Shown: positions 1 through 64,000 of the stretch, piece by piece
How the letters are laid out: each line of letters begins with the position of its first letter
How positions within the stretch are numbered: position 1 is the stretch's first letter
NCBI GenBank assembly: GCA_964532425.1
Contig: CAZHIA010000004.1
Location: 19,740-83,739, forward strand
Length of the DNA stretch: 64,000 bases
Direction of reading: 5' to 3'
Source of the DNA: an uncultured Candidatus Saccharibacteria bacterium
GTDB taxonomy: Bacteria; Patescibacteriota; Doudnabacteria; UBA920
Notes under the pieces: generated by a model
Seen by the model: the letters and a program-made list of their open reading frames with translations, nothing else
Database searches by the model: none
What the model was told of the DNA's origin: nothing
Position numbers and translations under genes: made by a program

Positions 1-355
1 TCCGCAACGCATCAACCGGTTCCCGGTCGATCGTGACCATCACCCGTTTGCTTCCCAGCTTGGATTTTAAATACTTCCCTTCAGCAAAAGTGAAACCGCC
101 GAAAATTTCCAGATGTTCGCCCGGCGCAAGGTATTTCCCAATATTCGGCAGTGCATCGCTTTCCAAATCCGCGTGAGGACGCTCGAGTCCGCTGGTAAAT
201 AGCACGACCCGGTCCTTCTTCACGAGTAAAAACGCCCGATTGTGCTCATCAAAAAAAGCACCTGTTAGGTATAACAGGTTCTCTTTTTTCTTGAGTAGCA
301 CCGGATGTCCGATACTGCTTTGAATTCGCTCTATTCTGTCAGGCAGTATATCCAT
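1..355 (-). CDS. Partial CDS (3' end outside window); N-terminal ~118 aa with weak resemblance to the creatinase_N domain of Xaa-Pro aminopeptidases (M24)
   Basis: Reverse-strand ORF with no stop before the window edge, ATG at 353-355. Translation MDILPDRIERIQSSIGHPVLLKKKENLLYLTGAFF... has an N-terminal pattern like M24 peptidase N-domains (LLIT...YLTGF). Confidence 0.35.
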   Translation of the reverse strand, partial: MDILPDRIERIQSSIGHPVLLKKKENLLYLTGAFFDEHNRAFLLVKKDRVVLFTSGLERPHADLESDALPNIGKYLAPGEHLEIFGGFTFAEGKYLKSKLGSKRVMVTIDREPVDALR

Positions 356-623
356 AATCTGTCTTATCTGACTGGCTTAACCTGGTAATAAGATCTTGGG
401 CTGTTACTTTGAATGACTCCAATTTCTGTGCATCCACCTGCTTACCAGCGTTTAAATCTTGCTCCATAGTATCCGCTGATGCGTAAAAAGTATTCAATTC
501 CGCCTTCAGCTCCGGTGGGAGTGTTTCGTGGCCTTGTAAATACGTAGCATACGAAGCCCTGACCTGGTTGCCAAACCAGTTCAACTGAGCAAGCTCACTC
601 GAAAATGAATGTTCGGTTTCCAT
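339..623 (-). CDS. Hypothetical protein, 94 aa
   Basis: ORF in track; no recognisable motif; tightly packed between glyQS and the downstream ORF. Confidence 0.4.
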   Translation of the reverse strand: METEHSFSSELAQLNWFGNQVRASYATYLQGHETLPPELKAELNTFYASADTMEQDLNAGKQVDAQKLESFKVTAQDLITRLSQSDKTDYGYTA

Positions 624-624
624 A

Positions 625-2037
625 TTATTTCAGTTGAGTCGTGAAATAATTGATCAGATCTGCAATGGCTACGCGAGGTTGCTCCTTGGTATCTCGGTTG
701 CGGACGGTGACGGTCCCGTCTTCCAGGGACTGGAAGTCCACGGTAATGCAGAACGGCGTACCGATTTCGTCCTGGCTATAATAACGCTTCCCAACGTTCC
801 CTCTGTCATCCCAGGCAGTGGTAAAATGCGGCGTCAGGCTTGCGTAAACTTCTTTAGCTTTTTCGACAAGCTGCGGCTTGTTGGCCAGCAGCGGAAATAC
901 GGCAACTTTATACGGAGCCAATTTTGGAGGCAAGGACAAGAACACGCGATCTTCCTCTTCTCGGTACGAGTCGAGCAGTACCATAGCCATAAGGCGATTG
1001 ATTCCAACCGCGGGTTCAATCACGTGCGGGACGAATTTCTTATTAGTATGCGGATCGGTATACTGCAAATCTGCCCCGCTGTGCTGCATATGCTGCTTTA
1101 AATCGTAATCGGTCCGGTATGCAATACCCCACAATTCCTTGAAGCCGAACGGGAACAGATATTCCATGTCTTCGGTGCGCTTGCTGTAGAACGAGCGCTC
1201 TTCATCACCATGCTCTCTCCAGCGCAAATGGTCGGCTTTGACCCCAAGAATTTCCGTAACAAACTTCCACATGTCGTTCTTCCAGGTCTCGAACAGCTCT
1301 TCCCATTTTGTCGATTCGGGATCGAAGAAGTATTCAATCTCGGCCTGCTCGAACTCGAGCGTCCGGAAAATAAAGTTCCCTTTGGTAATCTCATTGCGGA
1401 AAGATTTGCCGGTCTGACCGACACCAAACGGCAACCGCACGCGGGTGGAATCCAAAATATTTTTGAAGGACAGGAAAATACCCTGCGCGGTTTCTCCACG
1501 CAGGTATACGAGAGACTGATTCTCCGGAACAATGCCCACATGAGTCTCAAACAGCAAATTAAATTTCCTCACCGGTGTCCAATCGAACTTACCGCAGGTC
1601 GGGCACTTGATCTTGTGTTCTTGAATGATGGCGTCGAGCTCAGCCTCGGTCTTGCCTTCCACTTTCAAATCCGGCACCGCACCTTCAATGAGATGATCGG
1701 CCCGCGTGCGGGTGTGGCAGCTTTTGCATTCCACCATGGAGTCGGTCAAGCCGGCCACATGGCCGGAAGCCACCCAGGTTTTGGGATGCAGGATGATCGA
1801 AGAATCGAGTCCGACCATATCGGGCCGTGAGCGCACGAAAAATTGCCACCAGGCATCGGTGATATTCTTTTTCAATTCCACGCCGGCCGGACCGTATTCG
1901 TAGCTGTTCGCCATCCCGCCGTAAATTTCGCTGCCGGGAAAAACAAAACCGCGGCGCTTGCAGAGACTGACAATCTTTTCCATCTTGTCCGACGTAGCTT
2001 TAGCGAAGTCAGATAACTGTTCGTTTTGTTCGGCCAT
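625..2037 (-). CDS. glyQS: Glycyl-tRNA synthetase, alpha2 (GlyQS) type, class II aaRS
   Basis: Strong match to dimeric GlyRS, e.g. CKRRGFVFPGSEIYGGMANSYEYGPAGVELKKNI and FRNEI motifs, with a C-terminal anticodon-binding region. The track start (GTG at 2100) lies inside a palindromic repeat. The ATG at 2037 (MAEQNEQ...) is preferred because the conserved N-terminus begins just downstream (MEKIVSLCKRRGF). Confidence 0.88.
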   Translation of the reverse strand: MAEQNEQLSDFAKATSDKMEKIVSLCKRRGFVFPGSEIYGGMANSYEYGPAGVELKKNITDAWWQFFVRSRPDMVGLDSSIILHPKTWVASGHVAGLTDSMVECKSCHTRTRADHLIEGAVPDLKVEGKTEAELDAIIQEHKIKCPTCGKFDWTPVRKFNLLFETHVGIVPENQSLVYLRGETAQGIFLSFKNILDSTRVRLPFGVGQTGKSFRNEITKGNFIFRTLEFEQAEIEYFFDPESTKWEELFETWKNDMWKFVTEILGVKADHLRWREHGDEERSFYSKRTEDMEYLFPFGFKELWGIAYRTDYDLKQHMQHSGADLQYTDPHTNKKFVPHVIEPAVGINRLMAMVLLDSYREEEDRVFLSLPPKLAPYKVAVFPLLANKPQLVEKAKEVYASLTPHFTTAWDDRGNVGKRYYSQDEIGTPFCITVDFQSLEDGTVTVRNRDTKEQPRVAIADLINYFTTQLK

Positions 2038-2055
2038 AAGAATCCCCACATTCCT

Positions 2056-2105
2056 GTAGCGTGCCGATTCATCGGCTGACTTAAGCCCATAAATGGGCAC
2101 GCTAC
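2056..2105. repeat. Family-A palindromic repeat copy (GTAGCGTGCC-GATTCATCGGC ... GCCCATAAATGGGCACGCTAC) in the glyQS 5' leader
   Basis: Near-perfect 50-bp inverted repeat. Related copies at 13760-13817 and 50420-50476. Confidence 0.7.
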
Positions 2106-2192
2106 ACGATCTTTTTAATATAATTCCTCACCATTATACCAAAAACCGCACCCTGCTGCCAAGGTGCAGATTACCAGCCATTTACTGAGAGT

Positions 2193-2305
2193 TGTCATCG
2201 CGAGGCACCAAAGGGCTTTAGCTTTGGTACCGTGGCGATCTTGCCAAAAAAGATTGCTTCACCCTGCTATTTTATTGCTAGAAAATAGCAGGGCTCGCAA
2301 TGACA
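2193..2305. repeat. Short element bounded by 12-bp inverted repeats TGTCATCGCGAG / CTCGCAATGACA; it contains the tgt terminator hairpin
   Basis: The terminal inverted repeats match those of the element at 28442-28593 (TGTCATTGCGAG / CTCGCAATGACA). An internal AAGATTGCTTC motif is shared. Confidence 0.5.
2245..2293 (-). terminator. Rho-independent terminator of tgt
   Basis: Hairpin CCCTGCTATTTTATTGCTAGAAAATAGCAGGG, followed on the minus strand by a U-tract (TTTTTT). Confidence 0.7.
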
Positions 2306-2321
2306 ATAAAATATATCCGAT

Positions 2322-3506
2322 TTATTGATCTTTCAACAAAACCGTATAATCCCGGTACGTTTTGACCATCTCATCGAAGTTCTCGTACTGGATGGCTGTG
2401 CGGATCTTCTGCATCAAGTTCAGATAGAACTTCAAGTTGTGCATAGTAGCCAGGCGGATAGCCAGCGGTTCGCCGGTGGCAAACAGGTGGCGCAAATAGG
2501 ATTTGGAATGGTTCAGGCACAAGTAGCAGTCGCAACCGTTGTCGACTGTCGTAAAGTCTTCACGGTATTTCTCAAGCCTGATGTCGATAGTCTGATAGCC
2601 TTCGACTGTCCCATCGTTCGTTTCTATATTCCGTGCGGTGATGTAAAGCCGGCCATGCCGCGCCTCGCGCGTCGGGATGACGCAGTCAAACGTATCGCAG
2701 CCGCGCGCCGCCCCTTGGACAATATCAAACGGCGTGCCCACGCCAAGCAAATGTTTGGGTGCGGTTTCCGGCAAGAAAGGGATACAGTACTCAATAGCTT
2801 TCATCATCTCTTCGTGCGGTTCTCCTACTGCCACGCCGCCAATAGCAAAACCCTCAAAGCCAAAGTTGACCATGTCCTCGGCTGACTTTTTGCGCAGATC
2901 AGGGAAAGATGCACCTTGCACGATCCCCCACAGCTTTTGCCCCGGATTGACCGGGTCTCCGTCAATCATAATCTTCTGGTGCTCGCGAATAGCACGCTCG
3001 GCCCAGCGGTTGGTCTGCTCAATGGATTGCTTGCTGCGGCCATGTTCGAACGGGAAGCCGGGGAAGTCATCCAATATCAAAGCGATATCGCTGCCGAGGT
3101 TGGCCTGGATGTCCACGGATTTTTCCGGACTCAAAATTTCCTGCCGCCCGTCCAGATCGAACTGGAACAGCACCCCGGCTTCCATGACCTTGCGCATCTT
3201 GGAAAGTGAAAAAACCTGGAACCCGCCGCTGTCGGTAAAAATAGGACCTTTCCAGTTCATGAACTTATGGAGCCCGCCCGCTTTGTAAATGAGTGCATCC
3301 CCCGGCCGCTGCCATAAATGATAGGTATTAGCCAGCACCATCTGAGCGCCCCAAAACTTCAGTTCTTCGGTCGTAACTGATTTAATGGCACCTTTGGTAC
3401 CGATCGGCAAAAACATCGGCGTCAAGACATCGCCGTGCGCGGTGTGCAGCACGCCATTACGCGCACTGCTGCCTGCATCTTTTTTGAGAATTTCGAAGTA
3501 AGACAT
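2322..3506 (-). CDS. tgt: Queuine tRNA-ribosyltransferase (tRNA-guanine transglycosylase)
   Basis: Canonical Tgt sequence (LPIGTKGAIK, FTDSGGFQVFSL, GIVQGASFPDLR, CDCYLC zinc site). Start reassigned to the ATG at 3506 (MSYFEILKK...); the longer track ORF to 3722 is a non-conserved upstream extension. Confidence 0.92.
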   Translation of the reverse strand: MSYFEILKKDAGSSARNGVLHTAHGDVLTPMFLPIGTKGAIKSVTTEELKFWGAQMVLANTYHLWQRPGDALIYKAGGLHKFMNWKGPIFTDSGGFQVFSLSKMRKVMEAGVLFQFDLDGRQEILSPEKSVDIQANLGSDIALILDDFPGFPFEHGRSKQSIEQTNRWAERAIREHQKIMIDGDPVNPGQKLWGIVQGASFPDLRKKSAEDMVNFGFEGFAIGGVAVGEPHEEMMKAIEYCIPFLPETAPKHLLGVGTPFDIVQGAARGCDTFDCVIPTREARHGRLYITARNIETNDGTVEGYQTIDIRLEKYREDFTTVDNGCDCYLCLNHSKSYLRHLFATGEPLAIRLATMHNLKFYLNLMQKIRTAIQYENFDEMVKTYRDYTVLLKDQ

Positions 3507-3586
3507 TAGCCATAGTATACTAAATTTTCGCCATTTTGAAAATTGTATATGATATAGTACAATACCAAAAACCACCAGGAGGGTTT

Positions 3587-3784
3587 GTGAGCACTGAACT
3601 TGTAATCGAAATTGAGCAGGACACAGACGGCCGCTGGATCGGCGAAGTAATATCCATGCCCGGAGTGATGGTCTATGGTGCCAGTCCGGAGGATGCGCGG
3701 GCCCGTGCTGCAAAGCTCGCACAACAGGTCATCCAAGATCGGGAAGAAACTGCTTCTCCCTACGATCGCCCGGAATTCGAATAA
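3587..3784 (+). CDS. UPF0150/HicB-like small protein (type II antitoxin-like fold)
   Basis: Motif GRWIGEVISMPGVMVYGASPEDARARA is typical of the HicB/UPF0150 family. GTG start with a strong AGGAGG 7 nt upstream; the ATG at 3536 (track) lacks an RBS. Confidence 0.55.
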   Translation: MSTELVIEIEQDTDGRWIGEVISMPGVMVYGASPEDARARAAKLAQQVIQDREETASPYDRPEFE

Positions 3785-3823
3785 CTAAAAGACCGCTGCC
3801 ACGCTGGCCTGCGCCATTAACAC

Positions 3824-3857
3824 AAACCCCTGCTTTCGTTTGAAAGCAGGGGTTCTT
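3824..3857. terminator. Bidirectional intrinsic terminator
   Basis: CCCCTGCTTTCGTTTGAAAGCAGGGG hairpin flanked by an A-tract and a T-tract, between convergent genes. Confidence 0.7.
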
Positions 3858-3885
3858 ATAGTACCTGAGGGACAGCAGAGTGCCA

Positions 3886-4122
3886 TTACACTTCCCGAGC
3901 ACTGATCCTTCCCGAATCACGCCGTGCCAGCGCTCCCATGATGAATATGGCATACAGAGCCGCCAGGCCGACCAGCGCGTAGATAATACGCGACAGTGCC
4001 GAAAGGTTACCGAAAATGCTGGCCACCAGGTCGTACTTAAAGAATCCAACCAGTCCCCAGTTGAGCCCGCCGATGATAAGCAAGACTAGCGCCAAATAAT
4101 CAAGTCCATTGAGTTTATTCAC
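3886..4122 (-). CDS. DUF378-family small membrane protein
   Basis: Conserved GGLNWGLVGFF...DLVA motif with two TM helices. Start set to the GTG at 4122 with an AAGGAG RBS; the track ATG at 4152 has no RBS. Confidence 0.6.
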   Translation of the reverse strand: MNKLNGLDYLALVLLIIGGLNWGLVGFFKYDLVASIFGNLSALSRIIYALVGLAALYAIFIMGALARRDSGRISAREV

Positions 4123-4259
4123 ACATACTCCTTTCCAAGCCCCGCTTGGCATTAATACACCTTCTGTAATGACGACGACACAGCTACCAGCTTCTGTATC
4201 GGGTTATTTTTACTTGCTTGACCTGATAATTTTTGTAGGGGCAATACGTCAATGGTTAA

Positions 4260-4517
4260 ATGAAAAATTCACACGGAGGTACCCTTGTTGCCTTAGAGCA
4301 ACCCATTGATGTAGATTCATTGCCAGTCTCGACCGAACTCGACACCAACGCGCTATGGATAGCCGACATAGCGAACGTCCCCGGACAAGTTCCCGGATGT
4401 TCCGCCTACGGAATTTCGGAAGCTGAAGCCATTGCCAACGTCCGCTTTCTGGTCAAGAAGGCCCTGGCCAACATGTCTATGAGCGCTGCCAGAAAAGCTT
4501 CTCTCGATACGAAATGA
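4260..4517 (+). CDS. Second UPF0150/HicB-like small protein (paralog of 3587-3784)
   Basis: LWIADIANVPGQVPGCSAYGISEAEAIANVRFLV parallels the first copy, including the shared VSTEL start region. The exact start is uncertain. Confidence 0.5.
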   Translation: MKNSHGGTLVALEQPIDVDSLPVSTELDTNALWIADIANVPGQVPGCSAYGISEAEAIANVRFLVKKALANMSMSAARKASLDTK

Positions 4518-4540
4518 TGAATCAACCCGCCAACATACAA

Positions 4541-4579
4541 AAGCTCCCGCTTCATTCGAACGGGAGCTGTATTCTTTTG
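4541..4579 (+). terminator. Intrinsic terminator
   Basis: AAGCTCCCGCTTCATTCGAACGGGAGCT hairpin followed by TATTCTTTTGT. Confidence 0.65.
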
Positions 4580-4608
4580 TACGATAGATTCCACTCTCTG
4601 ATCGTTTC

Positions 4609-4697
4609 ATTAAATTACGGCAGGCCACGGGCCTGCACTACAACTCGCTGATGGTGTGATAAATGTAGTGCAGGCCCGCGGCCTGCTGCTTTAATGG
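4609..4697. repeat. Family-B palindromic element (two inverted copies of the hairpin unit GTAGTGCAGGCCnnnGGCCTGC)
   Basis: GCAGGCCACGGGCCTGCACTACA ...22 nt... TGTAGTGCAGGCCCGCGGCCTGC, with flanking CATTAAATTA / TTTAATG inverted. A related copy is at 30322-30400. Confidence 0.7.
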
Positions 4698-4840
4698 AGG
4701 GTCGGTTATCAACCGCCATGTATTTGAATATCCGCTTGGATGTGTACTATCCGCCCATACACCTTCCCCATAAGAAAGAGCCGCATCCGGGGTGGACACG
4801 GCTCAAAAGTACTGCAAGGTTTGAGATAGGACTTCTACTT

Positions 4841-5476
4841 CTAGGCGTAGTAGCCGTACTTCTGCCGACCGGAGTACTTCTTCCGTACGGTCAGGGTACA
4901 GACCGGCATTTCGCCGGTGACAAGGAGATCAATCAGCGGAGCGCGCAATGCACGCTGGTTACGTTTACGTCCGGCATTCCGTTTGCTGCGATGCCCGCGG
5001 TCCGGTGATCCGTGATACCCGCTGCGTTTGTCGCGACACTTGCCGAAGTAGCCGTTACCGTAGTACTCCAAGGCGTTCGCCCTGGATGAACCCTGCCCGA
5101 CTTCGGACAGCTCGTCTTCCGGAACGGAGGATACCACGCGGTCAATCTCCCGCCGCTCTTCGTGGGTCAAGTGCAGTGCTTCGAGTTCTGCACCCAGTGC
5201 CCCGACCGAGTTCATAGCCAGGGAAAGGCTGATCAAGCCGCCGTTGTTGGCGGCCACAGCATCGAGGTAACTATCGATCTGTTCCTGGCGTGACGGGGCA
5301 GAGGGAACGACTTCGACAGCGATAACTTCGACGACCGTGACGATTACAGCCACTTCCGGTGCCTTTTTGGTCTTCACCGGCGGACGCAGAGGTCCGCCGA
5401 TTTCCCGAATGTGATTGAGCAAACTCGTGCTGGCGGTGGCGATCATTCGGCCACCTTTTTGTCCTTCAAACCTCAA
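4841..5476 (-). CDS. Hypothetical protein with Arg/Lys-rich C-terminus
   Basis: ORF in track. TTG start at 5476 has an AGGAGG 5 nt upstream; an alternative ATG is at 5446. No family recognised. Confidence 0.45.
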   Translation of the reverse strand: MRFEGQKGGRMIATASTSLLNHIREIGGPLRPPVKTKKAPEVAVIVTVVEVIAVEVVPSAPSRQEQIDSYLDAVAANNGGLISLSLAMNSVGALGAELEALHLTHEERREIDRVVSSVPEDELSEVGQGSSRANALEYYGNGYFGKCRDKRSGYHGSPDRGHRSKRNAGRKRNQRALRAPLIDLLVTGEMPVCTLTVRKKYSGRQKYGYYA

Positions 5477-5550
5477 GTTTTCCTCCTGAAAAGATGGGTT
5501 TTGAAAACTAACCCATAATTATAGCATTTTTTAACATTTTTGTCAATATT

Positions 5551-5579
5551 AAAATCCCTAGTATTTACTAGGGATTTTA
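5551..5579 (-). terminator. Intrinsic terminator downstream of the 5595-6569 gene
   Basis: AAATCCCTAGTATTTACTAGGGATTTT perfect hairpin with a T-tract. Confidence 0.7.
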
Positions 5580-5594
5580 TAAAATATGCCTTAT

Positions 5595-6569
5595 TTACAT
5601 TACCCGCGTATGAGCGGAGTTGCCGTGCGCCATATGGGTGGGAAGCGAATCAAATTCTTCAAGAATCATTTTCAGCTCCTGAATCGGTGGGGTGCTATCT
5701 ATTTCTTCCAAAGTGTGCCCGGTCTGAACAGATTCCTGGAGCAGTGCGTCTATTTGGTTTCTCGCATAGGTAAAATATTCAGAAATTCCACGACCATCCC
5801 TCGTTCGGGTGTTTCGCGAGGCCGCATACTGTTGGAATTTTTCCAATTGCAAAGAAATCTGGCGAAGTATAATTTTTTTCATCAGACCGTTCTGGGTCAC
5901 CTTGCCCTGCTGCCAACCCCGGACCATCACTTGTGCCGCTTCTCGGTTCATCATAATCACAACACGGGGCAAATGATGAAGCCATCCCTGGTAGTCTCCC
6001 CTCTTGGAGCGGAAGTATTTGACTGAACCGAGCCTGCCGGCATCCAAATCATTCTTGATGCGGCTAAATTTATAGCTCGGGTCCTGGTTGTAGGTAATGT
6101 CAGTAGCAAGTCCCATGTGTTTGGTCGCGCCGGACTGCTCTTCAAATTCAAGGATTGAATCTACGCCGTTTTCGAAATCATCATAATCGGTCGTCATGTA
6201 CATGGTCGCGGATTCGCCGAACCACTTCAGCTCGTTCGAACAATCATACAGTGCCACTTCAAGCGTCTTGGCCAATTTTTGCAATTCCGGATCCTTCCGT
6301 TCTTCGCGATCACGCGAGCTCTGCGTGGCTTTTTTTAATTCGATATGTTCCTTATCTTCTTCAATTTGCCGTTGGTTGGAACGTCCGTTCGGCTCCACAT
6401 GAATAAAACTATCCAGGGTGGGTTTTTCCCGGTCCGCAATGGCCATGGCTCTTTCGTAAGCGGCGGCTTCAAGACTTAACGGCACATGTTCGGACTTTGG
6501 CTCCGGCACGTCCCGCGGTGGTTGAGCGGGAGCTTTGTAATTGGTATAACGTCGTGGTTGTGGATGCAT
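5595..6569 (-). CDS. Hypothetical protein, 324 aa
   Basis: Long ORF with its own terminator; charged and acidic regions; no motif recognised. Confidence 0.55.
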   Translation of the reverse strand: MHPQPRRYTNYKAPAQPPRDVPEPKSEHVPLSLEAAAYERAMAIADREKPTLDSFIHVEPNGRSNQRQIEEDKEHIELKKATQSSRDREERKDPELQKLAKTLEVALYDCSNELKWFGESATMYMTTDYDDFENGVDSILEFEEQSGATKHMGLATDITYNQDPSYKFSRIKNDLDAGRLGSVKYFRSKRGDYQGWLHHLPRVVIMMNREAAQVMVRGWQQGKVTQNGLMKKIILRQISLQLEKFQQYAASRNTRTRDGRGISEYFTYARNQIDALLQESVQTGHTLEEIDSTPPIQELKMILEEFDSLPTHMAHGNSAHTRVM

Positions 6570-6666
6570 ATTTTCACATTATCCTTCTACAATCAAAGTA
6601 TACCAAATTCCTCAAAATTAAGCAGCCCTTGGCGAGCACTATGATACAAGGAAGTATCGTAGTAGA

Positions 6667-6702
6667 TACAAAACAACCCCGTCCTCAGATTGAGGACGGG
6701 GT
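6667..6702 (-). terminator. Intrinsic terminator of pnp
   Basis: AACCCCGTCCTCAGATTGAGGACGGGGTT hairpin plus a U-tract on the minus strand. The stem is shared with the terminator at 21309-21346. Confidence 0.75.
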
Positions 6703-6755
6703 TGTGTAAATTTTGTATCACTTCTCCCTTCACACTATTGCCTTCTGCCTAAGGT

Positions 6756-9080
6756 TTAAAACCTCGGGCGGAACGGTCTCGGATGATCATCATCTCCACC
6801 GCTGCGGTGCGGGCGGAACCCGCCGTGGCCATGGCCGTTGCTTCTGCCATTGCCACCGCGCGAGCCTCCCCTGCCCCCGAAGCTGCTATGTTCGGCAGCC
6901 GCTGCCTGTTGCTCCGGAGTCGGAGCCGCGGCGAACGGCTTGTGGGTCAGGTTAATGCGCCCCTGGTCATCAATCTCCACCACTTGAACCTTGAGCGGAT
7001 CGCCAACCTTGACTACATCCTCTACCCTGCCGACGCGGTAGTTAGCCAGCTGGGAAATGTGCACCAAGCCTTCCTTACCCGGTAGCACCTCCACGAACGC
7101 ACCGAAGTCCATGAGGCGGGTAACCTTGCCGTCGTACACTTCTCCCGGCTCGACTTCCTTAACGATGTTTTGGATCCACTCGGTCGCCTTCTTGGCCATC
7201 TCGGCATCGGTAGACGTGACCATGACCAAACCGCTATCCTCAATATCAATCTTCACACCCGGACAGTTGGCAATAATTTCGTTGATGGTCTTGCCGCCAC
7301 TGCCGATGACTTCGCGGATCTTGTCCGGCTTGATCATAAAGCTCGTGATGCGAGGTGCGTACGGAGAAAGATCCGGACGCGGTGCAGGCAGGGCTTCCTT
7401 CATTTTGCCGATAATGTGAATGCGCGCAGGCTTGGCCTGATGCAAAGCCTGTTCCAGAATATCAGCGCTCAGACCTTTCAGCTTCATATCAAGCTGCAAA
7501 GCGGTCACGCCTTCTTCGCTGCCGGTAACTTTAAAGTCCATGTGGCCGTTGAAATCTTCAATACCGGCAATATCTGTCAGCACTTTGAAGTTTTGAGGAT
7601 TAGACTCGTCCATTACCAATCCCATGGCGCAACCGCCGATAATATGCTTAATCGGCACACCAGCATCCATTAACGCCAAAGTCGATCCGCAGGTGGAAGC
7701 CATGGAGGTACTGCCGTTACTGGACATGATTTCAGAAACCAAGCGCATGGTGTACGGGAACTCTTCCTGCGGAGGCAGGACAACTTCCACGGCGCGCTCA
7801 GCCAAAGCACCATGGCCGATTTCGCGGCGGCCCGGACCCCGGACCGGAGCAACTTCGCCCACGCTGTAACCGGGCATGTTGTAGTGGTGGATATAGCGCT
7901 TGGCGCGTCCTTCATACGGATCTTCCATGCCGTCGAGCATCTGCTCGTCGCCCTTGCTGCCAAGCGTGACCGTGGTCAACGCCTGGGTCTCGCCACGGGT
8001 AAACAAGGCGCTGCCGTGCGTGCGCGGCAAAACCGCGACCTCGCACGTGATGGGGCGGGTCTCGGTCAGTTTACGTCCGTCAACGCGGCGTTCATGCTCC
8101 AGAATCTGCTTCTGCTGGTATTTCTTTAAGAGCTTGTCGATAACACTGTTAACCTCTTTGTCGATGTTGATCGGCTGCACAGCGTCCTGTACGGGACGGT
8201 CGCGACCGTCCCCTACGGGGGACAACGCCTCTTTGACCTGCGCCGTGATTTCCGTAATCAATTTATTGATATTGCTCTCGCGCTCTTCCTTGCTTTTTAC
8301 ATACACGGCGGTTTCGATCTTGTCGTCGGTGAGCAATTCTTTAATCTTGGCCATCAGCTGTTCGTTCGGCTTGACGATGATCGGCTCGGCTTTTTCCTTG
8401 CCGATTTGTTTGGCAAATTCAATCTGCGTTTCGACGAGTTTGCCTAAATGCGGCTGAGCAAACCGGATTGCTTCCACGATCTGCTCTTCGGGAATGATCT
8501 GTGCGCCCATTTCAACCATAATAATGTGCTCGCCCGTGCCGCACACGATCAGATCCATGTCGGACTTCTCCTGCTGCTCATGCGTCGGGTTCACCACATA
8601 CTGCCCGTCCACCTTGCCTACACGAACGCCAGCCACCGGGCCATCGTACGGGATGCGCGAAATCGCCAACGCCATAGACGCGGCATTGACCGCAACCATA
8701 TCAGGCTCGTTGACTCCGTCGATAGATAACACGGTGGAGATAATTTGTACGTCATTGCGCATGCCTTCCGGAAACATCGGCCGGAGGGTTCGGTCTATAA
8801 CGCGCCCTTTCAAAATGGCATCGTCCGTGGCGCGGCCTTCGCGCTTGACCCAGCGGCTGCCCTTGATTTTGCCGGCAGCGTATAAACGCTCCTCGTAGTC
8901 GACCAGCAGCGGGAAGAAATCTATGCCTTCACGGGCTTTGTCGGACATAACCGCCGTGGCCAGGACGACTGTATCGCCGAGACGGGCCATAACGGCACCG
9001 TCAGCCTGTCCTGCCAACTTTCCCGTTTCAAATATAAACTCGCCCTCCCCCACGTTGCAGGTAATCTTCTTACTTTCCAT
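6756..9080 (-). CDS. pnp: Polyribonucleotide nucleotidyltransferase (PNPase) with an unusual Gly/Arg-rich C-terminal tail
   Basis: Two RNase PH domains plus KH and S1 (GEVYDGKVTRLMDFGAFVEV). Start set to the ATG at 9080 (MESKKITCNVGEGEF...). The C-terminal tail is GGRGGSRGGNGRSNGHGHGGFRPHRSGG... Confidence 0.92.
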   Translation of the reverse strand: MESKKITCNVGEGEFIFETGKLAGQADGAVMARLGDTVVLATAVMSDKAREGIDFFPLLVDYEERLYAAGKIKGSRWVKREGRATDDAILKGRVIDRTLRPMFPEGMRNDVQIISTVLSIDGVNEPDMVAVNAASMALAISRIPYDGPVAGVRVGKVDGQYVVNPTHEQQEKSDMDLIVCGTGEHIIMVEMGAQIIPEEQIVEAIRFAQPHLGKLVETQIEFAKQIGKEKAEPIIVKPNEQLMAKIKELLTDDKIETAVYVKSKEERESNINKLITEITAQVKEALSPVGDGRDRPVQDAVQPINIDKEVNSVIDKLLKKYQQKQILEHERRVDGRKLTETRPITCEVAVLPRTHGSALFTRGETQALTTVTLGSKGDEQMLDGMEDPYEGRAKRYIHHYNMPGYSVGEVAPVRGPGRREIGHGALAERAVEVVLPPQEEFPYTMRLVSEIMSSNGSTSMASTCGSTLALMDAGVPIKHIIGGCAMGLVMDESNPQNFKVLTDIAGIEDFNGHMDFKVTGSEEGVTALQLDMKLKGLSADILEQALHQAKPARIHIIGKMKEALPAPRPDLSPYAPRITSFMIKPDKIREVIGSGGKTINEIIANCPGVKIDIEDSGLVMVTSTDAEMAKKATEWIQNIVKEVEPGEVYDGKVTRLMDFGAFVEVLPGKEGLVHISQLANYRVGRVEDVVKVGDPLKVQVVEIDDQGRINLTHKPFAAAPTPEQQAAAAEHSSFGGRGGSRGGNGRSNGHGHGGFRPHRSGGDDDHPRPFRPRF

Positions 9081-9216
9081 GAATTGTCCTTTCTTGCCCC
9101 GCCCTTTGCTCACAAAGAGCGGGGTGTGTTTCAGAGTGTTATGCGTGTTGACGAGGACTTTTTTTAAAAATCCTTCGCTATACCCGCACACCACCGCTGA
9201 AACATTAATAAATTAA

Positions 9217-9320
9217 TTGACAAAATTTAAAAAATTGAACAAAATTGACAAAATTATTCAAACCAGCCTGCAATTTATTTTTGTCAATTTTGTCATTTTT
9301 GTCATTTTTGTCAATATTAC
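9217..9320. promoter_or_regulatory. Iteron-like array: about 3 forward and about 4 reverse copies of TTGACAAAAT in the pnp upstream region
   Basis: AATTGACAAAATTT..AAAATTGACAAAATTA.. then TTTTGTCAATTTTGTCATTTTTGTCATTTTTGTCAA. Each unit contains a TTGACA (-35-like) hexamer. A similar TGTCA triplet array lies upstream of the xer gene (11965-11995). Confidence 0.5.
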
Positions 9321-9721
9321 TACTTCCTCATACTTCCCAGCATCTCTTCCTCAAAATGGAGCAGGAACTGGATCGGATCCGGGGTGCTGCCAAACAAGAT
9401 GTGGTCAACACTGCTGCGCTGGCCGCGGTCCTTCATGCTTTCCACGCCCTTCTCCTGAAACCAATCCTTCCATAATAGACTAAACTGCCGGTACCCCTCT
9501 GACCCCTCTTCGCCGAACCGCTCATAGATTATCTGGTATTTCGTCGTATCACAGATATTGATGAACTCGCTTTTTTCATCCAAAGTCAAATACCCATGCT
9601 TCTGCAAAGCATCTTTTAATTCCTGAATGCGTGGCGAGGTATACACAGCTTGGCAGATTTCCCTGCCAAGCTGTGTCCATTCGGCATCGAATTTTTCAAA
9701 ATCTAGAGATCTTTCAGTCAT
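9320..9721 (-). CDS. Hypothetical protein, 133 aa, inserted between rpsO and pnp
   Basis: ORF in track; no motif. Confidence 0.5.
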   Translation of the reverse strand: MTERSLDFEKFDAEWTQLGREICQAVYTSPRIQELKDALQKHGYLTLDEKSEFINICDTTKYQIIYERFGEEGSEGYRQFSLLWKDWFQEKGVESMKDRGQRSSVDHILFGSTPDPIQFLLHFEEEMLGSMRK

Positions 9722-9786
9722 GAATCAACTGGGGGTCAGTAAAAAATCTTTCTGATATTTCCTGAATATCGGATTCGTATGCGGAG

Positions 9787-10065
9787 CTATTTATTATCCG
9801 CTATTTTTATCTTCAATTTCTCAGCAATCTTTTCCCAGCGCTTCTGGTCTTCGTTCTTGAGGTAGCGAAGCAACCGGCGGCGATTACCGACCATTTTCAA
9901 CAAACCGCGGCGGGAATGGTTATCCTTACGGTGAACCTTCAGATGCTCGGAAACCTGTTCGATTTCCTTGGTCAGGATCGCGATTTGGACTTCCGGGCTG
10001 CCGGTATCGTCCTTATGGATCTGGTACTTCTTAATGAGAGCAAGCTTCTCTTTGTTCGAGAGCAT
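9787..10065 (-). CDS. rpsO: 30S ribosomal protein S15
   Basis: [16 protein letters not shown]...[18 protein letters not shown] is canonical S15. ATG at 10065 with an AAGGA RBS. Confidence 0.9.
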
Positions 10066-10277
10066 GACTTTTTCCTTCTGCACGTCAATGGTAGCCCTGA
10101 AGCTTTATAGAACCACTGCGTGGATTAATTAAATCCCTGATAAACATCCACAGGATATTTATTCAAAGTAAAAATATTATACAGTATTTGAGAGATTGAT
10201 GCAAATTTTGCCACCCTGTCAAAGTAGTCTTCAGCCATGCGGCCTGGTGGCTAAAACCCTCCTTTAACGCCCCGTTC

Positions 10278-10306
10278 TTGACCCCATTCATCATCTTCCA
10301 TACACT
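10278..10306 (+). promoter_or_regulatory. Sigma70-type promoter for the 10376 gene
   Basis: TTGACC, 17-nt spacer, TACACT. Confidence 0.5.
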
Positions 10307-10375
10307 AGAGGGTCATTCCTGCTGTGCAAGATGACAAAAAACATCTGGAAAACCGTGTTTTCCTGAGGAGGATAT

Positions 10376-10777
10376 ATGAACACAATGTTGATCAAATTGG
10401 CTGAACTCACTTCGGCCCAGTACATCGCTTTGGTACGGTTCCTTGAAAGTGAGAAAAACAAACTCTCTCTTCCGGAATTTGCCAAGGAGCGATTCCGTTT
10501 TCAACAAGGCAGCAGCATCACCATCCCGTTCGCCGAGCTCGTAGGGGTGTCAACAAAACTGGACCAGGGTAAAATCCTGACCAACGTTGCCCTCAAGGCC
10601 GTGATCAACGCCAGGGCTGACAACTCGCCCCGCCGCACGAATCCCAACGCCGACTACGGAGCAGACCCAGATACTTCTTGTATTTCCGTATCGGGCCAAG
10701 ACAAGCTGAACGAAATGTTTGATGCTATGCAGCTCTACTTATCCGATGCTATACAGCTCTGCTCGGCACAGAGATGA
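10376..10777 (+). CDS. Hypothetical protein, 133 aa
   Basis: Strong GAGGAGG RBS 6 nt before the ATG; no family recognised. Confidence 0.55.
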   Translation: MNTMLIKLAELTSAQYIALVRFLESEKNKLSLPEFAKERFRFQQGSSITIPFAELVGVSTKLDQGKILTNVALKAVINARADNSPRRTNPNADYGADPDTSCISVSGQDKLNEMFDAMQLYLSDAIQLCSAQR

Positions 10778-10879
10778 AAAGACGGTCCATGGAGCATGCC
10801 TGATCACCGCAAGGTCCTGCTGGCAAACTGAACCTGCCCACCCCGGACGCACATCGCGCGTCCGGCTTTTATTTTGCTG

Positions 10880-11692
10880 TCAAAAGGCGCTTTTGGCACT
10901 GACAATGTATTGAATAAAATCCTTCGCTACATTATATCCCGTCAGTTGCTCGAAGGACTGAAATCCCGGCCAGCGGTTAATCTCCACTATATAAAACTTA
11001 CCGCCGGACTCTAAAATATCCACTTTAGCCAGCTCGCGACAGGTCGCCCGGGCTGCGGATTCCGCGATCTGTACCAGTTCCGGCAGCTCCGCGGAAGATA
11101 TCGTCTGGGCGGTAGCAAAATTCGGGCGCCCCGTCTTAGGGTGAGGCGCAAATCGCAGCACGACCGGCAGACTTTTGTATCCGACCGTGATGACTTTATA
11201 CTCAAATTCCACTGGCACATATTGTTGGACCAACAGTTCTGAAGTTGGGTGCTTGTGCATAGCTTTCTGCAGGCCTGCATCATCCTTTACAAGAAACACG
11301 TCCCGACCCTTCATCCCAAAATCCCATTTTACAACATAGGGATATTTTAGAGAGGTCTGTCCCAACCGGAAGGTTTGCGGGACCGGAAGTCCGGCTATCA
11401 AAGCTTTAACCAATGGCCCAAACTTATCATGGTCCACATCTCCATCTACCATGGTGGCATCTACAACTTTTTTCCCGGCTTTAACGAATTGCCGGGCCAG
11501 GGCAGTGGCCTCGTCCAGGTAAGGGTAAGGAAAACGGATATAGAGGGCTTCATAGTCTGCTACATCGATAGGTAATACGTCTTGTACCATTTGCCGCATA
11601 GATGCGGTCTTGGCGGATATTCCCAAAGCTGCCGTTTCCTCGATTAAACGCTTGGTGGAGTATACGCCCTGTGGAGAAATAAGAAGAATCAT
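10880..11692 (-). CDS. ATP-grasp family ligase (RimK / glutathione-synthetase-like)
   Basis: C-terminal FYIVEINRWPGFQ and upstream pre-ATP-grasp pattern typical of RimK-like ATP-grasp enzymes. Confidence 0.6.
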   Translation of the reverse strand: MILLISPQGVYSTKRLIEETAALGISAKTASMRQMVQDVLPIDVADYEALYIRFPYPYLDEATALARQFVKAGKKVVDATMVDGDVDHDKFGPLVKALIAGLPVPQTFRLGQTSLKYPYVVKWDFGMKGRDVFLVKDDAGLQKAMHKHPTSELLVQQYVPVEFEYKVITVGYKSLPVVLRFAPHPKTGRPNFATAQTISSAELPELVQIAESAARATCRELAKVDILESGGKFYIVEINRWPGFQSFEQLTGYNVAKDFIQYIVSAKSAF

Positions 11693-11838
11693 ACTTTACC
11701 CATGCACCAAAAATTATGATTTAGGATAACAATTGCTGGGGTGCCGGCTTTTAATGCTAAGCTTGTCAGTTATTCACAGTATTTGGTGCGCGGGTATACC
11801 AATTGTAGCGAAAATAGGCGTATAATACTAATTGAGAT

Positions 11839-11900
11839 GCGTTGTGCGACAACATATCGTCGTACAATATTATGCGGATGCGACATATGCGGCGCACAAC
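11839..11900. promoter_or_regulatory. Imperfect inverted repeat with internal direct repeats (TGCGACAACATAT / TGCGACATATG) upstream of the recombinase gene; possible recombination or regulatory site
   Basis: GCGTTGTGCGACAACATATCG ... CGACATATGCGGCGCACAAC; the arms GTTGTGCG / CGCACAAC pair. Confidence 0.3.
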
Positions 11901-12002
11901 AAAATCCATTTAAAAGATTGAGCATGATTTAAACGATTTAAAAGAATATGGACCCATGTTCTTTTAAATTTTGTCATTCATGTCAATCTTGTCAACAATA
12001 AT

Positions 12003-13043
12003 ATGCTTCGAAACAAAAACACCGCCAAACAACCACCATTGAGCGAAAATAAAAAAACCCGCCCCCTCACCCCATTACAGCGTTATATTATTGAATTTCT
12101 TGAATATTGTGAGATCGGCAAAAACCAAAGCCGGCGGACCGTGGCCAATTACCACCACTACCTGGGACGCTTTGACGGTTTTGCCGAAATGCAGGGCGTC
12201 CACAAGCCTGACCAGATCACCCTGGAATTGGTCCGGAAATACCGGCTCTATTTGAACCGTTTCGAAGAACGGGACGGCCAGCCTTTAAAGCTCATTACCC
12301 AAAACTACCATCTGATCGCGCTACGGGCATTTCTGAAATATCTGACGAAGCAGGATGTTCAAACTCTGGCTCCCGAAAAAATAGAGCTGCCAAAGAATCC
12401 TATGCGCCAAGTCGAATTCCTGGAAGAAGAAGAGCTCCAGCGGCTCATTGACGCCACGGACAAAGAACCGAGCGAATTGCTCCGGGTGCGCGATCGCGCG
12501 GTAATGGAAACGCTGTTCTCGACCGGTTTGCGCGTTTCCGAGCTGTGTAGCCTGCGCCGCGACAACATTAACTTGGACCGCGGCGAATTTACCGTGCGCG
12601 GCAAAGGTAGCAAGTTGAGGGTCGTTTTCTTGTCTGATGAGGCAACGGCTGCCATCAAACAGTACCTGGCTAAACGGCCGGATAACAACAAGGCCTTGTT
12701 CGTCGGTCATTCGACCATTGGCAACTCGATCGAGATGGAAATAGAATCCCAAGGGTTCAAGTCTGGCAAAAGCGAACCAGTAGCCGAAATACAGGGGCTC
12801 ACGCCGCGCAGCGTGCAGCGCATTATAAAAAAATACTGCCGGATTGCCGGCATTGTGAAAAAAGTTTCGCCGCACACGCTGCGGCATTCATTCGCGACCG
12901 ATCTCTTGCAAAACGGCGCGGATATCCGTTCGGTCCAGACCATGCTGGGACATGCCAGCATTACCACGACGCAAATTTATACGCATATTACCAACCAGGG
13001 ATTACGTGAGATACACAGGAAATTTCATAATAAAAAAGAATGA
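12003..13043 (+). CDS. Tyrosine site-specific recombinase, XerC/XerD family
   Basis: C-terminal catalytic region HTLRHSFATDLLQNGADIRSVQTMLGHASITTTQIYTH (R..H..R..Y pattern); N-terminal SAM-like core-binding domain. Confidence 0.85.
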   Translation: MLRNKNTAKQPPLSENKKTRPLTPLQRYIIEFLEYCEIGKNQSRRTVANYHHYLGRFDGFAEMQGVHKPDQITLELVRKYRLYLNRFEERDGQPLKLITQNYHLIALRAFLKYLTKQDVQTLAPEKIELPKNPMRQVEFLEEEELQRLIDATDKEPSELLRVRDRAVMETLFSTGLRVSELCSLRRDNINLDRGEFTVRGKGSKLRVVFLSDEATAAIKQYLAKRPDNNKALFVGHSTIGNSIEMEIESQGFKSGKSEPVAEIQGLTPRSVQRIIKKYCRIAGIVKKVSPHTLRHSFATDLLQNGADIRSVQTMLGHASITTTQIYTHITNQGLREIHRKFHNKKE

Positions 13044-13154
13044 GCATAAAATTTCAAATTCCAAATTTCAAATGTCAAATCAATTTCAAATTTGGAAATT
13101 CTGACATTAGGGTTTGATTTGAAATTTGTCATTTGATATTAGTCATTTACCTTA

Positions 13155-13184
13155 AAAGCCCCGTCGTTTCCGATCGGGGCTTTT
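13155..13184. terminator. Bidirectional intrinsic terminator
   Basis: AAAAGCCCCGTCGTTTCCGATCGGGGCTTTT. Confidence 0.75.
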
Positions 13185-13242
13185 AAGATGCACGTGCGTC
13201 AGTCATTTCCGCAATTTTAATAATCTTGTGCAAGGAGTTCGG

Positions 13243-13419
13243 CTAGATATACCAGCGAAGTTCGCTCATGCTTCGCATGGCTTCTTCCATGTCGACCTGA
13301 TACTCGCGCTCGGTCTCTTTTGTGTACTCGGTGAGCGGTGTCTGGCAATACGGGCAAACGCCTAGTTTTTCCCGGCTAAAGCCGCATCCGTCACACATGT
13401 ACATATGGAAGTTTTTCAT
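13243..13419 (-). CDS. Small zinc-ribbon protein (58 aa; CxxC..CxxC), absent from the ORF track
   Basis: MKNFHMYMCDGCGFSREKLGVCPYCQTPLTEY...; GGAGGTG RBS 7 nt upstream of the ATG; terminated by the 13155 terminator. Confidence 0.6.
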   Translation of the reverse strand: MKNFHMYMCDGCGFSREKLGVCPYCQTPLTEYTKETEREYQVDMEEAMRSMSELRWYI

Positions 13420-13726
13420 ATTTGATCACCTCCCTTATGGGAGCCGTCGTTTCCGGCGCCATACCGGAAGCACACGGCATTATTTGGTGATTACACGCTG
13501 GGTGTTTGCTGAAAACTCCTTTCGTTTTTTGTGTGATACCTGTGTCGTGTACAGGCCTTTCTACTTACGGTGTATTCCCGAAAAAATGTTCTGTCAAGAT
13601 CGTTTTTTTGCTAATAAAGTGGATAACTCAAATTCAACTTGTCTTTATACGATATTTTGAGCATGCGGTTTGTCTAAACGGTTTGGAATACGAATGAGAG
13701 AAATGATAACCGACTAGAACATGAAA

Positions 13727-13861
13727 CCTGAATCAAAAAACTAACCTGCTTATTTGAGTGTAGCGTGCCCATTTATGGGCCGAGAAGGCTTAAGTGGCCG
13801 ATAAATCGGCACGCTGCAAAACCTATGAAATCTCTAACATTTCCGAGTTTTTTGATTCAGG
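13727..13861. repeat. MITE-like element: 16-bp perfect terminal inverted repeats (CCTGAATCAAAAAACT / AGTTTTTTGATTCAGG) enclosing a family-A palindrome
   Basis: The core GTAGCGTGCCCATTTATGGGC..GGCCGATAAATCGGCACGCTGC (13760-13817) is nearly identical to the glyQS-leader repeat. Confidence 0.7.
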
Positions 13862-13966
13862 TCATGAACTATTGACAAAAGTATTTTGATGTGCTATAAT
13901 AATTGGATTTTCCTTAGATTTCTCAGTAATTTTCAGCAACTCAGCACATTACACAGGAGGTGTAAT

Positions 13967-14227
13967 ATGAACGGAAACGATAGCAGCACGCTCGAAGCCC
14001 GACCTACCCACCGGGAGGTCGTCGCCTTCTTTTGTCCGAAAGAGCCGGGGTACCGGTTCAGAACAAAAGAGGGTCTGGAATTTCAGGTAGAAAAAAAGCT
14101 GACACCGGCGGAAGCAAAGCAAGCCGACAGGCAGCTATATGATCAAATTGAGCGCAACTTCCGGAGCGTCGACATGTTATACTGGTTGGAATGCCAGCTG
14201 GTCAATCCCAACCAGAACCCTCAGTAA
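13967..14227 (+). CDS. Hypothetical protein, 86 aa
   Basis: AGGAGG RBS before the ATG at 13967; the track ORF from 13886 is an upstream extension. Confidence 0.5.
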   Translation: MNGNDSSTLEARPTHREVVAFFCPKEPGYRFRTKEGLEFQVEKKLTPAEAKQADRQLYDQIERNFRSVDMLYWLECQLVNPNQNPQ

Positions 14228-14324
14228 TGTCTGACGCGCGGCCTTCTTGGCGCGGCATCAACGATGCCGCGCCTTTCTCTTTTCATAACAGCCGATATTT
14301 GTTAGAATGTACATGGTCTCATAT

Positions 14325-14402
14325 GACCCCGTAGCTCAGTTGGATTAGAGCGAGAGCCTTCTAAGCTCTAGGTCGCAGGTTCGATCCCTGCCGGGGTCAC
14401 CA
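14325..14402 (+). tRNA. tRNA-Arg (anticodon TCT)
   Basis: Cloverleaf GACCCCG/CGGGGTC acceptor, anticodon loop CTTCTAA, T-loop TTCGATC, encoded CCA. Confidence 0.88.
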
Positions 14403-14530
14403 CGTACCAGTCGCGAACCGTTTAGGTTCGAGAATGGTACGTGCCGTGTACCCGAGTCAATTTATTGACGAGTGGTTCACGGCTTACATGGTTCGCTCCG
14501 GTACGTGGCGCAGCCATATCTCCGAATTTT

Positions 14531-14561
14531 AAATACCGCCACCGAAAGGTGGCGGTATTTT
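14531..14561. terminator. Bidirectional intrinsic terminator
   Basis: AAATACCGCCACCGAAAGGTGGCGGTATTTT. Confidence 0.75.
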
Positions 14562-14564
14562 CAT

Positions 14565-15737
14565 TTACTGCTGCGGGGAGGTATCTGGGTATAACAGTAG
14601 ATCCTGATCGCTGACAAAGGTAATATTGGTTTGAGTCGGGCTGACCCTGGCTAGAACGGTAGCATTCGGTATAGCGCTCTTGCGGCCGCTATTCGTAACA
14701 AGATAGACGGTTTCTCCGCTGCCGCGGATTAAGCTTCCGTCAGGCGCGGTCATGTACATTGGACTGATCGATTGGCTGTTCAGTTGACTCTGAGAGATCA
14801 TTTGGATTTGAGACCACTGATAGCCGCGAGCCAAAAAGATCTGCGCGGAAGTAAATGGCACGAGGACATTATTCCGAACCAGATAGACCGTCGGGTTGCC
14901 GCCAACCTGCACCAGCGAGCCGCTTATAAGCGGTGACGTCGAAGCAGTTGATCCTGGTATTGTGCCGGTCCCCGTACCTGGACTGGTAATCGTGAACGGC
15001 AGTGAATTGCTGGTACCGCTGGCAGCTGCCAAAGAAACCTGGTAGGTACCCGGGGTCAGCAAAGCTGCAAAATACGGACACGCTCCGGTACTCCATGGCG
15101 CACATGGGTTGATACTGCTTGGGATCGCAAATTGCAACACTGTTCCGGCAGTCGCTGAACTGACCGCTCCGCTAATATAACCAGGTCCAAACTGGACCGA
15201 GGTGCTCGACGAGAACCCGGAACCGCTAACCGTTACCACCGTACCCACCGGCCCTGAAGTTGGCGTGAGGCTGATGATAGAAAGTGCGGTCGAAGTCGCC
15301 CCGGCTGCCTGCGGTCCGGTCAGCGTGAATGGGCTGCTCGTGGCAAGCACTGAACCGGAACTTGCGTTGGCGAATGTCAGCGTATATTGCCCGGCCGGCA
15401 CAGTCCCACTGCCAGCCGTACTGCCGGCCATCCAGGTATAAATGCCGTTATTAGGGACGCTGGTTGCAACCGTATACACAGTCGTTGTCGCTGCCGGGCA
15501 GTTGGTGGCGCAGTACGGTACCAGAGACAGGCTCAGCAGCGTACTCGAAGAAGAAGTCGGGCTGTACCAGATAAAACTTTGACTGCTGCCCAAGTTCCAC
15601 TGTTCGCCTCCGCCCGGAGTGAGTATTTGCAAAACAGGCGCTGTGGTCGTTTGCGCCATTGCAAGACTATGGCCCCATAGCCAAGACGCGCCCACCAAGC
15701 CTATGGCGGCAAGGACAAATAAAACTTTTATTTTCAT
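14565..15737 (-). CDS. Secreted Ser/Thr-rich protein with an IPT/TIG-like domain and a C-terminal triple repeat shared with the 32445 protein
   Basis: Signal peptide MKIKVLFVLAAIGLVGA; IPT/TIG-like SIISLTPTSGPVGTVVTVSGSGF; C-terminal repeats GNPTVYLVRNNVLVPFTSAQIFLARGY / GETVYLVTNSGRKSAIPNATVLARV. Confidence 0.65.
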   Translation of the reverse strand: MKIKVLFVLAAIGLVGASWLWGHSLAMAQTTTAPVLQILTPGGGEQWNLGSSQSFIWYSPTSSSSTLLSLSLVPYCATNCPAATTTVYTVATSVPNNGIYTWMAGSTAGSGTVPAGQYTLTFANASSGSVLATSSPFTLTGPQAAGATSTALSIISLTPTSGPVGTVVTVSGSGFSSSTSVQFGPGYISGAVSSATAGTVLQFAIPSSINPCAPWSTGACPYFAALLTPGTYQVSLAAASGTSNSLPFTITSPGTGTGTIPGSTASTSPLISGSLVQVGGNPTVYLVRNNVLVPFTSAQIFLARGYQWSQIQMISQSQLNSQSISPMYMTAPDGSLIRGSGETVYLVTNSGRKSAIPNATVLARVSPTQTNITFVSDQDLLLYPDTSPQQ

Positions 15738-15865
15738 ATAGTTCGCACTATGGCGGTTAATGAATAGCTACCTGAATTGACGCATGAATATGGCAAGTAT
15801 TACTTATCAAAAAACTTTCATACTCTGTAGTATGAAAGTTTTTTGATCATATATATGAAAACCTT

Positions 15866-16471
15866 TTAAACTACCGGCTGGCTCCAGTCACCGCTGTTAT
15901 GGCGGTTACGCCCGTTGGTGTGCCAATCATGGACATTGGTTTCCATAATTTCCGTGAACAGCTTTTTGCCCGATTCAGTATAAAAGCGCGGCAGCACGTT
16001 ATCCTCACGCATGGGATGCAGTTCTTTTTCCAACGCAATACCATTGGCGGCCTGTTCATGCAGCTCCAAATCCACATCCAGCGTGTCCGCGTCTTTGACA
16101 ATCCTAGCTTCTTTGGACTCGCGCTTTTCGTATTCTTCCCAGATCTCCATCATTTCATCCTGCACTGAGGTGCCCTTAAGCATGTCTTCAATAGCCAGCC
16201 GTTCGTTGCGCGTAGTGTAGAGGCGCGACACATAATGCACGTCGCCGGTGCGACTTTCGGTAATGTCATGGATCAAGGCCATTTTAGCGATCTTGCCGGT
16301 ATCCAAATCCCCGCCCTCCATTTTAGCCAGTACGAGCGCTATCCAGGTCAAACGAAAAGTATGTTCGGCCACGTTGGCAAAATTCGTGCCGAGCATCTGC
16401 TTCCACGTCCGGGCTATGTTCCGAATACAGCCCATCTCGTATAAAAATTCAAAGTCGCGCTGTATGCTCAT
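15866..16471 (-). CDS. HD-domain phosphohydrolase (YfbR-like 5'-deoxynucleotidase family)
   Basis: H...HD...D metal-binding pattern: AEHTFRL, ALIHDITESRTGD, KDADTLD. Confidence 0.75.
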   Translation of the reverse strand: MSIQRDFEFLYEMGCIRNIARTWKQMLGTNFANVAEHTFRLTWIALVLAKMEGGDLDTGKIAKMALIHDITESRTGDVHYVSRLYTTRNERLAIEDMLKGTSVQDEMMEIWEEYEKRESKEARIVKDADTLDVDLELHEQAANGIALEKELHPMREDNVLPRFYTESGKKLFTEIMETNVHDWHTNGRNRHNSGDWSQPVV

Positions 16472-16648
16472 ACGGGATAAAATAATTATCTGAGCTCATC
16501 ATATACTATGACGATTCTTCGTTCAAATGCACATACCGGGCCAATAATGCATCAGCAATGTAGGGAACGGTCTAGACCGTTCCCTACGGAAACAAACAAC
16601 CTGCCAAAGCGTAGCCTATTTCATGCCATAAAAAAATCCCACCCTTTC

Positions 16649-16725
16649 TGGTGATCGCGGCAGGAGTCGAACCTGCGACCTTCAGCTCCGCAAGCTGACG
16701 CTCTATCCAACTGAGCTACGCGACC
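16649..16725 (-). tRNA. tRNA-Arg (anticodon GCG)
   Basis: Reverse complement GGTCGCGTAGCTCAGTTGGATAGAGCGTCAGCTTGCGGAGCTGAAGGTCGCAGGTTCGACTCCTGCCGCGATCACCA. Anticodon loop TTGCGGA with U33 and G37, encoded CCA. Confidence 0.8.
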
Positions 16726-16982
16726 ACAAGAAAAAATAGGAATTTTGGTACAGCTTTTGTATTTTAGCATAAACCAGTAGCTTTTTCAAGCCTTTTTCGG
16801 TATACTAAAACATAAGGACTTACGCGCTTGACCAAGTACGAGACAAAACGCGAGGATTGGCCGAGGCGTAGTCCACTACGGTGAGGCCGACCGGAGCGTT
16901 TTAACGAAGTAATTGGTCAAGCCCCTTGCGGGTTTCGCCCTGCATTTTGTGCCGGGCGAAACGCATAAGTCCTATCAAAATT

Positions 16983-17669
16983 ATGGAAGAACGCGTACAA
17001 AAATATATCAGTCAGCAGGGAGTGGCCAGCCGAAGAAAAGCCGAAGATTTCATCAAGTCCGGCCAGGTCTTTATTAATGGTAAAAAAGCCCGCCTGGGTG
17101 ATAAAATCGACCCGGAGAAGGACGAAATCAAGGTTTACGGGAAAATCATCAAGCCGTCATTCAAACCCGTCTATATCGCACTCAATAAGCCCAAAGGCTA
17201 TGTGGTAACCAAGAAGGACCCCTACGGACGCAAAACCGTGTTTTCACTGCTCCCGGACGACCTGCGCAGCAAGGTCTGGAATGTCGGCCGCCTCGACCAC
17301 GATACTGAAGGATTGATCATTTTGACCAATGATGGGGAACTGACGCAGCAACTCGCCCATCCCCGATATGAGCATGACAAGGAATATGAAGTCGCAACCC
17401 AGGAAGAACCAACCGACCACCAGCTTGAACTGCTGCGTGAAGGCGTGGAAATAGCCACCGGCATGACCTATCCGGCCAAAGTAAAAACGAGAAGCAATAA
17501 AATCTATATTATTATTCACGAAGGCAAGAAGCGGCAGGTGCGCCGCATGTTCTCCGCGGTCGGCCTGACCGTGACCAATCTCAAGCGCATCCGGATCAAC
17601 AAACTTACCCTGCCGAAAGACTTGTTGCTCGGGCAGTACCGATTGATCAAAAAAGAAGAAATTCTTTGA
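16983..17669 (+). CDS. rRNA pseudouridine synthase, RsuA/RluB family (S4 domain plus catalytic domain)
   Basis: S4 RNA-binding N-terminus (GVASRRKAEDFIKSGQVFINGKK) and catalytic NVGRLDHDTEGLIILTNDGEL motif. ATG at 16983; the track extension from 16926 was rejected. Confidence 0.85.
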   Translation: MEERVQKYISQQGVASRRKAEDFIKSGQVFINGKKARLGDKIDPEKDEIKVYGKIIKPSFKPVYIALNKPKGYVVTKKDPYGRKTVFSLLPDDLRSKVWNVGRLDHDTEGLIILTNDGELTQQLAHPRYEHDKEYEVATQEEPTDHQLELLREGVEIATGMTYPAKVKTRSNKIYIIIHEGKKRQVRRMFSAVGLTVTNLKRIRINKLTLPKDLLLGQYRLIKKEEIL

Positions 17670-18554
17670 TTGAACAAAATTGACCAACATTGTTCAAGGC
17701 TGATCAAGAATATGGAATCTAAAACTCGCTCCGGAAAAAAAATTATATTGGCAGCTATTACACTGGCAATAACAGTTACTGTTATTGCCGTGTTTTATTT
17801 CAGACCGACAAAGATAGCGGAAGAGATTATCCCGCCTCGTAAATCACCACCTCAACTATCAACCACCGACAGCACCGCCTCCCCCACTTCATTTTCCCAA
17901 ACAAACGACCAAAATCTGACCCAGTCAAAAGGCGGGGTCACCCAGTCGAATGACCGGGCGCAATCCGAAATCTTATTGAAGGCTCCCTTCACTCCCCAGG
18001 CCCCTACTGCCAACTGGGACCAACTGCACAACGAAGCGTGCGAGGAAGCCGCGGCTATTATGGCGGACGCTTACTTTAATAACAATAACGATAATAATAA
18101 CAATAATAGGAGCACGCTGGATCCAAAACGAGTGGAAGCGGAGATAGCAAAATTGACCCAGTGGCAAGACGAACACTTCGGGTACCACCTGGACACCACT
18201 TCCGCGGAAACCGCGGAAATGATAGAGAAGGTCTACGGCCTTCATACCAAGCTCATCACAGATTTTTCCGAAGATGATATCAAAGCCGAATTGAACCAAG
18301 ACCACCTCGTCATCATTTCCGAAAATGGCCGATTGTTGGGAAATCCTAATTACAAACGCCCGGGCCCCATTCACCACATGCTGCTGGTAAAAGGATATAC
18401 GACCGCACAACTGGTCACCAACGACCCCGGAACCAGGAAGGGCCTTAGTTATCCTTATGACTTTTCCACGATCTATACGGCAGCTGCCGATTGGAGCCAT
18501 GCGGCAGGCAGCGTGGACAGCGGCAAAAAGATTGCCATTGTCGTATGGGAATAA
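17670..18554 (+). CDS. Membrane-anchored protein with a C-terminal C39-like (papain-fold) peptidase domain and an internal poly-Asn tract
   Basis: N-terminal TM helix (IILAAITLAITVTVIAVFYF); TPQAPTANWDQLHNEACEEAAAIMADAYF and later HHMLLVKGY resemble the Gln/Cys/His arrangement of Peptidase_C39_2. Alternative start at 17712 (MESKTRSGKK). Confidence 0.45.
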   Translation: MNKIDQHCSRLIKNMESKTRSGKKIILAAITLAITVTVIAVFYFRPTKIAEEIIPPRKSPPQLSTTDSTASPTSFSQTNDQNLTQSKGGVTQSNDRAQSEILLKAPFTPQAPTANWDQLHNEACEEAAAIMADAYFNNNNDNNNNNRSTLDPKRVEAEIAKLTQWQDEHFGYHLDTTSAETAEMIEKVYGLHTKLITDFSEDDIKAELNQDHLVIISENGRLLGNPNYKRPGPIHHMLLVKGYTTAQLVTNDPGTRKGLSYPYDFSTIYTAAADWSHAAGSVDSGKKIAIVVWE

Positions 18555-18576
18555 AGTGCTCAAGCAATTACAATAT

Positions 18577-18612
18577 AAAAACCCGCCCAGTCGACTGACA
18601 AGGCGGGTTTGT
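18577..18612. terminator. Bidirectional terminator between convergent genes
   Basis: AAAAACCCGCCCAGTCGACTGACAAGGCGGGTTTGTC. Confidence 0.65.
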
Positions 18613-18635
18613 CGCATCGGCACCTGTACGCCGAA

Positions 18636-20861
18636 TTATTCCTCCTCTCTTTCATTGAGTTCCTTATCGCGAAGCTGCTCCCAGCTGCTGACCGTGCGGT
18701 AAATGCGGGTGTTCAACCGCTTCTGGCGGCGCTTCATATCGCGCTCGATATGCTCGATTGCATCCTTCATGGCCAACCGTGCAGCTTCCTGGTTCAATGC
18801 CCCATGAAGCTCTTCGATGGTCCAATTCAGAACGGCCGGATATTCCACCGCCACCCCGGCTAGGCGCAAGAAGAACTTCTTGAAGAATCGATACTTCGAT
18901 AGCAAGTGACCTGAGGCAGCGGCTTTTTGCCGGAATTCTTCGGCATGGAGCACATAGCAGGCGAAATGGTCGCAAAAATCATCGCGCTCATGCTTGGCAT
19001 GGCTGTACCATGTCAGGAAGTGTCCATCAAGATTCTCCGGCTTCCCGCCGGACCAGCTGATGCTTCGATATTCCTCCCGCTCATCTGCCGTCAGTTCGTT
19101 CCAGAGCGATTCGGCTACTTCATGGATAAAGACAAATCCATAAAATGCCTGGCGCGATGGAGGCAGCTCATTGTATGGCTCGTCATACTGGTGGTACAGT
19201 TCTACGCACTTCGTCTCCGCTACGTACTGGCCGATATTGAACATGCCTGACATGACCATATCCAAAGGCAAGATAGCGATATTGTATTTGACCACCGATT
19301 TGATATTGCGAAACATCACCGGCGGCAGCAAGCGGACCAAATTTTGTATGTCCTGCGCCTGTTTGAAGCTGAACTTAATATTCAGTCTGACTCGGTGGTG
19401 TTTGGGGCTTATACCCACAGCCCCCATGTCCCTTACGAAATCATGTATCCCCTTGATATTTTCGCGGGTCGCAATTTCCAGGCGGAACCCGTACTTCAGC
19501 CACAGATCGTGGTGGATATCCTCCAATAATGAAAGATCCAACCCTTGCTCAAAAGTCGCGGATACCACCTGCTCTTCCGCCTGCCGCTTCAACCGGTCAA
19601 AAAACATGGACACTGTCCGGTTGTCGCGTCCGAGATCATCCACCTCACCATGAAAAAGAACGACGGATTCTCGAATGTACCAGGAGCTGTATGGTATATA
19701 CTCAACCACGGTTCCCGACTGATCGATGAATTTGAGACCTGTCCCGTACGGCGAAACGTACCCGAAAAATGGAACCTCTCCGTCCGCCAGGCAGCGCGGA
19801 ATTTTTTGCAAGATCGCAACCAGGCGAAACAGCTCATCTTTCCGCATGGTAACGCCCCGTACCAAGTCGAAGACCGTCGCTGAAAAAACTTGCCGTTCCA
19901 AACGATCGCGACGCGATTCGAACCGGTCACGTTCCCGAGGACCGAGTCTATTCAGATGCAAAGCGAAATCAGGCACGTCGCGGAGCGAGTCAGGACCAAA
20001 CTCCTGTCGATAGGCTTCGGCGGAGACTTTTCCGAACCCCACTTGCAGCCCTTCCTGGCAGCTGTGCCATAAACATTCATACAAACGACCATTACTGATC
20101 ATGAGCGGCACTAAGGCGCGAATTTGCCGGCGTACAGCCGCTTTCCATGGTACATGCTCCAGGTAATCATCCACGCCGGTCATGCCCAGGTACGAATGCG
20201 GACCCACCGAAAGCAGCCCGGAATACACTCGGTCGGTTTCCACCGTATCCGTGCAAAAAATCATACTGTGCGTGTTTGATGAAAAATGCATGGGCACCAG
20301 ATTCCGCACACACGCTCCGGTATCTTCATCATTTTTGCTTTCGGCGGAATCCGTTCCGCACGTTATGAATGTCGCCGGTACGCGTTTCAGCAACGGCAAC
20401 AATGCTATCTCCAGCATTGTCAGTTCCGGAAAGACCTCATTCACTTCCCGAATGTTCGCAAACTTTCGGCCAAGGGCACCCAACACCGCCCGATTAAACA
20501 TGGCGAGACCATCTGCAAAACTGACACGCTTGAGAATGGCAGCTTCTAATTCTTCGCGCAGCTCATCCAAACCGAGCTTCTGCCTAAGTTCTTCAAAAGC
20601 ATCCTGCGTGTTGCGAGCGGCAATAGCGCGGCTGTTACTTGCCAGAGCCGGCAATGATTGTCCGGGTGCTGCGGAGGCATCCGCTTCCAATTGTTCAAGC
20701 CGATTATACGCTTCCGCCCGGCTGGCCGTGATGTATCCGTACAATTCCTGGCGCTCCCGGGCAACGTCGGCTGCCAGTTGCGACGGTTTATACGGCAGCA
20801 TGTCGGTAACACTGACCCTGCGCAGTTCCTGGCTTTCTTGATCCTTATCATTCTTCGACAT
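18636..20861 (-). CDS. Large hypothetical cytoplasmic protein, 741 aa, no recognisable family
   Basis: Continuous ORF with coiled-coil-like termini and several conserved-looking Cys/His positions; FIHEVAESLW is not a true HExxH. Confidence 0.65.
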   Translation of the reverse strand: MSKNDKDQESQELRRVSVTDMLPYKPSQLAADVARERQELYGYITASRAEAYNRLEQLEADASAAPGQSLPALASNSRAIAARNTQDAFEELRQKLGLDELREELEAAILKRVSFADGLAMFNRAVLGALGRKFANIREVNEVFPELTMLEIALLPLLKRVPATFITCGTDSAESKNDEDTGACVRNLVPMHFSSNTHSMIFCTDTVETDRVYSGLLSVGPHSYLGMTGVDDYLEHVPWKAAVRRQIRALVPLMISNGRLYECLWHSCQEGLQVGFGKVSAEAYRQEFGPDSLRDVPDFALHLNRLGPRERDRFESRRDRLERQVFSATVFDLVRGVTMRKDELFRLVAILQKIPRCLADGEVPFFGYVSPYGTGLKFIDQSGTVVEYIPYSSWYIRESVVLFHGEVDDLGRDNRTVSMFFDRLKRQAEEQVVSATFEQGLDLSLLEDIHHDLWLKYGFRLEIATRENIKGIHDFVRDMGAVGISPKHHRVRLNIKFSFKQAQDIQNLVRLLPPVMFRNIKSVVKYNIAILPLDMVMSGMFNIGQYVAETKCVELYHQYDEPYNELPPSRQAFYGFVFIHEVAESLWNELTADEREEYRSISWSGGKPENLDGHFLTWYSHAKHERDDFCDHFACYVLHAEEFRQKAAASGHLLSKYRFFKKFFLRLAGVAVEYPAVLNWTIEELHGALNQEAARLAMKDAIEHIERDMKRRQKRLNTRIYRTVSSWEQLRDKELNEREEE

Positions 20862-20964
20862 ATACCCTCCTGCAAACTCGCCAATGTGCTATCTTTGGGA
20901 GTATTCACACTATGATACCAATCCGGATTGCTTTGTGCAATATTAAAAAATATTAAAACTGCCA

Positions 20965-20993
20965 TTGAAACCATAGTCTCAAGCTGGTATACT
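20965..20993 (+). promoter_or_regulatory. Near-consensus sigma70 promoter for the 21015 gene
   Basis: TTGAAA, 17-nt spacer, TATACT; CAGGAGG RBS follows, then ATG at 21015. Confidence 0.6.
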
Positions 20994-21014
20994 GCCCCAT
21001 GTACAGGAGGCTCT

Positions 21015-21290
21015 ATGACTACGCATACCGGCGGGGCCACTACCCCCAAGATCGTGTCTCGCAAAGAAGGAAATCGCACCATTGTACGGATCGGTAATCA
21101 GGAAATGAGCCTGGATGATTTCCGGCAAGCGGTACTGCACGTCATGTGCAATACTACCCTGGATGGTCCCCATGATCCGCGCCGCGAACTCTTTCGCGAC
21201 TTCAGCTCTATGAGCGAGTGGAATGATGGCAACGGTCCCCGTTTCGTGGGCATCCGCCCTTCGGTCCGCAGCCACTGCGACGCGTTTTGA
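21015..21290 (+). CDS. Hypothetical protein, 91 aa
   Basis: RBS CAGGAGG 5 nt before the ATG; the track ORF from 20928 is an upstream extension. Confidence 0.5.
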   Translation: MTTHTGGATTPKIVSRKEGNRTIVRIGNQEMSLDDFRQAVLHVMCNTTLDGPHDPRRELFRDFSSMSEWNDGNGPRFVGIRPSVRSHCDAF

Positions 21291-21308
21291 CGGAACGCTG
21301 CATGCACG

Positions 21309-21346
21309 AAAAACCCCGTCCTGCACTGTGCAGGACGGGGTTTCTT
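21309..21346. terminator. Bidirectional terminator
   Basis: AAAAACCCCGTCCTGCACTGTGCAGGACGGGGTTTCTT. The stem is identical to that of the pnp terminator, with a different loop. Confidence 0.75.
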
Positions 21347-21359
21347 ATATCAAAACCGG

Positions 21360-23267
21360 TCAGGCTTCCACGGTCTCCTGGAGCACTTCTTCCGCGTGGC
21401 GGCGCTGGGTCTGTAAATTGTATATACGGGCATACTCCCCGTTTGTCGCCAGCAATTGATTGTGTGTACCGCGCTCTACGACTGCACCGCCGACAAGCAG
21501 GAGAATTTCGTCGCTATCAATGACCGTAGCAAATCGATGTGCAACCGTAATTGAGGTCACGCCTTTGGATACCTCCAATATGCTCTTCCGAATCTGTTCT
21601 TCAGTACTGCTATCGAGCGCTGAGGTAGCTTCGTCGAAAATGAGAACGTCGGGCCGCTTAATGATCGATCGGGCAATGGCAATGCGCTGTTTTTCGCCGC
21701 CCGAAACCATCAATCCCCGCTCTCCGACTTTTGTCAGCAATCCGTCGGACAGTTTGGCCAAAAACGGCTGCAGACTGGCGCGCTGCGCCGCATCCGCTAC
21801 CGCTTCTTCCGGCGCGGCAAAGCTGCCATAGCGGATATTGTCCGCGATGGTGGTATTGAATAGGACGTTATCCTGCAACACAAGCCCGATGCGCTTGTGC
21901 AGGGACTCGATGTCATAGTCTTGAATGGGGCGGCCGTCAATAAGGATCTCGCCCGAAGTCGGCTCATAGAACCGCAACAGTAGTTTGACGATGGTCGATT
22001 TACCGCTGCCGGTCTGCCCGACCAGGGCCAACTTCTTCCCGGGTTCGACCGTAAAAGAGATGTTCTGAAGTATGGGCCGAGGTTTTTGATTGGCGTCATC
22101 CTGAGCCGTGAGTGCATCCGAACGGCGAAGGATCCCATTTCTGGTGCCATCCGTAAATTGAGATGCTTCGTCGGATGCACTCCTCAGCATGACGCCAAAA
22201 GAAGGGCCATAGTCAAAGCTGACATTTTTAAATTCCACCTTCCCGCGCAACTTTTCCACTTTCGTCGCCCCCGGTTTGCTCCGAATCGTGACCGGTTCAT
22301 TGAGCACGCTCTGCAGCCGGTCGACTGCCGCAACACCTTCGCTGTATTTGGTGTAGATATCACCCAGATCGTATAACGGTTGGTATACGGCAAACGAATA
22401 GAAGTTGAACAGGATGACATTAGCAAAAGACAGCAGTCCGCGGAAACTCAACACCGCGCCCCACCACAGAAGTACCACGCGCGCCAGATTCACGACCGTA
22501 CCTTGGGCAAATCCTAAAGCCTGATACGAGACGGTTTTCTTCTTGAGCCGCACATGTGACAGCTGGTTGTCATGGTGCAAATTCTCCTCTTCGTGTTGTT
22601 CGGAGGAAAAAGCTTTGACCAACTCGATATGGCTAACTGCTTCAAACGAAGAGCCGAACAATTGTTCATTGATCTTATTAATCTCAACCTGGGTCCGCTT
22701 AATGCGGCGGGTGAAAACCCAGGTCACTAAAAAGAACAATGGAATGAATCCGAACAGGGCAACACCCATGCGCCAGGATTTCCAAAAAACAATCCCAAAC
22801 ACGACCACGATGGAAAAAGAGTTCTGGAAAATCTTATCGAATATGACCGAGAATAGGGACGTAATGTCATCGCGCGCCTTAGAAAGCTTGCGGAAGACTT
22901 CCCCGGCTTTTTCCTGGCTGTGAAAAGCCATGGGTAGTTGCAGGACATGGCTGTAGGCGTGTTCCAGGACGCGAATGCCGATGCGGTCAGCCACGGTAGA
23001 TACGAAGTAGGACTGCAGATTCTTAAAGGTGCGCGCGCCGAAGGCCACGCCAATCCAAGACAACACTACAAGCGTCAGGCTTCTGAAAAAATTCTGCGGA
23101 CTGCCGAAGCTGTACGGATTAGCCATGTACTTGCTGATGATCGTGGCGAAAAAGAACGGCTCTACCAACGACAATGACTGGCTTAAAATAACGAATAAAA
23201 AAATGAGGGCTATTTTGCCCTTTTCCTGCTGCCAATAATGGGAGAGAAAACGTAAATAAGGGAACAT
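21360..23267 (-). CDS. ABC transporter, fused permease/ATPase (MsbA-like exporter) carrying a 35-aa in-frame insertion in the NBD
   Basis: Six-TM N-terminal domain; Walker A GQTGSGKST, signature LSGGEKQRIAIARS, Walker B VLIFDEATSALD. Insertion GVMLRSASDEASQFTDGTRNGILRRSDALTAQDDA lies between the FDYGPSF and NQKPRPILQNISF segments. Confidence 0.9.
   Translation of the reverse strand: MFPYLRFLSHYWQQEKGKIALIFLFVILSQSLSLVEPFFFATIISKYMANPYSFGSPQNFFRSLTLVVLSWIGVAFGARTFKNLQSYFVSTVADRIGIRVLEHAYSHVLQLPMAFHSQEKAGEVFRKLSKARDDITSLFSVIFDKIFQNSFSIVVVFGIVFWKSWRMGVALFGFIPLFFLVTWVFTRRIKRTQVEINKINEQLFGSSFEAVSHIELVKAFSSEQHEEENLHHDNQLSHVRLKKKTVSYQALGFAQGTVVNLARVVLLWWGAVLSFRGLLSFANVILFNFYSFAVYQPLYDLGDIYTKYSEGVAAVDRLQSVLNEPVTIRSKPGATKVEKLRGKVEFKNVSFDYGPSFGVMLRSASDEASQFTDGTRNGILRRSDALTAQDDANQKPRPILQNISFTVEPGKKLALVGQTGSGKSTIVKLLLRFYEPTSGEILIDGRPIQDYDIESLHKRIGLVLQDNVLFNTTIADNIRYGSFAAPEEAVADAAQRASLQPFLAKLSDGLLTKVGERGLMVSGGEKQRIAIARSIIKRPDVLIFDEATSALDSSTEEQIRKSILEVSKGVTSITVAHRFATVIDSDEILLLVGGAVVERGTHNQLLATNGEYARIYNLQTQRRHAEEVLQETVEA
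22092..22196. repeat. 105-bp imperfect palindromic element inserted in-frame and codon-aligned (codons 358-392) in the ABC transporter gene
   Basis: Arms GGCGTCATCCTGAGCCGTGAGTGCATCCGAACGG and (reverse complement) GGCGTCATGCTGAGGAGTGCATCCGACGAAGCAT. A related partial copy is intergenic at 28505-28560, and a related arm lies at 30322-30345. Confidence 0.75.
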
Positions 23268-23507
23268 ATGATATTATAGTTTCTAATGCTTCAATCTATG
23301 TATCTTATAGACGTATAGTATCACGAATTTTTAAAGTTTGGATAATGAGGCTAGACTTAACCAGTTTATGTAACTCGTTATTCGGTACGCGAAGGCGCAT
23401 AGTAAGCCGCTTACCGCGAGACATTAGCCGATACGCTCAGCGCTACCGAATAACGTAAAACGTATACAAACAATGACTTTCCCCCAACATTTTGCTACAA
23501 TTAAGCC

Positions 23508-24830
23508 ATGAAAAATGCTATATATAAAAGCTTTATCTATCTGTTTCTGGCTTTTAACCTGGTACTCATCGGCATGCTCTGGTGGCATGGTTCCGGCAGC
23601 TTATTCATGTTTGACGGCACCGGCCGGATGATTGCGCTCGGCAGGCTCACTGGCTTGCTGGCAGAAGCTTGCATCGCCCTGCAGCTCGTGCTTATCGGGC
23701 GCATTAGCTGGATCGAACAAGTGTTCGGCCACGACCGCATGAACAAGCTTCACCGGATCATTGGCTACTCTACAGCTGCGGTACTGGTCCTGCATCCGGT
23801 CTTGCTGACCATCGGGTATGCACGCCAAAATGAAACCGGCCTGGTCCAACAATTTCTCAATTTCCTCAACAATTGGGAAGATGTCTTTAAAGCCTTGATC
23901 GGCGTAGTGCTGATTTTGGGGACTATCGTCATCTCCCTCGCTATCATCCGAAAACGCCTGCGATACGAAACCTGGCATTTCGCCCACCTCATCGTCTATG
24001 TGGCAGTACTACTCGCTCTGGGCCACCAGACTAACTTTGGCGATTTTATGGACGAAAACCCGCAGGTCGCGTACTGGTACGTACTCAATTACGGCGCTCT
24101 GGGATTGCTTATCCTGTACCGGTTCCTGCGGCCGCTCTATAACTTTTGGCGATATCGCTTCGCTGTAGAAAAGGTCACACCAGAAAACGCCGACACTGCA
24201 TCCGTTTATATTACCGGCCGCAATATGCCTAAGTTCAAATTCCAGGCTGGGCAATTCGCTAACCTCACGTTCCTGCAAAAGGGCATGTGGTTTACCCATC
24301 CATTCTCATTTTCTGCCGCACCCGGCAATAGTGTACGATTCACCATCAAAGCTTCCGGTGATTTTACGAACACGGTCCGGGACTTAAAGCCAGGGACCCG
24401 TGTCATCATTGACGGCCCTCTCGGACGATTCACCGAAGCTTCATCCCGAGGCGACAAATATCTCTTCTTGGCCGGTGGCATCGGCATTACCCCAATCCGC
24501 GCGCTCATGGAATCACTGTCCGCCGAACATAAGGACATTGTTTTGCTTTATGCGGCCAAAACCCCAGATGACATAGTTTTCCGGCAAGAATTGGAACAGC
24601 TCCAACACCGGTATCATTTTGTCATGTCCCAAATTTCGGAAGCTTCAGCCGGAGGGGCATTCGAAACAGGACGGATAGACGAAGAAAAAGTCAGGCGATT
24701 GGTTCCTGATTTTTCGCAACGGGAAGCGTACATCTGCGGGCCAGAACCCATGATTAATGCAATGCAAAGATTGATGCTGTCGCTGGGCACCGACAAATCG
24801 CGGATACATTTTGAGAAGTTTGAATACTGA
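23508..24830 (+). CDS. Ferric-reductase-like transmembrane domain fused to an FAD/NAD(P)-binding (FNR-like) domain
   Basis: Multi-TM N-terminus with conserved His residues; C-terminal RFTIKASGDFT and YLFLAGGIGITPIRAL (FNR NAD-binding fold). Confidence 0.75.
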   Translation: MKNAIYKSFIYLFLAFNLVLIGMLWWHGSGSLFMFDGTGRMIALGRLTGLLAEACIALQLVLIGRISWIEQVFGHDRMNKLHRIIGYSTAAVLVLHPVLLTIGYARQNETGLVQQFLNFLNNWEDVFKALIGVVLILGTIVISLAIIRKRLRYETWHFAHLIVYVAVLLALGHQTNFGDFMDENPQVAYWYVLNYGALGLLILYRFLRPLYNFWRYRFAVEKVTPENADTASVYITGRNMPKFKFQAGQFANLTFLQKGMWFTHPFSFSAAPGNSVRFTIKASGDFTNTVRDLKPGTRVIIDGPLGRFTEASSRGDKYLFLAGGIGITPIRALMESLSAEHKDIVLLYAAKTPDDIVFRQELEQLQHRYHFVMSQISEASAGGAFETGRIDEEKVRRLVPDFSQREAYICGPEPMINAMQRLMLSLGTDKSRIHFEKFEY

Positions 24831-24925
24831 TAGTCCTTTAGTCCTGTGATCGTGTAGAGATAGCATGTGAAGACAGGAACTGCTCGCAATGCTTCGACAA
24901 ACATCATAATGCGACTATTGCAACG

Positions 24926-25127
24926 GGCGCCTGACAGCAGCCCCTACACTGCAATGATCCCTGTAGGGGCAAGCGACAGCTGCCCGTTCACCAACAAGTG
25001 GCACTCTCCTTGAATCTCCGAGGCGGGCGCCTGTCGGCGGCCCCTACGCTGCAGTTGTCTTCTGTAGGGGCTAGCGATCCTGTCCGCCGAAGCCTTGGCG
25101 AAGGCGGAAGCTGCCCGCCAATTGAAA
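24926..25127. repeat. Two tandem ~100-bp structured repeat units, each containing the hairpin CCCCTACRCTGCA..TGTAGGGG
   Basis: GGCGCCTGACAGCAGCCCCTACACTGCAATGATCCCTGTAGGGGC... and GGCGCCTGTCGGCGGCCCCTACGCTGCAGTTGTCTTCTGTAGGGGC... Confidence 0.6.
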
Positions 25128-25179
25128 ATCGAAATTCTAAATACAATTTGCAAAACGGGAAGTTCGTATGCGTCACACA

Positions 25180-25204
25180 CACTGTCTGTAAAGACAGTTT
25201 TTTA
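25180..25204 (+). terminator. Intrinsic terminator ending 1 nt before the M23 peptidase start codon
   Basis: CTGTCTGTAAAGACAG followed by TTTTTTAT. Confidence 0.55.
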
Positions 25205-25205
25205 T

Positions 25206-25901
25206 ATGCAAACAAAGAAAATCCTTTCAACTATCATCATTCTCGTCGCTGCTGCCGGAGTGTCCACCTATTTGCTCCACCGCCCGAGCGCGACCCGTAT
25301 TCCGCAGAACGAGAGCAAGGCCGCGACGGATACCAGCCAATCTGCAGCCACAACAAGCCCGTCTACGGCATTAGATAACACTCCGACGATCACCCAAAGT
25401 TCGGGTCTTGTTGATCCCATTGCCGGCGGAAAATCCCGCGTCACCAAAAAACCGTTCGGCATATACGTTTCTCCCGGCCACTCCCCCATCTCGCCCGAGC
25501 GATTCACCGGATTCCATACCGGAGCGGATTTCGAAACCACACCCGAAGAACAGAATGCGGATGTGGCGATTTCTGCAATTTGTAACGGTCCGCTGTTGTT
25601 AAAGGAGTACGTCAACGGTTATGGTGGAGTTGCGGTGCAGTCATGTACGATCAGCAGCGAAAAAGCCACAGTGCTTTACGGCCATCTGCGTCTGGCGAGC
25701 ATTACCCCTGCCGTCGGAGACCAGCTGAAGGCTGGTCAGACGTTCGCCGTGCTCGGTACTGGTTACAGCACCGAAACTGATGGCGAACGGAAACATTTGC
25801 ATCTATCGATCCACAAAGGCCCATCAGTTGTCCTGCTTGGTTATGTTCAAAAACAGTCGGAGCTTTCGACATGGATCGATCCGGAGACGGTACTGCCGTA
25901 G
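25206..25901 (+). CDS. M23 family (LytM-like) metallopeptidase, secreted or membrane-anchored
   Basis: N-terminal TM/signal (ILSTIIILVAAAGVS); HTGADF...GYGGVAVQ...YGHL...HLHLSIH is canonical M23. Start at the ATG at 25206; the track ORF from 25095 was rejected. Confidence 0.8.
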   Translation: MQTKKILSTIIILVAAAGVSTYLLHRPSATRIPQNESKAATDTSQSAATTSPSTALDNTPTITQSSGLVDPIAGGKSRVTKKPFGIYVSPGHSPISPERFTGFHTGADFETTPEEQNADVAISAICNGPLLLKEYVNGYGGVAVQSCTISSEKATVLYGHLRLASITPAVGDQLKAGQTFAVLGTGYSTETDGERKHLHLSIHKGPSVVLLGYVQKQSELSTWIDPETVLP

Positions 25902-26027
25902 AGATGGCTATAGAAAAATAAAAAGATAAAAAAATAGAAAAATTGGAAAAATTTTGGGCTAATCTTTTTATTTATCTATTTTCTATTTTTCTATAGTCGT
26001 TATGCGGTTTTCTGGTATACTATATAT

Positions 26028-28376
26028 ATGGGAAAAATGGCAAATTTTATCGCCACATACCAGGTCGTTAAGAAACATTTTAAAAAAGTTGCGTTTCAAA
26101 ATGCCGTGACTCTGGTCAACGGGATCTTTTTTGTGGTCTGCCTGCTCCTGCTCGTATTTCTGGAATTTCACGAGGCGCTGTTTTTAGCCATCGTTTTGTT
26201 CCTCAACATCATTATCGGCATTATTCAAGATTTACGCGCCAAGGTTGCCCTGGAGCGGTTACAGATTCTCATGACCCCCAAAATTACGCGATTGCACAAG
26301 AACGGGCTCGAAGAGACTGTCCGGTTGGAGGACGTTACCATGGGAGACGTACTCAAGGTTTCGCTCGGCGACCAAATTCCGGCTGACGGCGTGATAGTGG
26401 AAAGCCGCGGCCTTGAAGTAAACGAAGCGCTCATTACCGGAGAATCCAATAGCGTAGCCAAAACCGTGGGAAGCAAGACACTCGCCGGCAGCATTGCCAC
26501 AGCCGGATGGGGTAGTCTGCAAGTTACCGTTCCCCCGTCAGAGAGCTTTGTCTCGCAGATGACCAACAAGATCAAGCAGTACACGATCAACCTGAGTCCT
26601 ATTCAGCAGACACTCAACACGTTCATCACGTACATGACTTATCTCCTGCTGGCCGTGGTCATATACGTCATTTACCACGGACTAACCGTCCATGAACTGC
26701 TCGTCTCAATAGTCAAAGATATTGCCGCACTGACCGGTACGCTCGTCCCACAAGGATTAATATTGGCCACCACCGTATTCTTCGCTTATGGCGCCGTTCG
26801 CTTATTCCGCAAGCAAGTTCTGCTCCAAGAGATCAATGCCACGGAAAAGCTGGGACGGATAAAGAACCTTTGCATAGACAAGACCGGCACACTGACCGAG
26901 AATAAGCCCACACTCGAATCAATCGAGCTATACGGAGGTACCACGCAGGATCAGGCATTGCAGTTGATCGATGGATACATCCAAGCCAACAATGACGCTT
27001 CGGAGACTACCAAGGCCATACAGGCGGGACGCAAACCAACCTTCCAAGGTTCAGTCAGTGATTCCCTCCCTTTTTCTTCTACCCGGAAATTTGGCACAGC
27101 CACTCTTCTGCAACCGGGTGGAACATTTGTCACCATTACTGTGGGAGCCCCTGATGTTCTCCTGACGCGCCTGGGACTGGCTGCCGAACAGGAATGGTTG
27201 AATGCCGTGATCAACCATTACGCCACCCAAGCCAAACGTTTAGTCTTGCTGGCTATGGCTGACCAGAATATGCTGGAGGCGCCGGTCCAAGAGTCCGTAC
27301 TCCACCCGGTTGCCGTGTTCGTGCTATCCAATCCCCTCCGTACCGGCACGACAGATATCATCAACTTCTTCCAGAACCGCGGGGTCAGTATCCGCGTCAT
27401 TTCCGGTGACAACCCGAAGACTGTCCAAGCAATAGCCGTACAAGCGGGTATTAAGCACGCAGACATAATTGTCACCGGTCCGGAAATTGAGCGTTGGGAT
27501 AGCGAGGAATTCCAGGAACGTATTCCGGCCTACCACTTATTCGCCCGCATCAAACCGGAACAAAAAGAACGTATTGTCGAATTGTTCAAAACCCAAGGAT
27601 TCACGGCCATGGTCGGCGACGGAGCCAATGACGCACTTGCCATTAAAAAATCCGACCTCGGGATTGCCATGTTCGACGGCGCCGGCGCCACAAGGCAGAT
27701 TGCCCAAGTCGTGCTCATGAACAACAGTTTTGCCGCGCTTCCCACCGGAGTCAATCTGGCCGAGACCATCATCACGAACATCGAACTGGTCGCCAGCGCA
27801 TTCTTCTACTCGGTCACTGTTGGATTGTCATTGTTTCTCATCCTCGCAATCCTCGGCTACACCTACCCGCTCTCTCCCCGCAACACCACCATTATCAACT
27901 ATTTCATTGTCTGGCTGCCCATGGTCTACTGGACCGTATTCCCTGCCCACCAGGAAAGCACAGAGGAAAATCGGTCATTTCTCAGACGAGTGCTGCCTTA
28001 TTCCATCCTGAATGGCGTTTTGACCGCGTTTGCGGCTACTTTGGCCTTTGCCTTGGGACCGGAAGCTTTGCGCTTTTCCGGCTCGCATATACTGGTGGTA
28101 CTAACCGTGGCCGCTCTTGGATTTTGGTTCTTCGTGCTCACCCCTATTGCACACCGTATCCCGGTCACGAAGCAGCAAAAGAAGGTTATTTACCTGCTGG
28201 CCGGCATTGGCGCGGTGTTTCTTATCTTTGTTATGTTCCACCCGGGGCTCTCTGAATTCTTCGATCTGCAACGGCCAACCCTGCTCCCGCTCATTTCCGC
28301 CCTCAGCATCAGCTTCCTCGTGGGATGGCTGCAGTTTCAGCTTGTCAAACGATTCTTTGCCAGGCCAAAAACCTAA
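26028..28376 (+). CDS. Cation-transporting P-type ATPase (HAD-type; probable P2/P3-like)
   Basis: DKTGTLTENKP phosphorylation site, TGES actuator motif, GDGANDALAIKKSDLGIAM hinge, 8-10 TM helices. Confidence 0.88.
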   Translation: MGKMANFIATYQVVKKHFKKVAFQNAVTLVNGIFFVVCLLLLVFLEFHEALFLAIVLFLNIIIGIIQDLRAKVALERLQILMTPKITRLHKNGLEETVRLEDVTMGDVLKVSLGDQIPADGVIVESRGLEVNEALITGESNSVAKTVGSKTLAGSIATAGWGSLQVTVPPSESFVSQMTNKIKQYTINLSPIQQTLNTFITYMTYLLLAVVIYVIYHGLTVHELLVSIVKDIAALTGTLVPQGLILATTVFFAYGAVRLFRKQVLLQEINATEKLGRIKNLCIDKTGTLTENKPTLESIELYGGTTQDQALQLIDGYIQANNDASETTKAIQAGRKPTFQGSVSDSLPFSSTRKFGTATLLQPGGTFVTITVGAPDVLLTRLGLAAEQEWLNAVINHYATQAKRLVLLAMADQNMLEAPVQESVLHPVAVFVLSNPLRTGTTDIINFFQNRGVSIRVISGDNPKTVQAIAVQAGIKHADIIVTGPEIERWDSEEFQERIPAYHLFARIKPEQKERIVELFKTQGFTAMVGDGANDALAIKKSDLGIAMFDGAGATRQIAQVVLMNNSFAALPTGVNLAETIITNIELVASAFFYSVTVGLSLFLILAILGYTYPLSPRNTTIINYFIVWLPMVYWTVFPAHQESTEENRSFLRRVLPYSILNGVLTAFAATLAFALGPEALRFSGSHILVVLTVAALGFWFFVLTPIAHRIPVTKQQKKVIYLLAGIGAVFLIFVMFHPGLSEFFDLQRPTLLPLISALSISFLVGWLQFQLVKRFFARPKT

Positions 28377-28441
28377 ACAAGGACTCTCATAAACCCCCTT
28401 TTACATTTGATTCCACCAGTCCGCAATGGCATGCTCTTGTT

Positions 28442-28593
28442 TGTCATTGCGAGCCAAGAAAATTTCAATGTTAAATTTTCTTGGCGAAGCAATCTTATGT
28501 GTACGGCGTCATCCTGAGTGCATCCGAAGGATCTCAATGCCAGGAAAGATTGCTTCGTCAAAAAGATAAAGCCCTTTTCTCCTCGCAATGACA
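28442..28593. repeat. Composite palindromic element with 12-bp terminal inverted repeats TGTCATTGCGAG / CTCGCAATGACA; the right TIR contains the start codon of the pentapeptide-repeat gene
   Basis: Contains the nested palindrome CCAAGAAAATTTCAATGTTAAATTTTCTTGG and a partial copy of the ABC-gene insertion element (GGCGTCATCCTGAGTGCATCCGAAGGATC). Confidence 0.6.
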
Positions 28594-29235
28594 TCAAACT
28601 TGCATAAAATCTATTCCGATCTGCCGAAAGGGCTCCAGCCGGTTCCAGAGTTTCAACTGACCAGCGACAGCGAGTATGAATTGCTCGACATTACGGGAGG
28701 ATCCGCAGCAGGACAAACACTGGAACAACTCAAGTTCCTGGAGTGTCATGTAAAAAATTTTTCCCTCGGGCAGGCAACCGTTACCGATATCCGCATCACG
28801 AACTCCAAGTTCGAAGATTGCGACCTGGCCAATGCAAAATGCACGAAAGCACTGGCAGAACGGACCGAGTTCATCAAATGCCGAATGACCGGCTTTAAGT
28901 CGCCTGAGGCGGTCTTTAAGAATGTCCTATTTAAAAACTGCCAGTGCAAGCTCTCCCAATTCCGATTCTGCAAATTCAAAAATGTCACATTCGAGCATTG
29001 TATCCTCGAAGAAGCGGATTTTTACGGAGCCGACCTGACCGGGGCCGTATTTTCCGACTGCGACCTGCTCAAGGCAGACTTTTCATCCGCACGGATGCAT
29101 GAGACCGATCTCAGAACCAGCAAGATAGCAGGTATAAGCGTTAACATCGAAAGCCTCAAAGGCGCGATCATCGACGTTTCCCAGGTCAATGACCTGGCTT
29201 GGCTGCTCGGAGTAAAAATTGAGTGGAAAGAATAA
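28588..29235 (+). CDS. Pentapeptide-repeat protein
   Basis: Tandem A(D/N)LxG-type pentapeptide repeats (ADFYGADLTGAVFSDCDLLKADFSSARMHETDL). Confidence 0.8.
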   Translation: MTSNLHKIYSDLPKGLQPVPEFQLTSDSEYELLDITGGSAAGQTLEQLKFLECHVKNFSLGQATVTDIRITNSKFEDCDLANAKCTKALAERTEFIKCRMTGFKSPEAVFKNVLFKNCQCKLSQFRFCKFKNVTFEHCILEEADFYGADLTGAVFSDCDLLKADFSSARMHETDLRTSKIAGISVNIESLKGAIIDVSQVNDLAWLLGVKIEWKE

Positions 29236-29275
29236 CCTGTTATAATCAAAACGAAAATAAGAATATTATAATCTT

Positions 29276-29572
29276 ATGAGCATCGAAAATCGCGAGCAGA
29301 CTCCCCGGCCGGGAGTGCATAGTTATCGCATTGATCGAGAGGAGTATGTGGTTGAGGTCGTCTGGAAAGACGGCACCCATACGACATCCCATTTCCCGGT
29401 CGAAGGCTTTGATGTGGTCAATCCAAATGACAAAGAGCACCAAAAGCTTGGACACATTAAAGGATCTCGTGTTTTGCAAGTTCTCCAGGAACAAGCTGCC
29501 AATTTCAATTACGGAGACTTAGACTGGCGCAACTTTCTCAACCACTCCAACAATAACTCTCATGGAAAATAA
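29276..29572 (+). CDS. Hypothetical protein, 98 aa, overlapping the downstream nucleotidyltransferase gene by 11 nt
   Basis: ORF in track with translational-coupling geometry. Confidence 0.45.
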   Translation: MSIENREQTPRPGVHSYRIDREEYVVEVVWKDGTHTTSHFPVEGFDVVNPNDKEHQKLGHIKGSRVLQVLQEQAANFNYGDLDWRNFLNHSNNNSHGK

Positions 29573-30314
29573 CAAAAAATTCACCACCCCCGCCATCCCG
29601 GCCTCCATACAGAAAGAATTCCAGAAGCTCAATGGCTGCCAGGCCGTGCTCCTGACCGGTTCCCGGGCCATCGGCAAAGCCGGCAAGAATGCCGACTGGG
29701 ATTTTTTTGTTATTTTAAAAGACGGCATGCCGCGCTGGAGAAAGACCTGGAAGGTCGGTGGGCAATGGCTGGAAATTTTCTGCAATGACAAAAAGCAGAT
29801 TGAAAAAGAATTGAAAGAAGACCTCAAGGAAGGCCGCGGCGTTACCACATTTATGTTCGCATCCGGGGTAATCATCCAAGATAGCAAATCAAAAATTCTC
29901 GAAAAGCTGGTCCGCCGAGCTACAGCCAATTGGGAAAAAGGGCCGACTCCCCTCTCTAGGCAAGAGATTGCCTGGAAGGATTACGACATGGCAACGTACC
30001 TGCAGGATATCGAAGATTGTTTGGAAGACGGCAATCCTGCTTTGCTTTTAACTAATTATGCGGTCAATGAGTTCGTAAATGACTACTACCGGCTCAACAA
30101 CACATGGCTGCCGCGGCCAAAGGACAGACTGAACGATCTGGCAATCCGAGACAAACACCTTTTCCAGATGGTTTCTAAGTTCAATACCGCAGTAGCATGG
30201 AAGAACAAAGCAGCGCTCGCGATCGATATTGGAAAATATGTCGGAACATCAACCCATTTGAAGCTGGATGGAAATTTACATATTCCGCCCCATAGCGGTT
30301 CGTTCCATTCGTAA
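29562..30314 (+). CDS. Nucleotidyltransferase (Pol-beta superfamily; ANT/Lnu-like architecture with a C-terminal helical domain)
   Basis: LLTGSRAIGKAGKNADWDFFVIL matches the GS-X9-13-DxD NTase motif. Confidence 0.6.
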   Translation: MENNKKFTTPAIPASIQKEFQKLNGCQAVLLTGSRAIGKAGKNADWDFFVILKDGMPRWRKTWKVGGQWLEIFCNDKKQIEKELKEDLKEGRGVTTFMFASGVIIQDSKSKILEKLVRRATANWEKGPTPLSRQEIAWKDYDMATYLQDIEDCLEDGNPALLLTNYAVNEFVNDYYRLNNTWLPRPKDRLNDLAIRDKHLFQMVSKFNTAVAWKNKAALAIDIGKYVGTSTHLKLDGNLHIPPHSGSFHS

Positions 30315-30321
30315 CCTGTCG

Positions 30322-30400
30322 ACGTCGTTCTGAGCCGTAGTGCAGGCCCTTGGCCTGCCCAGATGCTCGGATATTTGAGCAGGGCACGGCCCTGCACTAC
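30322..30400. repeat. Family-B palindromic element copy 2 (inverted pair of GTAGTGCAGGCCnnnGGCCTGC hairpins) with a family-C-like left arm
   Basis: GACGTCGTTCTGAGCCGTAGTGCAGGCCCTTGGCCTGC ... GCAGGGCACGGCCCTGCACTAC. The left flank resembles GGCGTCATCCTGAGCCGTGAGTGCA of the ABC-gene element. Confidence 0.65.
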
Positions 30401-30456
30401 ATCCACTTTTGATTCAAAGGTGATGTCGATTAACAAAATATAATTATAATAGAATC

Positions 30457-31044
30457 ATGCTCAAAGCAATTATTTTCGATCTCAACGGCATCTTCTTGCA
30501 AAGTCCAAAACTATCCGAAAGGTTCGCGAAGGATTTTGGCGTACCCATAGAAATATTTGTACCCCGTCTTTCCGAGATAATGGATCAGGTCAGAAAACCA
30601 GGCGCGGACAAGGCATGGAGCTTTTGGCAGCCTGCTTTGCAGCAGTGGAACATTAACATTACTGAACAGAAATTCTGGGATTATTGGTTCAAGGCCGAAG
30701 TACCGTCCGAACGGATGATCGCCTTTGCCGAAGAATTGCGAAACCGCGGAATCAAGGTCCTTATCCTCTCCAACAACTTTAAAGAGCGCGCGGAATATTA
30801 TGGCCACTACCCGTGGATAGCAGGTGCCGTAGACAAGGTCTACTACTCCTGGCAGACGGGATTTGTGAAGCCTGACCCCAAAGCATGGGAATTGGTGCTG
30901 ACAGAAAACAATCTTAAGCCCGATGAATGTCTCTATTTCGACGACCAAGAAAAGAACCTTAAGGCCGCTGAGAGCTTAGGAATAAAGTCGTTCATGTTCA
31001 CGAATGAACAGGAGTTGGAACGAACGGTATCCGAATACTTGTGA
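30457..31044 (+). CDS. HAD-superfamily hydrolase
   Basis: N-terminal DxD-type motif IIFDLNG, motif II/III LILSNN and C-terminal FDD. Confidence 0.78.
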   Translation: MLKAIIFDLNGIFLQSPKLSERFAKDFGVPIEIFVPRLSEIMDQVRKPGADKAWSFWQPALQQWNINITEQKFWDYWFKAEVPSERMIAFAEELRNRGIKVLILSNNFKERAEYYGHYPWIAGAVDKVYYSWQTGFVKPDPKAWELVLTENNLKPDECLYFDDQEKNLKAAESLGIKSFMFTNEQELERTVSEYL

Positions 31045-31568
31045 AATCAATGCAGCTCATAAAGACCCTCAATCCCGAAGATGCGACCGAGCAGGAAATT
31101 GCTTCGTTTAAAACCCGAACTGCAGCCCGGGCTGTTGTGTATGACAATGACGGGCACGTGGCAATATTGAACGTCTCCAACAAAAACTATCATAAGCTAC
31201 CGGGCGGCGGCGTAGAAGATGGCGAAGACGAATTGAGCGCACTCAAGCGCGAATGCCGAGAAGAACTCGGGTGCGAGATCGAAGTTTTTGGCGAGGTCGG
31301 GCAGATTGTAGAATACCGAAAAATCTTCCACCTCAAACAAATTTCCCTTTGCTATCTGGCAAACGTAACAGGACAAAAGGGAAGCCCCGCATTTACGCAG
31401 GATGAAACGGAAGACGGGTTCCAAATTCTGTGGCTGCCCATTCAGCAAGCAATGCAAATTTTAGCCGATGACCAACCTGAAAACGATGAAGGCAGATTAT
31501 ACATTGTCCCAAGAGATATGACATTTTTAGAGGCTGCAAATATCCAGCATAATACGACCGGAGCATGA
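31041..31568 (+). CDS. NUDIX hydrolase
   Basis: Nudix box GGGVEDGEDELSALKRECREELG. Overlaps both flanking HAD genes by 4 nt. Confidence 0.85.
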   Translation: MKSMQLIKTLNPEDATEQEIASFKTRTAARAVVYDNDGHVAILNVSNKNYHKLPGGGVEDGEDELSALKRECREELGCEIEVFGEVGQIVEYRKIFHLKQISLCYLANVTGQKGSPAFTQDETEDGFQILWLPIQQAMQILADDQPENDEGRLYIVPRDMTFLEAANIQHNTTGA

Positions 31569-32164
31569 TCAAAGCAATTATCTTCGACATTGGCGGGGTG
31601 ATAACGTTTACCGATTTTCAGGCACTGTATGCCAACTTCGCGAATCGCATCGGCATTTCGTCCGATATCGTATCGCAATATCACAAAGACCATTGGGCAG
31701 ACCTGCTGCTTGCCAACATCACCCTAGAACAATTCTTTCAAGACATGCAAGAAGCCGGAGCCAAGCCCGGATTAGATTTGCCTATCATCTGGCTGGAAGA
31801 AGCCTTGAAAATCAGAAAGGTAAATACTGAACTGCTCAGTTTTATCGACGAACTCCGAAAACACTACGCTGTAGGCGTTCTGTCCAACCTGACCAGTACC
31901 AGATTGGTCGTAGATGAAGCCTTGCATTTATATGACCACTTTGATTTTGTTGTACTCTCCTGTAAAGAGCATATCAAAAAACCGGATCCTAAGTTCTATG
32001 AACAGGCTCTTATTTACGCAGATGCAGCCGCATCTGAGGTGATCTTCATTGACGACAACGAACGGAATGTCGCGGCGGCCAAAAATATCGGCCTGAATGA
32101 TATCACCTATACCGATAACGAACAGCTTCGTAAAGACTTGGCGAATTTGGGTGTTATGGCATAA
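31565..32164 (+). CDS. HAD-superfamily hydrolase
   Basis: IIFDIGGVI motif I and FIDDNERN motif IV. Confidence 0.78.
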   Translation: MIKAIIFDIGGVITFTDFQALYANFANRIGISSDIVSQYHKDHWADLLLANITLEQFFQDMQEAGAKPGLDLPIIWLEEALKIRKVNTELLSFIDELRKHYAVGVLSNLTSTRLVVDEALHLYDHFDFVVLSCKEHIKKPDPKFYEQALIYADAAASEVIFIDDNERNVAAAKNIGLNDITYTDNEQLRKDLANLGVMA

Positions 32165-32353
32165 TTTATCTTATCGTAATACCCCCTCCCCCTTCGACAA
32201 GCTCAGGGTACTCCCCCTATGTTAGAGGGAGAGTAACTGCAGGCTGCAGTGGAATCCTTCCCTTATAGGGAAGGTGCCGAGCACGAGCGAGGCGGAAAGG
32301 TATTGAAACTTTAACAGCCTCCATCTCTTCATATACAAATCACCATTTTCCCA

Positions 32354-32375
32354 CCCCGGTTAGCCCGGGGTTTTT
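32354..32375 (+). terminator. Candidate intrinsic terminator within the structured intergenic region
   Basis: CCCCGGTTAGCCCGGGG followed by TTTTTC. Confidence 0.4.
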
Positions 32376-32444
32376 CAAATGAAACACAAAGCAGTTTTGG
32401 TCGTTTAACTCTATAGAACTGCCAATCATTAACAAAAAACAAGC

Positions 32445-33950
32445 ATGAATATCAAGAAAAGATCCCTGCTCGTGGCAATGGCGACCATGGGCATGATCCT
32501 CGGTAGCATTCCGTCCGCTTTTGCGGCCACCATTTCACAGAGTGCCACCTCTGTGACCTCAGACAGTGTTTCGGGAAACTCTGTGGCCTTACCCGCTATT
32601 ACCGTTACAGAAACGGCAGCCGGTGATATCCCAGCCGGAACCTTTACTTTGGCGTTGCCTTCGGGGTATGCCTTTGATACGGCGTCCGTTGCCAATGTCA
32701 ACGTCAGCGGCCTCAACGCTTCCAGCACTGTTGCGTTCCCAGATGCCGCGCATGTGGCCATAACGGTCACCGGAACCTCGACCACTGCAGGAAGCCTCAC
32801 AATCGGATCCTCCACACCGCTTAAAGTCAAAGCGACCAGCGGCACGCCGTTGGCTAGCACGGGAACCCTGGCATTAAGCGCCGGCACTATCACTGGTATT
32901 ACAGCCACCAGCAGCTTCGGCTCGCTCAGTCAAATCCCCGGAGCTGCCAGCAAGCTCGTTTTCTCCACTCAGCCGCCGACAACTGCCACCACCAGTACCT
33001 CCTTCGGCCCCGTGACAGTAGCAACTCAAGACCAGTTCGGTAATCCGGTCACGTCCGATTCAGGACGTACGGTTAGCCTGTCTATCTCGGCTATAAACCC
33101 GACCTCAACCACCGGCAGTCTGGGCGGATCAACCTCGGCTACGACAAACAGCGGACTGGCCCAGTTTAATACTTTGAACTTTTCTCAGCCGGGTACCATT
33201 GCCCTGGTTGCCAGCTCAACCGGCTTGTTGACCGCGACCAGCAATTCGATAGTCATTTCCAATGCGCCTACTACCACCCCGACCCCGACACCGACCACTA
33301 CGCCTTCCACATCGTGCAATCTGCAGAACGGCATGCTGGTTAGAGTCGGTAATTCATCCACCGTCTACATGGTTGTAAATTGCGTATTGCGCCCGTTCAC
33401 TTCTGCCGCCATCTTCCATGCGCGCGGCAAAAAGTTCCAGGATATCCGGGACATAAAAGATGGAGATGAGCACCACTTCTCAATTGGACGACCTGTAGGC
33501 CAGGGAAACGATGATGACACCACCGTGGTCACCCCGCCTGTGACGTTTCCGGTTCCAGTGAGTACCTCAACCGTTCCTAGCTTGTCCAGTTTACCGGAAG
33601 GATCGATCGTACAAGTTCCAGGCAATCCGACCGTATATCTGGTCTCCGGCGGCGTACTCAAGCCGGTTACTTCCATGCAAGTGTTGAATTCCTACAAAAA
33701 AGACCTCAAACACTTAAAACAGATTTCGGCTGCTGATCTCGCTTCGATGCAACTTGGTTCTCCGGCAACCTTTGCCGATGGCACGCTCCTGAAAGGTTCT
33801 AACAATACCATCTACGTGGTCAGAAATGGACAACTCTTTGGTATTCCCAACATGAAGACCATGTCCAAGCATGGCTGGTCTGCTAAAAACGTCATCAAGG
33901 TATCCGATGGCGATCTCCGCCTTCACCAGATCGGCGGAATGCAAGACTAA
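32445..33950 (+). CDS. Secreted Ser/Thr-rich surface protein with Ig-like regions and a C-terminal triple ~40-aa repeat (same repeat type as the 14565 protein)
   Basis: Signal peptide MNIKKRSLLVAMATMGMILGSIPSAFA; repeats GNSSTVYMVVNCVLRPFTSAAIF, GNPTVYLVSGGVLKPVTSMQVL, NNTIYVVRNGQLFGIPNMKTM. Confidence 0.65.
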   Translation: MNIKKRSLLVAMATMGMILGSIPSAFAATISQSATSVTSDSVSGNSVALPAITVTETAAGDIPAGTFTLALPSGYAFDTASVANVNVSGLNASSTVAFPDAAHVAITVTGTSTTAGSLTIGSSTPLKVKATSGTPLASTGTLALSAGTITGITATSSFGSLSQIPGAASKLVFSTQPPTTATTSTSFGPVTVATQDQFGNPVTSDSGRTVSLSISAINPTSTTGSLGGSTSATTNSGLAQFNTLNFSQPGTIALVASSTGLLTATSNSIVISNAPTTTPTPTPTTTPSTSCNLQNGMLVRVGNSSTVYMVVNCVLRPFTSAAIFHARGKKFQDIRDIKDGDEHHFSIGRPVGQGNDDDTTVVTPPVTFPVPVSTSTVPSLSSLPEGSIVQVPGNPTVYLVSGGVLKPVTSMQVLNSYKKDLKHLKQISAADLASMQLGSPATFADGTLLKGSNNTIYVVRNGQLFGIPNMKTMSKHGWSAKNVIKVSDGDLRLHQIGGMQD

Positions 33951-34085
33951 GCAATAGTTATACCAAACTCCAGTTGTTCCAAAGATCCGCACCCGAGAGG
34001 GTGCGGATCTTTCTGTGTTCGGGCAGCTAAAGCGAGCCCCTACGGGGAACTGATAACAATTCGCAATTAACAAACGATTACATAA

Positions 34086-37000
34086 TCAATTCCTCACAAA
34101 ATCTTCCGTGACATAGTGGAAACTGTCGAGCGATGTCTTCGTTTCCGGCAACACTCCGGCAATAACGACGCTATTCCCAAAAAAGTTCTCGATGGTATCC
34201 CCTTCTTTTTTGAATAAGTTCTCGGCTTTCATCATGGCCGCCTCACGGCTGCCAATATATACCGGCAAATACTTTTTCGTGCCGAAGACCACCGGAACTA
34301 GTCCATCGCGACTGATGCTTCCCGCAAAGACTGCCGGAATGTTATTCTCGTTGATTCCATAAAAGAGTTTTATATTCCCTTTGGCATCTATAGCTGCACC
34401 GCTAGCAACGGAACTAATCCCGGTTTCAGATCGTATAATGTGGGCGTTGTCCAAAAACGTGCCCGTCGGCTTTAAGATGCCGACTATTTTCATGCTCGGT
34501 ATCCCGAAGAAGTTCTGCAAGCTGTCCCCCGGTTTTTCGAACAGTTTTTCCTTGCGCATCATTTCTGCCTCAACGGAGCCGATGATCATTTCATCTTTGC
34601 CAAGACTGCCAGTCCCTTCGGCCATGGGCAGGCTTATATTCCCCTGCCCGATCTGGACAAAGAACTTCGGGTTCGTTTCGGCAAAATTGATTTTTATAGT
34701 GGACTGCTTGAGCAGGTCCTGGCTTTGTCTGACTATCTCCGGAGAAACTTTGACCACAGCCATGGCACTCGCCGGCTCGGCCATGCGGGTACTGAAACGA
34801 GCGAACTCGAAGAACGCTAGGGTAAAAACCAGTGCCATAACGATCGGAGCCAAAGCGGATATCCAATTGCGCTTTGCCGGACGGAAGAATCGCAAGGTTA
34901 GAGAATTGGCTACTACGGAAACCGAACTCAATGCCATAGCCAGACCTGCTAGCTCGGGCTTAAGCACCAACCCGAAGCTCGCAAAAACGCGGGCGGCAAT
35001 CGGTATTCCAATCACGTTATAGAACAAGGCGAAGAACATGTTCTGTTTGATCTTGCCCATAGTCTCGCGGGACAGTTGAATGGAATTAACCACGTCGTTC
35101 AAATCATTCTTCATAATAACGATGCCGCCGGTTTCCATGGCCACGTCCGTGCCGCTACCCATGGCAACACCTAAGTCTGCCTGAGCCAGGGCAGGTGCGT
35201 CATTAATACCATCCCCCACCATCGCGACTTTCTTCCCGAGCTCCTGCAACTTTTTAACCTCGCCAGCCTTATCTTCCGGCAGCACGTCTGCAATCACATT
35301 GGTTATTCCACACTGGCTGGCAATGGCTTTTGCCGTACGCTCGTTATCGCCAGTAACCATATAGACCTCAATACCCATCTTTTGTAGTTTTTCAACAGCG
35401 GCCTTTGTTGTCGGTTTAACAGTATCAGCTACGGCGATTATGCCTATAACCTCACCCCCGCCCTCTCCTTTGAAAGGAGAGGGAGCGGAACCAAGCAACA
35501 TGGCGGTCTTACCAGCTTCTTCTAGCTTAGACTGTTTGCGATCAACACGTTCAACGTTCACGTCCGCATGCACTGCCATCATTTTGCGGTTGCCAAAATA
35601 GTAGGTCACGCCATTTATCTCGCCCTGCACGCCATGGCCCGGAATAGCTTTGAAATTTTTTACATCAAGCAACCCCACCCCATTTTCCTGGGCGTGTGCA
35701 TAGATGGCTTCAGCAAGCGGATGCTCGGACATCCGCTCCAGGGAAGCCGCGATCTGCATGATATCAGCTTCATCCATAGCCCCCAATGAAACGACATCAG
35801 TCACCTCCGGCTTGCCGTGAGTCAATGTTCCGGTCTTGTCAAAAATGATTGTACTGATCTTGCATGCTGCTTCCAGCGGCTCCCCACCTTTTACCAGAAT
35901 ACCATTTTCCGCACCCTTGCCAGTGCCAACCATGAGTGCGGTCGGCGTGGCCAAACCTAATGCACATGGACACGCGATCACGATCACGGAGGTAAAAGCC
36001 ATTAAGGCAAAACTGAGCGAAGAGTGAAGAGCGAAAAGCCAAATTACAAAAGTCAATATTGCTAATCCAATGACCGCTGGCACAAACCATGCGGAGATCC
36101 GATCAGCAAACGCCTGGATAGGCGCCTTGCTGCCTTGGGCTTCTTCTACCAGACGGATGATTTGGGCCAGCACGGTCTCGTTGCCTATTTTGGTCACTTC
36201 AAATTCAAAGCTGCCGGTCTTGTTGATGGTACCTCCGGCGACGGTATCCCCGATCTTCTTTTCTACGGGCAAACTTTCGCCGGTAAGCATGGACTCGTCC
36301 ACAGACGAGGACCCTTTCGTGATTACACCATCGATCGGCACTTTCTCGCCCGGCCTCACAATTACAATATCCTTCTTGGCTACCTGCTCGACCGGAATGT
36401 CTATGGTTTGCCCGCCGCGTATAACGCGGGCAGTCTTGGCCTGCAAGCCCATAAGTTTTTTGATGGAATCCGAGGTCTTGCCTTTGGTCCGTACTTCCAG
36501 CCACTTGCCCAAGGTCACGAATGTGATTAGGAACGCTGCGGTTTCAAAGTACAAATTCGGCACTTTACCGCCGGACAATCCCAGCACCGTTTTGTTCGCA
36601 GCGGCATACAAAACCAAATTCACCAGGCTGTACACGTAGGCCGTGGAAGTACCAATGGCTATCAGGCTATCCATATTGAATGTCTTCATGCGCAAACTCG
36701 ACCACATGCCTTTGTAAAACCCCTTACCTATAATGAACTGAACAGGTGTCGCCAAAATCAGCGAGACGATCCCCACATAGGGTAACAACCCCACGCCAGG
36801 AAGGGTTGAAAAAAAATCGATCATCATGAAATACAATAGCGGTGCGCTCAGTGCGGCGCTGGCTATTAATCTGTTCCTGATGGCTCGAAGTTCAGCCTGC
36901 CGTAAGCGCGATTCGGCTTCCGCATCTTCCTTCGTGGCTTCGTCGGCATCGTATCCGGCTTTTTTCACAGCCGTAATGAGATCAGAAATACCGGCCTGCG

Positions 37001-37148
37001 TTTCATCGAATCGTATAGAGGCCTTTTCCGCCCCGAAGTTGACTGTGGCAGTTTTGACGCCGGCAACCTTGTTGAGTGACTGCTCTATAAGCAATGCACA
37101 AGACGCGCAATGCATTCCATGCACGCGTAATTGAGTACGAGTATCCAT
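34086..37148 (-). CDS. copA: Copper-translocating P1B-type ATPase with an N-terminal HMA domain and an unusual ~270-aa C-terminal extension containing a tandem duplicated ~100-aa module
   Basis: GMHCASCA (HMA CxxC), CPC in TM6 ([11 protein letters not shown]), [17 protein letters not shown]. Extension repeats [33 protein letters not shown]... and [32 protein letters not shown]... Confidence 0.88.
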
Positions 37149-37157
37149 AGTTTCAGT

Positions 37158-38489
37158 TTAATCAGTGACAATAAACTTTCCGCGGTACATCCCCATAGAA
37201 CAAGAAAAATCGATTTCTCCCGTTTGCGTAGGCGTGAATTCAATTACATTCTCGCCAAGTTTGAGAGGCTGAGCAATACCGAACGCCGGCATACTCAGGG
37301 TGCTTGCACAGGTGTATTGACTGGTAGAGTTAATGACCCACCTGACCTTCGCGCCTTTTTTGACAGTGAATTGGTTAGGGCTATATCCCGTTCCGCTTTG
37401 AACCATCTTTACTTCCTGTACGGGACCTACGGCATCCTGGCTGCCCTGCTGAGTCACAGCGCTCCCTACGCGGTGAGGAAACACGACACGGCTGGCGTTT
37501 GCGATATTAAAAATTCCGAGGAATATCACGGCAACTCCCGCTGCGGAAAAAAATATTCGGGCTTTGGAACCCTTAAATACACTGGAGAGTCCGCCTATGC
37601 TAAGCATGCCAGGCGCTGTACCCAAGGCGAACAACGACATAACCAGCGCACCCTGGACAAAACTGCCGGTCGAAATGGCATATAATTGCATAGCTTGGGT
37701 AAAACCGCATGGCAGGAAGAAAGTCATGACCCCGCCGACAAAAGCACTGGTGTTACTATATCCCTTGTCACCAGACTTGATCCCGAGTATACGAGACACG
37801 GACTTCGGGATCGTGATATTGACCCGTTGCAAGGCTGGGAATATTTCGATCAATTTCAAGCCCAAGAGCACCATTACCGCGCCAACAATAAGCGTCAGCA
37901 CGCCCATCAACCTTGCTGAAGGCTGCAGTACTCCTCCGATCAAGCCAATGAGGCCGCCGAGCACGGCAAAACCGATAATTCTCCCTAGATTGAAAAATAT
38001 ATGCGGACGGAATTTTTGCATGCGGGAAGCTTCCGGGTGGGTTTCCGAGTACCGCGCTGAGAAGGCCAACACTAAGCCGCCGACGAGAGCCATGCATGTT
38101 GATATTCCGGCAACAAGGCCAACGAGCACCGCCACCGCTAAACCTTTCTGATTAAAGTCAGCTGAAATGCCGGAGAATCCGAACAACTGGGCGGAGATAT
38201 ACAACAGCGCCAGGATAACAACGGCATTGGCTAAATAGTAATAATCCCTGAAATTCTTTGAGACCCAACCATCTTCACGGCTTGCACTGACATGGTAACC
38301 GGCATCTTCTACCACGCGGCTTATCTCATGCAACGATGGCTGTTTTTGTTCATACCAAATTTTCGCCTTCTTGGAAGACTGGCTCACTTCGACTTTCTTT
38401 ACCCCTTCGATCTTACCGATATTGTTCTCCAGGAGAACTTCACACGACTTACAGTGCATTCCCTCAACGGGGATGGTTATTTTTTCCAT
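37158..38489 (-). CDS. HMA domain fused to a CcdA/DsbD-like thiol-disulfide membrane domain and a C-terminal cupredoxin-like domain
   Basis: GMHCKSCE (HMA); conserved TM cysteines (ISTCMALVGG, FFLPCGF) as in CcdA/DsbD; C-terminal YTCASTLSMP...FSCSMGMYRGKFIV resembles a cupredoxin_1-like metal site. Confidence 0.65.
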   Translation of the reverse strand: MEKITIPVEGMHCKSCEVLLENNIGKIEGVKKVEVSQSSKKAKIWYEQKQPSLHEISRVVEDAGYHVSASREDGWVSKNFRDYYYLANAVVILALLYISAQLFGFSGISADFNQKGLAVAVLVGLVAGISTCMALVGGLVLAFSARYSETHPEASRMQKFRPHIFFNLGRIIGFAVLGGLIGLIGGVLQPSARLMGVLTLIVGAVMVLLGLKLIEIFPALQRVNITIPKSVSRILGIKSGDKGYSNTSAFVGGVMTFFLPCGFTQAMQLYAISTGSFVQGALVMSLFALGTAPGMLSIGGLSSVFKGSKARIFFSAAGVAVIFLGIFNIANASRVVFPHRVGSAVTQQGSQDAVGPVQEVKMVQSGTGYSPNQFTVKKGAKVRWVINSTSQYTCASTLSMPAFGIAQPLKLGENVIEFTPTQTGEIDFSCSMGMYRGKFIVTD

Positions 38490-38500
38490 GTTTATATTTA

Positions 38501-38767
38501 TTATTTGTTGTGAAGATCGTAAATCTTGAGCAACTCAGCGACCGCCTTGGAGGTATGACCTCCGCTAAACTGGTGAGCCACGTGCTCCTCCAAATGGTTT
38601 TTAAGCAACGAGGCATCGAAGCTCTCGAGCGAGCGCTGAATAGCGCGGGATTGAGTAATAATGTCCACGCAGTACTTGTTATCCTCAAGCATACGTTCAA
38701 TTCCCGCCATCTGGCCTTGAATGCGGTGGATTCGGTTAATGAGATCTTTTTGGCACTTTGCTTGCAT
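38501..38767 (-). CDS. csoR: CsoR/RcnR/FrmR-family metal-sensing transcriptional repressor
   Basis: DUF156 fold: IHRIQGQMAGIERMLEDNKYCVDIITQSRAIQ with conserved Cys/His ligands (C..H...H). Confidence 0.8.
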   Translation of the reverse strand: MQAKCQKDLINRIHRIQGQMAGIERMLEDNKYCVDIITQSRAIQRSLESFDASLLKNHLEEHVAHQFSGGHTSKAVAELLKIYDLHNK

Positions 38768-38799
38768 TGGATATTAGTAATTAGTAATTTGATATTTCT

Positions 38800-38828
38800 A
38801 TCATATACCCCCTGGGGGTATATGTCAA
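38800..38828 (-). promoter_or_regulatory. Promoter of the csoR-copA operon with a CsoR-type operator palindrome as its spacer
   Basis: On the minus strand: TTGACA - TATACCCCCTGGGGGTA (17 nt; palindrome ATACCCCCTGGGGGTAT) - TATGAT. Confidence 0.7.
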
Positions 38829-38941
38829 TGTGGATAAGTCGATCATGATTCTCACGGCTCCGTGTAGAAATTTCCGCTTGCTTCCGGCTTATTTGTATGG
38901 TATTCTGCCCTATTACAGCTGCAGAACACCAAGGAGGACCT

Positions 38942-40510
38942 ATGACCGAAGAACTGCAATATATCAGTTCCGACCGTATCACGGTGGAAATTTCCAGCCG
39001 GACTTTCGGGACCACTACCAAGGCACATCAAAAATACTTGCAGGATGTGCCGCCGGAATTCTCACCTCTCGCCGGACAGCTGCGCAAACAGTCGGCCTTG
39101 CTCGCACTCCATCCCGACCACGCCACCCGGGAGCAGGTCTGGGCTGCCTATGGGACAGACCTAAAACTGCTCCAGGAGCATAGCAGCCAGTTCCAAGCTT
39201 TCATGCGGGCGGCGATCAAATGCTCGGTAAAGACCAAAGCCTCTGCCGGGAACGACCGGGATGCGGTTGCCAGCGATACGTATGCCATGCTGGAAAAGAA
39301 CATTCCTGCCATTGGCAATGCTCCCCTGCTGGAACTGTCCCACATTCGGGCAGCCAAGCCGGCTGACGAACAATTGTTCGAACTCCAGGAAGAATTCGAG
39401 GAAGGCATCGGCAGACTGCTCAGGTTGTTTTCCTTCTGGCTGCAAATGCTGGTGGAAGCCGAACTTGTCGGCCTGGCAGAATGGAGCACGGACGACGTCT
39501 GCCGCTACCATTACTTCCGGCATTCGATGGAAGAGAAGGTCGTTTCGGAAAAAATCAAGAAGGAAACCGAGACGAAAGACAATGGCTGGTTCAAGGTCAC
39601 AGAGATCGCTGACGAAACGATCACGCAGACCCTGTTCAAAGAGCGCCACATCCATACCGTGGTAGCCGCCAAATGCTGGAGCCTGCCGGACTATCCCAGG
39701 CCGGTTCCCAAACGCATCGCCGCGCTGCTTGACGAAGTACCGAAGTGGCTCATGCCGCTTATCCGCATCGTGGACGGCCAGATGACCATGGAAGAAGTCG
39801 TCCGCATTAACCAGGAAGAGCGGACCATTGAGCGTTCCGAAATCCGCGGCGTCTACGAGTATGAGCCCGGAATCCTTCTTGGGACGTTCAATCTGGCAGG
39901 GTTTACCCTCGCCGAATCGGCCAATGCCTACTACGATAGTCAAAGCTGTGCGGAAGCAGTCAGAAATGCCGAAGCTCAACACCAACGCTCCGCACAGCGA
40001 AAGGCAGTTATCCGTGGTACCATCACAACAGCGCTCGTCATCACCGCCATCCTGCTCGCAGGGCTAGTTGTCTATCGCGGGATGGAAAGAGGCGCCGAAC
40101 GTGACCGTGCCGCATATCGCGCATATACCGCCGAGCACTCAACGGGAGAGGTTCTTCTGGCTAAACCTGGTGACCTGATTCCACTCAAAAACCGGGTGTA
40201 CCTGAAATACAATGGAGCCGATCCGTTGAACCGGTCTATTCAGTTCTCTCCGGTCAAAGGCGTGAAGCTGCCGCTTGACGGCGCAGCCGTTAGCGACCCG
40301 GCGGATACGCAGATTCACCAAGCGCCAAATCCGTACATGTTCGTCCTGATGCAGAGTGCAGAAAGCGCTTATTACGGAGACATTGACCTCGGACCGTCTC
40401 TGGGGATCTTCGTCAAGCTGCACATTTTGTCCATCAAAGACTCGAGTCACGAGATGAAGTACTCGTATACAGCGTACGCTGACGGGCAGTGGAACCAACC
40501 AGCGCAATAG
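38942..40510 (+). CDS. Hypothetical protein, 522 aa, with a single TM helix (~aa 370-390)
   Basis: AGGAGG RBS before the ATG at 38942; the track ORF from 38897 is an extension. No family recognised. Confidence 0.6.
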   Translation: MTEELQYISSDRITVEISSRTFGTTTKAHQKYLQDVPPEFSPLAGQLRKQSALLALHPDHATREQVWAAYGTDLKLLQEHSSQFQAFMRAAIKCSVKTKASAGNDRDAVASDTYAMLEKNIPAIGNAPLLELSHIRAAKPADEQLFELQEEFEEGIGRLLRLFSFWLQMLVEAELVGLAEWSTDDVCRYHYFRHSMEEKVVSEKIKKETETKDNGWFKVTEIADETITQTLFKERHIHTVVAAKCWSLPDYPRPVPKRIAALLDEVPKWLMPLIRIVDGQMTMEEVVRINQEERTIERSEIRGVYEYEPGILLGTFNLAGFTLAESANAYYDSQSCAEAVRNAEAQHQRSAQRKAVIRGTITTALVITAILLAGLVVYRGMERGAERDRAAYRAYTAEHSTGEVLLAKPGDLIPLKNRVYLKYNGADPLNRSIQFSPVKGVKLPLDGAAVSDPADTQIHQAPNPYMFVLMQSAESAYYGDIDLGPSLGIFVKLHILSIKDSSHEMKYSYTAYADGQWNQPAQ

Positions 40511-40593
40511 CGCTCGCATTCTCAGCCAAACCTTCTCAAGGTTTGGCTGTTTTTAATACGTTACTGATCTATCAAAATCAAATGTTCCTTCCA

Positions 40594-40629
40594 TTCTACA
40601 AATTACTGCATATGCAGTAATTTGTAGAA
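40594..40629. terminator. Perfect 36-bp palindrome TTCTACAAATTACTGCATATGCAGTAATTTGTAGAA
   Basis: Perfect inverted repeat; a variant with the same ACTGCATATGCAGT core lies at 41813-41848. Confidence 0.55.
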
Positions 40630-40748
40630 TACAATATTTGGATATCAATAATTGCCAACTACTTCGCAGTACAAGATGAGATACATCGCGGACACGAGAA
40701 CTCATTTCTGCTATAATTGAGGCGTAAATTCAAAAGTACCCATCCAAT

Positions 40749-41750
40749 ATGGAAAACAAGCCACTGCTGCAAACTGAGATCAGCGACCCTCTTAACATCC
40801 TCAGCTCTACCAAACAGGTAGCGGATAGTTTCCAATTTGTTTCGATCAATGAAGAGTCTTTGGAGAATTTGTCTCAAGAGATTATCAAGCGCTTTGGCCA
40901 GGGGCTCAGTAACCAGGAATTGGGTTTTACCGTTTCGGGGGACTTGGAACGGGACCTGCAAACCATATTCGTGGAAGACGCAGTGAATTTCTGTTTTTGG
41001 GCAAGCAAAGGGCAGTCCAAGTGGCAAATAGAACTGCCGGATGGCGGCAAAACGGAAGGCGGTTGGTTTGGGCTGCAAGCCTGCTTTGAACGAGCACTTT
41101 TAGAACACGTGCCAATCTTTGAGGCTGACCATCTGGCGCAATTGAATAGGACTGATGCCGAACATTTTTTCCGAGGTGTAGGCGGTGTGACGATTCCCCT
41201 ACTGGACGAACGCATAAATAATCTGCGCGAGACTGGGAAAATCCTGTTAGAAAAATTTGATGGACAATTTTCAAATGTTGTGCAGACTGCTAATGGTGAC
41301 GCCATAGAATTAGTTAAGATCATAGCCAAAAATTTTCCCTCTTTCCGTGATGTTTCGCAGTTTGATGGTATTGAAGTTAGTTTCCTCAAGCGGGCACAGA
41401 TCTGCGCCAATGATACTATACGCATCCTGAAAGACCATCATCAAAATATGGCAGGGCTAGAATTACTCACTGCCTTTGCCGACTACAAGCTCCCTCAAAT
41501 CTTGCGCATGTTCGGGGTATTGCAATACGAACCATCTCTTGCGAAGCGGATAGATATTTATGAGGAGATTCCGCACGACAGCCGTGAGGAAATCGAAATC
41601 CGGGCTGCTACTATTTGGGCGGTCGAACTACTGAGACAACGGACCCCTCACCTGACTGCCAGTGACATCGACAACACCCTCTGGCTGTTAAGCCAGGACA
41701 TCCAAAATGAAGCCAAACCATACCACCGGACAAGAACGATCTATTATTAG
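40749..41750 (+). CDS. DUF2419-like protein (putative queuosine salvage / Qng1-like)
   Basis: FCFW motif and C-terminal RTRTIYY resemble the DUF2419/Qng1 family; tgt is also present in the window. Confidence 0.5.
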   Translation: MENKPLLQTEISDPLNILSSTKQVADSFQFVSINEESLENLSQEIIKRFGQGLSNQELGFTVSGDLERDLQTIFVEDAVNFCFWASKGQSKWQIELPDGGKTEGGWFGLQACFERALLEHVPIFEADHLAQLNRTDAEHFFRGVGGVTIPLLDERINNLRETGKILLEKFDGQFSNVVQTANGDAIELVKIIAKNFPSFRDVSQFDGIEVSFLKRAQICANDTIRILKDHHQNMAGLELLTAFADYKLPQILRMFGVLQYEPSLAKRIDIYEEIPHDSREEIEIRAATIWAVELLRQRTPHLTASDIDNTLWLLSQDIQNEAKPYHRTRTIYY

Positions 41751-41812
41751 AGCGCTTTCCTGCTGCAAACTTTCCAACTTTACTTGGAACCTATAGCAAA
41801 CTCATGACCTTA

Positions 41813-41848
41813 TTCAACAAAAAACTGCATATGCAGTTTTTTGTTGAA
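41813..41848. terminator. Perfect 36-bp palindrome TTCAACAAAAAACTGCATATGCAGTTTTTTGTTGAA (bidirectional terminator-like)
   Basis: A-tract, stem, T-tract; between convergent genes. Confidence 0.6.
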
Positions 41849-41855
41849 TAACTAA

Positions 41856-42131
41856 TTAGAAGTCAAACAAATCTCCAATAATACTGCTTTTTCTTTTCTG
41901 GTGCGGTTGGCCGGAGTAGCCATGTTTGTCCTCATGATGATGGCCGTCATCGCCATAACTCTCCTGCTGCGATCTGGAAGGGGCTTCGTAACCGCCACCG
42001 ACCGATTTTTCAATAATTTTATCCAGCTCCCCGCGGTCAAGCCAGACACCTCGGCACTTGGGACAGTAGTCTATTTCCACACCCTGACGCTCGGCCATTT
42101 GTAAATCGACTTCGCAAATTGGACATTTCAT
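41856..42131 (-). CDS. Zinc-ribbon protein (zf-TFIIB-like, PF13453-like) with a His-rich tail
   Basis: MKCPICEVDL...IDYCPKCRGVWLDRGELDKI. Confidence 0.6.
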   Translation of the reverse strand: MKCPICEVDLQMAERQGVEIDYCPKCRGVWLDRGELDKIIEKSVGGGYEAPSRSQQESYGDDGHHHEDKHGYSGQPHQKRKSSIIGDLFDF

Positions 42132-42142
42132 ATATGTGCTGT

Positions 42143-43069
42143 TTAATTATTTAATGTTTTTAGAAAAACTTTTTGGTCTTGGATAATCTGGTCAATATAT
42201 GGGGTCAAATAAGCCTCAAAGTGGCTGATGGGGTAATGTTTAATTACGGCATTCGGCGCCTTTGATGCGACCTCTACTGCAAATGACGCAGAGGCTTCAG
42301 TATCCTTGTCGGCAACGCACATAAGAAGCGGCATAGTTAATTTCTCCGCCGTTCCCTCGACATATCTTGGCAAACCCTTCAAAACCATTTTGAAAAAGAA
42401 ACGGGGAGCAAGGGCATTCTTCCAGCCAGACGCCTCTCCGCCCATGGCCTCAAACGCTTCTTTCGCTTTCGGATCAATGAAAGCAGCCAAACCGCCTGGT
42501 TCTGTAGGATACACAGGGACAAAATAGGGAGACCTGCCAAACCAAGAACCGAGCATGTCAACTGCAGCAGCTCCGATATAATGAAATTTTAATTTCATTA
42601 TTTTCCAGCTACGGTCTTCTTCTTGGCTCCGGCCGCGATGCTGAATGTCTATTAATGGGGCCTGGGAAATGACAGCCGCAATCCTCACGTCTTTTGCGGC
42701 TACAGCCAGCACATGCCCTCCGCTGAAAGATGTTCCCCACAGTGCGATCTTGTCAGGATTAATCTTCGGGTGAGAGCGCACAAAGGAAATAGCGGCTTGA
42801 TAGTCTTCCCGCTGGTTTTCTATATCAAGCAGCTGCCGGGGCTCTCCCCCGCTTCGGCCAAACGACCGATAATCGAAAGCGAATACCGCAATACCAAGTT
42901 CGACAAATTTTTCAGCATACTGGGCAAGCCCCAGGCGCTTGGTTCCACTGCCGCCATGACCCATAACAAGACAAGGAATTTGTCCGGACAAATTCTGCGG
43001 CCAATAAAAATCTCCGGCACACGTAACATTATTTGATTCGAAGAAAACTTCTTCAATTTCCATATTCAT
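42143..43069 (-). CDS. Alpha/beta hydrolase (dienelactone hydrolase / S9-like)
   Basis: GxSxG nucleophile elbow GTSFSGGHV; HG oxyanion motif (LVMGHGGSG). Confidence 0.72.
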   Translation of the reverse strand: MNMEIEEVFFESNNVTCAGDFYWPQNLSGQIPCLVMGHGGSGTKRLGLAQYAEKFVELGIAVFAFDYRSFGRSGGEPRQLLDIENQREDYQAAISFVRSHPKINPDKIALWGTSFSGGHVLAVAAKDVRIAAVISQAPLIDIQHRGRSQEEDRSWKIMKLKFHYIGAAAVDMLGSWFGRSPYFVPVYPTEPGGLAAFIDPKAKEAFEAMGGEASGWKNALAPRFFFKMVLKGLPRYVEGTAEKLTMPLLMCVADKDTEASASFAVEVASKAPNAVIKHYPISHFEAYLTPYIDQIIQDQKVFLKTLNN

Positions 43070-43123
43070 GGTTTTAACTAATGCACTTCATACCCAGAAA
43101 GGTACTTTGTCGAACTCTATACA

Positions 43124-43582
43124 TTATTCCACGGGTATATATATTTCCGTCAGCGCATTCTCCATACCAACCTCCTGGGGATTGTTCATATAGACCTCCC
43201 TGGTTGGGCCGTGAGGTTTCTTGCCTTGTTCCGCAATCCAGGCTAGAAGCTGTCCGTACACCGGAACCATTTGGTCATATGACCCTTTATGCGTGACTTT
43301 GGCCATCTGTCCGCCTGGCAATTCATAGCATTTCATTTCTTCGGTTTCCGTGATTTTTTGGGCAATAGGCCACGCAACTTCCAAATCACCTTCGGATAAT
43401 TTTTCGTTTTCCCGACCGAACTCGTGATACTGGTATATCGGCGCTCCGGCAGGACCAACTCCCTGGCTCTGTAAATACCCAAAGCTCTCCATGATCAGCT
43501 GAGGTATTTGTTTATATGGCGCATGCCTTGTTATTCCCAAAACTAATTGTGGTTGTACTTCTACGATTGTAGGTTGTTCCAT
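43124..43582 (-). CDS. GyrI-like small-molecule-binding domain protein
   Basis: Size and pattern of AraC-effector-binding/GyrI-like proteins (CYELPGGQMAKVTHKGSYD...). Confidence 0.65.
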   Translation of the reverse strand: MEQPTIVEVQPQLVLGITRHAPYKQIPQLIMESFGYLQSQGVGPAGAPIYQYHEFGRENEKLSEGDLEVAWPIAQKITETEEMKCYELPGGQMAKVTHKGSYDQMVPVYGQLLAWIAEQGKKPHGPTREVYMNNPQEVGMENALTEIYIPVE

Positions 43583-43604
43583 AAAATTTAGACAATAGGT
43601 TTAA

Positions 43605-43904
43605 TTATTGTGCTGTTTGCTGAGCAGCAGATGGAGTTTCGGCCCTCTTGGGAGCAACCAGCCAGTTATACAGCAACGCCAGAAAACCAAAATGCACAAA
43701 CCCTTCCACAAAACCCATCACAGCTCCGGTAAAGATACCAATTACCGATACCGAGTAGCCCCAGGGTCCATAGAACGGGATAAGGAAATTGGCAAAATCC
43801 TTTACCCCCGGAATGCCTATCAGGGCTCCTATTGTCCAAAGCACCGCACCCAGCCCCAGCCAGATGCCGGCGGCAATAGCAAATTTTAATGCATTGATTT
43901 TCAT
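43605..43904 (-). CDS. Small hydrophobic membrane protein, 99 aa
   Basis: Three predicted TM helices. Confidence 0.5.
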   Translation of the reverse strand: MKINALKFAIAAGIWLGLGAVLWTIGALIGIPGVKDFANFLIPFYGPWGYSVSVIGIFTGAVMGFVEGFVHFGFLALLYNWLVAPKRAETPSAAQQTAQ

Positions 43905-43933
43905 ATGTTCCTTTCTTTTACGAATTTTATTAA

Positions 43934-44617
43934 TTAATAGATAAAAGGGATCAATCTATACCTCACATGCTTGGCATAATTGGCATACCCTGACAGCTCC
44001 TGCAACAAGGTCCGGTCTTCAAAAGATGTCCGCACCACCAACAAAGCAGCCGCGGCACATGCCGGCACTATCGACCACGCCCAGGCAGACCCCAGCACAA
44101 AGGGCGTCACTGATGTAAATAGCATCCCACCAACATATCCCGGATGGCGGACAATTGCATACGGGCCGGTTGTGCAGACCTGCTGATTGCGGTCTGTTTG
44201 TATCCTGACCACGCTGGAAAAAAATCTGTTTGCATATTTTGCCCAAAGGAAAATGGCGTGGGCAATAAGGAATATAGCTATGGCTGTTGTGTAAGAGGTG
44301 TGGGATAACGGAACCGAAACATGGAAGCGCCCCCTATCCAGAGCAGCCAAGACAATGGAAATGAAACTCAAAGGCGTAGACACAGCAAAATATACCTTAT
44401 CCCACCATTTCATGCCTTTACCCGGACTCAATCGTTCCCGAATCAGATCCTTTTTATCGGCTAACAACCAGACTGTAAAAAACAAAATGATTACTGACAA
44501 AAGGACATATACCCATCCTTGCCAATAATTCCACGTCCCTGCCGGCACAAAGACAAGAAGCAGGAGAAGGAACGGAGAAGCCAGGCCTTTTAATATGGTT
44601 GTGTGCGTTTCCTTCAT
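43934..44617 (-). CDS. Isoprenylcysteine carboxyl methyltransferase (ICMT/PEMT) family membrane methyltransferase
   Basis: VTTGPYAIVRHPGYVG...FEDRTL C-terminal SAM-binding signature. Confidence 0.72.
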   Translation of the reverse strand: MKETHTTILKGLASPFLLLLLVFVPAGTWNYWQGWVYVLLSVIILFFTVWLLADKKDLIRERLSPGKGMKWWDKVYFAVSTPLSFISIVLAALDRGRFHVSVPLSHTSYTTAIAIFLIAHAIFLWAKYANRFFSSVVRIQTDRNQQVCTTGPYAIVRHPGYVGGMLFTSVTPFVLGSAWAWSIVPACAAAALLVVRTSFEDRTLLQELSGYANYAKHVRYRLIPFIY

Positions 44618-44840
44618 ATAAACAAAAAACCGAACCTAAAATAGGCCGGTTGTAATTGATAGTGGCTCAACGCTTCAAACGTTCACCTGCATAGGCGAAA
44701 CCCTTCGTTTGTCGCTCCCCACTATCCAAGGCTGTATCTATTATAGCACCAAATCTGAGAAAGCCATATTCTGTTTGTCCCCACAAATTTTCGTGCCTCA
44801 AAAACCGCGTTAAAGCTCCAAACGCCGGATGGCAGCATCC

Positions 44841-44872
44841 CAACAGAAAAGAGAGGCTGCTAGCCTCTCTTT
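44841..44872 (-). terminator. Intrinsic terminator overlapping the stop codon of the 44860-45759 gene
   Basis: AAAGAGAGGCTAGCAGCCTCTCTTTTCTG on the minus strand. Confidence 0.65.
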
Positions 44873-45759
44873 AGGTACACTTTAACGAAACTGCTTTTTA
44901 AGTCAGCGCCTTTGTCCGAAAGGCCGTCGCTATTCCCGCTTTTGGCCATATCCAGCAAGCCATCGAGTTGGAGGCGTATCTGCTTCACCGAATCATCATT
45001 CAGTTCCGCCTCTACGGCTTGTAATTTACCATCGGCATCACCATAGGCACCCATTACTCCGACCGCGTCCTTTTTGGCTGCGGCATCGAGCATCACCTCC
45101 ATCGAATCGTGGAAGTCCACCAAGGCTACCGACAGGGGCGAGAAACGATTGCGTTTTAAGATATCCTGAAACACCGGCCTGACCTTTTCCAATTCCTTAT
45201 GAGAGGCGGTCAAGTCGCCGCTTCCTACGGCATCCCGTTGGCTTTCGACGAGCACCCAAACAGTCTGCAAATCAGCGGTAAGGTTCCTGTCGTCCCGAAT
45301 GGCGAACGGTCTGTACGCGGAATACTTCTGTTGAAATGCCGGGTACGCTGCTACGAGCTGCGCATAATTCTGCTTCGCTTCATCCCGTTTGTTTTGTCCG
45401 GTAAAGAATAATGTCTGCTTGTAATAATTATTCACCTTGCCGAAGTCTTCCAGAAAGATTTTCTTGGAAAAAAAATTACTGTAGTACGAACCGGCAACAG
45501 GCAACGCGACAGCCAACAGACTGAGGACGGACACTACTATTCTACGTTTGACCGTTCCGGCCAGGCTCAATGTCGTTATGCCGAGGAGGCGGTAGATCAG
45601 GCAAATACCCGTCACCGCTGTTACGGCCAGTACAGTTGCAAGCACATAAGCAGCAATTTGCCACGCTCCCCATAACCAGAAGAAGCCAGCCAGAAACGTC
45701 GCTTCAGCGGCAAGGAATCTGGTTATCCTGTCCACCGGACCCTCATTTTTCCAATGCAT
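44860..45759 (-). CDS. Membrane protein with an N-terminal DUF2892 (YgaP-like) domain and a C-terminal soluble domain
   Basis: VDRITRFLAAEATFLAGFFWLWG is the DUF2892 hallmark. Confidence 0.6.
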   Translation of the reverse strand: MHWKNEGPVDRITRFLAAEATFLAGFFWLWGAWQIAAYVLATVLAVTAVTGICLIYRLLGITTLSLAGTVKRRIVVSVLSLLAVALPVAGSYYSNFFSKKIFLEDFGKVNNYYKQTLFFTGQNKRDEAKQNYAQLVAAYPAFQQKYSAYRPFAIRDDRNLTADLQTVWVLVESQRDAVGSGDLTASHKELEKVRPVFQDILKRNRFSPLSVALVDFHDSMEVMLDAAAKKDAVGVMGAYGDADGKLQAVEAELNDDSVKQIRLQLDGLLDMAKSGNSDGLSDKGADLKSSFVKVYLKRG

Positions 45760-45782
45760 ATTGGTTTTAATGTATCGTTAAT

Positions 45783-46403
45783 TTATACTGACAAAATCTG
45801 CTCCAATTTCGGACGGTCAAAGCCGACAATATATTCCGGCTCGCTGTCCTCATATTCGATCTCGGTCACCGGTACGCCCATCTGCCCGGTTTTTTGAACC
45901 ATGGCTTCAGCCGCTTTCTGGTCACGGTCGACATAGACCACCTCATGCGGGATCTTCTTGCCTTCGAGCCACTTCTTTTCCATAACGCAATACGGGCAGG
46001 TCTGGGTAGAATAAAGCTTCACGCTTTTCGGCTGCAACGCGCCCACGCCTGCCGCTTCGTGCACCAACCCTTTAATGGTACTATCGGCTTTGGCGGCCAG
46101 TTCGGAAAGCTGGGGGTATTGGGCAAACGACTGCAAAATGGCGGTCTGGCCGGTGCCGACTAAAATATCATCGCCCTTCTTGATAATCGAAACCGCGCAC
46201 GGCAGGAAACCGACCAAATTATGGTCAATGTCCAACAGCTGTTTGAGCCAATCGGTACGGCAGATGAGTACGGTTTTCCCGGCTCCATCCGGCAGCTCGA
46301 TTTCCCCTAACACTTTAAAGCTTTGTCGTTCGGCTTGGTCTTTCAACTCACGCTCGGTCTCCGAAAGCGACCGAGTGCTTTTTCTAAAATATGCTAAGTT
46401 CAT
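45783..46403 (-). CDS. DUF302 domain fused to a glutaredoxin/NrdH-like domain
   Basis: N-terminal DUF302 (FKVLGEIEL...LPCAVSI); C-terminal VKLYSTQTCPYCVMEKKWLEGKKIPHEVVYVD...GVPVTEI (CPYC active site). Confidence 0.7.
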   Translation of the reverse strand: MNLAYFRKSTRSLSETERELKDQAERQSFKVLGEIELPDGAGKTVLICRTDWLKQLLDIDHNLVGFLPCAVSIIKKGDDILVGTGQTAILQSFAQYPQLSELAAKADSTIKGLVHEAAGVGALQPKSVKLYSTQTCPYCVMEKKWLEGKKIPHEVVYVDRDQKAAEAMVQKTGQMGVPVTEIEYEDSEPEYIVGFDRPKLEQILSV

Positions 46404-46421
46404 AATTGTATTATGGCTTAA

Positions 46422-46625
46422 TTATTTTATTGTCTTAAAATTGAACAATGGATACAGGGCACAGTAGCCCGACAGCGAAGTAAATAAGGCAGCGGCAGAA
46501 AGTACATATACAACATCCTTCCACACTTCTTTTAACACAAAAAAAGCCAGAAAGAACAACACTGCTGAAAGCAAAAAACGGACAATACGGTCAGTTCTGC
46601 TTTCGTTCGGTAACGGGCAAGTCAT
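46422..46625 (-). CDS. Small DUF2892 (YgaP-like) membrane protein
   Basis: DRIVRFLLSAVLF...LSGYCALYPLF. Confidence 0.65.
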   Translation of the reverse strand: MTCPLPNESRTDRIVRFLLSAVLFFLAFFVLKEVWKDVVYVLSAAALFTSLSGYCALYPLFNFKTIK

Positions 46626-46629
46626 ATAT

Positions 46630-46938
46630 TTAATCCTTGTGGCAGATAAACTGCCTGATATATTTAATCAATGGGGTTTTGTGCAAAGAGTAACAAATTT
46701 TCTTCCCCTCTCGCCTCGTACTGACGATGTCAAATTCCTGAAGCATTTGGAGATGATGGGAAACGGCTGCCACGCTCATCTTGAGACAGCCGGCAATATC
46801 GGAAACACAGATGTCTGTATGCTCAAAAAGAGCGCACAGAATGCGGATTCTCGTCTCATCCCCTGCCAGCTCCAAGATCTTGGCCTTCTTGGCCAAATCC
46901 TGAGTCAGCAGCTTAGGTTTGATGGCTGTTTGTTCCAT
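46630..46938 (-). CDS. arsR: ArsR/SmtB-family metalloregulatory transcriptional repressor
   Basis: HTH LAGDETRIRILCAL and a sensing CVSDIAGC. Start at the ATG at 46938; the track extension to 47025 was rejected. Confidence 0.8.
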   Translation of the reverse strand: MEQTAIKPKLLTQDLAKKAKILELAGDETRIRILCALFEHTDICVSDIAGCLKMSVAAVSHHLQMLQEFDIVSTRREGKKICYSLHKTPLIKYIRQFICHKD

Positions 46939-46945
46939 ATGTAAA

Positions 46946-46975
46946 ATATCATTCAAATAACTGTTTGAATGATAT
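46946..46975. promoter_or_regulatory. Candidate ArsR operator: perfect 12-6-12 inverted repeat ATATCATTCAAA-TAACTG-TTTGAATGATAT in the divergent arsR / trx-arsP promoter region
   Basis: Perfect palindrome starting 8 nt upstream of the arsR ATG. Confidence 0.55.
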
Positions 46976-47072
46976 ACCGATAATATTTTTCTGTCAAGCC
47001 GGCATACCAGACTCGATGTTGCCAAAAAGACCGGATGAATATATCATAATAACAGCAATTATTCTTGCCGAT

Positions 47073-47315
47073 ATGAAAATCCAAGTTTTAGGCGCAGGCT
47101 GCCCCACGTGCAAAAAACTCTATGAAATAACTCAACAGGCGGTTTCTCAGTTACACCTTCCCGAAGAGGTGGAATATGTTACCGACATTCAGCAGGTATT
47201 GGATATGGGGCTTATGTCCAGTCCCGTGCTGGCTGTAAACGGCAAACCCGTGTTAGTCGGTTTCATTCCCGACATAGAAAAAATCAAATCAGCCATACAG
47301 AAACACATTGCTTAA
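47073..47315 (+). CDS. Thioredoxin-family redox-active disulfide protein (Thioredoxin_3 / TIGR00412-like)
   Basis: MKIQVLGAGCPTCKKL...SSPVLAVNGKPV. Start at the ATG at 47073; the track extension from 46965 was rejected. Confidence 0.75.
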   Translation: MKIQVLGAGCPTCKKLYEITQQAVSQLHLPEEVEYVTDIQQVLDMGLMSSPVLAVNGKPVLVGFIPDIEKIKSAIQKHIA

Positions 47316-48278
47316 ATGAATATCTTTTATCCGCTCCAAGCCCTAGCCGACTGGCTGGCATACCACGCCTTTCGCCTGCCCCACGAAAAGCTGGGTGAAG
47401 CCGTTAGCTATTTTATTTTTGATTCAGTCAAAATCCTGTTGCTGCTGGCAGTAATCGTTTTTGCGGTCTCGTTGCTCCGCACGTTTCTGCCGCCAGAAAA
47501 GACACGCAAGCTCCTGTCCGGTACAGGCACATACACAAGCAATGTTCTGGCTGCCGCTTTGGGCATTTTTACCCCTTTCTGCTCCTGCAGCGCTATCCCC
47601 TTATTTTTAGGGTTCGTGCAGGCAGGCGTACCGCTTGGCGCCACCTTTTCCTTTTTGGTAGCCTCCCCGATGATAAACGAAGTAGCGTTAGTGCTGCTGC
47701 TTGGCTTATTTGGCTGGAAAATTGCTCTTCTGTATATTATGAGCGGCTATATTATTGCTGTTCTTGCCGGTGTGATTATCGGCAAATTAAAACCGGAAAA
47801 TTTACTGGAATCCTTTGTAATACAAAACTCTATCACTACTGACGTCGAACTGCCGGACCTGACGTGGTCAGACAGACTGATCTACGCCAAAACCTATACA
47901 TCAGATACCGTAAAGAAAGTTTGGGTGTATATTTTAATCGGTATCGGCATTGGCGCTTTTATCCACGGGTACGTGCCTGCCGATTTTCTGGTCCGATATG
48001 CCGGCAGCGGCAACTGGTACAGCGTACCACTGGCCGTACTGATCGGCATCCCACTCTACTCCAATGCCGCCGGTATCGTGCCGCTCGTGAGCGCTCTGAC
48101 GGAAAAGGGCGTAGCCATGGGCACCACCCTGGCCTTTATGATGTCGGTCACTTCCCTCTCCTTGCCGGAGTTTATGATCTTAAAAAGGGTCATGAAAGTT
48201 AAACTGATCGTAATTTTTGCCGGGGTAGTGGGAGCAGGTATTATGCTTACCGGTTTTCTGTTTAATTGGGTGTTATGA
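47316..48278 (+). CDS. ArsP/DUF318-family permease (organoarsenical-efflux-like)
   Basis: Hallmark TPFCSCS motif (GIFTPFCSCSAIPLF); 8 TM helices. Confidence 0.75.
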   Translation: MNIFYPLQALADWLAYHAFRLPHEKLGEAVSYFIFDSVKILLLLAVIVFAVSLLRTFLPPEKTRKLLSGTGTYTSNVLAAALGIFTPFCSCSAIPLFLGFVQAGVPLGATFSFLVASPMINEVALVLLLGLFGWKIALLYIMSGYIIAVLAGVIIGKLKPENLLESFVIQNSITTDVELPDLTWSDRLIYAKTYTSDTVKKVWVYILIGIGIGAFIHGYVPADFLVRYAGSGNWYSVPLAVLIGIPLYSNAAGIVPLVSALTEKGVAMGTTLAFMMSVTSLSLPEFMILKRVMKVKLIVIFAGVVGAGIMLTGFLFNWVL

Positions 48279-48452
48279 GCAGCATTGACGCGTGTGTCCT
48301 TTTCCTCTATAATTCCTATGCAATTGAATAAATTGACTGCCTGACACAGCAGGCAGGAATTGGACTCTTACCAAATCTGTGTAAGAGTTTTTAGATACAT
48401 CACTGATACGCAGATTACACAGATAATACAACTTGGGGCCACGGCCATATAT

Positions 48453-48528
48453 GGCGGCTATGGTATAATGGTTATTACGCTGCTCTGTGGAAGCGGAAAT
48501 ACGGGTTCAATTCCCGTTAGCCGCCCCA
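48453..48528 (+). tRNA. tRNA-His (anticodon GTG) with G-1 and encoded CCA
   Basis: G(-1)GCGGCTA acceptor pairing with TAGCCGC plus discriminator C; anticodon loop CTGTGGA; T-loop TTCAATT. Confidence 0.88.
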
Positions 48529-48532
48529 TGAC

Positions 48533-48561
48533 AAAATCCCTGCCTGAAAGGCAGGGATTTT
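48533..48561. terminator. Bidirectional intrinsic terminator (tRNA-His and convergent sensor-kinase gene)
   Basis: AAAATCCCTGCCTGAAAGGCAGGGATTTT. Confidence 0.75.
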
Positions 48562-48575
48562 GATTTGGGAAAATA

Positions 48576-50399
48576 TCAGGCAACAGGCGGCTTCAGCGGC
48601 AGGTGGACGGTTACCGTTGTCCCCTTGCCCAGTGTCGATTCCAGAGAGATGGTACCGCCATGCCCGGTAATGATCGTTTTACAAATGTACAAACCAAGGC
48701 CGGTGCCGACATTTTTCATATCGATGGCGTTCGTAGCGCGGAAGAACTGGGTAAACAAAAGATCCTTGTCCTTGTCCGGTATGCCGATGCCGGTGTCTGT
48801 TATGCGGATATGAGCCTGCGTTTCGTCCGCGTTTAGATCAATATCAATAGTCCCGTTCTGTGGGGTGTACGTCACGGCGTTGTCAACGAGGTTTTCAAAC
48901 ACCGATATCAGGTACAATGAATTACCTAACAGCACCGGCATGTTAGCCTTACTGGTACAATTCCACACTAAGTGCTTTTCGGTAATTATCTGCAGACGCT
49001 TATCATGGAGCTGTTTGAACACAGTCGGGAGATCGACGGGCATCTTGAGGGCATTCTTATAATCAAAACCCAAGTCAGAAACCGTAATAAGATCGCGAAT
49101 GATCGCACCAAGCTGCTCGAGACCCGCGCCCAGATCCTGTTTGAGTTGGGCTTCTTCCTCGATCTTCGTTGTTTTTTTCAAGAGGTCAAAATTCCATCGT
49201 GCAATAGACATGGGCGTGCGCAACTGGTGGGAGGTATTTTTGATGAGCTGCTCTTTAATGCGCGATACTTCCTGTTCCTTGCGCAAAGACTCAGCCAAAG
49301 CCTTCTCGCGTATCTCTATGGCTTTGAGTTCCTGCAGGCGCTTGAGATCATCCCCCATCCGGTTGAAAACCAACCCCAGCTCTTCCAGTTCGTCATGCGT
49401 CGGAATGTCGATCTTATACTCGAAATGACCTTGTCCGATCCTGGTCGCACCAGCCTGCAAAATCCGCAGCGGGGAAAGGATCCTCCGTCCTGCCAGCCAG
49501 CCCAGAAACGCAGCCAACAGTATGGCGATCGTTGAGAACAGCAACACTTGATATTGAATATCCTTCACGATCTGGAACGCATCGGCCTTCGGCCATTCCG
49601 CAACGAGCGCCCACTTGAAATTGTTCAGCGGCAATCCGGCCGCTAATACGGTCTCGCCGAGCACGCCGGGGCGCTGGTCATCACCAAGCAGCCCGTCATG
49701 CTGCTGTCCAGCAAGAAGTCCTTTTGTCCATTGCCAATCCCCTATATTTTTTCCCTGGAGGGATGGATTAGCACTGGCAAAGATGGTGCCCGACGCGTCG
49801 ATAACATACACGTAGTTGGTCTGCCCCAGACCGGCACGGCTGATTGTGCGCACCAACGGATCCAAATTAATAATCCCAGAAATAACCATGACCACCTCAC
49901 CGCTCTTATTCGTGACCGGACCGGCAATGGTCATTAATGTTCCGGATTCCGTATATTGCAGGGGTCCGAAATACAGTTTTCCGGTCTTGGCGCGCTGAAA
50001 ATATGGTAACCGGCTGACATCCTGCTTATTGATTCCGCTGGCATCCTGCACCTGCGAAAGTTTGAAGGTCTCCTTACCGGAAGCGTCAATGAGCGAGGCC
50101 TCGATGATATTCTTATTCTCGGTGAGCAAGTCTTCAAGCAGCGATTCCTGGTCGGCGGCACTGATACTTAAAAACTGAGTGTACCCGACGTGCACATCGA
50201 ACAAACCCGCCGTATCTTCCAGAAAGCGATTAATCTCTGCGCTCTGCTGCTTGAGCAGCTGCGTTTCCATCATCGCAACGTCCTGGCGGTGGGTGTACGT
50301 AATATAGTACTGAGCCACGATCCCCAGCATGACCAGCGGGAGCAGCCCAAGCAGGACGAAGGCAATGGTTAATTTTGTACCGAGACTAATGATGCGCAT
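48576..50399 (-). CDS. Sensor histidine kinase with an extracytoplasmic Cache-like domain, HAMP, HisKA and HATPase_c
   Basis: Two TM helices flanking a ~270-aa periplasmic domain; H-box NTSHQLRTPMS; G-boxes GTGLGLYICK and GKGTTVTVHLP. Confidence 0.85.
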   Translation of the reverse strand: MRIISLGTKLTIAFVLLGLLPLVMLGIVAQYYITYTHRQDVAMMETQLLKQQSAEINRFLEDTAGLFDVHVGYTQFLSISAADQESLLEDLLTENKNIIEASLIDASGKETFKLSQVQDASGINKQDVSRLPYFQRAKTGKLYFGPLQYTESGTLMTIAGPVTNKSGEVVMVISGIINLDPLVRTISRAGLGQTNYVYVIDASGTIFASANPSLQGKNIGDWQWTKGLLAGQQHDGLLGDDQRPGVLGETVLAAGLPLNNFKWALVAEWPKADAFQIVKDIQYQVLLFSTIAILLAAFLGWLAGRRILSPLRILQAGATRIGQGHFEYKIDIPTHDELEELGLVFNRMGDDLKRLQELKAIEIREKALAESLRKEQEVSRIKEQLIKNTSHQLRTPMSIARWNFDLLKKTTKIEEEAQLKQDLGAGLEQLGAIIRDLITVSDLGFDYKNALKMPVDLPTVFKQLHDKRLQIITEKHLVWNCTSKANMPVLLGNSLYLISVFENLVDNAVTYTPQNGTIDIDLNADETQAHIRITDTGIGIPDKDKDLLFTQFFRATNAIDMKNVGTGLGLYICKTIITGHGGTISLESTLGKGTTVTVHLPLKPPVA

Positions 50400-50419
50400 G
50401 ATTTACACTCAATCAATGA

Positions 50420-50476
50420 GGCCGATAAATCGGCACGCTACATTATTTATAAAAAGAATCGGCACACTACACGATC
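50420..50476. repeat. Family-A repeat copy 3 (GGCCGATAAATCGGCACGCTAC ... CGGCACACTACACGATC)
   Basis: Matches half-sites of the repeats at 2056-2105 and 13760-13817. Confidence 0.6.
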
Positions 50477-50498
50477 ATAATCAATGCGACACGCTCCA

Positions 50499-51371
50499 TT
50501 AATACCTCAACCCTAAACTCTTTTTCGCTTCTTCCGAAAGGTACGTATACTGAAGCGGCCGGAACCTGCCGCTCCCCATTAAATCAGTGCTCGTGGGCTG
50601 GCTCATCGGACCGGCATACTGGTCTTTGAGGCCGAATGTGTGGCCAAGTTCATGGGCAAAGACCGTGACTCCGTAATCCTGGTACGTGTCATTGGATAAG
50701 TAATCGCGAGAGACTAAAAAAGCCGGCCAGCTGTTGTCAGGCAATGAGACCAAATCACTTTCCGGCTGAGCCTCATTCCCCACCAGCAACGTCGCCGAAC
50801 TGCCGACACCCTCATAGAGAATGGCAATGACCGTGTAAGTATCCGTGTTCTGTTGTTCCAGGGAAGGGTCATACAACAGCGAAGCCTTGTCCTGCATGCG
50901 GGCTACCAGCTCCTGGCGCACGGCAAGCAAACCATGCGGATTGCCGCGGTTCGTATCAGCGCCATCATATTGGGAACTCGCACGCTCGCCAATGACCGGC
51001 TGCGCATGTACATCTACGGTAAAACTGCTCGCGCCGTGAAATTGCAAGGTGTAAAACTTTACCACCTCGGCCAACGCTTTCTCATAAGCCGGCTGCCAAT
51101 TGTCCATGGTCCGGGACACCGCGTCTTTCGGGATGAAATAAAAGGCTTTGATCCTCACCGTCGACAGCGGTACCTGGCCATTGTTAGCGTAGTGCAGTTG
51201 CACCGCTTCACTCCTTAACCCGATTCTCTTTACCTGATTGCGAATAACCAAAAAGACACCTGCTCCGATAAGAAGCAACAACAAAACTCCTAATAATAAC
51301 TTTTGATTCGTATATATTTTCACTTGTATCCGGCAGTAGTTACCATAATTCGAATGACCCGAATAACTCAA
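50499..51371 (-). CDS. Membrane-anchored zinc metalloprotease (HExxHxxGxxD zincin/metzincin-like)
   Basis: N-terminal TM (LLLGVLLLLLIGAGVFLVI); VFAHELGHTFGLKDQY. Confidence 0.6.
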   Translation of the reverse strand: MSYSGHSNYGNYCRIQVKIYTNQKLLLGVLLLLLIGAGVFLVIRNQVKRIGLRSEAVQLHYANNGQVPLSTVRIKAFYFIPKDAVSRTMDNWQPAYEKALAEVVKFYTLQFHGASSFTVDVHAQPVIGERASSQYDGADTNRGNPHGLLAVRQELVARMQDKASLLYDPSLEQQNTDTYTVIAILYEGVGSSATLLVGNEAQPESDLVSLPDNSWPAFLVSRDYLSNDTYQDYGVTVFAHELGHTFGLKDQYAGPMSQPTSTDLMGSGRFRPLQYTYLSEEAKKSLGLRY

Positions 51372-51374
51372 TCC

Positions 51375-51505
51375 AAATGCCCCAAATGAGGACTATTCGG
51401 GGCATTTGCCTGCCTGCCCCGGCACCATCATATGGTGCTCGGGCCTGCCGGTAGGCAGGGATGTGATTCGTGGACCTGCCTGCCGGTAGGCAGGTTCGGA
51501 TTATT
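51375..51505. repeat. Cluster of palindromic hairpins, including two copies of CCTGCCGGTAGGCAGG
   Basis: GCACCATCATATGGTGC; GGGCCTGCCGGTAGGCAGGG ... CCTGCCTGCCGGTAGGCAGG. Confidence 0.5.
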
Positions 51506-51508
51506 ACT

Positions 51509-54500
51509 CTATACCTTATTCAAAGCCTTGCGGGTCAGCGTATCGAGCACCCCGCTCTGCTTTAACCCCTGTGACTGCTGATACTGTTTGACCGCAAGTA
51601 CGGTCGCATCGTCAAACGTCCCTGTCACTTCGCTTGAAACCGGCAGGAAGCCGAGCGTCTGCAGGGTCTGCTGGAGATATTTTACTTCGGTGTCTTTCCG
51701 TCCTTTACTGAGATACTTGGTAAACGCCGTGTTCTTGGGTGGCTGCGGCAGCTTCTTTATTGCACCACTGACCCGTACGGACAGAGCAGCCGTAAATCCT
51801 GACTCGTTACCAGCAGCATCAACGGCCACCAAGCGATAGTAGTAACGTTTGTTGGCCTTAACGGCAGCGTCCTGAAAGAACGAACCGGTTTCCATGGAAG
51901 CAATCGGCGAGCCGATATCTTTAGCCGACTCCGAACGATAGACCTTGGTGTGGTGGAAATCGACTTTGGGGTCGGTCCAGGTCAAGGTAACTTGGGTTTT
52001 ACCGGTGCGGTACCCTTTCACGTTCAGCGGAGTCAGAGGCGGCGTTACATCAGCCGGGGCAACCAGCGCAAACCTGGTAAAATGCCTGACATGAAGAATA
52101 ATCCGATGGTTTTGCTTATCGACGGTGTAATTATCGATCTTAACCCAGGCGCCGACTGACTCATCAAAATAACTTGGCGCCAAACGGTCCTCCGAAACAC
52201 CGAGTTTGAGCAAGTCTTCCCGGGTATATGGCAAAGTGATTTCCACATCGTTTGCCAAAGCAGTGACCGGTTTTTCCGACTGATCCTTCATGCTAATATC
52301 GTACACCGTACCAATAACCCTGGCGGTTTGTTGCGTAGGAACTTCAACAGTCGGCTTGACATCAACCTGAACACTCTGAGCAGCCGGAGCAGCACCCGCA
52401 GGTACCACCACGCCTGCGCCGCTGCTGGATTGTACGATGACAGGTTCGGTAGTCGAACTGGTTGCCGATACCGCTTCCGGAAGCGGTTTAGAAGAAACTT
52501 GCAAGAGAATAACGGATATCATCGCTGGCTGGGAGGAAGTGTCAACGACTGTTTCCGCAGACTTGTATGCGTACCCAGCGACCACTTTTCCCGCTCCGAT
52601 ATGCCAGCGCTGGCCAACGGCAAGCGTCAAAGCGAATAATCCGTCCGCGTCCGTACTGGCGCTGGCTGTCCCGCCCTGTTCCGACCAGGCCCACACGGCC
52701 GCTTCCGCTATTGCAGTACCGTTGGACATCTTCGTGTTTCCGCTCACCGTGACCGTAGTCGCAGCTTGAGGTTTTTTGAAAACAACCGTTACTGATTTGT
52801 CTTCACCAATCACAACAGTGAAATTTTGATCAATGGGATTCACAAAACCTTCCCCTGCTGGCGCATAAAAGTGCAAAGCATAATTTCCTGGCACGACCAT
52901 AAAGCTCACCGCACCCACGGAGTCCGTCTTTTTGAATTGGGATGGGAGTGCCGCAGAAGCACCCGCGACCGGAGAGATCCCGATACCTGCGCCAGCCATG
53001 GGCTTCCCCTGCTCATCTGTGGCAGCAACGGTAACCTTGGCAGTCAGCACGGTAACCGAAAAGTTCAATGTGGCCGTTTCCGCTATGGAATTGTCTGCTA
53101 GCGTAATCACTTGCGGCTGGTTCTGCCAGACCCAGGTTGCAGCCGTCGTGGTCGCGGGCAGAATACTGATATTCCACACGCCAGGACTAAGCTTTAGATA
53201 ATATGTTCCGTCACCGGCAACCGGCGCAGTCAGCCACTGCCCCGTGGTCTGACTCACCGCTTTCACGACTGCATCGGCAACCGCTTTGCCGTCGCCCGTC
53301 CGAACCGTTCCAGAAACAGCCTTACTAGCCGCTGCCAAAGCCTTTAACTGGAATGACTGATCCAACATTTGACCTGCAGTGACGGTAATACTTGCCGGCG
53401 CCGGTTTGACCAAATCATTCCGGTCGCTCGGCAGCAACACCTCGACAGAGTAACTACCGGGAGCCAACGTAATGGAATACGTGCCGGTAAAGCCGGTTAC
53501 TGCCTGGGTGTTCACGCTGAAGTCGGCGTTATACGCATGGATCCCGACTTTTGCCACTGGTTGCCCACTCTCGTCTGTTATGGTTCCGGTTACGATTGCC
53601 AGTGTAACGGCGGTAGTGCTCGGAGCCGCAGTCTCTGCGGTCGTAGTCGATACAGAAGAATTCGGCGCTACTTGATTTACTCCGACAAGCGGCGAAATAT
53701 TCGTTTTCCCGGGTACAACGCTCACAATATTCGAGACCGCTGAATAGAGCGGATAAGCCCCCGGGGCTGGCTGTGCAAACGCCTGAACTTTGTAATAATA
53801 GTAGACCCCTGCAGAGACATTCGTGTCCGTATACTCCGTCGTATTGGCTGACACGTTACCAATATCAGTCCAGCCTCCCGAAATAAGTTTGTACAACTTA
53901 AAACCCGTCTCGTTCGTAGAATTATCGGTCCACCTCAAACTCACATAACTCGTACTTGCCATAACTACTGCAAGGTTTGAAGGCGCGGCAGGTGCCGTAA
54001 TTGACGGCGAAGTCGTCGTCGGAGCAGTGACAACACTCGAGGATGTAGTCGTGGTAGAAGCTGCCGGAGGGGCAGTACTCGTACTGGCAGTAACCGTGAC
54101 GGTCGCTGTATTCGATACCGGCGAATACGCAATCGAATTCGCTGACTGGATAAAAGACTGTACGCGGTAGTTGTAGGTCTGCCCAGCGGTCACGGAAGTG
54201 TCAGTATATGTAGTCACACCCGCACCCACATTCGTAAGTTCGGTCCACAGACCGCTTTTTATTTTGTACAGTTTGAACCCGGACTCATTCGTTGAATTAC
54301 TGACCCAAGTCAGTTTTACAGAACCACCAACTACGGTAGCAGCCATACCACTCGGGGCATATGGCGGCGTAAGGGAGGATGAGCCGGTTCCAGAGGTGGT
54401 GGAGGTAGAAGGCGCGACCACATTCACTACTACGCTGTCAGTGGCTGTCCCATTCGCTCCAGTACAGGTCATTCCATACGTATTTTGCGCGACTACCGAT

Positions 54501-55708
54501 ACGCTATTAAACTGCCAGCTGCCAGAAGTTCCCTTGTTTGTATTGCCCCATGTTCCCGATGTCACACAACTGGTAGCGTTAGAGGAAGTCCACGTAGCGG
54601 TATAATTTGTCGGGGCGGTCAGGGTCAGCGGACCGTCTTGATTATTTATCTTAATATCAACCGTGACCGGGTTGTTAGAGGTAACACCCGAACCGGTGCC
54701 AGCAGTCGATGCTGCCGCAACTACCGTCACGACATTGGAAACACCCGAGTATATAGGGTAATTATTTCCCTGCTGATTATAGGCTTGAACTTTATAGTCA
54801 TTGCTCACCCCTGGCGTAACACTGGAATCAGTATACGTTGTGACATTCGCCCCCACGGTGCCGATCTCCGTCCAAAGTCCGGTAATGGTCTTGTAAATCT
54901 TGAAGTTGGTTTCGTTCGATGAATTATCGGTCCAGCTCAGGACATTCTTACCAACAGCGGCAGATACCGAAAGACCGGTCGGGGCGGCCGGTGTAACCAC
55001 TGAGCAGGATTGAGCAAAGCCCGCTGAGGCACCGCTGGCATTCGCATATGTATTGTTAGCATCATACAAAACCGCTTCAAACGTGACCGGATTCTGGTAG
55101 CGGCCGCAGTACATTCCTAAGAGAGTCATAAAATCGGAATCAGTACACTGCGAGAGCAGAGCGGCCATGGTCGACACCGTCCCCTTGTTGATTTTAGCGT
55201 AATCCCTCCCTGAGTCCGCAAACGGCAGCATCGTAGGCAGGGCAACATCAGGCCGGCGAACCACGCACATGCCAGTATACTGTGTCGTAGGCTGGGTTTG
55301 CTGCTGGGTTGCCTGAATTACATGGATTATCACAGAGTCACTGGCACCATCACAGCTGATGGTAAAGGTGTAATCTGCGGCTAATAGTCCTGAAACCTGC
55401 TGGGTGCCGTTACCGGAAGCAATGGGTTGGCCCATAGTGCTGCCCATAGTCCCGGAGACCTGGCAATTTGCCGTGTCGGACGAGGTCCAGCTCACCGTAA
55501 ATGTTGCCGGCGCAGTCATGGTTACCGGGCCATCACTGTTATCCGCCTTAATGTCCGCCACAGCTGCCGTTTGCGCAGTCACGCTCAATAACGGGACAGT
55601 CGCGGCTACAATCAAAACAGCAATAAAACCCGCACAAAAAAATGCCGGGTTTAAAAAAAATCCGAGAGAGCGCCTGGAGGGCCTGCGCAGGCTTGAGAGC
55701 TTGCTCAT
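51509..55708 (-). CDS. Giant cell-surface protein (1399 aa): N-terminal anchor/signal, multiple fibronectin-III-like and Ig/CarboxypepD_reg-like domains, C-terminal peptidoglycan-binding (PG_binding_1) domain
   Basis: FN3-like units (NLAVVMASTSYVSLRWTDNSTNETGFKLYK...YYYYKVQAF, three copies); C-terminal YLQQTLQTLGFLPVSSEVTGTFDDATVLAVKQYQ matches PG_binding_1. Confidence 0.8.
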   Translation of the reverse strand: MSKLSSLRRPSRRSLGFFLNPAFFCAGFIAVLIVAATVPLLSVTAQTAAVADIKADNSDGPVTMTAPATFTVSWTSSDTANCQVSGTMGSTMGQPIASGNGTQQVSGLLAADYTFTISCDGASDSVIIHVIQATQQQTQPTTQYTGMCVVRRPDVALPTMLPFADSGRDYAKINKGTVSTMAALLSQCTDSDFMTLLGMYCGRYQNPVTFEAVLYDANNTYANASGASAGFAQSCSVVTPAAPTGLSVSAAVGKNVLSWTDNSSNETNFKIYKTITGLWTEIGTVGANVTTYTDSSVTPGVSNDYKVQAYNQQGNNYPIYSGVSNVVTVVAAASTAGTGSGVTSNNPVTVDIKINNQDGPLTLTAPTNYTATWTSSNATSCVTSGTWGNTNKGTSGSWQFNSVSVVAQNTYGMTCTGANGTATDSVVVNVVAPSTSTTSGTGSSSLTPPYAPSGMAATVVGGSVKLTWVSNSTNESGFKLYKIKSGLWTELTNVGAGVTTYTDTSVTAGQTYNYRVQSFIQSANSIAYSPVSNTATVTVTASTSTAPPAASTTTTSSSVVTAPTTTSPSITAPAAPSNLAVVMASTSYVSLRWTDNSTNETGFKLYKLISGGWTDIGNVSANTTEYTDTNVSAGVYYYYKVQAFAQPAPGAYPLYSAVSNIVSVVPGKTNISPLVGVNQVAPNSSVSTTTAETAAPSTTAVTLAIVTGTITDESGQPVAKVGIHAYNADFSVNTQAVTGFTGTYSITLAPGSYSVEVLLPSDRNDLVKPAPASITVTAGQMLDQSFQLKALAAASKAVSGTVRTGDGKAVADAVVKAVSQTTGQWLTAPVAGDGTYYLKLSPGVWNISILPATTTAATWVWQNQPQVITLADNSIAETATLNFSVTVLTAKVTVAATDEQGKPMAGAGIGISPVAGASAALPSQFKKTDSVGAVSFMVVPGNYALHFYAPAGEGFVNPIDQNFTVVIGEDKSVTVVFKKPQAATTVTVSGNTKMSNGTAIAEAAVWAWSEQGGTASASTDADGLFALTLAVGQRWHIGAGKVVAGYAYKSAETVVDTSSQPAMISVILLQVSSKPLPEAVSATSSTTEPVIVQSSSGAGVVVPAGAAPAAQSVQVDVKPTVEVPTQQTARVIGTVYDISMKDQSEKPVTALANDVEITLPYTREDLLKLGVSEDRLAPSYFDESVGAWVKIDNYTVDKQNHRIILHVRHFTRFALVAPADVTPPLTPLNVKGYRTGKTQVTLTWTDPKVDFHHTKVYRSESAKDIGSPIASMETGSFFQDAAVKANKRYYYRLVAVDAAGNESGFTAALSVRVSGAIKKLPQPPKNTAFTKYLSKGRKDTEVKYLQQTLQTLGFLPVSSEVTGTFDDATVLAVKQYQQSQGLKQSGVLDTLTRKALNKV

Positions 55709-55743
55709 ATAGCTATAAATTATATTTTTATTTATTTGAAATT

Positions 55744-56133
55744 TTATCCTACGTTGAAATAATGCCTGACCGATCCCAGCACATCGTCCAGGTGGATTGA
55801 AGCTTTCACGAGGTAATCAGAAGCACCAAGTGCTTTTCCTTTTTCTACTTCCTGGGGTCCACCAAGGTTGGAGACAATAAGAACCGGAACATTTTTCCAT
55901 GCCGGCAGCGTTTTGATGTGTTCCAGGACTTCAAATCCGGTCATACCGGGAAGCATCAGGTCCAGCAGGACAATATCTGCAGGCTCATGACTATCAACGT
56001 ACTTTACCGCGTCTTCGCCCGTGACGGAGAACTCCACGTCAAAATTCTCTTTTTTGAAGATAAAATCGTACGCCTTATCCAGATACGTATCATCTTCAAC
56101 GATATAGATTTTTCTCTTTTTTTCTGTTTCCAC
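55744..56133 (-). CDS. Stand-alone response-regulator receiver (CheY-like) protein
   Basis: KIYIVEDD...DIVLLDLMLPGMTGFEV...VLIVSN...K; conserved phospho-acceptor Asp and Lys. Confidence 0.85.
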   Translation of the reverse strand: METEKKRKIYIVEDDTYLDKAYDFIFKKENFDVEFSVTGEDAVKYVDSHEPADIVLLDLMLPGMTGFEVLEHIKTLPAWKNVPVLIVSNLGGPQEVEKGKALGASDYLVKASIHLDDVLGSVRHYFNVG

Positions 56134-56218
56134 GCCTTTGAAATATTAACAACAGCCAGAAGACCAGCCATTGTCCTTACCAATATTAATTATGACACGA
56201 ATCATAAAAAACACCAAA

Positions 56219-57004
56219 TCACAGTGTTAATGTCACTTGCCCGTCTTTCCGCTTCATTCCGCGGTTGGGTAGGGTAAAACGAAACACCGAGCCTTTACCC
56301 AATTCCGATTCCACCCAAATCCGCCCGCCCCAGCTCTCCACAAGGGACTGGGCAAGGGACAAACCAAGACCTGAACCCTGACTATCGAATTTCCGAGCAT
56401 TCGTCGCCCGGTAAAACATGCTAAAAATCTTATCTTGTTCGTCATGCGGTATGCCGATTCCCTGGTCCCGTACGGAAAACATGATGTTATCCTTCGTATA
56501 TTCGATGGAAAGAGTAATGCACGTATTCGGTGGGGAATAATTGATGGCGTTCGTGAGCAGGATCTGGAGCAGTTGCCACAGAAATTCCGGGTCAGCCGGG
56601 ACTTTCGGGAGCTGTTCAGGAACCGAATACAGGCACACGGTCAGATGCTTGCCCATAACAAAAGGCTTTAGGGCGTCTACGGCTCCGCGCACTGTCAGCA
56701 ACAAATCCAGCGGCTCCGGCTGGACAATGACTCGGCCGGAATCCAGCCGACCAACGCGCAGCAGCACCTCCTCCAGTTTTTTTAGATGATCAAGGATCTC
56801 GGAAAGATTTCCGACAAGAAACTTTTGGTCATCGTTCAACGGGCCAGCCGAACCGTTTCCCAGCATATCCAAAAACCACCGCAACGAAACCAGCGGTGCC
56901 CGCAATTGGTGGGCCATGAGCGAAATAAAGTCTACCCGCCCGCCACCTGAGTGGCCGGCATTTTTTATCGATTTTTGTTTCATTTGAGACTGTTTTGAAA
57001 TCAC
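56219..57004 (-). CDS. Cytoplasmic histidine kinase (HisKA plus HATPase_c)
   Basis: H-box MAHQLRAPLVSL; G-boxes GSGLGLSLAQ and GKGSVFRFTLP. Confidence 0.85.
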   Translation of the reverse strand: MISKQSQMKQKSIKNAGHSGGGRVDFISLMAHQLRAPLVSLRWFLDMLGNGSAGPLNDDQKFLVGNLSEILDHLKKLEEVLLRVGRLDSGRVIVQPEPLDLLLTVRGAVDALKPFVMGKHLTVCLYSVPEQLPKVPADPEFLWQLLQILLTNAINYSPPNTCITLSIEYTKDNIMFSVRDQGIGIPHDEQDKIFSMFYRATNARKFDSQGSGLGLSLAQSLVESWGGRIWVESELGKGSVFRFTLPNRGMKRKDGQVTLTL

Positions 57005-57185
57005 CTCTAGTATACCAGATTTCCCCTTATTTTGGCCAACCGAAGCCAGACTACGTCCAACGCAGCAAATATCTTACCCTCTCTGTTTGCCTGGCGCGTG
57101 GCAAGGTGCCGTCCATCTACGGCCCCTCAACTGACTATCCGGGGCAATAGTCAATACAATTAGGACAAAAAGTTTGAGGCGTACC

Positions 57186-57863
57186 TCAAGATTTTTCTGG
57201 CTGTTCATTTTTCGTTAAGAGATCCTCACACACGCGATACCACTCACCAATCAGTTCCTTCCTTTTTTGTTCACCGCCCTCCCCGACCTCCTCCCGGACT
57301 TCGCGCGTCAAAAAATCTGCCAATAGGCTCACTATCGCCTGGAAGCCGAAAGCTTCCACTATAGGGCGGACGCGCGCTTCGTCGTAGAGGTCCCCCAAGT
57401 GTTCCTGGGCGTAGACCAGACAGGTCTGCAGGCGCTCTTGCCGATCCTGGTCACGAATCCGCTGCTGCTCTTCAGGATCGACCTTATCATTCTTGTGAGC
57501 CACTGCATACTCATACCCCTCGTACCATTCGGCAATGACCTGGTCCCGGGTCATCGTTTCACCTTCTGTGGGATAATCTTCGACAAGTATCAATTTTTGC
57601 CCCAGACTCTGTACAGCCGCGTACCCGAACGCGAGCAGGATCGGGCGGACCCGGGCCTCATCAAATGCATCCTTCAAATACTCCCGGGCGTATCGCATAT
57701 TCACCGGCAGACGCCGCTCCCGTTGAGATTGTTCCCGCTCATTCTCCTTCTGGCGCTGCATCTCCAGCATTCTCTCTGCCGCTTGTCGTTCGCGCTCAGG
57801 CCGGTTTAACTCGTCTTGCAGATCCGCCAGCCGCGTGTAATGGTCCGGTATTTCTATACTCAT
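57186..57863 (-). CDS. Hypothetical coiled-coil protein with an internal tandem duplication
   Basis: Repeats ARVRPILLAFGYAAVQSLGQKLILVEDYPTEGE... and ARVRPIVEAFGFQAIVSLLADFLTREVREEVGE... Confidence 0.55.
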   Translation of the reverse strand: MSIEIPDHYTRLADLQDELNRPERERQAAERMLEMQRQKENEREQSQRERRLPVNMRYAREYLKDAFDEARVRPILLAFGYAAVQSLGQKLILVEDYPTEGETMTRDQVIAEWYEGYEYAVAHKNDKVDPEEQQRIRDQDRQERLQTCLVYAQEHLGDLYDEARVRPIVEAFGFQAIVSLLADFLTREVREEVGEGGEQKRKELIGEWYRVCEDLLTKNEQPEKS

Positions 57864-57903
57864 ATTTGAAATTTATTTACTGTTTACAATAAAATTTTTA
57901 AAC

Positions 57904-59373
57904 TTATTGCCTTTTATGATCTACCTTCGTCGTTTCGGAAAACTCTTTCAGCAATAGAGAATCAATGAGCAATTCGTGTTTGCGTAGCTGAATTAATATT
58001 TTCGCCTCTTCCTTGGTTAGCGGGATGTTCAGTTGTTTTTTCTCCAGAATGCGAATGTCCTGGCCGAGCTGCTTTTTGAGCGCCATAAAGTCACGGGAGA
58101 TCTGGTGGTACAAGTCATACGGTACGATATCGCGACCGAGCCTGCAAGAGCGGCGGCTTTTGACTAACAGCCAGAGCAAAAGAACAGCGAGCAGGAGCAG
58201 GAGCAGGCACATGCCACTGAGCACGATCACGAGCGTCTGGTTTCCAGCAGCGGCAGGAGCGGCGATTACAACCGGTACTTGCTGCTGTGGCGCGGACTGC
58301 ACGGGTTCACGTACGGTAAATGCAAGTTCCTTGGAGGATTTATTTCCCGCCTTATCCACTGCCTGTACACTCAGAACGTGACCACCCTTCGTTACATCTG
58401 CAAGAGCGTACAATTGCGAGCCGGTCTTAATCCAACTCACTGGCGGGTTGCCGTCGAGCGATACCTCAAAATGGTCGATGCCGGACGGCGTATCGGTCGC
58501 TTCAAAATCAAAAGCATTCTGGGAAAGATCAGGTTGTGTCAAACTCTGCCATGTGGGGCGCTCGGTATCGATCTGGAAGCGCACATGCTGCGTCGCGCTC
58601 CAACCGGCTCGGGAATAATATTTGATATGGAAATACCAAATCCCATCAGCCACGTTTTTATAGGTATGATATCTGTACAGCCCATACCCGGAACTACCAG
58701 GTACGGTGTCAGGGTTCCTGTCAGCAGTAAATGAGACTTGCGTGGCCGCGGGCGGTACGGTCCATTCGAAACGAACGGCATTGCCGCTGTACCACTGGGC
58801 AGGATCCGGATGAGTTGTGGAACGCACGGCAAATTCACCCTGGACTGGCAACGGCGAAGTCTCCGTTTGAGACGCGGCTGCGATTGTAATATTGGCCGAA
58901 CGGGCTCCCGCGTAAATATTGGTGCCGCTGCCGTCTGCCAGCAGAATCCTACCGCTTGAAATTGAGACTGCCGCGGCCCCCTCCTGCAGGGCTTTAAAAG
59001 TCACCGCCAGCACAGCAGTGCCGCTACCACTATAGCCTTTGGGTGAACCGCCGGCAAAAGAAACTGCTGAACCACTGATCGTTGGTTCTTGCGGCCAGTA
59101 GGAAAAAACACTGCCCTTTGAAACGCTTACGGCTTTGAGCAGATTCCCATCGAACGTAATCGACCCTTCTGCAGCATTGACCGAGCTGCTGCCGGTATCT
59201 ATGACAAGTGAGAGCTTGACACTCTCCCCGATTCTGACGGTTTTTTGTGCCGGGGAGAATCCAAAAAAAGCGCTCTCGGCCTGTGCAGGCACAGGGCCGA
59301 CTGCTACCCAAAGAATAACAGCGACTAAAAGCGCACTGAAGAATTTAGTGATGTGTTTTATGTTTCCTGGCAT
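57904..59373 (-). CDS. Secreted, C-terminally membrane-anchored protein with an N-terminal cohesin-like domain
   Basis: Signal peptide; cohesin-like pattern (ITFDGNLLKAVSVSKGSV...GSGTAVLAVTFKALQEGAAAVSIS...LADGSGTNI); C-terminal TM plus cytoplasmic tail. Homologous to the 59345 protein. Confidence 0.55.
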   Translation of the reverse strand: MPGNIKHITKFFSALLVAVILWVAVGPVPAQAESAFFGFSPAQKTVRIGESVKLSLVIDTGSSSVNAAEGSITFDGNLLKAVSVSKGSVFSYWPQEPTISGSAVSFAGGSPKGYSGSGTAVLAVTFKALQEGAAAVSISSGRILLADGSGTNIYAGARSANITIAAASQTETSPLPVQGEFAVRSTTHPDPAQWYSGNAVRFEWTVPPAATQVSFTADRNPDTVPGSSGYGLYRYHTYKNVADGIWYFHIKYYSRAGWSATQHVRFQIDTERPTWQSLTQPDLSQNAFDFEATDTPSGIDHFEVSLDGNPPVSWIKTGSQLYALADVTKGGHVLSVQAVDKAGNKSSKELAFTVREPVQSAPQQQVPVVIAAPAAAGNQTLVIVLSGMCLLLLLLAVLLLWLLVKSRRSCRLGRDIVPYDLYHQISRDFMALKKQLGQDIRILEKKQLNIPLTKEEAKILIQLRKHELLIDSLLLKEFSETTKVDHKRQ

Positions 59374-60283
59374 GTCGTTTCTTTACTGTCAGTATGGCAA
59401 AAATTACCGCGAGCAGCAACAACGCCACGGCCAACCAACCAAACCGTCGGTTGTCCGGAAATGCGAATACCTGTGACGCAATCCGCTCATTGCCCGCGCG
59501 GTCAACTGCCTTAACCAGCACTGTCACGGTTCCCTGTTGATGCTGCAGCACAACAGGGCTACTGACCAGCTTCCACGCACCAGGCTGGCCAGTACCGGGT
59601 CGGCTATTACCGTCCAGCTCCTGCATCTGGTAATAGGATATTCCGGAATCTTTATCAAGCGCCTGGAATGAGGCAAAATACTTGCCGCCGAACATTTCCG
59701 GGTTCCGGCTGATGGAAATTATAAAGGGTTCAGGCGGGGTGGAATCCTGCGTGCTTGCGTACTGTTTAGGCGCATACTGTGATGGCGCCGGTAGAATGAC
59801 CGCTTTTGCCGGCACGAGGCCAGGCGAAATACGCGTACCAGCGCCATCGTTCAAGTAGACGGCACTTGAGGTATTGAATGCGAATTCTGCCGTACCCGCA
59901 GAGACAGCTTTGGCCACCACTGTTCCGACCAGGCCACCACTGCCGGAAAATCCGGGATTCGGCAACCCACCGGCAGCAGACACCACGGACAAATAGGGGG
60001 AATGTGCTAGGGGTGATGTCCAGAGCTGGACGATAGAACCGGCACTGTCAACGGCCTGCACCTCTACGCTATCGCCGGAGTATAGCAAATCCATCCTGAC
60101 AGCATTTACCGGCTTTTCCGCATCAAGATAGACGCGAACCGGAAACACGTCCCCGGCATACAGCGGGCCGTCCGGCAATACCACGCGCAATGCCGCAGCT
60201 TGGACCAGCAATGGTATGCCAAAAAGCAAAATTACCAATACGATTTTAGCTGTTTTATATATATTCATTACTCCGTCCACCAA
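59345..60283 (-). CDS. Secreted, membrane-anchored protein with a cohesin-like domain (paralog of the 57904 protein)
   Basis: VRMDLLYSGDSVEVQAVDSAGSIV...GSGGLVGTVVAKAVSAGTAEFAFNTSSAVYLNDGAGTRI; C-terminal TM plus basic tail. Overlaps the upstream gene. Confidence 0.55.
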   Translation of the reverse strand: MVDGVMNIYKTAKIVLVILLFGIPLLVQAAALRVVLPDGPLYAGDVFPVRVYLDAEKPVNAVRMDLLYSGDSVEVQAVDSAGSIVQLWTSPLAHSPYLSVVSAAGGLPNPGFSGSGGLVGTVVAKAVSAGTAEFAFNTSSAVYLNDGAGTRISPGLVPAKAVILPAPSQYAPKQYASTQDSTPPEPFIISISRNPEMFGGKYFASFQALDKDSGISYYQMQELDGNSRPGTGQPGAWKLVSSPVVLQHQQGTVTVLVKAVDRAGNERIASQVFAFPDNRRFGWLAVALLLLAVIFAILTVKKRHARKHKTHH

Positions 60284-61617
60284 TACATCATAATGCTAAA
60301 ATCAACCAGGTCGACGCTCCCATCCTGGTTCAAATCCGCTGCGGGATTTTTTGGCGTACCCCAGTTGAACATCAAAATACTGAAGTCAACCAGATCTACC
60401 CTGCCATCGCAGTTAATATCAGCTATTCCGCATTTTCGGTCAGGGCTTATTGGGTTGATTTTAGTGCCGAAAACGCCGAACATGCTCAAACGATCCTGAG
60501 CAGTACTTATAATCCTGAGTGTGGTATTCCGGCTACCGCCGCTCTCTAACCAGCCCACCGGGGGATCCTGCAGACGGTATAAAACGAATGTGGATTCCTC
60601 ATGACTTGCCACCTGGGCCGCGGTATACCCGAACGTGTATTGCAACGGCTTTAAAAATGTATCTACGGTCTTCCCCGCTCCATCCTGGGCCATAACACTA
60701 AAAGCGTACGATCCGCTCAAATCCAAACTATCAGGCGGCATGACTAATGCGTTGACCGTGGCTTTGGGCAAAGCCGCGATCACAAAAGTAACCACCGAGG
60801 CATAAAAGTTCCGCGGGATACTTATTTTCAATGTCTGGCCGTCCGGTGCGACGAAATTAATTTCGTTGTCGGTTTCGGGATCCACCGTGTAGGTACCCAA
60901 AGGACTTGGCGGAAACCTGAGCCCCCCGCTCGCGGGCTGGGGCGGAGCCGGCGGCTGAGGCGGTTGTGACGGCTCACCGCTCTTACCGCCGCCGACGGAA
61001 ACTTGATTAACCATGGCAACCATGGCAGCGCTTTCGTCGATAACCTCGCTGCCCGCTAACTTGGTCTGGAGGGATATTGTATAAGACCCCTCTGCAGCGG
61101 CGTTGATCACCTGGTGCGTTCCGGTTCCTCCATATGTTGCATTGCTGCCGATTCGAATGGAAAGTTGGGTTTGAGCAGGAAGGATGTCAGTGTCATTCAA
61201 CGTGAGTACGAGCGATTGCCCGGCAACCGCAAATCCCCACGGACTTCCGGCACCTGTTCCTGCGATAGTCGCAAGCGGTTGCTGCCTGCCGTTTATAAGC
61301 ACATCAACATCTTGGAAATCCAGAGCAGCCGGAACGACAAGCTGGTTCGAAAATAGAACCTCAAGTTGACCGGAAGGAAGAACGGGTTGGGTTGTCGTAA
61401 AACGTATCTCATGGTCAGCTCCCCGCCCCGGCGCCGAGGTCGATATCGTGTCACTGACAACAGTCAGGTCTCGCACATGACCCGAAACAAATACAGGCTG
61501 GCCAAAAAACAAGAGACTGCAAGTCAGCAGGCATGCAAAAGCAGGCCGGAACAGTCCGGAATGTCTGCGTACGATTCCAGCCAGATGCAGAAAAACCTGC
61601 CCTGCCTTGTGCTGCAT
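60268..61617 (-). CDS. Secreted protein with a C-terminal type-I dockerin-like domain
   Basis: Duplicated Ca-binding loops DINCDGRVDLVDFSILMFNW and DLNQDGSVDLVDFSIMMYWW; Pro-rich linker PPQPPAPPQP. Confidence 0.65.
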   Translation of the reverse strand: MQHKAGQVFLHLAGIVRRHSGLFRPAFACLLTCSLLFFGQPVFVSGHVRDLTVVSDTISTSAPGRGADHEIRFTTTQPVLPSGQLEVLFSNQLVVPAALDFQDVDVLINGRQQPLATIAGTGAGSPWGFAVAGQSLVLTLNDTDILPAQTQLSIRIGSNATYGGTGTHQVINAAAEGSYTISLQTKLAGSEVIDESAAMVAMVNQVSVGGGKSGEPSQPPQPPAPPQPASGGLRFPPSPLGTYTVDPETDNEINFVAPDGQTLKISIPRNFYASVVTFVIAALPKATVNALVMPPDSLDLSGSYAFSVMAQDGAGKTVDTFLKPLQYTFGYTAAQVASHEESTFVLYRLQDPPVGWLESGGSRNTTLRIISTAQDRLSMFGVFGTKINPISPDRKCGIADINCDGRVDLVDFSILMFNWGTPKNPAADLNQDGSVDLVDFSIMMYWWTE

Positions 61618-61621
61618 GATA

Positions 61622-62002
61622 TTAGCGATACCCTAACTGTTTTTTATTTCTTTTAAAGTCCAAATAAAAATTTATTCCAAGCAGGAAAAATAAAGCCAGC
61701 TCCAACAGGAAAATAACCTGTAGCATCATGCTCTTCCGGGAATTAATCCTCTCGAGCTGGTTCGCTTGCATCTCAAGCTGCCGCTCTTTCTGTGCCAATT
61801 CACGGTCTTTAGCCTGGATCTGCTCCACGGCGGAATTCACCGGATTTGGCAGCACTTCCGCTGAGGTGTTCACTCCAGCTACCGCGCCATACTCCGGCAC
61901 TGACGGCTTTAAGAAGCCAGGTGTCACAAAACCGGCAGCCAAAAGTATTGCCCCCGCAATGAATAGCATCCCATACACTTTCGTAGGCCATGAGAATTTC
62001 AT
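61622..62002 (-). CDS. Small membrane protein with a coiled-coil region
   Basis: N-terminal and C-terminal TM helices. Confidence 0.5.
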   Translation of the reverse strand: MKFSWPTKVYGMLFIAGAILLAAGFVTPGFLKPSVPEYGAVAGVNTSAEVLPNPVNSAVEQIQAKDRELAQKERQLEMQANQLERINSRKSMMLQVIFLLELALFFLLGINFYLDFKRNKKQLGYR

Positions 62003-62016
62003 ATCACCCTTCGAAT

Positions 62017-63087
62017 TTACGCCAACAGCGAAACAACGAGCATCACCAGTGCGCCAACCACTGCGACAATGACAATTGCAATCATCGCCATCATGAGTAA
62101 CGAAGGCGACGCAGGCATTGTCCGGGAGACTGCCTGAGCCCGCGCCGACCCTGCTGCACTACCAATCTTCGAACGGATATACAATCTTACGCCGATGACT
62201 AACATAAGAAAGATTCCGAGCAGTGTTCCTAAAACGGTAAAGATGATTCCCTTCGGTAGAACCCAAAACCCGGTCTCGCCGCTTAATGTCTTTTTCCCCT
62301 GGTCGCCGTAGGAAAGTATCAAGCGGGCTTTGTAATTGCCAAAGACCAAACCTTCGCCCTTCCAGTTTTGCGTGAACTGGCGAATGGATTTCGGGAAGAC
62401 ACCCGCACCGCTGTCATTGACCGGCAGTGTTGCCACTTTCTTGCCGAACATATCTGAAATCTCGATGAAGCCCACGGGCTGGACCAGCGTATTGCCCACA
62501 TTTTCGATACGGGCCGTAAAATTCACCTCTGGCGTACCGTAAAGGCTGCGGTCAGTACGAAATTCGCGGATCTGCGCCTCATCATCGGCATCCCCGCTAA
62601 TGCGAATGCTGACTATGGAAGCAACTTCAAAGCCGACACCGGTGCCATTTGGCGTGTTTTGAGGAGGTTGCTGGGTGAAAAAGATAGCCCCAAAATGACC
62701 GCCCGGCTGCGCATCAGCCGGCACCGCAACGGTAAACGGCACTTCCTTGCTGGCCCCGCTCTGCAGGGTTACCGAAGTCACTGGCAGTTGGATCCAGGAA
62801 GCCAGCCCGTATTCGTTCGCCCCGGTTTGTTCTGAAAATTGTGGCTGCCCTGTTTCGGTCAGGCCGCTGATATTCCTTTTCTGAATATAATACGTCTGTT
62901 GCTGCTGGCTGACGTTGGTGACGGTCAGCGTTCCGGAAAAAGTCTTGCCGGGATCCACGCGCTGCTGCGTGATCGCAGGCTTAACTTTTATTCCTGCCAC
63001 ATCGGTTTGCGCGGTAGCCGGTACGCTTAAAACTAACATCAGGAAGGCTAATGCTGCGCCGGCCGCGTACTTTGCGATTCTCTTCAT
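62017..63087 (-). CDS. Cell-surface protein with signal peptide and C-terminal TM anchor (DUF916/DUF3324-like architecture)
   Basis: Signal peptide, beta-rich ectodomain, C-terminal hydrophobic anchor; the architecture recalls DUF916 proteins of WxL loci. Confidence 0.45.
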   Translation of the reverse strand: MKRIAKYAAGAALAFLMLVLSVPATAQTDVAGIKVKPAITQQRVDPGKTFSGTLTVTNVSQQQQTYYIQKRNISGLTETGQPQFSEQTGANEYGLASWIQLPVTSVTLQSGASKEVPFTVAVPADAQPGGHFGAIFFTQQPPQNTPNGTGVGFEVASIVSIRISGDADDEAQIREFRTDRSLYGTPEVNFTARIENVGNTLVQPVGFIEISDMFGKKVATLPVNDSGAGVFPKSIRQFTQNWKGEGLVFGNYKARLILSYGDQGKKTLSGETGFWVLPKGIIFTVLGTLLGIFLMLVIGVRLYIRSKIGSAAGSARAQAVSRTMPASPSLLMMAMIAIVIVAVVGALVMLVVSLLA

Positions 63088-63142
63088 ATAGTTTGTACGA
63101 AAACTCCCGCGTTAAAAACGCGGGAGCCTGGTTAATACGTTT

Positions 63143-64000
63143 TTAGAAAACTGGAGTTGCGACATACGTTAAGGTATTGGTGTAATCCTTGGCAGCTTGC
63201 TGCAGCGAAGTCACGCGAATGCGGATACCGACCCTGGTCGCACCCTTGTCAGCTGTCGAGCCGTCAGCGGGACCATTGTTGCTGAATACCGGTCTGGCCG
63301 TCAAGATGTTTCCCGCATACTTTGGCGTACCATGGCCGAATTCATTCGTATTAATGTCGTCTTCCGAAGTGATACCGTAATGTCCCCAGGTCGTCGTCGA
63401 GGAAAGAGAACCGGTGGGGTTAGCCCAGGCTGCTGGCGTGCTGGTTGCGTCATCATTGTAGAACATGTGGATCTGGGCTCCGTTACTGCTGGTTAACCGC
63501 TGGTTTTCCTGGACTGTTACCGTAAATCCATTCACTGCGTTCGTGGTCACTGCCAAACTCTGTCCTGCGACATAGTCCGTATTCGGTGCCAATGTGCCAA
63601 AATTAATTGCCGTAGCCGTGGTGGTCGTGCTCGTGTTCACTGCCTCGCCGTTAATCGACTGGCCGGAAGCCACGCCGCTCACCGTAAAGGTGAATGACGT
63701 GTCCACTGCAGCGCTCATCGTGACCTGACTGACAATCGCCACCATGGTATCAGCCGCATCAGCCATTGTTCCGCCAATATTAATCTTGTACGACCCAACT
63801 GCCGGATTGACTATTTGATGAGCCCCGCCGATTGTGATCTGCAGGGTGGCCCCGGCGGCGGCCGGAGTGCCGCTGGTGGGGGCGGTCAAAGTAACCGTAC
63901 TGCCCGACGAACCGACTCCCCAGGCTGATGACGAATTGGATGCCGCGGTCGTGGTAGCGACGCTATTCACAGTCATCGTCACATCAGAAAAGACGATTGC
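63143..64000 (-). CDS. Partial CDS (5' end beyond window): Thr/Ser-rich surface protein with a WxL-like C-terminus
   Basis: ORF remains open to the window edge. The C-terminus ...KDYTNTLTYVATPVF resembles the YxxTLTWxL..P end of WxL-domain proteins. An N-terminal signal peptide is not visible in the window. Confidence 0.45.
   Translation of the reverse strand, partial: AIVFSDVTMTVNSVATTTAASNSSSAWGVGSSGSTVTLTAPTSGTPAAAGATLQITIGGAHQIVNPAVGSYKINIGGTMADAADTMVAIVSQVTMSAAVDTSFTFTVSGVASGQSINGEAVNTSTTTTATAINFGTLAPNTDYVAGQSLAVTTNAVNGFTVTVQENQRLTSSNGAQIHMFYNDDATSTPAAWANPTGSLSSTTTWGHYGITSEDDINTNEFGHGTPKYAGNILTARPVFSNNGPADGSTADKGATRVGIRIRVTSLQQAAKDYTNTLTYVATPVF

Follow-up and report, generated by a model that had tools for sequence, protein, structure and literature searches.

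In this work, we have analysed a 64-kb stretch of DNA (64,000 nucleotides, the window), and our results show that the palindromic core of a 137-bp element at positions 13726-13862 is a member of the REP/REPIN-RAYT systems in an undescribed host group, and that the shell around this core adds a REPIN lying inside a MITE-like element. That the core is REP/REPIN we hold with very high confidence, and the REPIN identity of the window's repeated core is near certain. The shell is probably transposed and MITE-like; the stricter statement that it is a transposed MITE has, in our estimate, slightly better than even chances, and the joint statement, of a REPIN core together with a probable transposed MITE-like shell, is moderately favoured.

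The proteins of the window share 60-80% identity and synteny with contigs labelled Candidatus Doudnabacteria, and the gene order glyS, tgt, PNPase, S15, RimK-like, Xer is common to the window and to the related loci L043 and L015, and also to L066. The G+C content of the window is 50%. Judged from these comparisons, we place the window in the Patescibacteria (CPR), in a Doudnabacteria-like genome. Since locus L066 is syntenic with the Doudnabacteria-like window, the 'Saccharibacteria' label carried by some TPA MAGs is doubtful, and because such taxon labels are doubtful we claim no cross-class conservation for the units described here.

The initial annotation had placed at this position a 135-bp element with perfect 16-bp terminal inverted repeats. 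Perfect inverted ends are indeed present there, but they are 17 bp long (ACCTGAATCAAAAAACT, 13726-13742 on the + strand and 13846-13862 on the - strand), and the element accordingly measures 137 bp. It sits in a 548-nt spacer bounded by two divergent small genes, one on either side. The element and its immediate surroundings are made up as follows.

12003-13043: tyrosine recombinase gene, XerC/XerD-like, 700 bp upstream of the element
13243-13419 (-): zinc-ribbon-like ORF, 58 aa, 71% identical to an ORF of L066
13720-13725: left direct repeat CATGAA, candidate 6-bp target-site duplication, read from the sequence
13726-13742 (+): left terminal inverted repeat, ACCTGAATCAAAAAACT, 17 bp, exact match
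13743-13759: left linker, 17 nt, without complementarity to the right linker, unpaired in the fold
13760-13780 (+): REP unit, P type, GTAGCGTGCCCATTTATGGGC, exact pattern match
13781-13796: REPIN spacer or loop, 16 nt, read from the sequence
13797-13817 (-): REP unit, Q type, GCAGCGTGCCGATTTATCGGC, one-mismatch match, head GCAG and not GTAG
13818-13845: right linker, 28 nt, read from the sequence
13846-13862 (-): right terminal inverted repeat, AGTTTTTTGATTCAGGT on the + strand, also in Logan contig L001
13863-13868: right direct repeat CATGAA, abutting the right arm
13872-13900: promoter match, 12/12, TTGACA-17-TATAAT; the right arm stops 9 nt before it
13967-14227 (+): 86-aa ORF, orphan, downstream of the element
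14325-14402: tRNA-Arg(tct), following the 86-aa ORF

The enclosed palindromic core that had been described at this site is real, and it resolves into two inverted 21-nt units of the GTAG type (13760-13780 and 13797-13817). The arm sequence ACCTGAATCAAAAAACT has two occurrences in the 64-kb window, both of them the arms of the element, even when three mismatches are allowed, and among about 150 REP clusters the arms are the second-longest inverted repeat found in the flanks. A search for target-site duplications had been suggested, and an automated comparison of the flanks returned the 6-nt direct repeat CATGAA abutting both arms (13720-13725 and 13863-13868), an agreement of 6/6 whose chance probability is about 1 in 4096; as a single case, it leaves coincidence a small likelihood. 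Perfect inverted repeats of at least 14 nt with a spacer of 20-250 nt are found at four loci in the window; any repeat of this kind appeared in only 4 of 100 composition-preserving shuffles, by which a chance origin of the inverted repeat was rejected. Folded as single-stranded DNA, the 149-nt region has an energy of -35.1 kcal/mol (z = -8.1); the arms pair to close the structure, whose central stem is formed by the two REP units. A fold-back artefact of the assembly was likewise ruled out. In such an artefact the two linkers would mirror each other, which they do not, and Logan contig L001, assembled independently and matching the window at 100% identity, contains the right arm and confirms the right half. 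No similarity to the linker sequences was found elsewhere. The terminator scan gave no intrinsic terminator at 13726-13862, where the T6 of the right arm begins 30 nt past the REPIN stem and a G+C-rich stem with an immediate T tract is absent. A 36-aa ORF runs across the shell.

The core is far from unique to this site. The unit pattern GTAGCGTGCCSATTNATSGGC matches five times in the window, where 0.02 matches are expected, and the five units, all in intergenic positions, are distributed over three loci in 64 kb; each has a stem of 5-6 bp, with a GTAG head in 4/5 and a GCAG head in the remaining one. The core consists of two inverted 21-nt hairpin units of two types, P (GCCCATTTATGGGC, hairpin GCCCAT..ATGGGC) and Q (GCCGATTYATCGGC, hairpin GCCGAT..ATCGGC), which differ by a compensatory pair (G11/C18 in P, C11/G18 in Q), so that each type keeps its own hairpin. 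The two further sites in the window are the following.

2056-2105: bare REPIN without outer inverted ends; Q unit at 2056-2076 (+), 8-nt spacer, P unit at 2085-2105 (-)
50421-50441 (-): Q unit; a direct copy, truncated to AATCGGCACACTAC, comes next at 50457-50470, so that the doublet is incomplete

The first of these had been annotated as nearly the same core, lacking the outer inverted repeats, 20 nt upstream of a probable glyQS start. The doublet and its lack of outer ends are confirmed, and its distance from the start is corrected to 18 nt: it lies between tgt (2322-3722, -) and glyS (625-2037, -), 18 nt upstream of the glycine-tRNA ligase ATG (2037, -) and 5 nt before a GGGGA ribosome-binding site. 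The gene at 625-2037 (-) is a glycine-tRNA ligase gene (NF003211, 619 bits against a cut-off of 312). The second site had been reported as a third variant at 50420-50476; one full unit is found there, but the second is truncated, and the site, between a metallopeptidase-like gene and the start of a Cache/HAMP sensor kinase gene (50399), holds no full doublet.

The proposal that the core represents a dispersed repeat family held well beyond these three sites. A pattern scan of genomes, one per species, returned at least 115 stretches with units, and among the matches listed almost all of these were Patescibacteria MAGs (Doudnabacteria, Kerfeldbacteria, and some labelled Saccharibacteria or Daviesbacteria), while 151 of the 162 exact instances were one of three 21-mers also present in the window. 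The P 21-mer GTAGCGTGCCCATTTATGGGC was counted 61 times in the fetched Patescibacteria loci and the Q-type 21-mer 65 times in related loci, and one related MAG has at least 47 units in the 158 kb fetched. Across the window and the related loci there are 57 heads-out doublets, all except one of which (56/57) combine a P with a Q unit; in the relatives their spacers are mostly 10-11 nt long, with a range of 8-52 nt. Units that break the complementarity of the hairpin are singletons, several of them in unrelated genomes. Exact matches in Sedimenticola, Massilia and Pseudidiomarina, in which the hairpins are not complementary, were rejected as chance. The scan of IMG/VR gave one match to the unit pattern, which argues that the motif is clade-specific and not a common word. 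The window also holds a second GTAG family.

Further evidence for the REPIN assignment comes from a transposase gene of the relatives. In our screen a 137-aa ORF for an IS200-like tyrosine transposase (RAYT) was bracketed by units in L059, L089 and L091, and tblastn with the 137-aa protein added L065 and L082, plus two more distant homologues. Inverted units of the family stand on either side of the RAYT gene in L059, L091, L089 and L065, the 5'-truncated copy of L082 has a unit on the only side preserved, and the RAYT genes of L249-L251 have flanking units too; the units around RAYT have their heads outward. The protein scores 35 bits on PF01797 (Y1_Tnp; gathering score 23), and its best NCBIfam model is that of the REP-associated tyrosine transposase, with 73 bits, below the 80-bit equivalog cut-off. 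Its only PDB match is E. coli TnpA-REP (4ER8, 4e-8), to which it can be aligned in the HUH histidines and in the region of the C-terminal tyrosine. A profile search returned more than 120 clusters at 56% identity or more, and the names found among the homologues include 'REP element-mobilizing transposase RayT' (JGI) and 'transposase [Candidatus Doudnabacteria bacterium]' (NCBI). The order purC-RAYT-purB is conserved in five genomes, and this speaks for a RAYT kept in single copy and inherited vertically. Around the two distant RAYTs (38% identity) stand other GTAG palindromes. No RAYT gene is present in the 64-kb window, and the genome to which the window belongs presumably carries one elsewhere. 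The identity of the units, their pairing as inverted P+Q doublets and their position on both sides of RAYT indicate that the core family is a REP/REPIN-RAYT system and not a classical MITE family. A 'Family-A MITE', the name under which the element was first recorded, is therefore not demonstrated, since the family that recurs is REP/REPIN and the outer ends are single-copy in all data searched.

The occupation of sites differs between the window and its relatives. Presence or absence among relatives had been proposed as a check, and two orthologous places, the RimK-like gene and the tgt-glyS spacer, gave a positive answer. In the RimK-like gene, an in-frame doublet CSVPIYGPSGKPINRHAT is present in L015, L043 and L066 and absent from the gene of the window (10880-11692); in the tgt-glyS spacer, the doublet is present in the window and absent from L043. 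Doublets have thus been gained or lost at orthologous positions, and this variation is the support obtained here for their mobilisation. In the relatives, 51 of 222 units (about 23%) are found 60 nt or more within ORFs that have a length of at least 200 aa, and an in-frame REPIN in the housekeeping genes of these relatives adds about 18 residues.

We have also searched for further copies of the shell. None was found in the rest of the window, and no shell ends were found within two mismatches in 115 related loci (0.85 Mb). A metagenome scan with the 17-mer arm gave at least 120 single matches, none of which, among the matches listed, was paired or near a REP; these matches were set aside as chance, the BLAST similarity extending over only 19-26 nt, that is, 2-9 nt beyond the arm. 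A viral scan with the arm gave nine single matches, also taken as chance. The window contains no insertion sequence with ACCTGAATCAAAAAACT ends. No empty-site allele of the element was found, the downstream 86-aa orphan giving no orthologous locus: among 5.8 billion proteins, the 86-aa protein has no homologue but itself. For the zinc-ribbon protein on the other side there was no database record, and the Logan contigs that were found all belong to the organism of the window, with 100% identity to it. Of the features by which MITEs are recognised, the 137-bp non-coding element shows 17-bp perfect terminal inverted repeats and an abutting direct repeat; multiple copies at unrelated sites were found neither in the window nor in the 115 related loci nor among the metagenome and viral matches listed.

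When the inverted repeats flanking about 150 REP clusters were compared, two recurrent or long types emerged, the arms of the window element and GTAACTATTCACC. The second type is the terminal inverted repeat of what we call the GTAAC shell, formed by elements of 120-133 bp with the same REPIN at the centre and at least seven copies, which are located as follows.

L007: one copy
L008: two copies
L037: two copies, in tandem
L055: one copy
L069: one copy

The GTAAC shell is bounded by a perfect 8-bp direct repeat in six of the seven copies and by one agreeing at 7 of 8 bp in L007, and the duplications (TTTTATTT, AGTAGGAG, ATCCTTTT, TATTGCTA and AACCCGAC) are different at each independent site, ATCCTTTT being common to both tandem copies of L037. 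When the seven copies are all turned to the direction of the P unit, they can be aligned over their full length together with the linkers, and the orientation of the REPIN inside the shell is fixed in all of them. The end-to-end alignment and the 8-bp duplications that differ between independent sites together indicate that the GTAAC element, REPIN included, transposed as one unit, by a mechanism in which 8 bp are duplicated. No empty sites for these copies were found among the fetched loci. The window element and the GTAAC shell have the same architecture, with a terminal inverted repeat, a linker (about 18 nt), a P+Q REPIN, a second linker (about 25 nt), a terminal inverted repeat and flanking direct repeats, but their ends are unrelated, their duplications are of 6 and 8 bp respectively, their linkers cannot be aligned, and it is the GTAAC shell that is multicopy. 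Homology between the two shells was ruled out, as no alignment was obtained outside the REPIN.

How could these elements have spread? REPINs are non-autonomous elements, each unit of which folds to a hairpin on single-stranded DNA, and RAYT is an IS200-like HUH/tyrosine transposase that recognises and cuts the hairpin, the doublet being copied without target duplication. We infer that the RAYT of the relatives is active on the units, and by analogy with TnpA-REP (PMC3479197) it would cut and move the doublets on single-stranded DNA. The 17-bp perfect arms with the 6-bp direct repeat have the appearance of the footprint of staggered-cut (DDE-type) transposition. The copy at 13726-13862 most likely arrived as the cargo of a MITE-like element, of which the REPIN would have been a part at the time of transposition or into which it would have been inserted beforehand; the 137-bp unit would then have been inserted by a DDE-type transposase making 6-bp staggered cuts, at a site 9 nt ahead of the -35 box of a consensus promoter. 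An effect of the element on this neighbouring promoter is conceivable, and as a hairpin of -35 kcal/mol the element could block read-through into the downstream orphan gene. A dedicated host function of the 13726-13862 copy is probably lacking, and on the evidence of the 64-kb window by itself we regard the element as probably neutral. The broader view, that the REPIN of a Doudnabacteria-like CPR was captured at least twice independently in shells with terminal inverted repeats and target-site duplications (the GTAAC family and the ACCTGAATC shell), and that it also colonises essential genes in frame, is put forward tentatively, since we judge it somewhat below even.

A different origin of the arms has to be weighed against transposition of the shell. 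The arms might represent an AT-rich palindrome (A6 - stem - T6) that resembles a terminator and was already resident at the site, and whose centre received the REPIN, and perhaps other DNA, by insertion; in this case the 137-bp unit would not have moved as such, and CATGAA would be coincidental. HUH transposases insert into single-stranded DNA by the IS200/IS605 mechanism, and the loop of such a hairpin would supply it. Indeed, the inner 9-11 nt of the arm (ATCAAAAAACT) are also found in two compact terminator-like palindromes of the window, and the window has eight occurrences of CAAAAAACT, where 1.1 are expected, of which six form three palindromes, namely the arms, 15806-15847 and 41810-41851; because the arm sequence recurs in these other palindromes, the arms could derive from a resident one. 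The hairpin at 15806-15847 has perfect 19-bp arms, a 4-nt loop and 11 nt in common with the arm of the element, and palindromes of this sort are essentially absent from 0.87 Mb of relatives, which suggests a kind specific to the genome of the window. However, the interior of the element has, besides the REPIN, 45 nt of non-palindromic linker, compared with loops of 0-4 nt in the other two palindromes, and, as there is no resemblance between these linkers and the flanks of the REPIN at 2056-2105, the REPIN unit does not include the linkers. In addition, the common motif lies in a different register within the three arms, the site is in a spacer from which two genes start divergently, an unlikely place for a terminator, and the abutting 6/6 direct repeat would be left to the coincidence estimated above. 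We consider this origin unlikely, although it deserves to be taken seriously, and the preferred reading remains a transposed, MITE-like shell.

Much less probable, in our judgement, is an inverton, in which the inverted repeats would bound an invertible switch for the 86-aa gene, flipped by the tyrosine recombinase encoded at 12003-13043. It is true that a gene follows directly after a segment of about 100 bp with 17-bp perfect repeats at its ends, and that a tyrosine recombinase is encoded in the vicinity, but the sole strong promoter match near the element (13872-13900) lies outside the right arm, so inversion would not move it, and the interior is a near-symmetric hairpin. The recombinase is XerC/XerD-like, and since the same RimK-Xer synteny is kept in relatives without the element, it is probably a housekeeping Xer. 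Furthermore, independent Logan contigs have their ends at 13552 and 13786, whereas mixed orientations would have made them break off at the boundaries of the repeats, and invertons do not carry flanking direct repeats.

Finally, the idea, raised with the original description, that the core is a conserved structured RNA (a small RNA or a cis-regulatory leader, for example of glyS) and not a mobile DNA repeat draws on a strongly stable RNA hairpin at 2056-2105 (-37.7 kcal/mol, z = -7.2), on the compensatory pair between P and Q and on the copy just 5' of the glyS ribosome-binding site, but it is ruled out, with hardly any probability left to it, by copies in both orientations, between divergent genes, in frame in ORFs and flanking a transposase gene, by the absence of the glyS-proximal copy from the orthologous spacer of L043, by the lack of any Rfam family at either REPIN at gathering and permissive thresholds (E <= 1), by the existence of two discrete hairpin types with no graded covariation, and by the finding of no sign of a glyS leader function.

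With the core read as a REPIN, the closest known systems are the REP/REPINs and RAYT (TnpA-REP) of Escherichia coli and Pseudomonas, including the BIMEs (Bertels and Rainey 2011, PMC3116915; structure 4ER8, PMC3479197). As in these REPs, a GTAG head stands on a 21-nt imperfect palindrome that forms a dispersed multicopy family; as with the Y and Z units of BIMEs, two hairpin variants are paired as inverted doublets; and as in the E. coli and Pseudomonas systems, a single RAYT gene is bracketed by its own units, here in the relatives. The place of RAYT in the chromosome is also fixed, in agreement with vertical inheritance (compare PMC5581495), and the protein is short here (137 aa), just under the NCBIfam equivalog cut-off. 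In contrast to the E. coli and Pseudomonas REPs, the hosts are Patescibacteria (CPR), about 23% of the units of the relatives are inside long ORFs and not extragenic, and one copy in the window and at least seven in relatives are enclosed in shells with terminal inverted repeats and target-site duplications.

The shell can be compared with the bacterial MITEs Correia/NEMIS, RUP, ERIC and MITEAba12 (summarised in PMC3733652 and PMC6382973). Like these, it is short and non-coding, with 17-bp terminal inverted repeats and an abutting 6-bp repeat, and is found next to a promoter. It is unlike them in that no second copy or parent insertion sequence was found in the data searched, and in that its interior is a complete REPIN of an HUH-type mobilisation system and not degenerate IS sequence. 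The GTAAC shell recalls IS66, the inverted repeats of which start with GTAAGCG and which has 8-bp repeats (PMC11946415); as the agreement is limited to the GTAA start and the 8-bp duplication, IS66 is kept as a lead and not claimed as its parent.

In the literature searched, we found no paper linking RAYT or REPIN to Patescibacteria, and none describing a REPIN nested in a MITE bounded by target-site duplications. REPIN-RAYT systems serve as a model for replicators that persist for long times within bacterial genomes and are inherited vertically, and they have been studied almost only in Proteobacteria. The identical 21-nt units across many MAGs and the RAYT fixed between purC and purB widen this host range to streamlined CPR genomes of about 1 Mb, a compact setting in which it can be tested how REPIN populations persist. 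The shells with terminal inverted repeats and target-site duplications suggest that REPINs can also hitch-hike on cut-and-paste elements. If the twofold capture proposed above is true, a hairpin repeat normally moved by an HUH enzyme would gain a second, DDE-type route of spread, and this would be the earliest description of REPINs as a population in the candidate phyla radiation and of a REPIN with dual mobility.

Insertion within genes is known from the Rickettsia palindromic elements (RPEs) and from some REPs (PMC3733652). As with RPEs, REPINs are found in frame in housekeeping genes of the relatives, although the three window copies are intergenic, and RPEs are without an identified transposase whereas the REPINs described here are RAYT-associated. 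In CPR MAGs, assemblies can be broken, and gene calls and alignments misled, by such in-frame insertions, which in the relatives are frequent in tRNA synthetase-like, ATP synthase-like and repair-like genes. From a reading of their sequences, the in-frame host genes resemble those for LeuRS, ArgRS, AtpG, UvrC, MnmA and dihydroorotase, all putative assignments.

In the related loci that we fetched (designated by L numbers and mostly from Patescibacteria MAGs), the REPIN of the window, an inverted doublet of the two 21-nt GTAG-headed hairpin units P and Q, occurs within coding sequences as well as within mobile-element shells. Copies of the window type lie in frame in long ORFs of the related MAGs, among them the RimK-like gene of three loci:

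L015 525-576, REPIN within the ORF
L043 1158-1209, REPIN within the ORF (closest relative)
L066 2523-2574, REPIN within the ORF
L012, L013, L020, L021, L027, L041, L048, L050, L076 and L083, further loci with a REPIN within an ORF

Each in-frame REPIN adds about 18 residues to the protein, for example CSVPIYGxxxxPINRHAT or RSVPIYGRPKDADKSARY, and 51 of the 222 REP units are located 60 nt or more within ORFs of at least 200 aa. Judged by reading their sequences, the putative REPIN-bearing proteins resemble RimK, MnmA, ATP synthase gamma, LeuRS, ArgRS, UvrC and dihydroorotase, the LeuRS-like and dihydroorotase-like ORFs of the related MAGs having two REPIN sites each. The RimK-like gene of the window (10880-11692) is free of the insert.

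The related loci also contain a MITE family with multiple copies, each 120-133 bp long and bounded by the terminal inverted repeat (TIR) GTAACTATTCACC and by 8-bp target duplications. The copies align end to end and have at their centre a P+Q REPIN in fixed orientation:

L007 451-570, one copy
L008 2868-2987 and 6438-6557, two copies
L037 1033-1165 and 1174-1305, two copies
L055 1628-1748, one copy
L069 883-1003, one copy

A further copy is probably present at about L024 5504-5603. With its GTAA start and 8-bp duplication, this family recalls IS66.

The gene of the 137-aa RAYT, an IS200-like tyrosine transposase flanked by REP units in relatives, is found in the order purC-RAYT-purB in five genomes:

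L059 1333-1743, RAYT gene between purC and purB
L091 6244-6654, RAYT gene between purC and purB
L249 2096-2509, RAYT gene between purC and purB
L250 415-828, RAYT gene between purC and purB
L251 10001-10414, RAYT gene between purC and purB

The end of purC in L251 overlaps with the GTAG head of a REP unit, and purC takes its stop codon from the TAG of that head. Upstream of the RAYT gene of L065, at least 10 REP units are clustered (2427-3417), including three tandem P units with a 46-nt period and mutually similar spacers. This arrangement is a tandem duplication rather than a CRISPR array. Further, different palindromes of the form GTAGGGG... flank the more distant RAYTs of L058 and L105. 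The window itself has a second family of GTAG-headed palindromes, GTAGTGCAGGCCCGYGGCCTGC, which matches the fetched loci only once and weakly, and has one pair heads-in and one heads-out:

4620-4641 (-) / 4665-4686 (+), pair
30337-30358 (+) / 30379-30400 (-), pair

The MITE-like element of the window (137 bp, 13726-13862) lies in a variable region bordered by the Xer-like gene and tRNA-Arg(gcg) (window 13420-16730 versus L015 2546-2944). Besides the element, this region of the window holds a zinc-ribbon ORF, an 86-aa orphan ORF, an unassigned 390-aa ORF and an HD-domain gene. The two tRNA-Arg genes of L015 sit side by side on one strand, and tRNA-Arg(tct) of the window is inverted relative to L015. 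Independent Logan assemblies (SRR11567520, SRR11567528) match the window at 100% identity and break at 13552/13553 and at 13785/13786, the latter within the spacer of the REPIN; they yielded no contig that spans 13553-13785. The arms of the element share CAAAAAACT / AGTTTTTTG with two perfect AT-rich palindromes of the window, which look like A-tract/T-tract bidirectional terminators:

15806-15847, 19-bp arms and 4-nt loop
41810-41851, 42 nt, 21-bp arms

The shared 9-mer occurs 8 times in the window, where 1.1 occurrences are expected, and 0.87 Mb of relatives contain almost none; ACCTGAAT is present at 15770 too. The 41810-41851 palindrome has its centre, ACTGCATATGCAGT, in common with another perfect palindrome (40593-40631, 38 nt), and the two bracket an ORF of 333 aa (40749-41750) for which no NCBIfam match was found.

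The tgt-glyS spacer of L043 (6440-6495) is without the family-A REPIN. Since a different long palindrome, TGTTGCATCACAATGGGCACCATTGTG..., is found there instead, the comparison suggests that this spacer acquires hairpin repeats repeatedly.

Three intergenic regions of the window also carry arrays of TTGACAAAA / TTTTGTCA motifs with 9-nt spacing and in both orientations, one array being upstream of the gene for PNPase and another upstream of the Xer-like gene:

9230-9320, motif array
5510-5563, motif array
11959-12003, motif array

Follow-up and report, generated by a model that had tools for sequence, protein, structure and literature searches.

A CGTC-tagged REP dimer lies in-frame at a site of repeat turnover in an ABCB-type exporter gene of a Doudnabacteria-like bacterium

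Palindromic repeats that sit in-frame in genes are a textbook feature of Rickettsia and have been catalogued for several Proteobacteria. REPINs are doublets of GTAG-tagged REP sequences with a cognate RAYT, an IS200/IS605-like Y1 transposase; for REPs with a CGTC tag we know of no enzyme in the literature that moves them. As described in the sections of Di Nocera, De Gregorio and Rocco (2013; PMC3733652) drawn on here, REPs of the CGTC superfamily carry the tag CGTC, or its variants TGTC and CCTC, outside the stem; the families CGTC-1 to CGTC-4 have a stem of 8–9 bp, a loop of 4–5 nt and the 3-nt tail CCA, no transposase gene is associated with them, and intragenic dimers encoding 20–30 aa are documented. 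Rickettsia RPE-4 and RPE-6 belong to this superfamily (same sections of PMC3733652; review PMC10969869), and RPE copies contain an open reading frame that encodes a conserved peptide (review PMC10969869). No report of in-frame palindromic repeats in Patescibacteria/CPR was found in the literature searched. What is seen at the locus described here is of a kind already known, for example from Rickettsia, but the phylum is new, and close relatives add a twist by carrying four different repeat families at exactly the same codon.

The host gene was found in a 64-kb stretch of DNA, hereafter called the window, from a source genome that is Doudnabacteria-like (Patescibacteria); the coordinates of all features are collected in Table 1. 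The Pfam domains ABC_membrane (residues 20–297) and ABC_tran (residues 400–549) were identified in the predicted protein, together with the A-loop Tyr, Walker A, signature, Walker B, D-loop and H-loop motifs. A scan of the genome contigs with this protein was dominated by generic ABC motifs and returned two close relatives. Compared with its ortholog on contig L082, the gene is 83, 91 and 45% identical at codon positions 1, 2 and 3, with 287 synonymous and 89 non-synonymous codon differences. Third positions are thus near saturation, which indicates purifying selection, and the gene is intact, in line with the statement of an earlier note on this DNA that the insertion did not disrupt the frame. 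An independent Logan assembly and an NCBI record both contain the identical protein, which contradicts an assembly chimera; decay into a pseudogene is contradicted by the intact motifs and the strongly purifying selection. The lone apparent truncation among the orthologs, P0090 on L088, was considered as a frame-disrupted allele and rejected; immediately beyond the repeat its contig no longer follows the ABC gene, and it stops after a further 34 nt, indicating an assembly break or a mis-join at the repeat, not a frameshift.

Table 1. Positions of the exporter gene, its insert and the related repeats within the window.
Feature	Position	Strand	Evidence
Host gene, ABCB-type half-transporter (TMD + NBD)	21360..23267	-	ORF, 635 aa, intact
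Whole lineage-specific insert, codons 355-396, 42 aa (PSF + repeat + NQKP)	22080..22205	-	Ortholog alignment
105-bp palindrome, head-to-head (tags outside) dimer of two CGTC-tagged REP units	22092..22196		Inverted repeat, fold, architecture as in 20 low-GC metagenome dimers
REP unit 1	22092..22137	+	Unit scan; consensus of 57 distinct units; covariation
Spacer between the two REP units, tip of the long hairpin	22138..22158		Sequence, fold
REP unit 2 (inverted)	22159..22196	-	Sequence, unit scan, family consensus
Single intergenic unit, GTCATTGCGAG...GAAGCAATC type	2252..2305	-	Unit scan, ORF map
Three-unit cluster, same superfamily	28442..28593		Intergenic per ORF map
Composite intergenic repeat: CGTC-type 5' half (CGTCGTTCTGAGCC) fused to GTAG-tagged palindrome (GTAGTGCAGGCC...GGCCCTGCACTAC)	30322..30400	+	

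Counted from the start of the gene at 23267, the palindrome corresponds exactly to codons 358–392, and its description as an inverted repeat set on codon boundaries was borne out by the frame arithmetic, the arms and the fold (z about −7.4). In frame 0 of the coding strand the element reads GVMLRSASDEASQFTDGTRNGILRRSDALTAQDDA, and this ABC reading frame is the one stop-free frame of the three. The outer arms (22090–22110/22178–22198) are 86% complementary and the inner arms (22110–22121/22171–22182) 100%. RNA folding gave −61 kcal/mol for the coding strand and −59 kcal/mol for the other (z-scores −7.50 and −7.39), values equalled by none of 200 dinucleotide shuffles. Unit 1 comprises a GG-CGTC tag (CGTC at 22094–22097), the stem ATCCT, a GA.AG step, the inner stem GCCGT/ACGGC, the 12-nt loop GAGTGCATCCGA at 22110–22121 and the tail CCCA, and its coding-strand product is ...GILRRSDALTAQDDA. 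Unit 2 has a GG-CGTC tag (GACG on the plus strand at 22191–22194), the stem ATGCT/AGCAT, the loop GAGTGCATCCGA (22171–22182 on the plus strand) and the tail CTCA, and encodes GVMLRSASDEAS...; at the variable stem pair, its G:C compensates the C:G of unit 1. Elsewhere in the family, dimer spacers measure 12–45 nt. The fully tryptic peptide predicted from the encoded insert is SASDEASQFTDGTR. The flanks of the 105-bp element, ...TTTTTGATT on one side and AAAAGAAGG on the other, contain no direct repeat that would represent a target-site duplication. A self-splicing intein or a group I or group II intron was rejected: Rfam returned no match at the gathering threshold, and none at E up to 10 for 22000–22300, and an intein would need far more than 35 aa.

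In an alignment of 87 orthologs the insert site was the sole internal indel of at least 4 aa. About 29 orthologs carry an insert, and about two thirds do not; in these insert-free relatives (about 55), two residues stand at the site, between the invariant Y353-G354 and R397-P-I-L. The earlier note had described a 35-aa insertion between two conserved segments. An indel relative to the orthologs is indeed seen, as is conservation of R397-P-I-L, but the whole insert amounts to 42 aa against 2 residues in insert-free orthologs, so the flanking 'PSF' belongs to the insert and is not conserved sequence. Its statement that canonical ABC NBDs lack the segment holds for the solved ABC exporters, none of which has it; homology to them breaks off near residue 360 and is picked up again at 399. 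Nor is the insert peptide conserved between orthologs. An AlphaFold2 model of the exporter had a mean pLDDT of 89.6, with residues 358–390 as the only stretch below 50, modelled as coil between strands E344–353 and E397–407 (beta1 and beta2). This modelling, which the earlier note had proposed as a check, predicts that the insert is a disordered surface loop in the beta1–beta2 turn of the NBD, a single residue past the invariant A-loop Tyr353. Most likely the insert is translated as a disordered loop of roughly 35–40 residues, and it would be neutral for the transporter.

Units of the repeat family share the architecture GGCGTCAT[CT]CTGAG-inner stem-loop-inner stem'-CGAAG[GA]ATCTC, in which the stem consists of five Watson–Crick pairs, a tandem G.A and then 1–5 more pairs, the loop is either the conserved 12-mer or a longer hairpin, and most units have the tail CTC, whereas some, unit 1 of the window among them, have CCC. 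The GG preceding the CGTC tag is conserved in most family units and was demanded by no search pattern. A structured-unit scan identified six units in the window (one full dimer and a few further units) against 0.5 expected from shuffles, an enrichment that is visible by the structured unit definition only, the plain count of the 12-mer GTCATCCTGAGC with up to two mismatches being 6 against 4.4 expected and not significant. At least 120 metagenome stretches contain the unit. The 35 low-GC metagenome loci yielded 65 units (57 distinct sequences) and 20 tag-outside dimers of 70–130 bp, all head-to-head and none tail-to-tail, and copies of the family are mostly intergenic. Among 35 aligned units, 98.5% of cells in the stem were paired and 5 of 10 pairs were compensatory; none of 500 shuffles scored as high, and slid controls reached 23–57%. 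All 35 stems start with AT...AT, the A-T start being in part built into the search pattern. These data agree with the earlier view of the element as a dispersed repeat, not native coding sequence. A native, functional, lineage-specific NBD loop that is palindromic by chance would be compatible with the somewhat variable length of the loop at this position in ABCB proteins (about 7 residues in ABCB19), but the same DNA units recur elsewhere as counted above and the peptide is not conserved between orthologs. Together with the pseudogene and the chimera, this explanation is largely refuted and we regard it as very improbable.

The possibility that the dimers are adapted to coding through depletion of stop codons was rejected (1.62 against 1.55 open frames of six); without such depletion they look non-coding by design. 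A scan of viral contigs gave no match to the unit, and a literature search with the motif sequence returned chance primer matches only. In the 131 ORFs that lie no more than 2.5 kb from units, no transposase family recurred in a summary that shows recurrences and not single occurrences, and no RAYT was present among the ORFs examined near units. As no transposase was found there, we infer both the mobility of the element, solely from its dispersal and turnover, and the mechanism by which it is mobilised.

Further repeats occur in the window. The three-unit cluster consists of a TGTC unit at 28442–28494 (+), a CGTC unit at 28507–28533 (+), which reads CGTCATCCTGAGTGCATCCGAAGGATC and has the same loop core TGCATCCGA, and a TGTC unit at 28548–28593 (−); the CGTC unit nested within it confirms the intergenic copy reported previously. 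The arm at 30322–30345, also reported as related, has CGTCGTTCTGAGCCGT in common with the 105-bp element, but the rest of it runs into the GTAG-type palindrome at 30337–30400. A related GTAGTGCAGGCC palindrome is located at 4620–4686. The window suggests that this small-genome CPR bacterium is REP-rich, with the CGTC and GTAG classes both present, and that it tolerates them inside housekeeping genes, namely the ABC exporter and probably PNPase and CopA. On L094, another dimer of the family to which the 105-bp element belongs keeps the frame within mnmA.

Set against the CGTC-REPs in the sections of PMC3733652 used here, the element shares the unpaired CGTC/TGTC end tag, the A-T start of the stem and the short unpaired tail, as well as the mainly head-to-head arrangement as dimers with spacers, the mostly intergenic location and the occasional in-frame intragenic dimer. 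It differs from the families published there in its loop of at least 12 nt, the tandem G.A mismatches in the stem, the extra, variable inner stem and a tail of CTC or CCC instead of CCA, and Patescibacteria are not among the phyla which those sections name. With stem and loop off the range given there, the element falls outside the four described CGTC families and would extend the superfamily by a new one. Like RPEs, it is a palindromic repeat that sits in the reading frame of housekeeping genes in a bacterium with a small genome, and the protein fold is predicted to accommodate the segment it encodes; such an in-frame, fold-compatible position is seen in the ABC exporter and, as a second case, in mnmA. 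What connects it with RPEs is the CGTC superfamily, following the same sections of PMC3733652, and not RPE sequences. Unlike RPEs, the repeat resides in another host phylum, its dimers show no stop-codon depletion and, in relatives, the same codon holds several unrelated families. With REPINs it has in common that two inverted REP units and a spacer form one repeated entity, with a long hairpin possible, whereas its tag is CGTC, not GTAG, and the ORFs examined include no RAYT; the GTAG-type palindromes found at the site on L084 and L086 are nearer to the REPIN class. It resembles bacterial MITEs (ERIC, Correia, Nezha) in being small, non-autonomous, inverted-repeat, multi-copy and sometimes in-frame; it differs from them in that no target-site duplication and no related insertion sequence were identified, and in that it is a tagged hairpin unit, not a pair of transposase-binding TIRs. 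Of the earlier interpretation, an RPE-like in-frame insertion of a REP or MITE, the RPE-like part is supported and can be refined to a CGTC-REP dimer; a classical TIR/TSD MITE it is not, no target-site duplication being present.

The insert did not enter a pristine site, the clade already having an insert of about 18 aa, and close relatives contain other repeat families. In proteins that are 89–95% identical, the same codon carries one of four palindromic families, two of them GTAG-tagged and one multi-hairpin, or an 18-aa non-palindromic insert. Palindromic inserts verified at the DNA level fell into one family per group (L082 with L088; L083 with L087; L084; L086). The unstructured 54-nt insert (type D) is present in many clade members (z +0.6 and +1.0); its derivation from an eroded arm of type A was tried and rejected, similarity between the two not being significant (p = 0.09–0.9). 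The type A insert was never monophyletic in bootstrap trees, and P0002 (type A) and P0015 (type D) were sisters in 96% of bootstraps. Type A inserts in non-sister lineages share their right junction, ...GATGACGCC followed by [A/G]ATC..., and one repeat arm is identical at 43 of 44 positions where the genes are 73% identical (P about 2e-5). A permissive site by itself does not explain why two non-sister lineages should share one repeat family, its right junction and a near-identical arm.

These patterns are what would be expected if REPs were targeted to this exact spot, by integration into a resident hairpin or repeat or by template switching during replication; the repeated occupancy of the site would then reflect how the elements insert and not just where selection tolerates them. 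The beta1–beta2 turn would then be a 'landing pad', at which CGTC-tagged, GTAG-tagged and multi-hairpin REPs are swapped site-specifically and faster than synonymous positions diverge; a precedent mentioned in the sections of PMC3733652 drawn on is Xanthomonas recB, where different REPs are found at roughly one position. However, the left junctions differ between lineages, the single empty site (L002) gave no common target motif, and the older linker of about 18 aa may suffice as a neutral target. Short-tract recombination between co-resident relatives would also give the same pattern, P0002 and P0003 coming from one sample. We consider targeting unlikely; if true, the locus would be a natural, easily scored reporter for the mobilisation of CGTC REPs in an uncultivated phylum. 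Less probable still, and in our view improbable, is selection of the hairpin for a role as RNA or DNA, for instance in a translational pause between TMD and NBD, in mRNA stability or processing, or as a gyrase or supercoiling site, with the peptide as a by-product. Independent structured elements do recur at the TMD/NBD junction, the nucleotide sequence of the arm is kept far beyond coding needs, and REPs have been proposed as RNA or DNA elements (PMC3733652, same sections). Against such a role, about two thirds of orthologs do without the insert, many clade members have the unstructured 54-nt version, the insert types are unlike in size and fold, and the same repeats are mostly scattered between genes.

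Taken jointly, the observations make it very likely that a CGTC-REP dimer has become fixed in-frame in the ABCB-type exporter, at a permissive, probably translated, disordered loop that undergoes turnover as a safe harbour. The clade would first have gained an unconstrained linker of about 18 aa at the site, where several REP families would later have been gained, replaced and lost, faster than the gene diverges. In the present genome, two short, non-coding, multi-copy hairpin units would have been fixed as a dimer inside the exporter coding sequence, and the resulting loop in the beta1–beta2 turn keeps the frame and would leave the ATPase core undisturbed. The site may in this sense be regarded as a permissive 'safe harbour' for repeats.

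Such inserts inflate and diversify the predicted proteins of CPR bacteria, break metagenome assemblies, as on L088, and can lead annotation and the assignment of orthologs astray. A single codon that holds four repeat families across near-identical orthologs also provides a compact system for the study of REP turnover, and this system may possibly inform how CGTC REPs move.

The 105-bp imperfect palindrome occupied exactly codons 358–392, counted from the start codon at 23267, of an ABCB-type half-transporter gene; its position and palindromic character, as claimed in the earlier note, were confirmed by frame arithmetic, arm complementarity and folding. As a single strand it was predicted to fold at −61 kcal/mol (coding strand) or −59 kcal/mol (other strand), with z-scores of −7.50 and −7.39, a stability reached by none of 200 dinucleotide shuffles. 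More than a plain inverted repeat, it consisted of two inverted copies of one structured unit separated by a 21-nt spacer. Rfam returned no match at the gathering threshold, and none at E values up to 10 on 22000–22300. Of the element's three coding-strand frames, frame 0 (GVMLRSASDEASQFTDGTRNGILRRSDALTAQDDA) alone was open, and it is the frame in use. The A-loop Tyr, Walker A, signature, Walker B, D-loop and H-loop motifs were all found in the protein.

Homologs of the protein place its source in Patescibacteria, near Candidatus Doudnabacteria; an NCBI record and an independent Logan assembly each contain an identical protein. About 55 orthologs had 2 residues between the invariant ...VSFxY-G and RxILxxISF segments, compared with 42 in the window protein (PSF, 35 repeat-encoded residues and NQKP). 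Alignments to solved ABC exporters ran to about residue 360 and resumed at 399, the exporters having zero residues of their own in between, so that both the indel and its absence from canonical NBDs were borne out. An AlphaFold2 model, with 83 sequences as input, was confident (mean pLDDT 89.6, pTM 0.81); its sole stretch with pLDDT below 50 was residues 358–390, a coil between strands E344-353 and E397-407, in agreement with the suggested surface loop. Tyr353, invariant in 83 of 83 sequences, is the residue we take to be the A-loop aromatic stacking on adenine, placing the start of the insert one residue past the A-loop Tyr, in the beta1–beta2 turn. The element is most likely read through as a disordered loop. 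Comparison with the ortholog on metagenome stretch L082 gave identities of 83, 91 and 45% by codon position and codon differences of which 287 were synonymous and 89 non-synonymous; the sequence indicates a functional ABC gene that is subject to purifying selection. A native loop, a pseudogene and an artefact can all be practically ruled out as explanations of the segment.

Repeat units, palindromes and associated features in the window
Feature	Position	Strand	Details
ABCB-type half-transporter ORF	21360–23267	−	635 aa; Pfam ABC_membrane residues 20–297, ABC_tran residues 400–549
Palindromic element	22092–22196		105 bp
Outer arms	22090–22110/22178–22198		86% complementary
Inner arms	22110–22121/22171–22182		100% complementary
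Unit 1	22092–22137	+	GG-CGTC-ATCCT-GA-GCCGT-GAGTGCATCCGA-ACGGC-GA-AGGAT-CCCA
Unit 2	22159–22196	−	GG-CGTC-ATGCT-GA-G-GAGTGCATCCGA-C-GA-AGCAT-CTCA
Hairpin	21305–21340		strong, GC-rich, then T's (AAAAACCCCGTCCTGCACTGTGCAGGACGGGGTTTCT); ~20 nt past ABC stop codon; looks like intrinsic terminator
Single unit	2252–2304		intergenic
Nested cluster	28442–28593		3 units, intergenic
Fused element	30322–30400		CGTC-type half and GTAG palindrome
GTAG-type palindromes	2052–2109, 4620–4686, 25040–25070, 30337–30400, 51441–51490		intergenic
PNPase ORF	6756–9194	−	
GTAG-type palindrome in PNPase ORF	8190–8217		GTACGGGACGGTCGCGACCGTCCCCTAC (reverse complement GTAGGGGACGGTCGCGACCGTCCCGTAC)
AT-rich array	9202–9315		TTGACAAAAT-like motifs, imperfect inverted repeats
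Small ORF	9320–9721		
XerC/D-like tyrosine recombinase	12003–13043		Phage_integrase, E = 2.8e-46
tRNA	14325–14399	+	
tRNA	16652–16725	−	
CopA-like P-type ATPase ORF	34086–37148	−	
Hairpin in ATPase ORF	35461–35483		9 bp; CCCTCTCCTTTCAAAGGAGAGGG
AT-rich palindromes	40593–40630, 41810–41851		perfect; common core CTGCATATGCAG
Queuosine-salvage gene	40749–41750		

A structured scan of the window (pattern GTCRT..GAG...GAAG..AT) found 6 units, compared with 0.5 in shuffles, and on a crude ORF map all were intergenic except the pair in the ABC gene. The element is thus a repeat with further copies, as had been put forward: the intergenic copy noted near 28505–28560 sits in the three-unit cluster, and the arm noted at 30322–30345 is only partly related, a CGTC-type half that runs into a GTAG palindrome. 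One metagenome scan, for the unit plus loop core (pattern GTCATNCTGAG..TGCATCCGA..AGNAT), matched at least 120 stretches, and the matches listed fell into two populations, one short and TGTC-tagged on higher-GC soil contigs, the other GG-CGTC-tagged on 35 low-GC (GC below 0.50) CPR-like contigs. Among the matches listed, the low-GC group held 65 units and 20 dimers of 70–130 bp, with tags outward in 20 of 20 and no tail-to-tail dimers. The arms of the window element matched base for base the consensus of the 57 distinct units among the matches listed, GGCGTCAT[CT]CTGAG-inner stem-loop-inner stem'-CGAAG[GA]ATCTC[TA]. In a register-preserving alignment of 35 units, in which the register was constructed by hand and inner segments were required to be of equal length with complementarity not imposed, 98.5% of cells were paired, compared with 86% in shuffles and 23–57% with partners slid; compensatory changes occurred in 5 of 10 stem pairs, and the covariation score was reached by 0 of 500 shuffles.

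One of the 20 dimers among the matches listed lay deep inside a long gene: at 2037–2127 of metagenome stretch L094 (JGI contig Ga0181520_10039561, GC 0.45), a head-to-head CGTC-REP dimer is in-frame in mnmA (tRNA 2-thiouridylase; Pfam tRNA_Me_trans, E = 2.7e-70), read as ...ATGHYARIPH[RRHSERVHPSEESQTRKEILRPSDALRTQDDAVW]GLSRSADEFKDQTYF... Dimers showed no stop-codon depletion (1.62 open frames of 6, 1.55 in shuffles). The ORFs lying no more than 2.5 kb from units, 131 in all, contained no recurring transposase family, and a scan of viral contigs found no unit copies. The short 27-nt TGTC-tagged form (TGTCAT[TC]CTGAGTGCATCCGA..AGGAT) was common on soil contigs of GC 0.55–0.63 (higher-GC loci within L089–L208, for example, L092, L100 and L106); its variable stem pair was T:G in 33 of 86 units among the matches listed, and, as such a wobble can pair in one strand only, the hairpin of this form may be strand-specific (RNA or ssDNA).

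According to PMC3733652, REPs fall into GTAG- and CGTC-tagged superfamilies. Members of the CGTC superfamily, among them RPE-4 and RPE-6 of Rickettsia and dRS3 of Neisseria, carry an unpaired tag (CGTC or TGTC), an A-T stem start, an 8–9 bp stem, a 4–5 nt loop and a 3-nt tail; they occur mainly as head-to-head dimers without a dedicated transposase and are at times intragenic, dimers encoding 20–30 amino acids, and in Xanthomonas recB different REPs lie at about one site (PMC3733652). In-frame RPE fusions are summarised in a review (PMC10969869). The element resembles this superfamily in its tag, A-T start, tail, dimer arrangement and dispersal. Its stem and loop differ in size from those of the four described families, and on that basis it is best filed as a new family within the superfamily. 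The earlier reading as an RPE-like MITE/REP insertion holds for the likeness to RPEs, as a CGTC-REP dimer, but not for the MITE, as the element is no TIR/TSD MITE and no target-site duplication was found at the ABC site; nor is it a GTAG/RAYT REPIN. A literature search found no report of such elements for Patescibacteria.

Both REP superfamilies are present in this genome, GTAG-type palindromes also being found between genes (for example, GTAGCGTGCC...GGCACGCTAC and GTAGTGCAGGCC...). The palindrome in the PNPase ORF is read in-frame as ...SPVGDGRDRPVQDAV..., where the protein has about 13 surplus residues relative to solved PNPase 5YJJ, and is probably a second in-frame REP of the window. The hairpin in the CopA-like ATPase, also read in-frame, coincides exactly with 9 surplus residues relative to solved CopB 3SKY and is probably the third in-frame small palindrome. 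The AT-rich array lies between the PNPase and small ORFs, and the palindromes on either side of the queuosine-salvage gene are candidate bidirectional terminators or operator-like sites. The recombinase, with the tRNAs and several ORFs without Pfam match nearby, may mark an integrated element.

Across 87 full-length orthologs, the insert site was the sole internal indel position of at least four residues; 29 of them, all from the closest clade, had 10–42 extra residues there. Inserts checked at the DNA level (window, L002, L003 and L082–L088) comprised the CGTC dimer (type A; window, 105 nt, L082 and L088), a string of small hairpins (type B; L083 and L087, 132–135 nt, −85 and −79 kcal/mol), a GTAG-tagged palindrome (type C; L084, 81 nt), a non-palindromic sequence encoding xTRINTDxKTDxHGxxx that is widespread in the clade (type D; L003 and L085, 54 nt, z +0.6 and +1.0) and GTAGGGGCGGGTTTGAAACCCGCCCCTAC (type E; L086, 45 nt), L002 having an empty site (6 nt). 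Types A to E were all present among proteins 89–95% identical. The orthologs P0002 (type A) and P0015 (type D), 94% identical, were sisters in 96% of 200 NJ bootstraps of an insert-masked alignment, and type A (P0001 and P0002, 85% identical) was monophyletic in 0 of 200 NJ replicates. Selection of the hairpin for an RNA- or DNA-level role is a possible but weak explanation, and a highly improbable one, since the majority of orthologs have no insert at all and many others carry an unstructured one. No frame-disrupted alleles were seen in the protein-based search, which under-samples such alleles. The one homolog that looked truncated, P0090, was rejected as a disrupted allele and put down to its contig breaking or being mis-joined at the repeat, the contig (L088, 3090–3146) departing from the ABC gene right after the repeat and ending 34 nt on; it exemplifies how repeats break or mis-join metagenome assemblies and give truncated protein predictions.

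Past the element, the window has the residues NQKP and L082 has GSQA. Both are similar to the D-type tail (GSNQP), a sign that the repeat may have inserted into this older linker or taken the place of most of it. P0004 and P0007 have only 4–5 residues left at the site, and KTQ..NP in P0007 looks like the ends of a D-type insert. Very probably, the element is a pair of CGTC-tagged REP units, dimerised head to head, that became fixed in-frame at a permissive turn on the NBD surface. Turnover at the site would most simply be accounted for by an older unconstrained linker acting as a safe harbour, high REP activity in these genomes and palindromes prone to deletion (compare P0004 and P0007). This does not fully account for the relationship between the window and L082 repeats: the genes are 73% identical in DNA and the flanks 72–76%, whereas the right arms agree at 43 of 44 positions (P about 2e-5). 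The two repeats also have in common their right junction and an inner stem private to them (CCGT/ACGG), but their left arms are unrelated. A near-identical arm and common junction in non-sister lineages suggest one of two processes: co-resident relatives may have exchanged short tracts by recombination, or repeats may have been captured at the ABC site in a site-directed manner, the latter in our judgement unlikely. In-frame palindromic repeats are already established elsewhere; worth recording here are that a CPR genome is rich in REPs and that a multi-family hotspot lies beside the A-loop.

Follow-up and report, generated by a model that had tools for sequence, protein, structure and literature searches.

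We propose that three palindromic elements in a 64-kb stretch of DNA (the window, that is, all 64,000 nucleotides analysed) are tag-outward inverted dimers of CGTC-tagged REP-like units, and that their effects on neighbouring genes are by-products of the sites at which the units landed. We regard this reading as highly probable. The elements are designated A (28442-28593), B (2193-2305) and C (22090-22198), and they lie respectively before a pentapeptide-repeat gene, downstream of tgt and within an ABC exporter gene. Repeats of this kind are already known; the match to CGTC REPs is to their published text description and was made over 64 kb of the host genome. Where they overlap a start codon, a possible terminator and a coding region, they do so incidentally, with no sign of a designed regulatory part.

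Element A is bounded by arms at 28442-28453 (TGTCATTGCGAG) and 28582-28593 (CTCGCAATGACA), located by sequence reading and with a repeat finder, which are complementary at 12 of 12 positions and separated by 128 nt. The sister element recognized in the first-pass annotation at 2193-2305 was confirmed as element B: its arms at 2193-2204 (TGTCATCGCGAG) and 2294-2305 (CTCGCAATGACA) are complementary at 11 of 12 positions, and the repeat finder returned 13-nt arms at 2192-2204/2294-2306 with 92% complementarity. The motif TGTCATYGCGAG, with up to one mismatch, matched five times in the 64-kb window compared with 0.65 matches expected, and none of 100 shuffles reached five, so that the original description of palindromic elements with inverted ends is well founded. 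The exact head YGTCATNNNGAG occurs seven times in the window, every copy within A, B or C, where simple arithmetic predicts about one, and each of the seven has a partner of the form CGA(A)-x'y'z'-ATC. Heads with one mismatch were at chance level in the window, and for this reason we claim no further degenerate copies, with the exception of a possible relic at 28410-28432 (GATTCCACCAGTCCGCAATGGCA). This sequence resembles a decayed reverse-oriented unit, its head opposing the head of the left unit of A across 9-10 nt, and it may be the relic of an older insertion at the element A site. The nested palindromes described earlier are also present: an inner inverted pair, CGAAGCAATCTT / AAGATTGCTTCG, lies inside the outer arms of both A and B, and a hairpin separates outer from inner arms on each side of both elements, different in every case (in A, a 13-bp hairpin at 28453-28485). 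The intergenic region holding element A has the same sequence in two independent Logan assemblies, and element A is not an assembly artefact.

The window contains seven REP-like units at three loci, and all three loci are inverted dimers with their tags outward. A search of the 64-kb window with the general form YGTC-AT-xyz-GAG-(variable loop or hairpin)-CGA(A)-x'y'z'-AT-CYY returned five strict units; the number rises to seven with the two halves of B, which depart slightly from this form. Each unit consists of an unpaired YGTC tag (TGTC or CGTC in all seven), a 5-bp base helix beginning A-T, T-A, a conserved, purine-rich internal loop in which GAG faces CGA or CGAA, a distal loop or hairpin that varies between units and a C-Y-Y tail, which in the window reads CTT, CTC or CCC. 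The five Watson-Crick pairs are followed by G.A / A.G / G-C, and the loops, of 6-32 nt, are often hairpins. Four stem variants were found: TGC:GCA in the left and right units of A and the right unit of B, CGC:GCG in the left unit of B, CCT:AGG in the central unit of A and the left unit of C, and GCT:AGC in the right unit of C. When the seven cores were aligned, columns 5-6 paired with columns 20-21 as AU, UA in all units, and the local 5-bp helix was 100% paired, with three of its five pairs varying on both sides. The observed covariation score was matched by none of 500 shuffles, and all slid registers failed. Both B and C are heterodimers, and the single arm mismatch of each falls at a covarying position where the compensation is inside the unit and not across the arms. 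It is therefore the unit that is conserved. What had appeared to be a 12-bp terminal inverted repeat (TIR) is formed where two units lie face to face, from the tag and the 5' half-stem of each.

In element A the left unit (28442-28496, forward strand) is composed of TGTC, ATTGC-GAG, a 31-nt loop with a 13-bp hairpin (28454-28484), CGAA-GCAAT and the tail CTT. Folded alone, it is predicted to form a base helix of 5 bp and a distal hairpin of 13 bp with an internal loop between them (-21 kcal/mol, z = -4.3). The right unit is inverted (28546-28593, reverse strand) and comprises a tail, GATTGCTTCG, a 24-nt loop and CTCGCAATGACA, with the tag outermost. These two units make up a head-to-head (HH) dimer, and a third, of a second subfamily, is nested in the spacer at 28507-28535 on the forward strand (CGTC-ATCCT-GAG-TGCATC-CGA-AGGAT-CTC, with a 6-nt loop). 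Its sequence, CGTCATCCTGAG-TGCATC-CGAAGGATCTC, matches the left unit of the ABC-gene element in head and stem. The annotation had recorded a partial copy of that element here; the relationship stands, as both belong to the same subfamily as 22090-22198, but the copy is a complete single unit and not a fragment.

The gene 5' of element A encodes a P-type ATPase (26028-28376, forward strand). It is distinct from the ABC gene, which lies at 21360-23267. On the other side, the pentapeptide-repeat gene (28588-29235, forward strand) is a 215-aa ORF whose first start codon, the ATG at 28588-28590, lies inside the reverse-complemented tag ATGACA of the right arm, as had been noted at the outset. The ORF opens just six codons 5' of this ATG, and the only nearby in-frame alternative is a TTG at 28600. 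In an alignment of nine homologues (216-231 aa) the N-termini fell between one residue inside and ten beyond ATG 28588. From these comparisons, the overlap of the repeat tag with the pentapeptide start codon is probably real here. The ATG is present because the tag YGTCAT reads ATGACR on the opposite strand, and each reverse-oriented unit thus bears an ATG at its outer end. Following 229 reverse-oriented tags in other genomes, among the matches listed, runs of at least 100 open codons numbered 25 in the ATG frame and 26 and 26 in the other frames. There is no sign of preferential capture of tag ATGs as starts, and the suggestion that short elements of this kind serve to supply start contexts was not supported.

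The closest pentapeptide homologue other than the protein itself was 56% identical in a protein search, and at two homologue loci the neighbourhoods were unrelated, the gene lying directly after or overlapping its upstream gene. With relatives at most 56% identical and the two homologue loci lacking synteny, no empty site was found. Reading of the flanks of A, B and C detected no target-site duplication. We infer that the elements were inserted into these sites.

Sequestration of the pentapeptide start had been raised in the first-pass annotation, and the fold predicted for the whole of element A as RNA (-57.3 kcal/mol, z = -6.7) does place the AUG within a 12-bp outer helix. For a transcript begun inside A, the right unit is predicted to be weakly structured and the AUG free (-6.8 kcal/mol, z = -0.96). 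A scan of 28300-28700 detected no promoter-like site, and the pentapeptide ATG has neither a Shine-Dalgarno motif nor an adjacent -10 box, unlike many genes in the window. If transcribed from upstream, element A would form a stable branched hairpin holding the pentapeptide AUG in its outer helix and, by analogy with intercistronic E. coli REPs, might protect the message of the ATPase gene before it at its 3' end and lower downstream translation. As a separate observation on gene starts, hardly any gene has a Shine-Dalgarno motif (3 of 41), and many start codons are preceded by a TATAAT-like hexamer that ends 5-10 nt away, at about 2.5-fold over background, with examples upstream of the genes at 23267, 26028, 29276, 30457, 46403 and 57004. 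This pattern suggests widespread leaderless mRNAs in the source genome.

Element B lies 16 nt 3' of the stop codon of tgt (2322-3722, reverse strand). Its left unit (2193-2242, forward strand) carries the compensated stem variant CGC:GCG and consists of TGTC-ATCGC-GAG, the hairpin GGCACCAAAG/CTTTGGTACC and CGTG-GCGAT-CTT; its right unit (2250-2305, reverse strand) consists of GATTGCTTCA, the 12-bp hairpin CCCTGCTATTTT/AAAATAGCAGGG and CTCGCAATGACA. On the minus strand, which is that of tgt, the right unit is followed by one base and then U6 (2251-2246), and it has a 5-bp A/U-rich base helix and a distal hairpin of about 12-13 bp. Element B had been annotated as containing the tgt terminator. 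In the hairpin named, however, the 3' half of the unit comes next and there is no T run directly. The sole consensus terminator lies outside B at 2169-2146 on the minus strand, within a terminator-like hairpin and T run at 2141-2169 (reverse strand; a 10-bp stem then TTTTT, -16.6 kcal/mol), 24 nt past the element and overlapping a promoter-like site of the class II aminoacyl-tRNA synthetase gene (625-2100, reverse strand). Element B is not needed to account for a tgt terminator; from the modelled structure, it is possible that the right unit with its U6 adds to tgt termination.

Element C is an HH heterodimer of the second subfamily and occupies an in-frame position in the ABC exporter gene (21360-23267, reverse strand), with a left unit at 22094-22136 on the forward strand (stem CCT:AGG) and a right unit at 22160-22194 on the reverse strand (stem GCT:AGC). 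The exporter ORF, of 635 aa, continues uninterrupted through the element. Residues 361-398 (about 38) align with nothing in ABCB19 and other solved exporters, in which the residues on either side are directly adjacent, and they fall in the ATPase (nucleotide-binding) domain, just before the strand leading to Walker A. As mRNA, the element is predicted to fold at -61 kcal/mol (z = -8.4). On the aligned sequences, we read element C as an in-frame insertion of about 38 repeat-derived residues, a decoration of a conserved protein in the manner of the Rickettsia palindromic elements (RPEs), and it would be tolerated as an insertion in a loop of the ABC ATPase domain.

Further copies of the repeat, which the annotation had anticipated, were found both in the 64-kb window and very widely in other genomes. 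The pattern GTCATYGCGAG-N12-40-YGAAGCAATC was scanned over a species-representative genome collection of 596 Gb. The 22-nt core, YGTCATTGCGAG ... CGAAGCAATC, was recovered at a minimum of 120 genome loci, where arithmetic gives about 31 chance matches in all 596 Gb, and by record titles the matches listed cover more than 20 phylum-level groups. Hosts among the matches listed include the Alphaproteobacteria (many Bradyrhizobium, Rhodopseudomonas and Rickettsiales), Gammaproteobacteria, Chloroflexota, Patescibacteria, Planctomycetota, Zixibacteria, Ignavibacteriota, Bacteroidota, Cyanobacteria, Atribacterota, Omnitrophota, Spirochaetes, Nitrospirales, Desulfobacterota, Bacillota, Verrucomicrobiota, Elusimicrobiota, Gemmatimonadota and Myxococcota, with others. 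In these same listed matches, positions that the pattern had left free were conserved: a pyrimidine precedes GTC in 92-96% of units, and a pyrimidine opens the tail in 98-99%. Where the loops measure at least 11 nt, they are more self-complementary than shuffled controls; the loops extend the stem and have many different sequences, and the tail CCA is common in alphaproteobacterial copies (again among the matches listed). Neighbouring units in the listed matches were arranged 47 times with tags outside (HH), compared with four times with tags inside (TT) and 15 times in tandem (HT), with spacers typically of 18-33 nt; for 93 of 213 units in other genomes, no strict partner lay within 150 nt. 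The core was also recovered from at least 120 IMG/VR viral contigs, and the commonest loop there is 5 nt. As such contigs may include host DNA, we conclude nothing about phage carriage.

Head-to-tail arrays of the core, in place of inverted dimers, are present in some of the other genomes and viral contigs, repeating regularly at about 33 nt or at about 50 nt (for example, locus L172 at 2695-2818 and locus L007 at 1340-1875). ORFs may also run into the repeats and so gain repeat-encoded tails, as at locus L023 (3691-5265, reverse strand) and locus L067, for example ...SLRGSLATKQSP...EIASLPSVARNDRQF. Spurious or extended protein predictions recurrently arise in this way. When the translations of genes flanked by dimers were read, they proved to be cell-envelope genes at L023 and a nucleotidyltransferase ORF and an unannotated ORF at L067, and no transposase was apparent among them.

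A Pfam scan of the roughly 46 ORFs of the 64-kb window detected no transposase, of the Y1/HUH or any other type, and the only recombinase among them is a XerC/D-like protein (12003-13043). We take the units to be non-autonomous repeats; by analogy with GTAG REPs and the ends of IS200/IS605, a trans-acting enzyme would spread them by recognizing the hairpin base and tag on single-stranded DNA. Other repeats of REP type are present in the window. A second family with a GTAG tag, TGTAGCGTGCCSATTYATSGGC, occurs at 2052-2109, 13759-13830 and 50420-50454, as inverted dimers at the first two sites, and the dimer at 2052-2109 is placed either in the leader of the aminoacyl-tRNA synthetase gene or across its called start. 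A third, also GTAG-tagged, TGTAGTGCAGGCC..GGCCTGC, occurs at 4620-4686 and 30337-30400, once with tags inside and once outside. This coexistence of several REP families points to a possible RAYT gene in another part of the genome.

One alternative explanation for the data is that the elements are deletion derivatives of an insertion sequence (MITE-like) that move as one piece, the 12-bp TIRs being transposase binding sites. The perfect 12-bp inverted ends of A and near-perfect ends of B would fit this model, as would the short length of the elements (113-152 bp) and the folding of a whole element as one long hairpin. However, A and B have no internal sequence in common other than the unit cores, the flanks of all three elements lack a target-site duplication and the 64-kb window encodes no transposase. 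The arm mismatches of B and C, moreover, are compensated inside the units, and units occur alone, both within A and, among the matches listed from other genomes, in the 93 of 213 without a strict partner within 150 nt. The composite element with transposon-like TIRs that was originally proposed does not survive this evidence, its arms being the tag and half-stem of independent units, and we consider movement as a single piece highly improbable. That the palindromes arose by chance or by misassembly is barely conceivable; the few copies in 64 kb, taken with nothing else, might have allowed it, but the motif is enriched over shuffles, two independent assemblies are identical in sequence, and hundreds of related units elsewhere are conserved at positions that the search left unconstrained.

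Another possibility is that element A is a dedicated cis-regulatory RNA, a translational gate or thermosensor whose outer helix hides the pentapeptide AUG and opens under some condition. The position of the AUG in a 12-bp helix of the -57.3 kcal/mol predicted structure is consistent with this, as is the release of the AUG predicted for a transcription start inside the element (-6.8 kcal/mol, z = -0.96), and the same may be said of an ATG that, unlike those of many genes here, has neither a Shine-Dalgarno motif nor an adjacent -10 box. Against it, the same units sit 3' of tgt and inside the ABC coding sequence, which are unrelated contexts, and pentapeptide homologues are found in other gene neighbourhoods at the two loci where gene order was compared. 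ORFs in the ATG frame are not enriched across genomes, and Rfam gave no relevant family at either the gathering or a permissive threshold. We judge a dedicated regulatory RNA to be very unlikely. A combined proposal, that the 22-nt core marks one trans-acting recognition system for the orphan CGTC repeats and that in element A, in an organism poor in Shine-Dalgarno sequences that may use leaderless mRNAs, the tag is a functional start and the dimer a translational gate of the pentapeptide gene, seems to us unlikely; if the start and gate reading were true, regulation would have made use of a repeat that was selfish in origin. Tag-outward dimers of CGTC-tagged units, with incidental effects on the genes beside them, are the reading that we carry forward.

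Two further sets of repeats in the window deserve mention. Octamer arrays, TTTTGTCA / TGACAAAA, with a 9-nt period and in both orientations, are found in intergenic DNA at 9202-9331, 5510-5563 and 11959-12003, one of them directly 5' of the XerC/D-like recombinase gene (12003-13043); their layout could be that of protein-binding iterons. In addition, two perfect palindromes, related to each other, 38-42 nt long and centred on CTGCATATGCAG (40593-40631 and 41810-41851), flank a queuosine-salvage gene (40749-41750) and, from their position, could be operator sites.

These findings have consequences for annotation. Apparent 12-bp TIRs of this type should not be taken for transposon ends, caution is called for with ORFs beginning at ATGACR or crossing these repeats, and a 38-residue stretch of the ABC exporter is repeat-derived. 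The survey also places one CGTC-type core in far more lineages than the five phyla reported in 2013, and in viral contigs as well. The published description of the class reports no mobilizing enzyme (PMC3733652), and a core family so uniform and widespread would suit a co-occurrence search for one, which is a question about the repeat class and not about this locus.

CGTC-tagged REPs were described by Di Nocera, De Gregorio and Rocco (2013, BMC Genomics 14:522; PMC3733652). As given in the text of that paper, the tag is a terminal unpaired CGTC, often TGTC and with CCTC variants too, the stems nearly always begin A-T, T-A, HH dimers (tags outside) predominate, heterodimers are common and spacers may hold stem-loops of their own. 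The repeats number tens to thousands per genome and sit mostly between co-directional or convergent genes, near 3' ends; intragenic copies are known, some in frame, as are overlaps with ORF N-termini, many of which those authors judge to be extragenic, and the text associates no transposase with them. To the extent of that description, the window units are alike in their CGTC/TGTC tag, A-T/T-A stem start, short unpaired tail and HH dimers, and likewise in their intergenic positions near gene ends, occasional in-frame copies, N-terminus overlaps and want of a transposase. The surveyed core shares with the published repeats its Bradyrhizobium, Rhodopseudomonas and Rickettsiales hosts. There are also differences. 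The published stems are of 8-9 bp with loops of 4-5 nt (with exceptions in Bradyrhizobium, K. olearia and M. prima), whereas in the window units a helix of 5 bp is followed by a conserved GAG/CGA(A) internal loop, and the loops span 6-32 nt. The described tail is three unpaired nucleotides with the consensus CCA, while those in the window are CTT, CTC and CCC, and the repeats were reported from five phyla, whereas the core here spans more than 20 among the matches listed (PMC3733652). The unit sequence and its encoded peptide (VIASE...) are absent from the supplements of the 2013 paper. Literature searches with the exact 10-11-mers gave unrelated primer matches only, and searches for work after 2013 on CGTC repeats, and on REPs in candidate phyla, found nothing new. 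Two of the Rickettsia elements are themselves classified among the CGTC repeats, RPE-4 being CGTC-4 and RPE-6 being CGTC-1 (PMC3733652).

Element C resembles the Rickettsia RPEs in being a palindromic repeat that lies in frame in a coding gene, adds a few dozen residues and leaves the ORF intact; the host lineage and unit sequence differ, and element C is the one intragenic copy in the 64-kb window. Among these elements, RPE-1 was reportedly described by Ogata and others in 2000. REPINs, reportedly introduced by Bertels and Rainey in 2011, are said to be REP doublets that form hairpins and are thought to be the mobile unit. Like them, the window dimers consist of two inverted REP units with a short spacer and can be folded as one long hairpin. 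REPINs, however, are built from GTAG-type REPs, have a cognate RAYT and have spacers conserved within a genome, whereas in the window no such RAYT was found and the three CGTC dimers have unrelated spacers and loops. The REP/BIME sequences of E. coli, such as that between malE and malF, form a stable intercistronic hairpin, carry a GTAG tag and have a known RAYT; a hairpin so placed would be expected to shield the message before it from 3' exonucleases and to reduce expression of the gene after it. Element A is comparable in placing a stable hairpin between two co-directional genes, and the predicted folding suggests that it could act there in a similar way.
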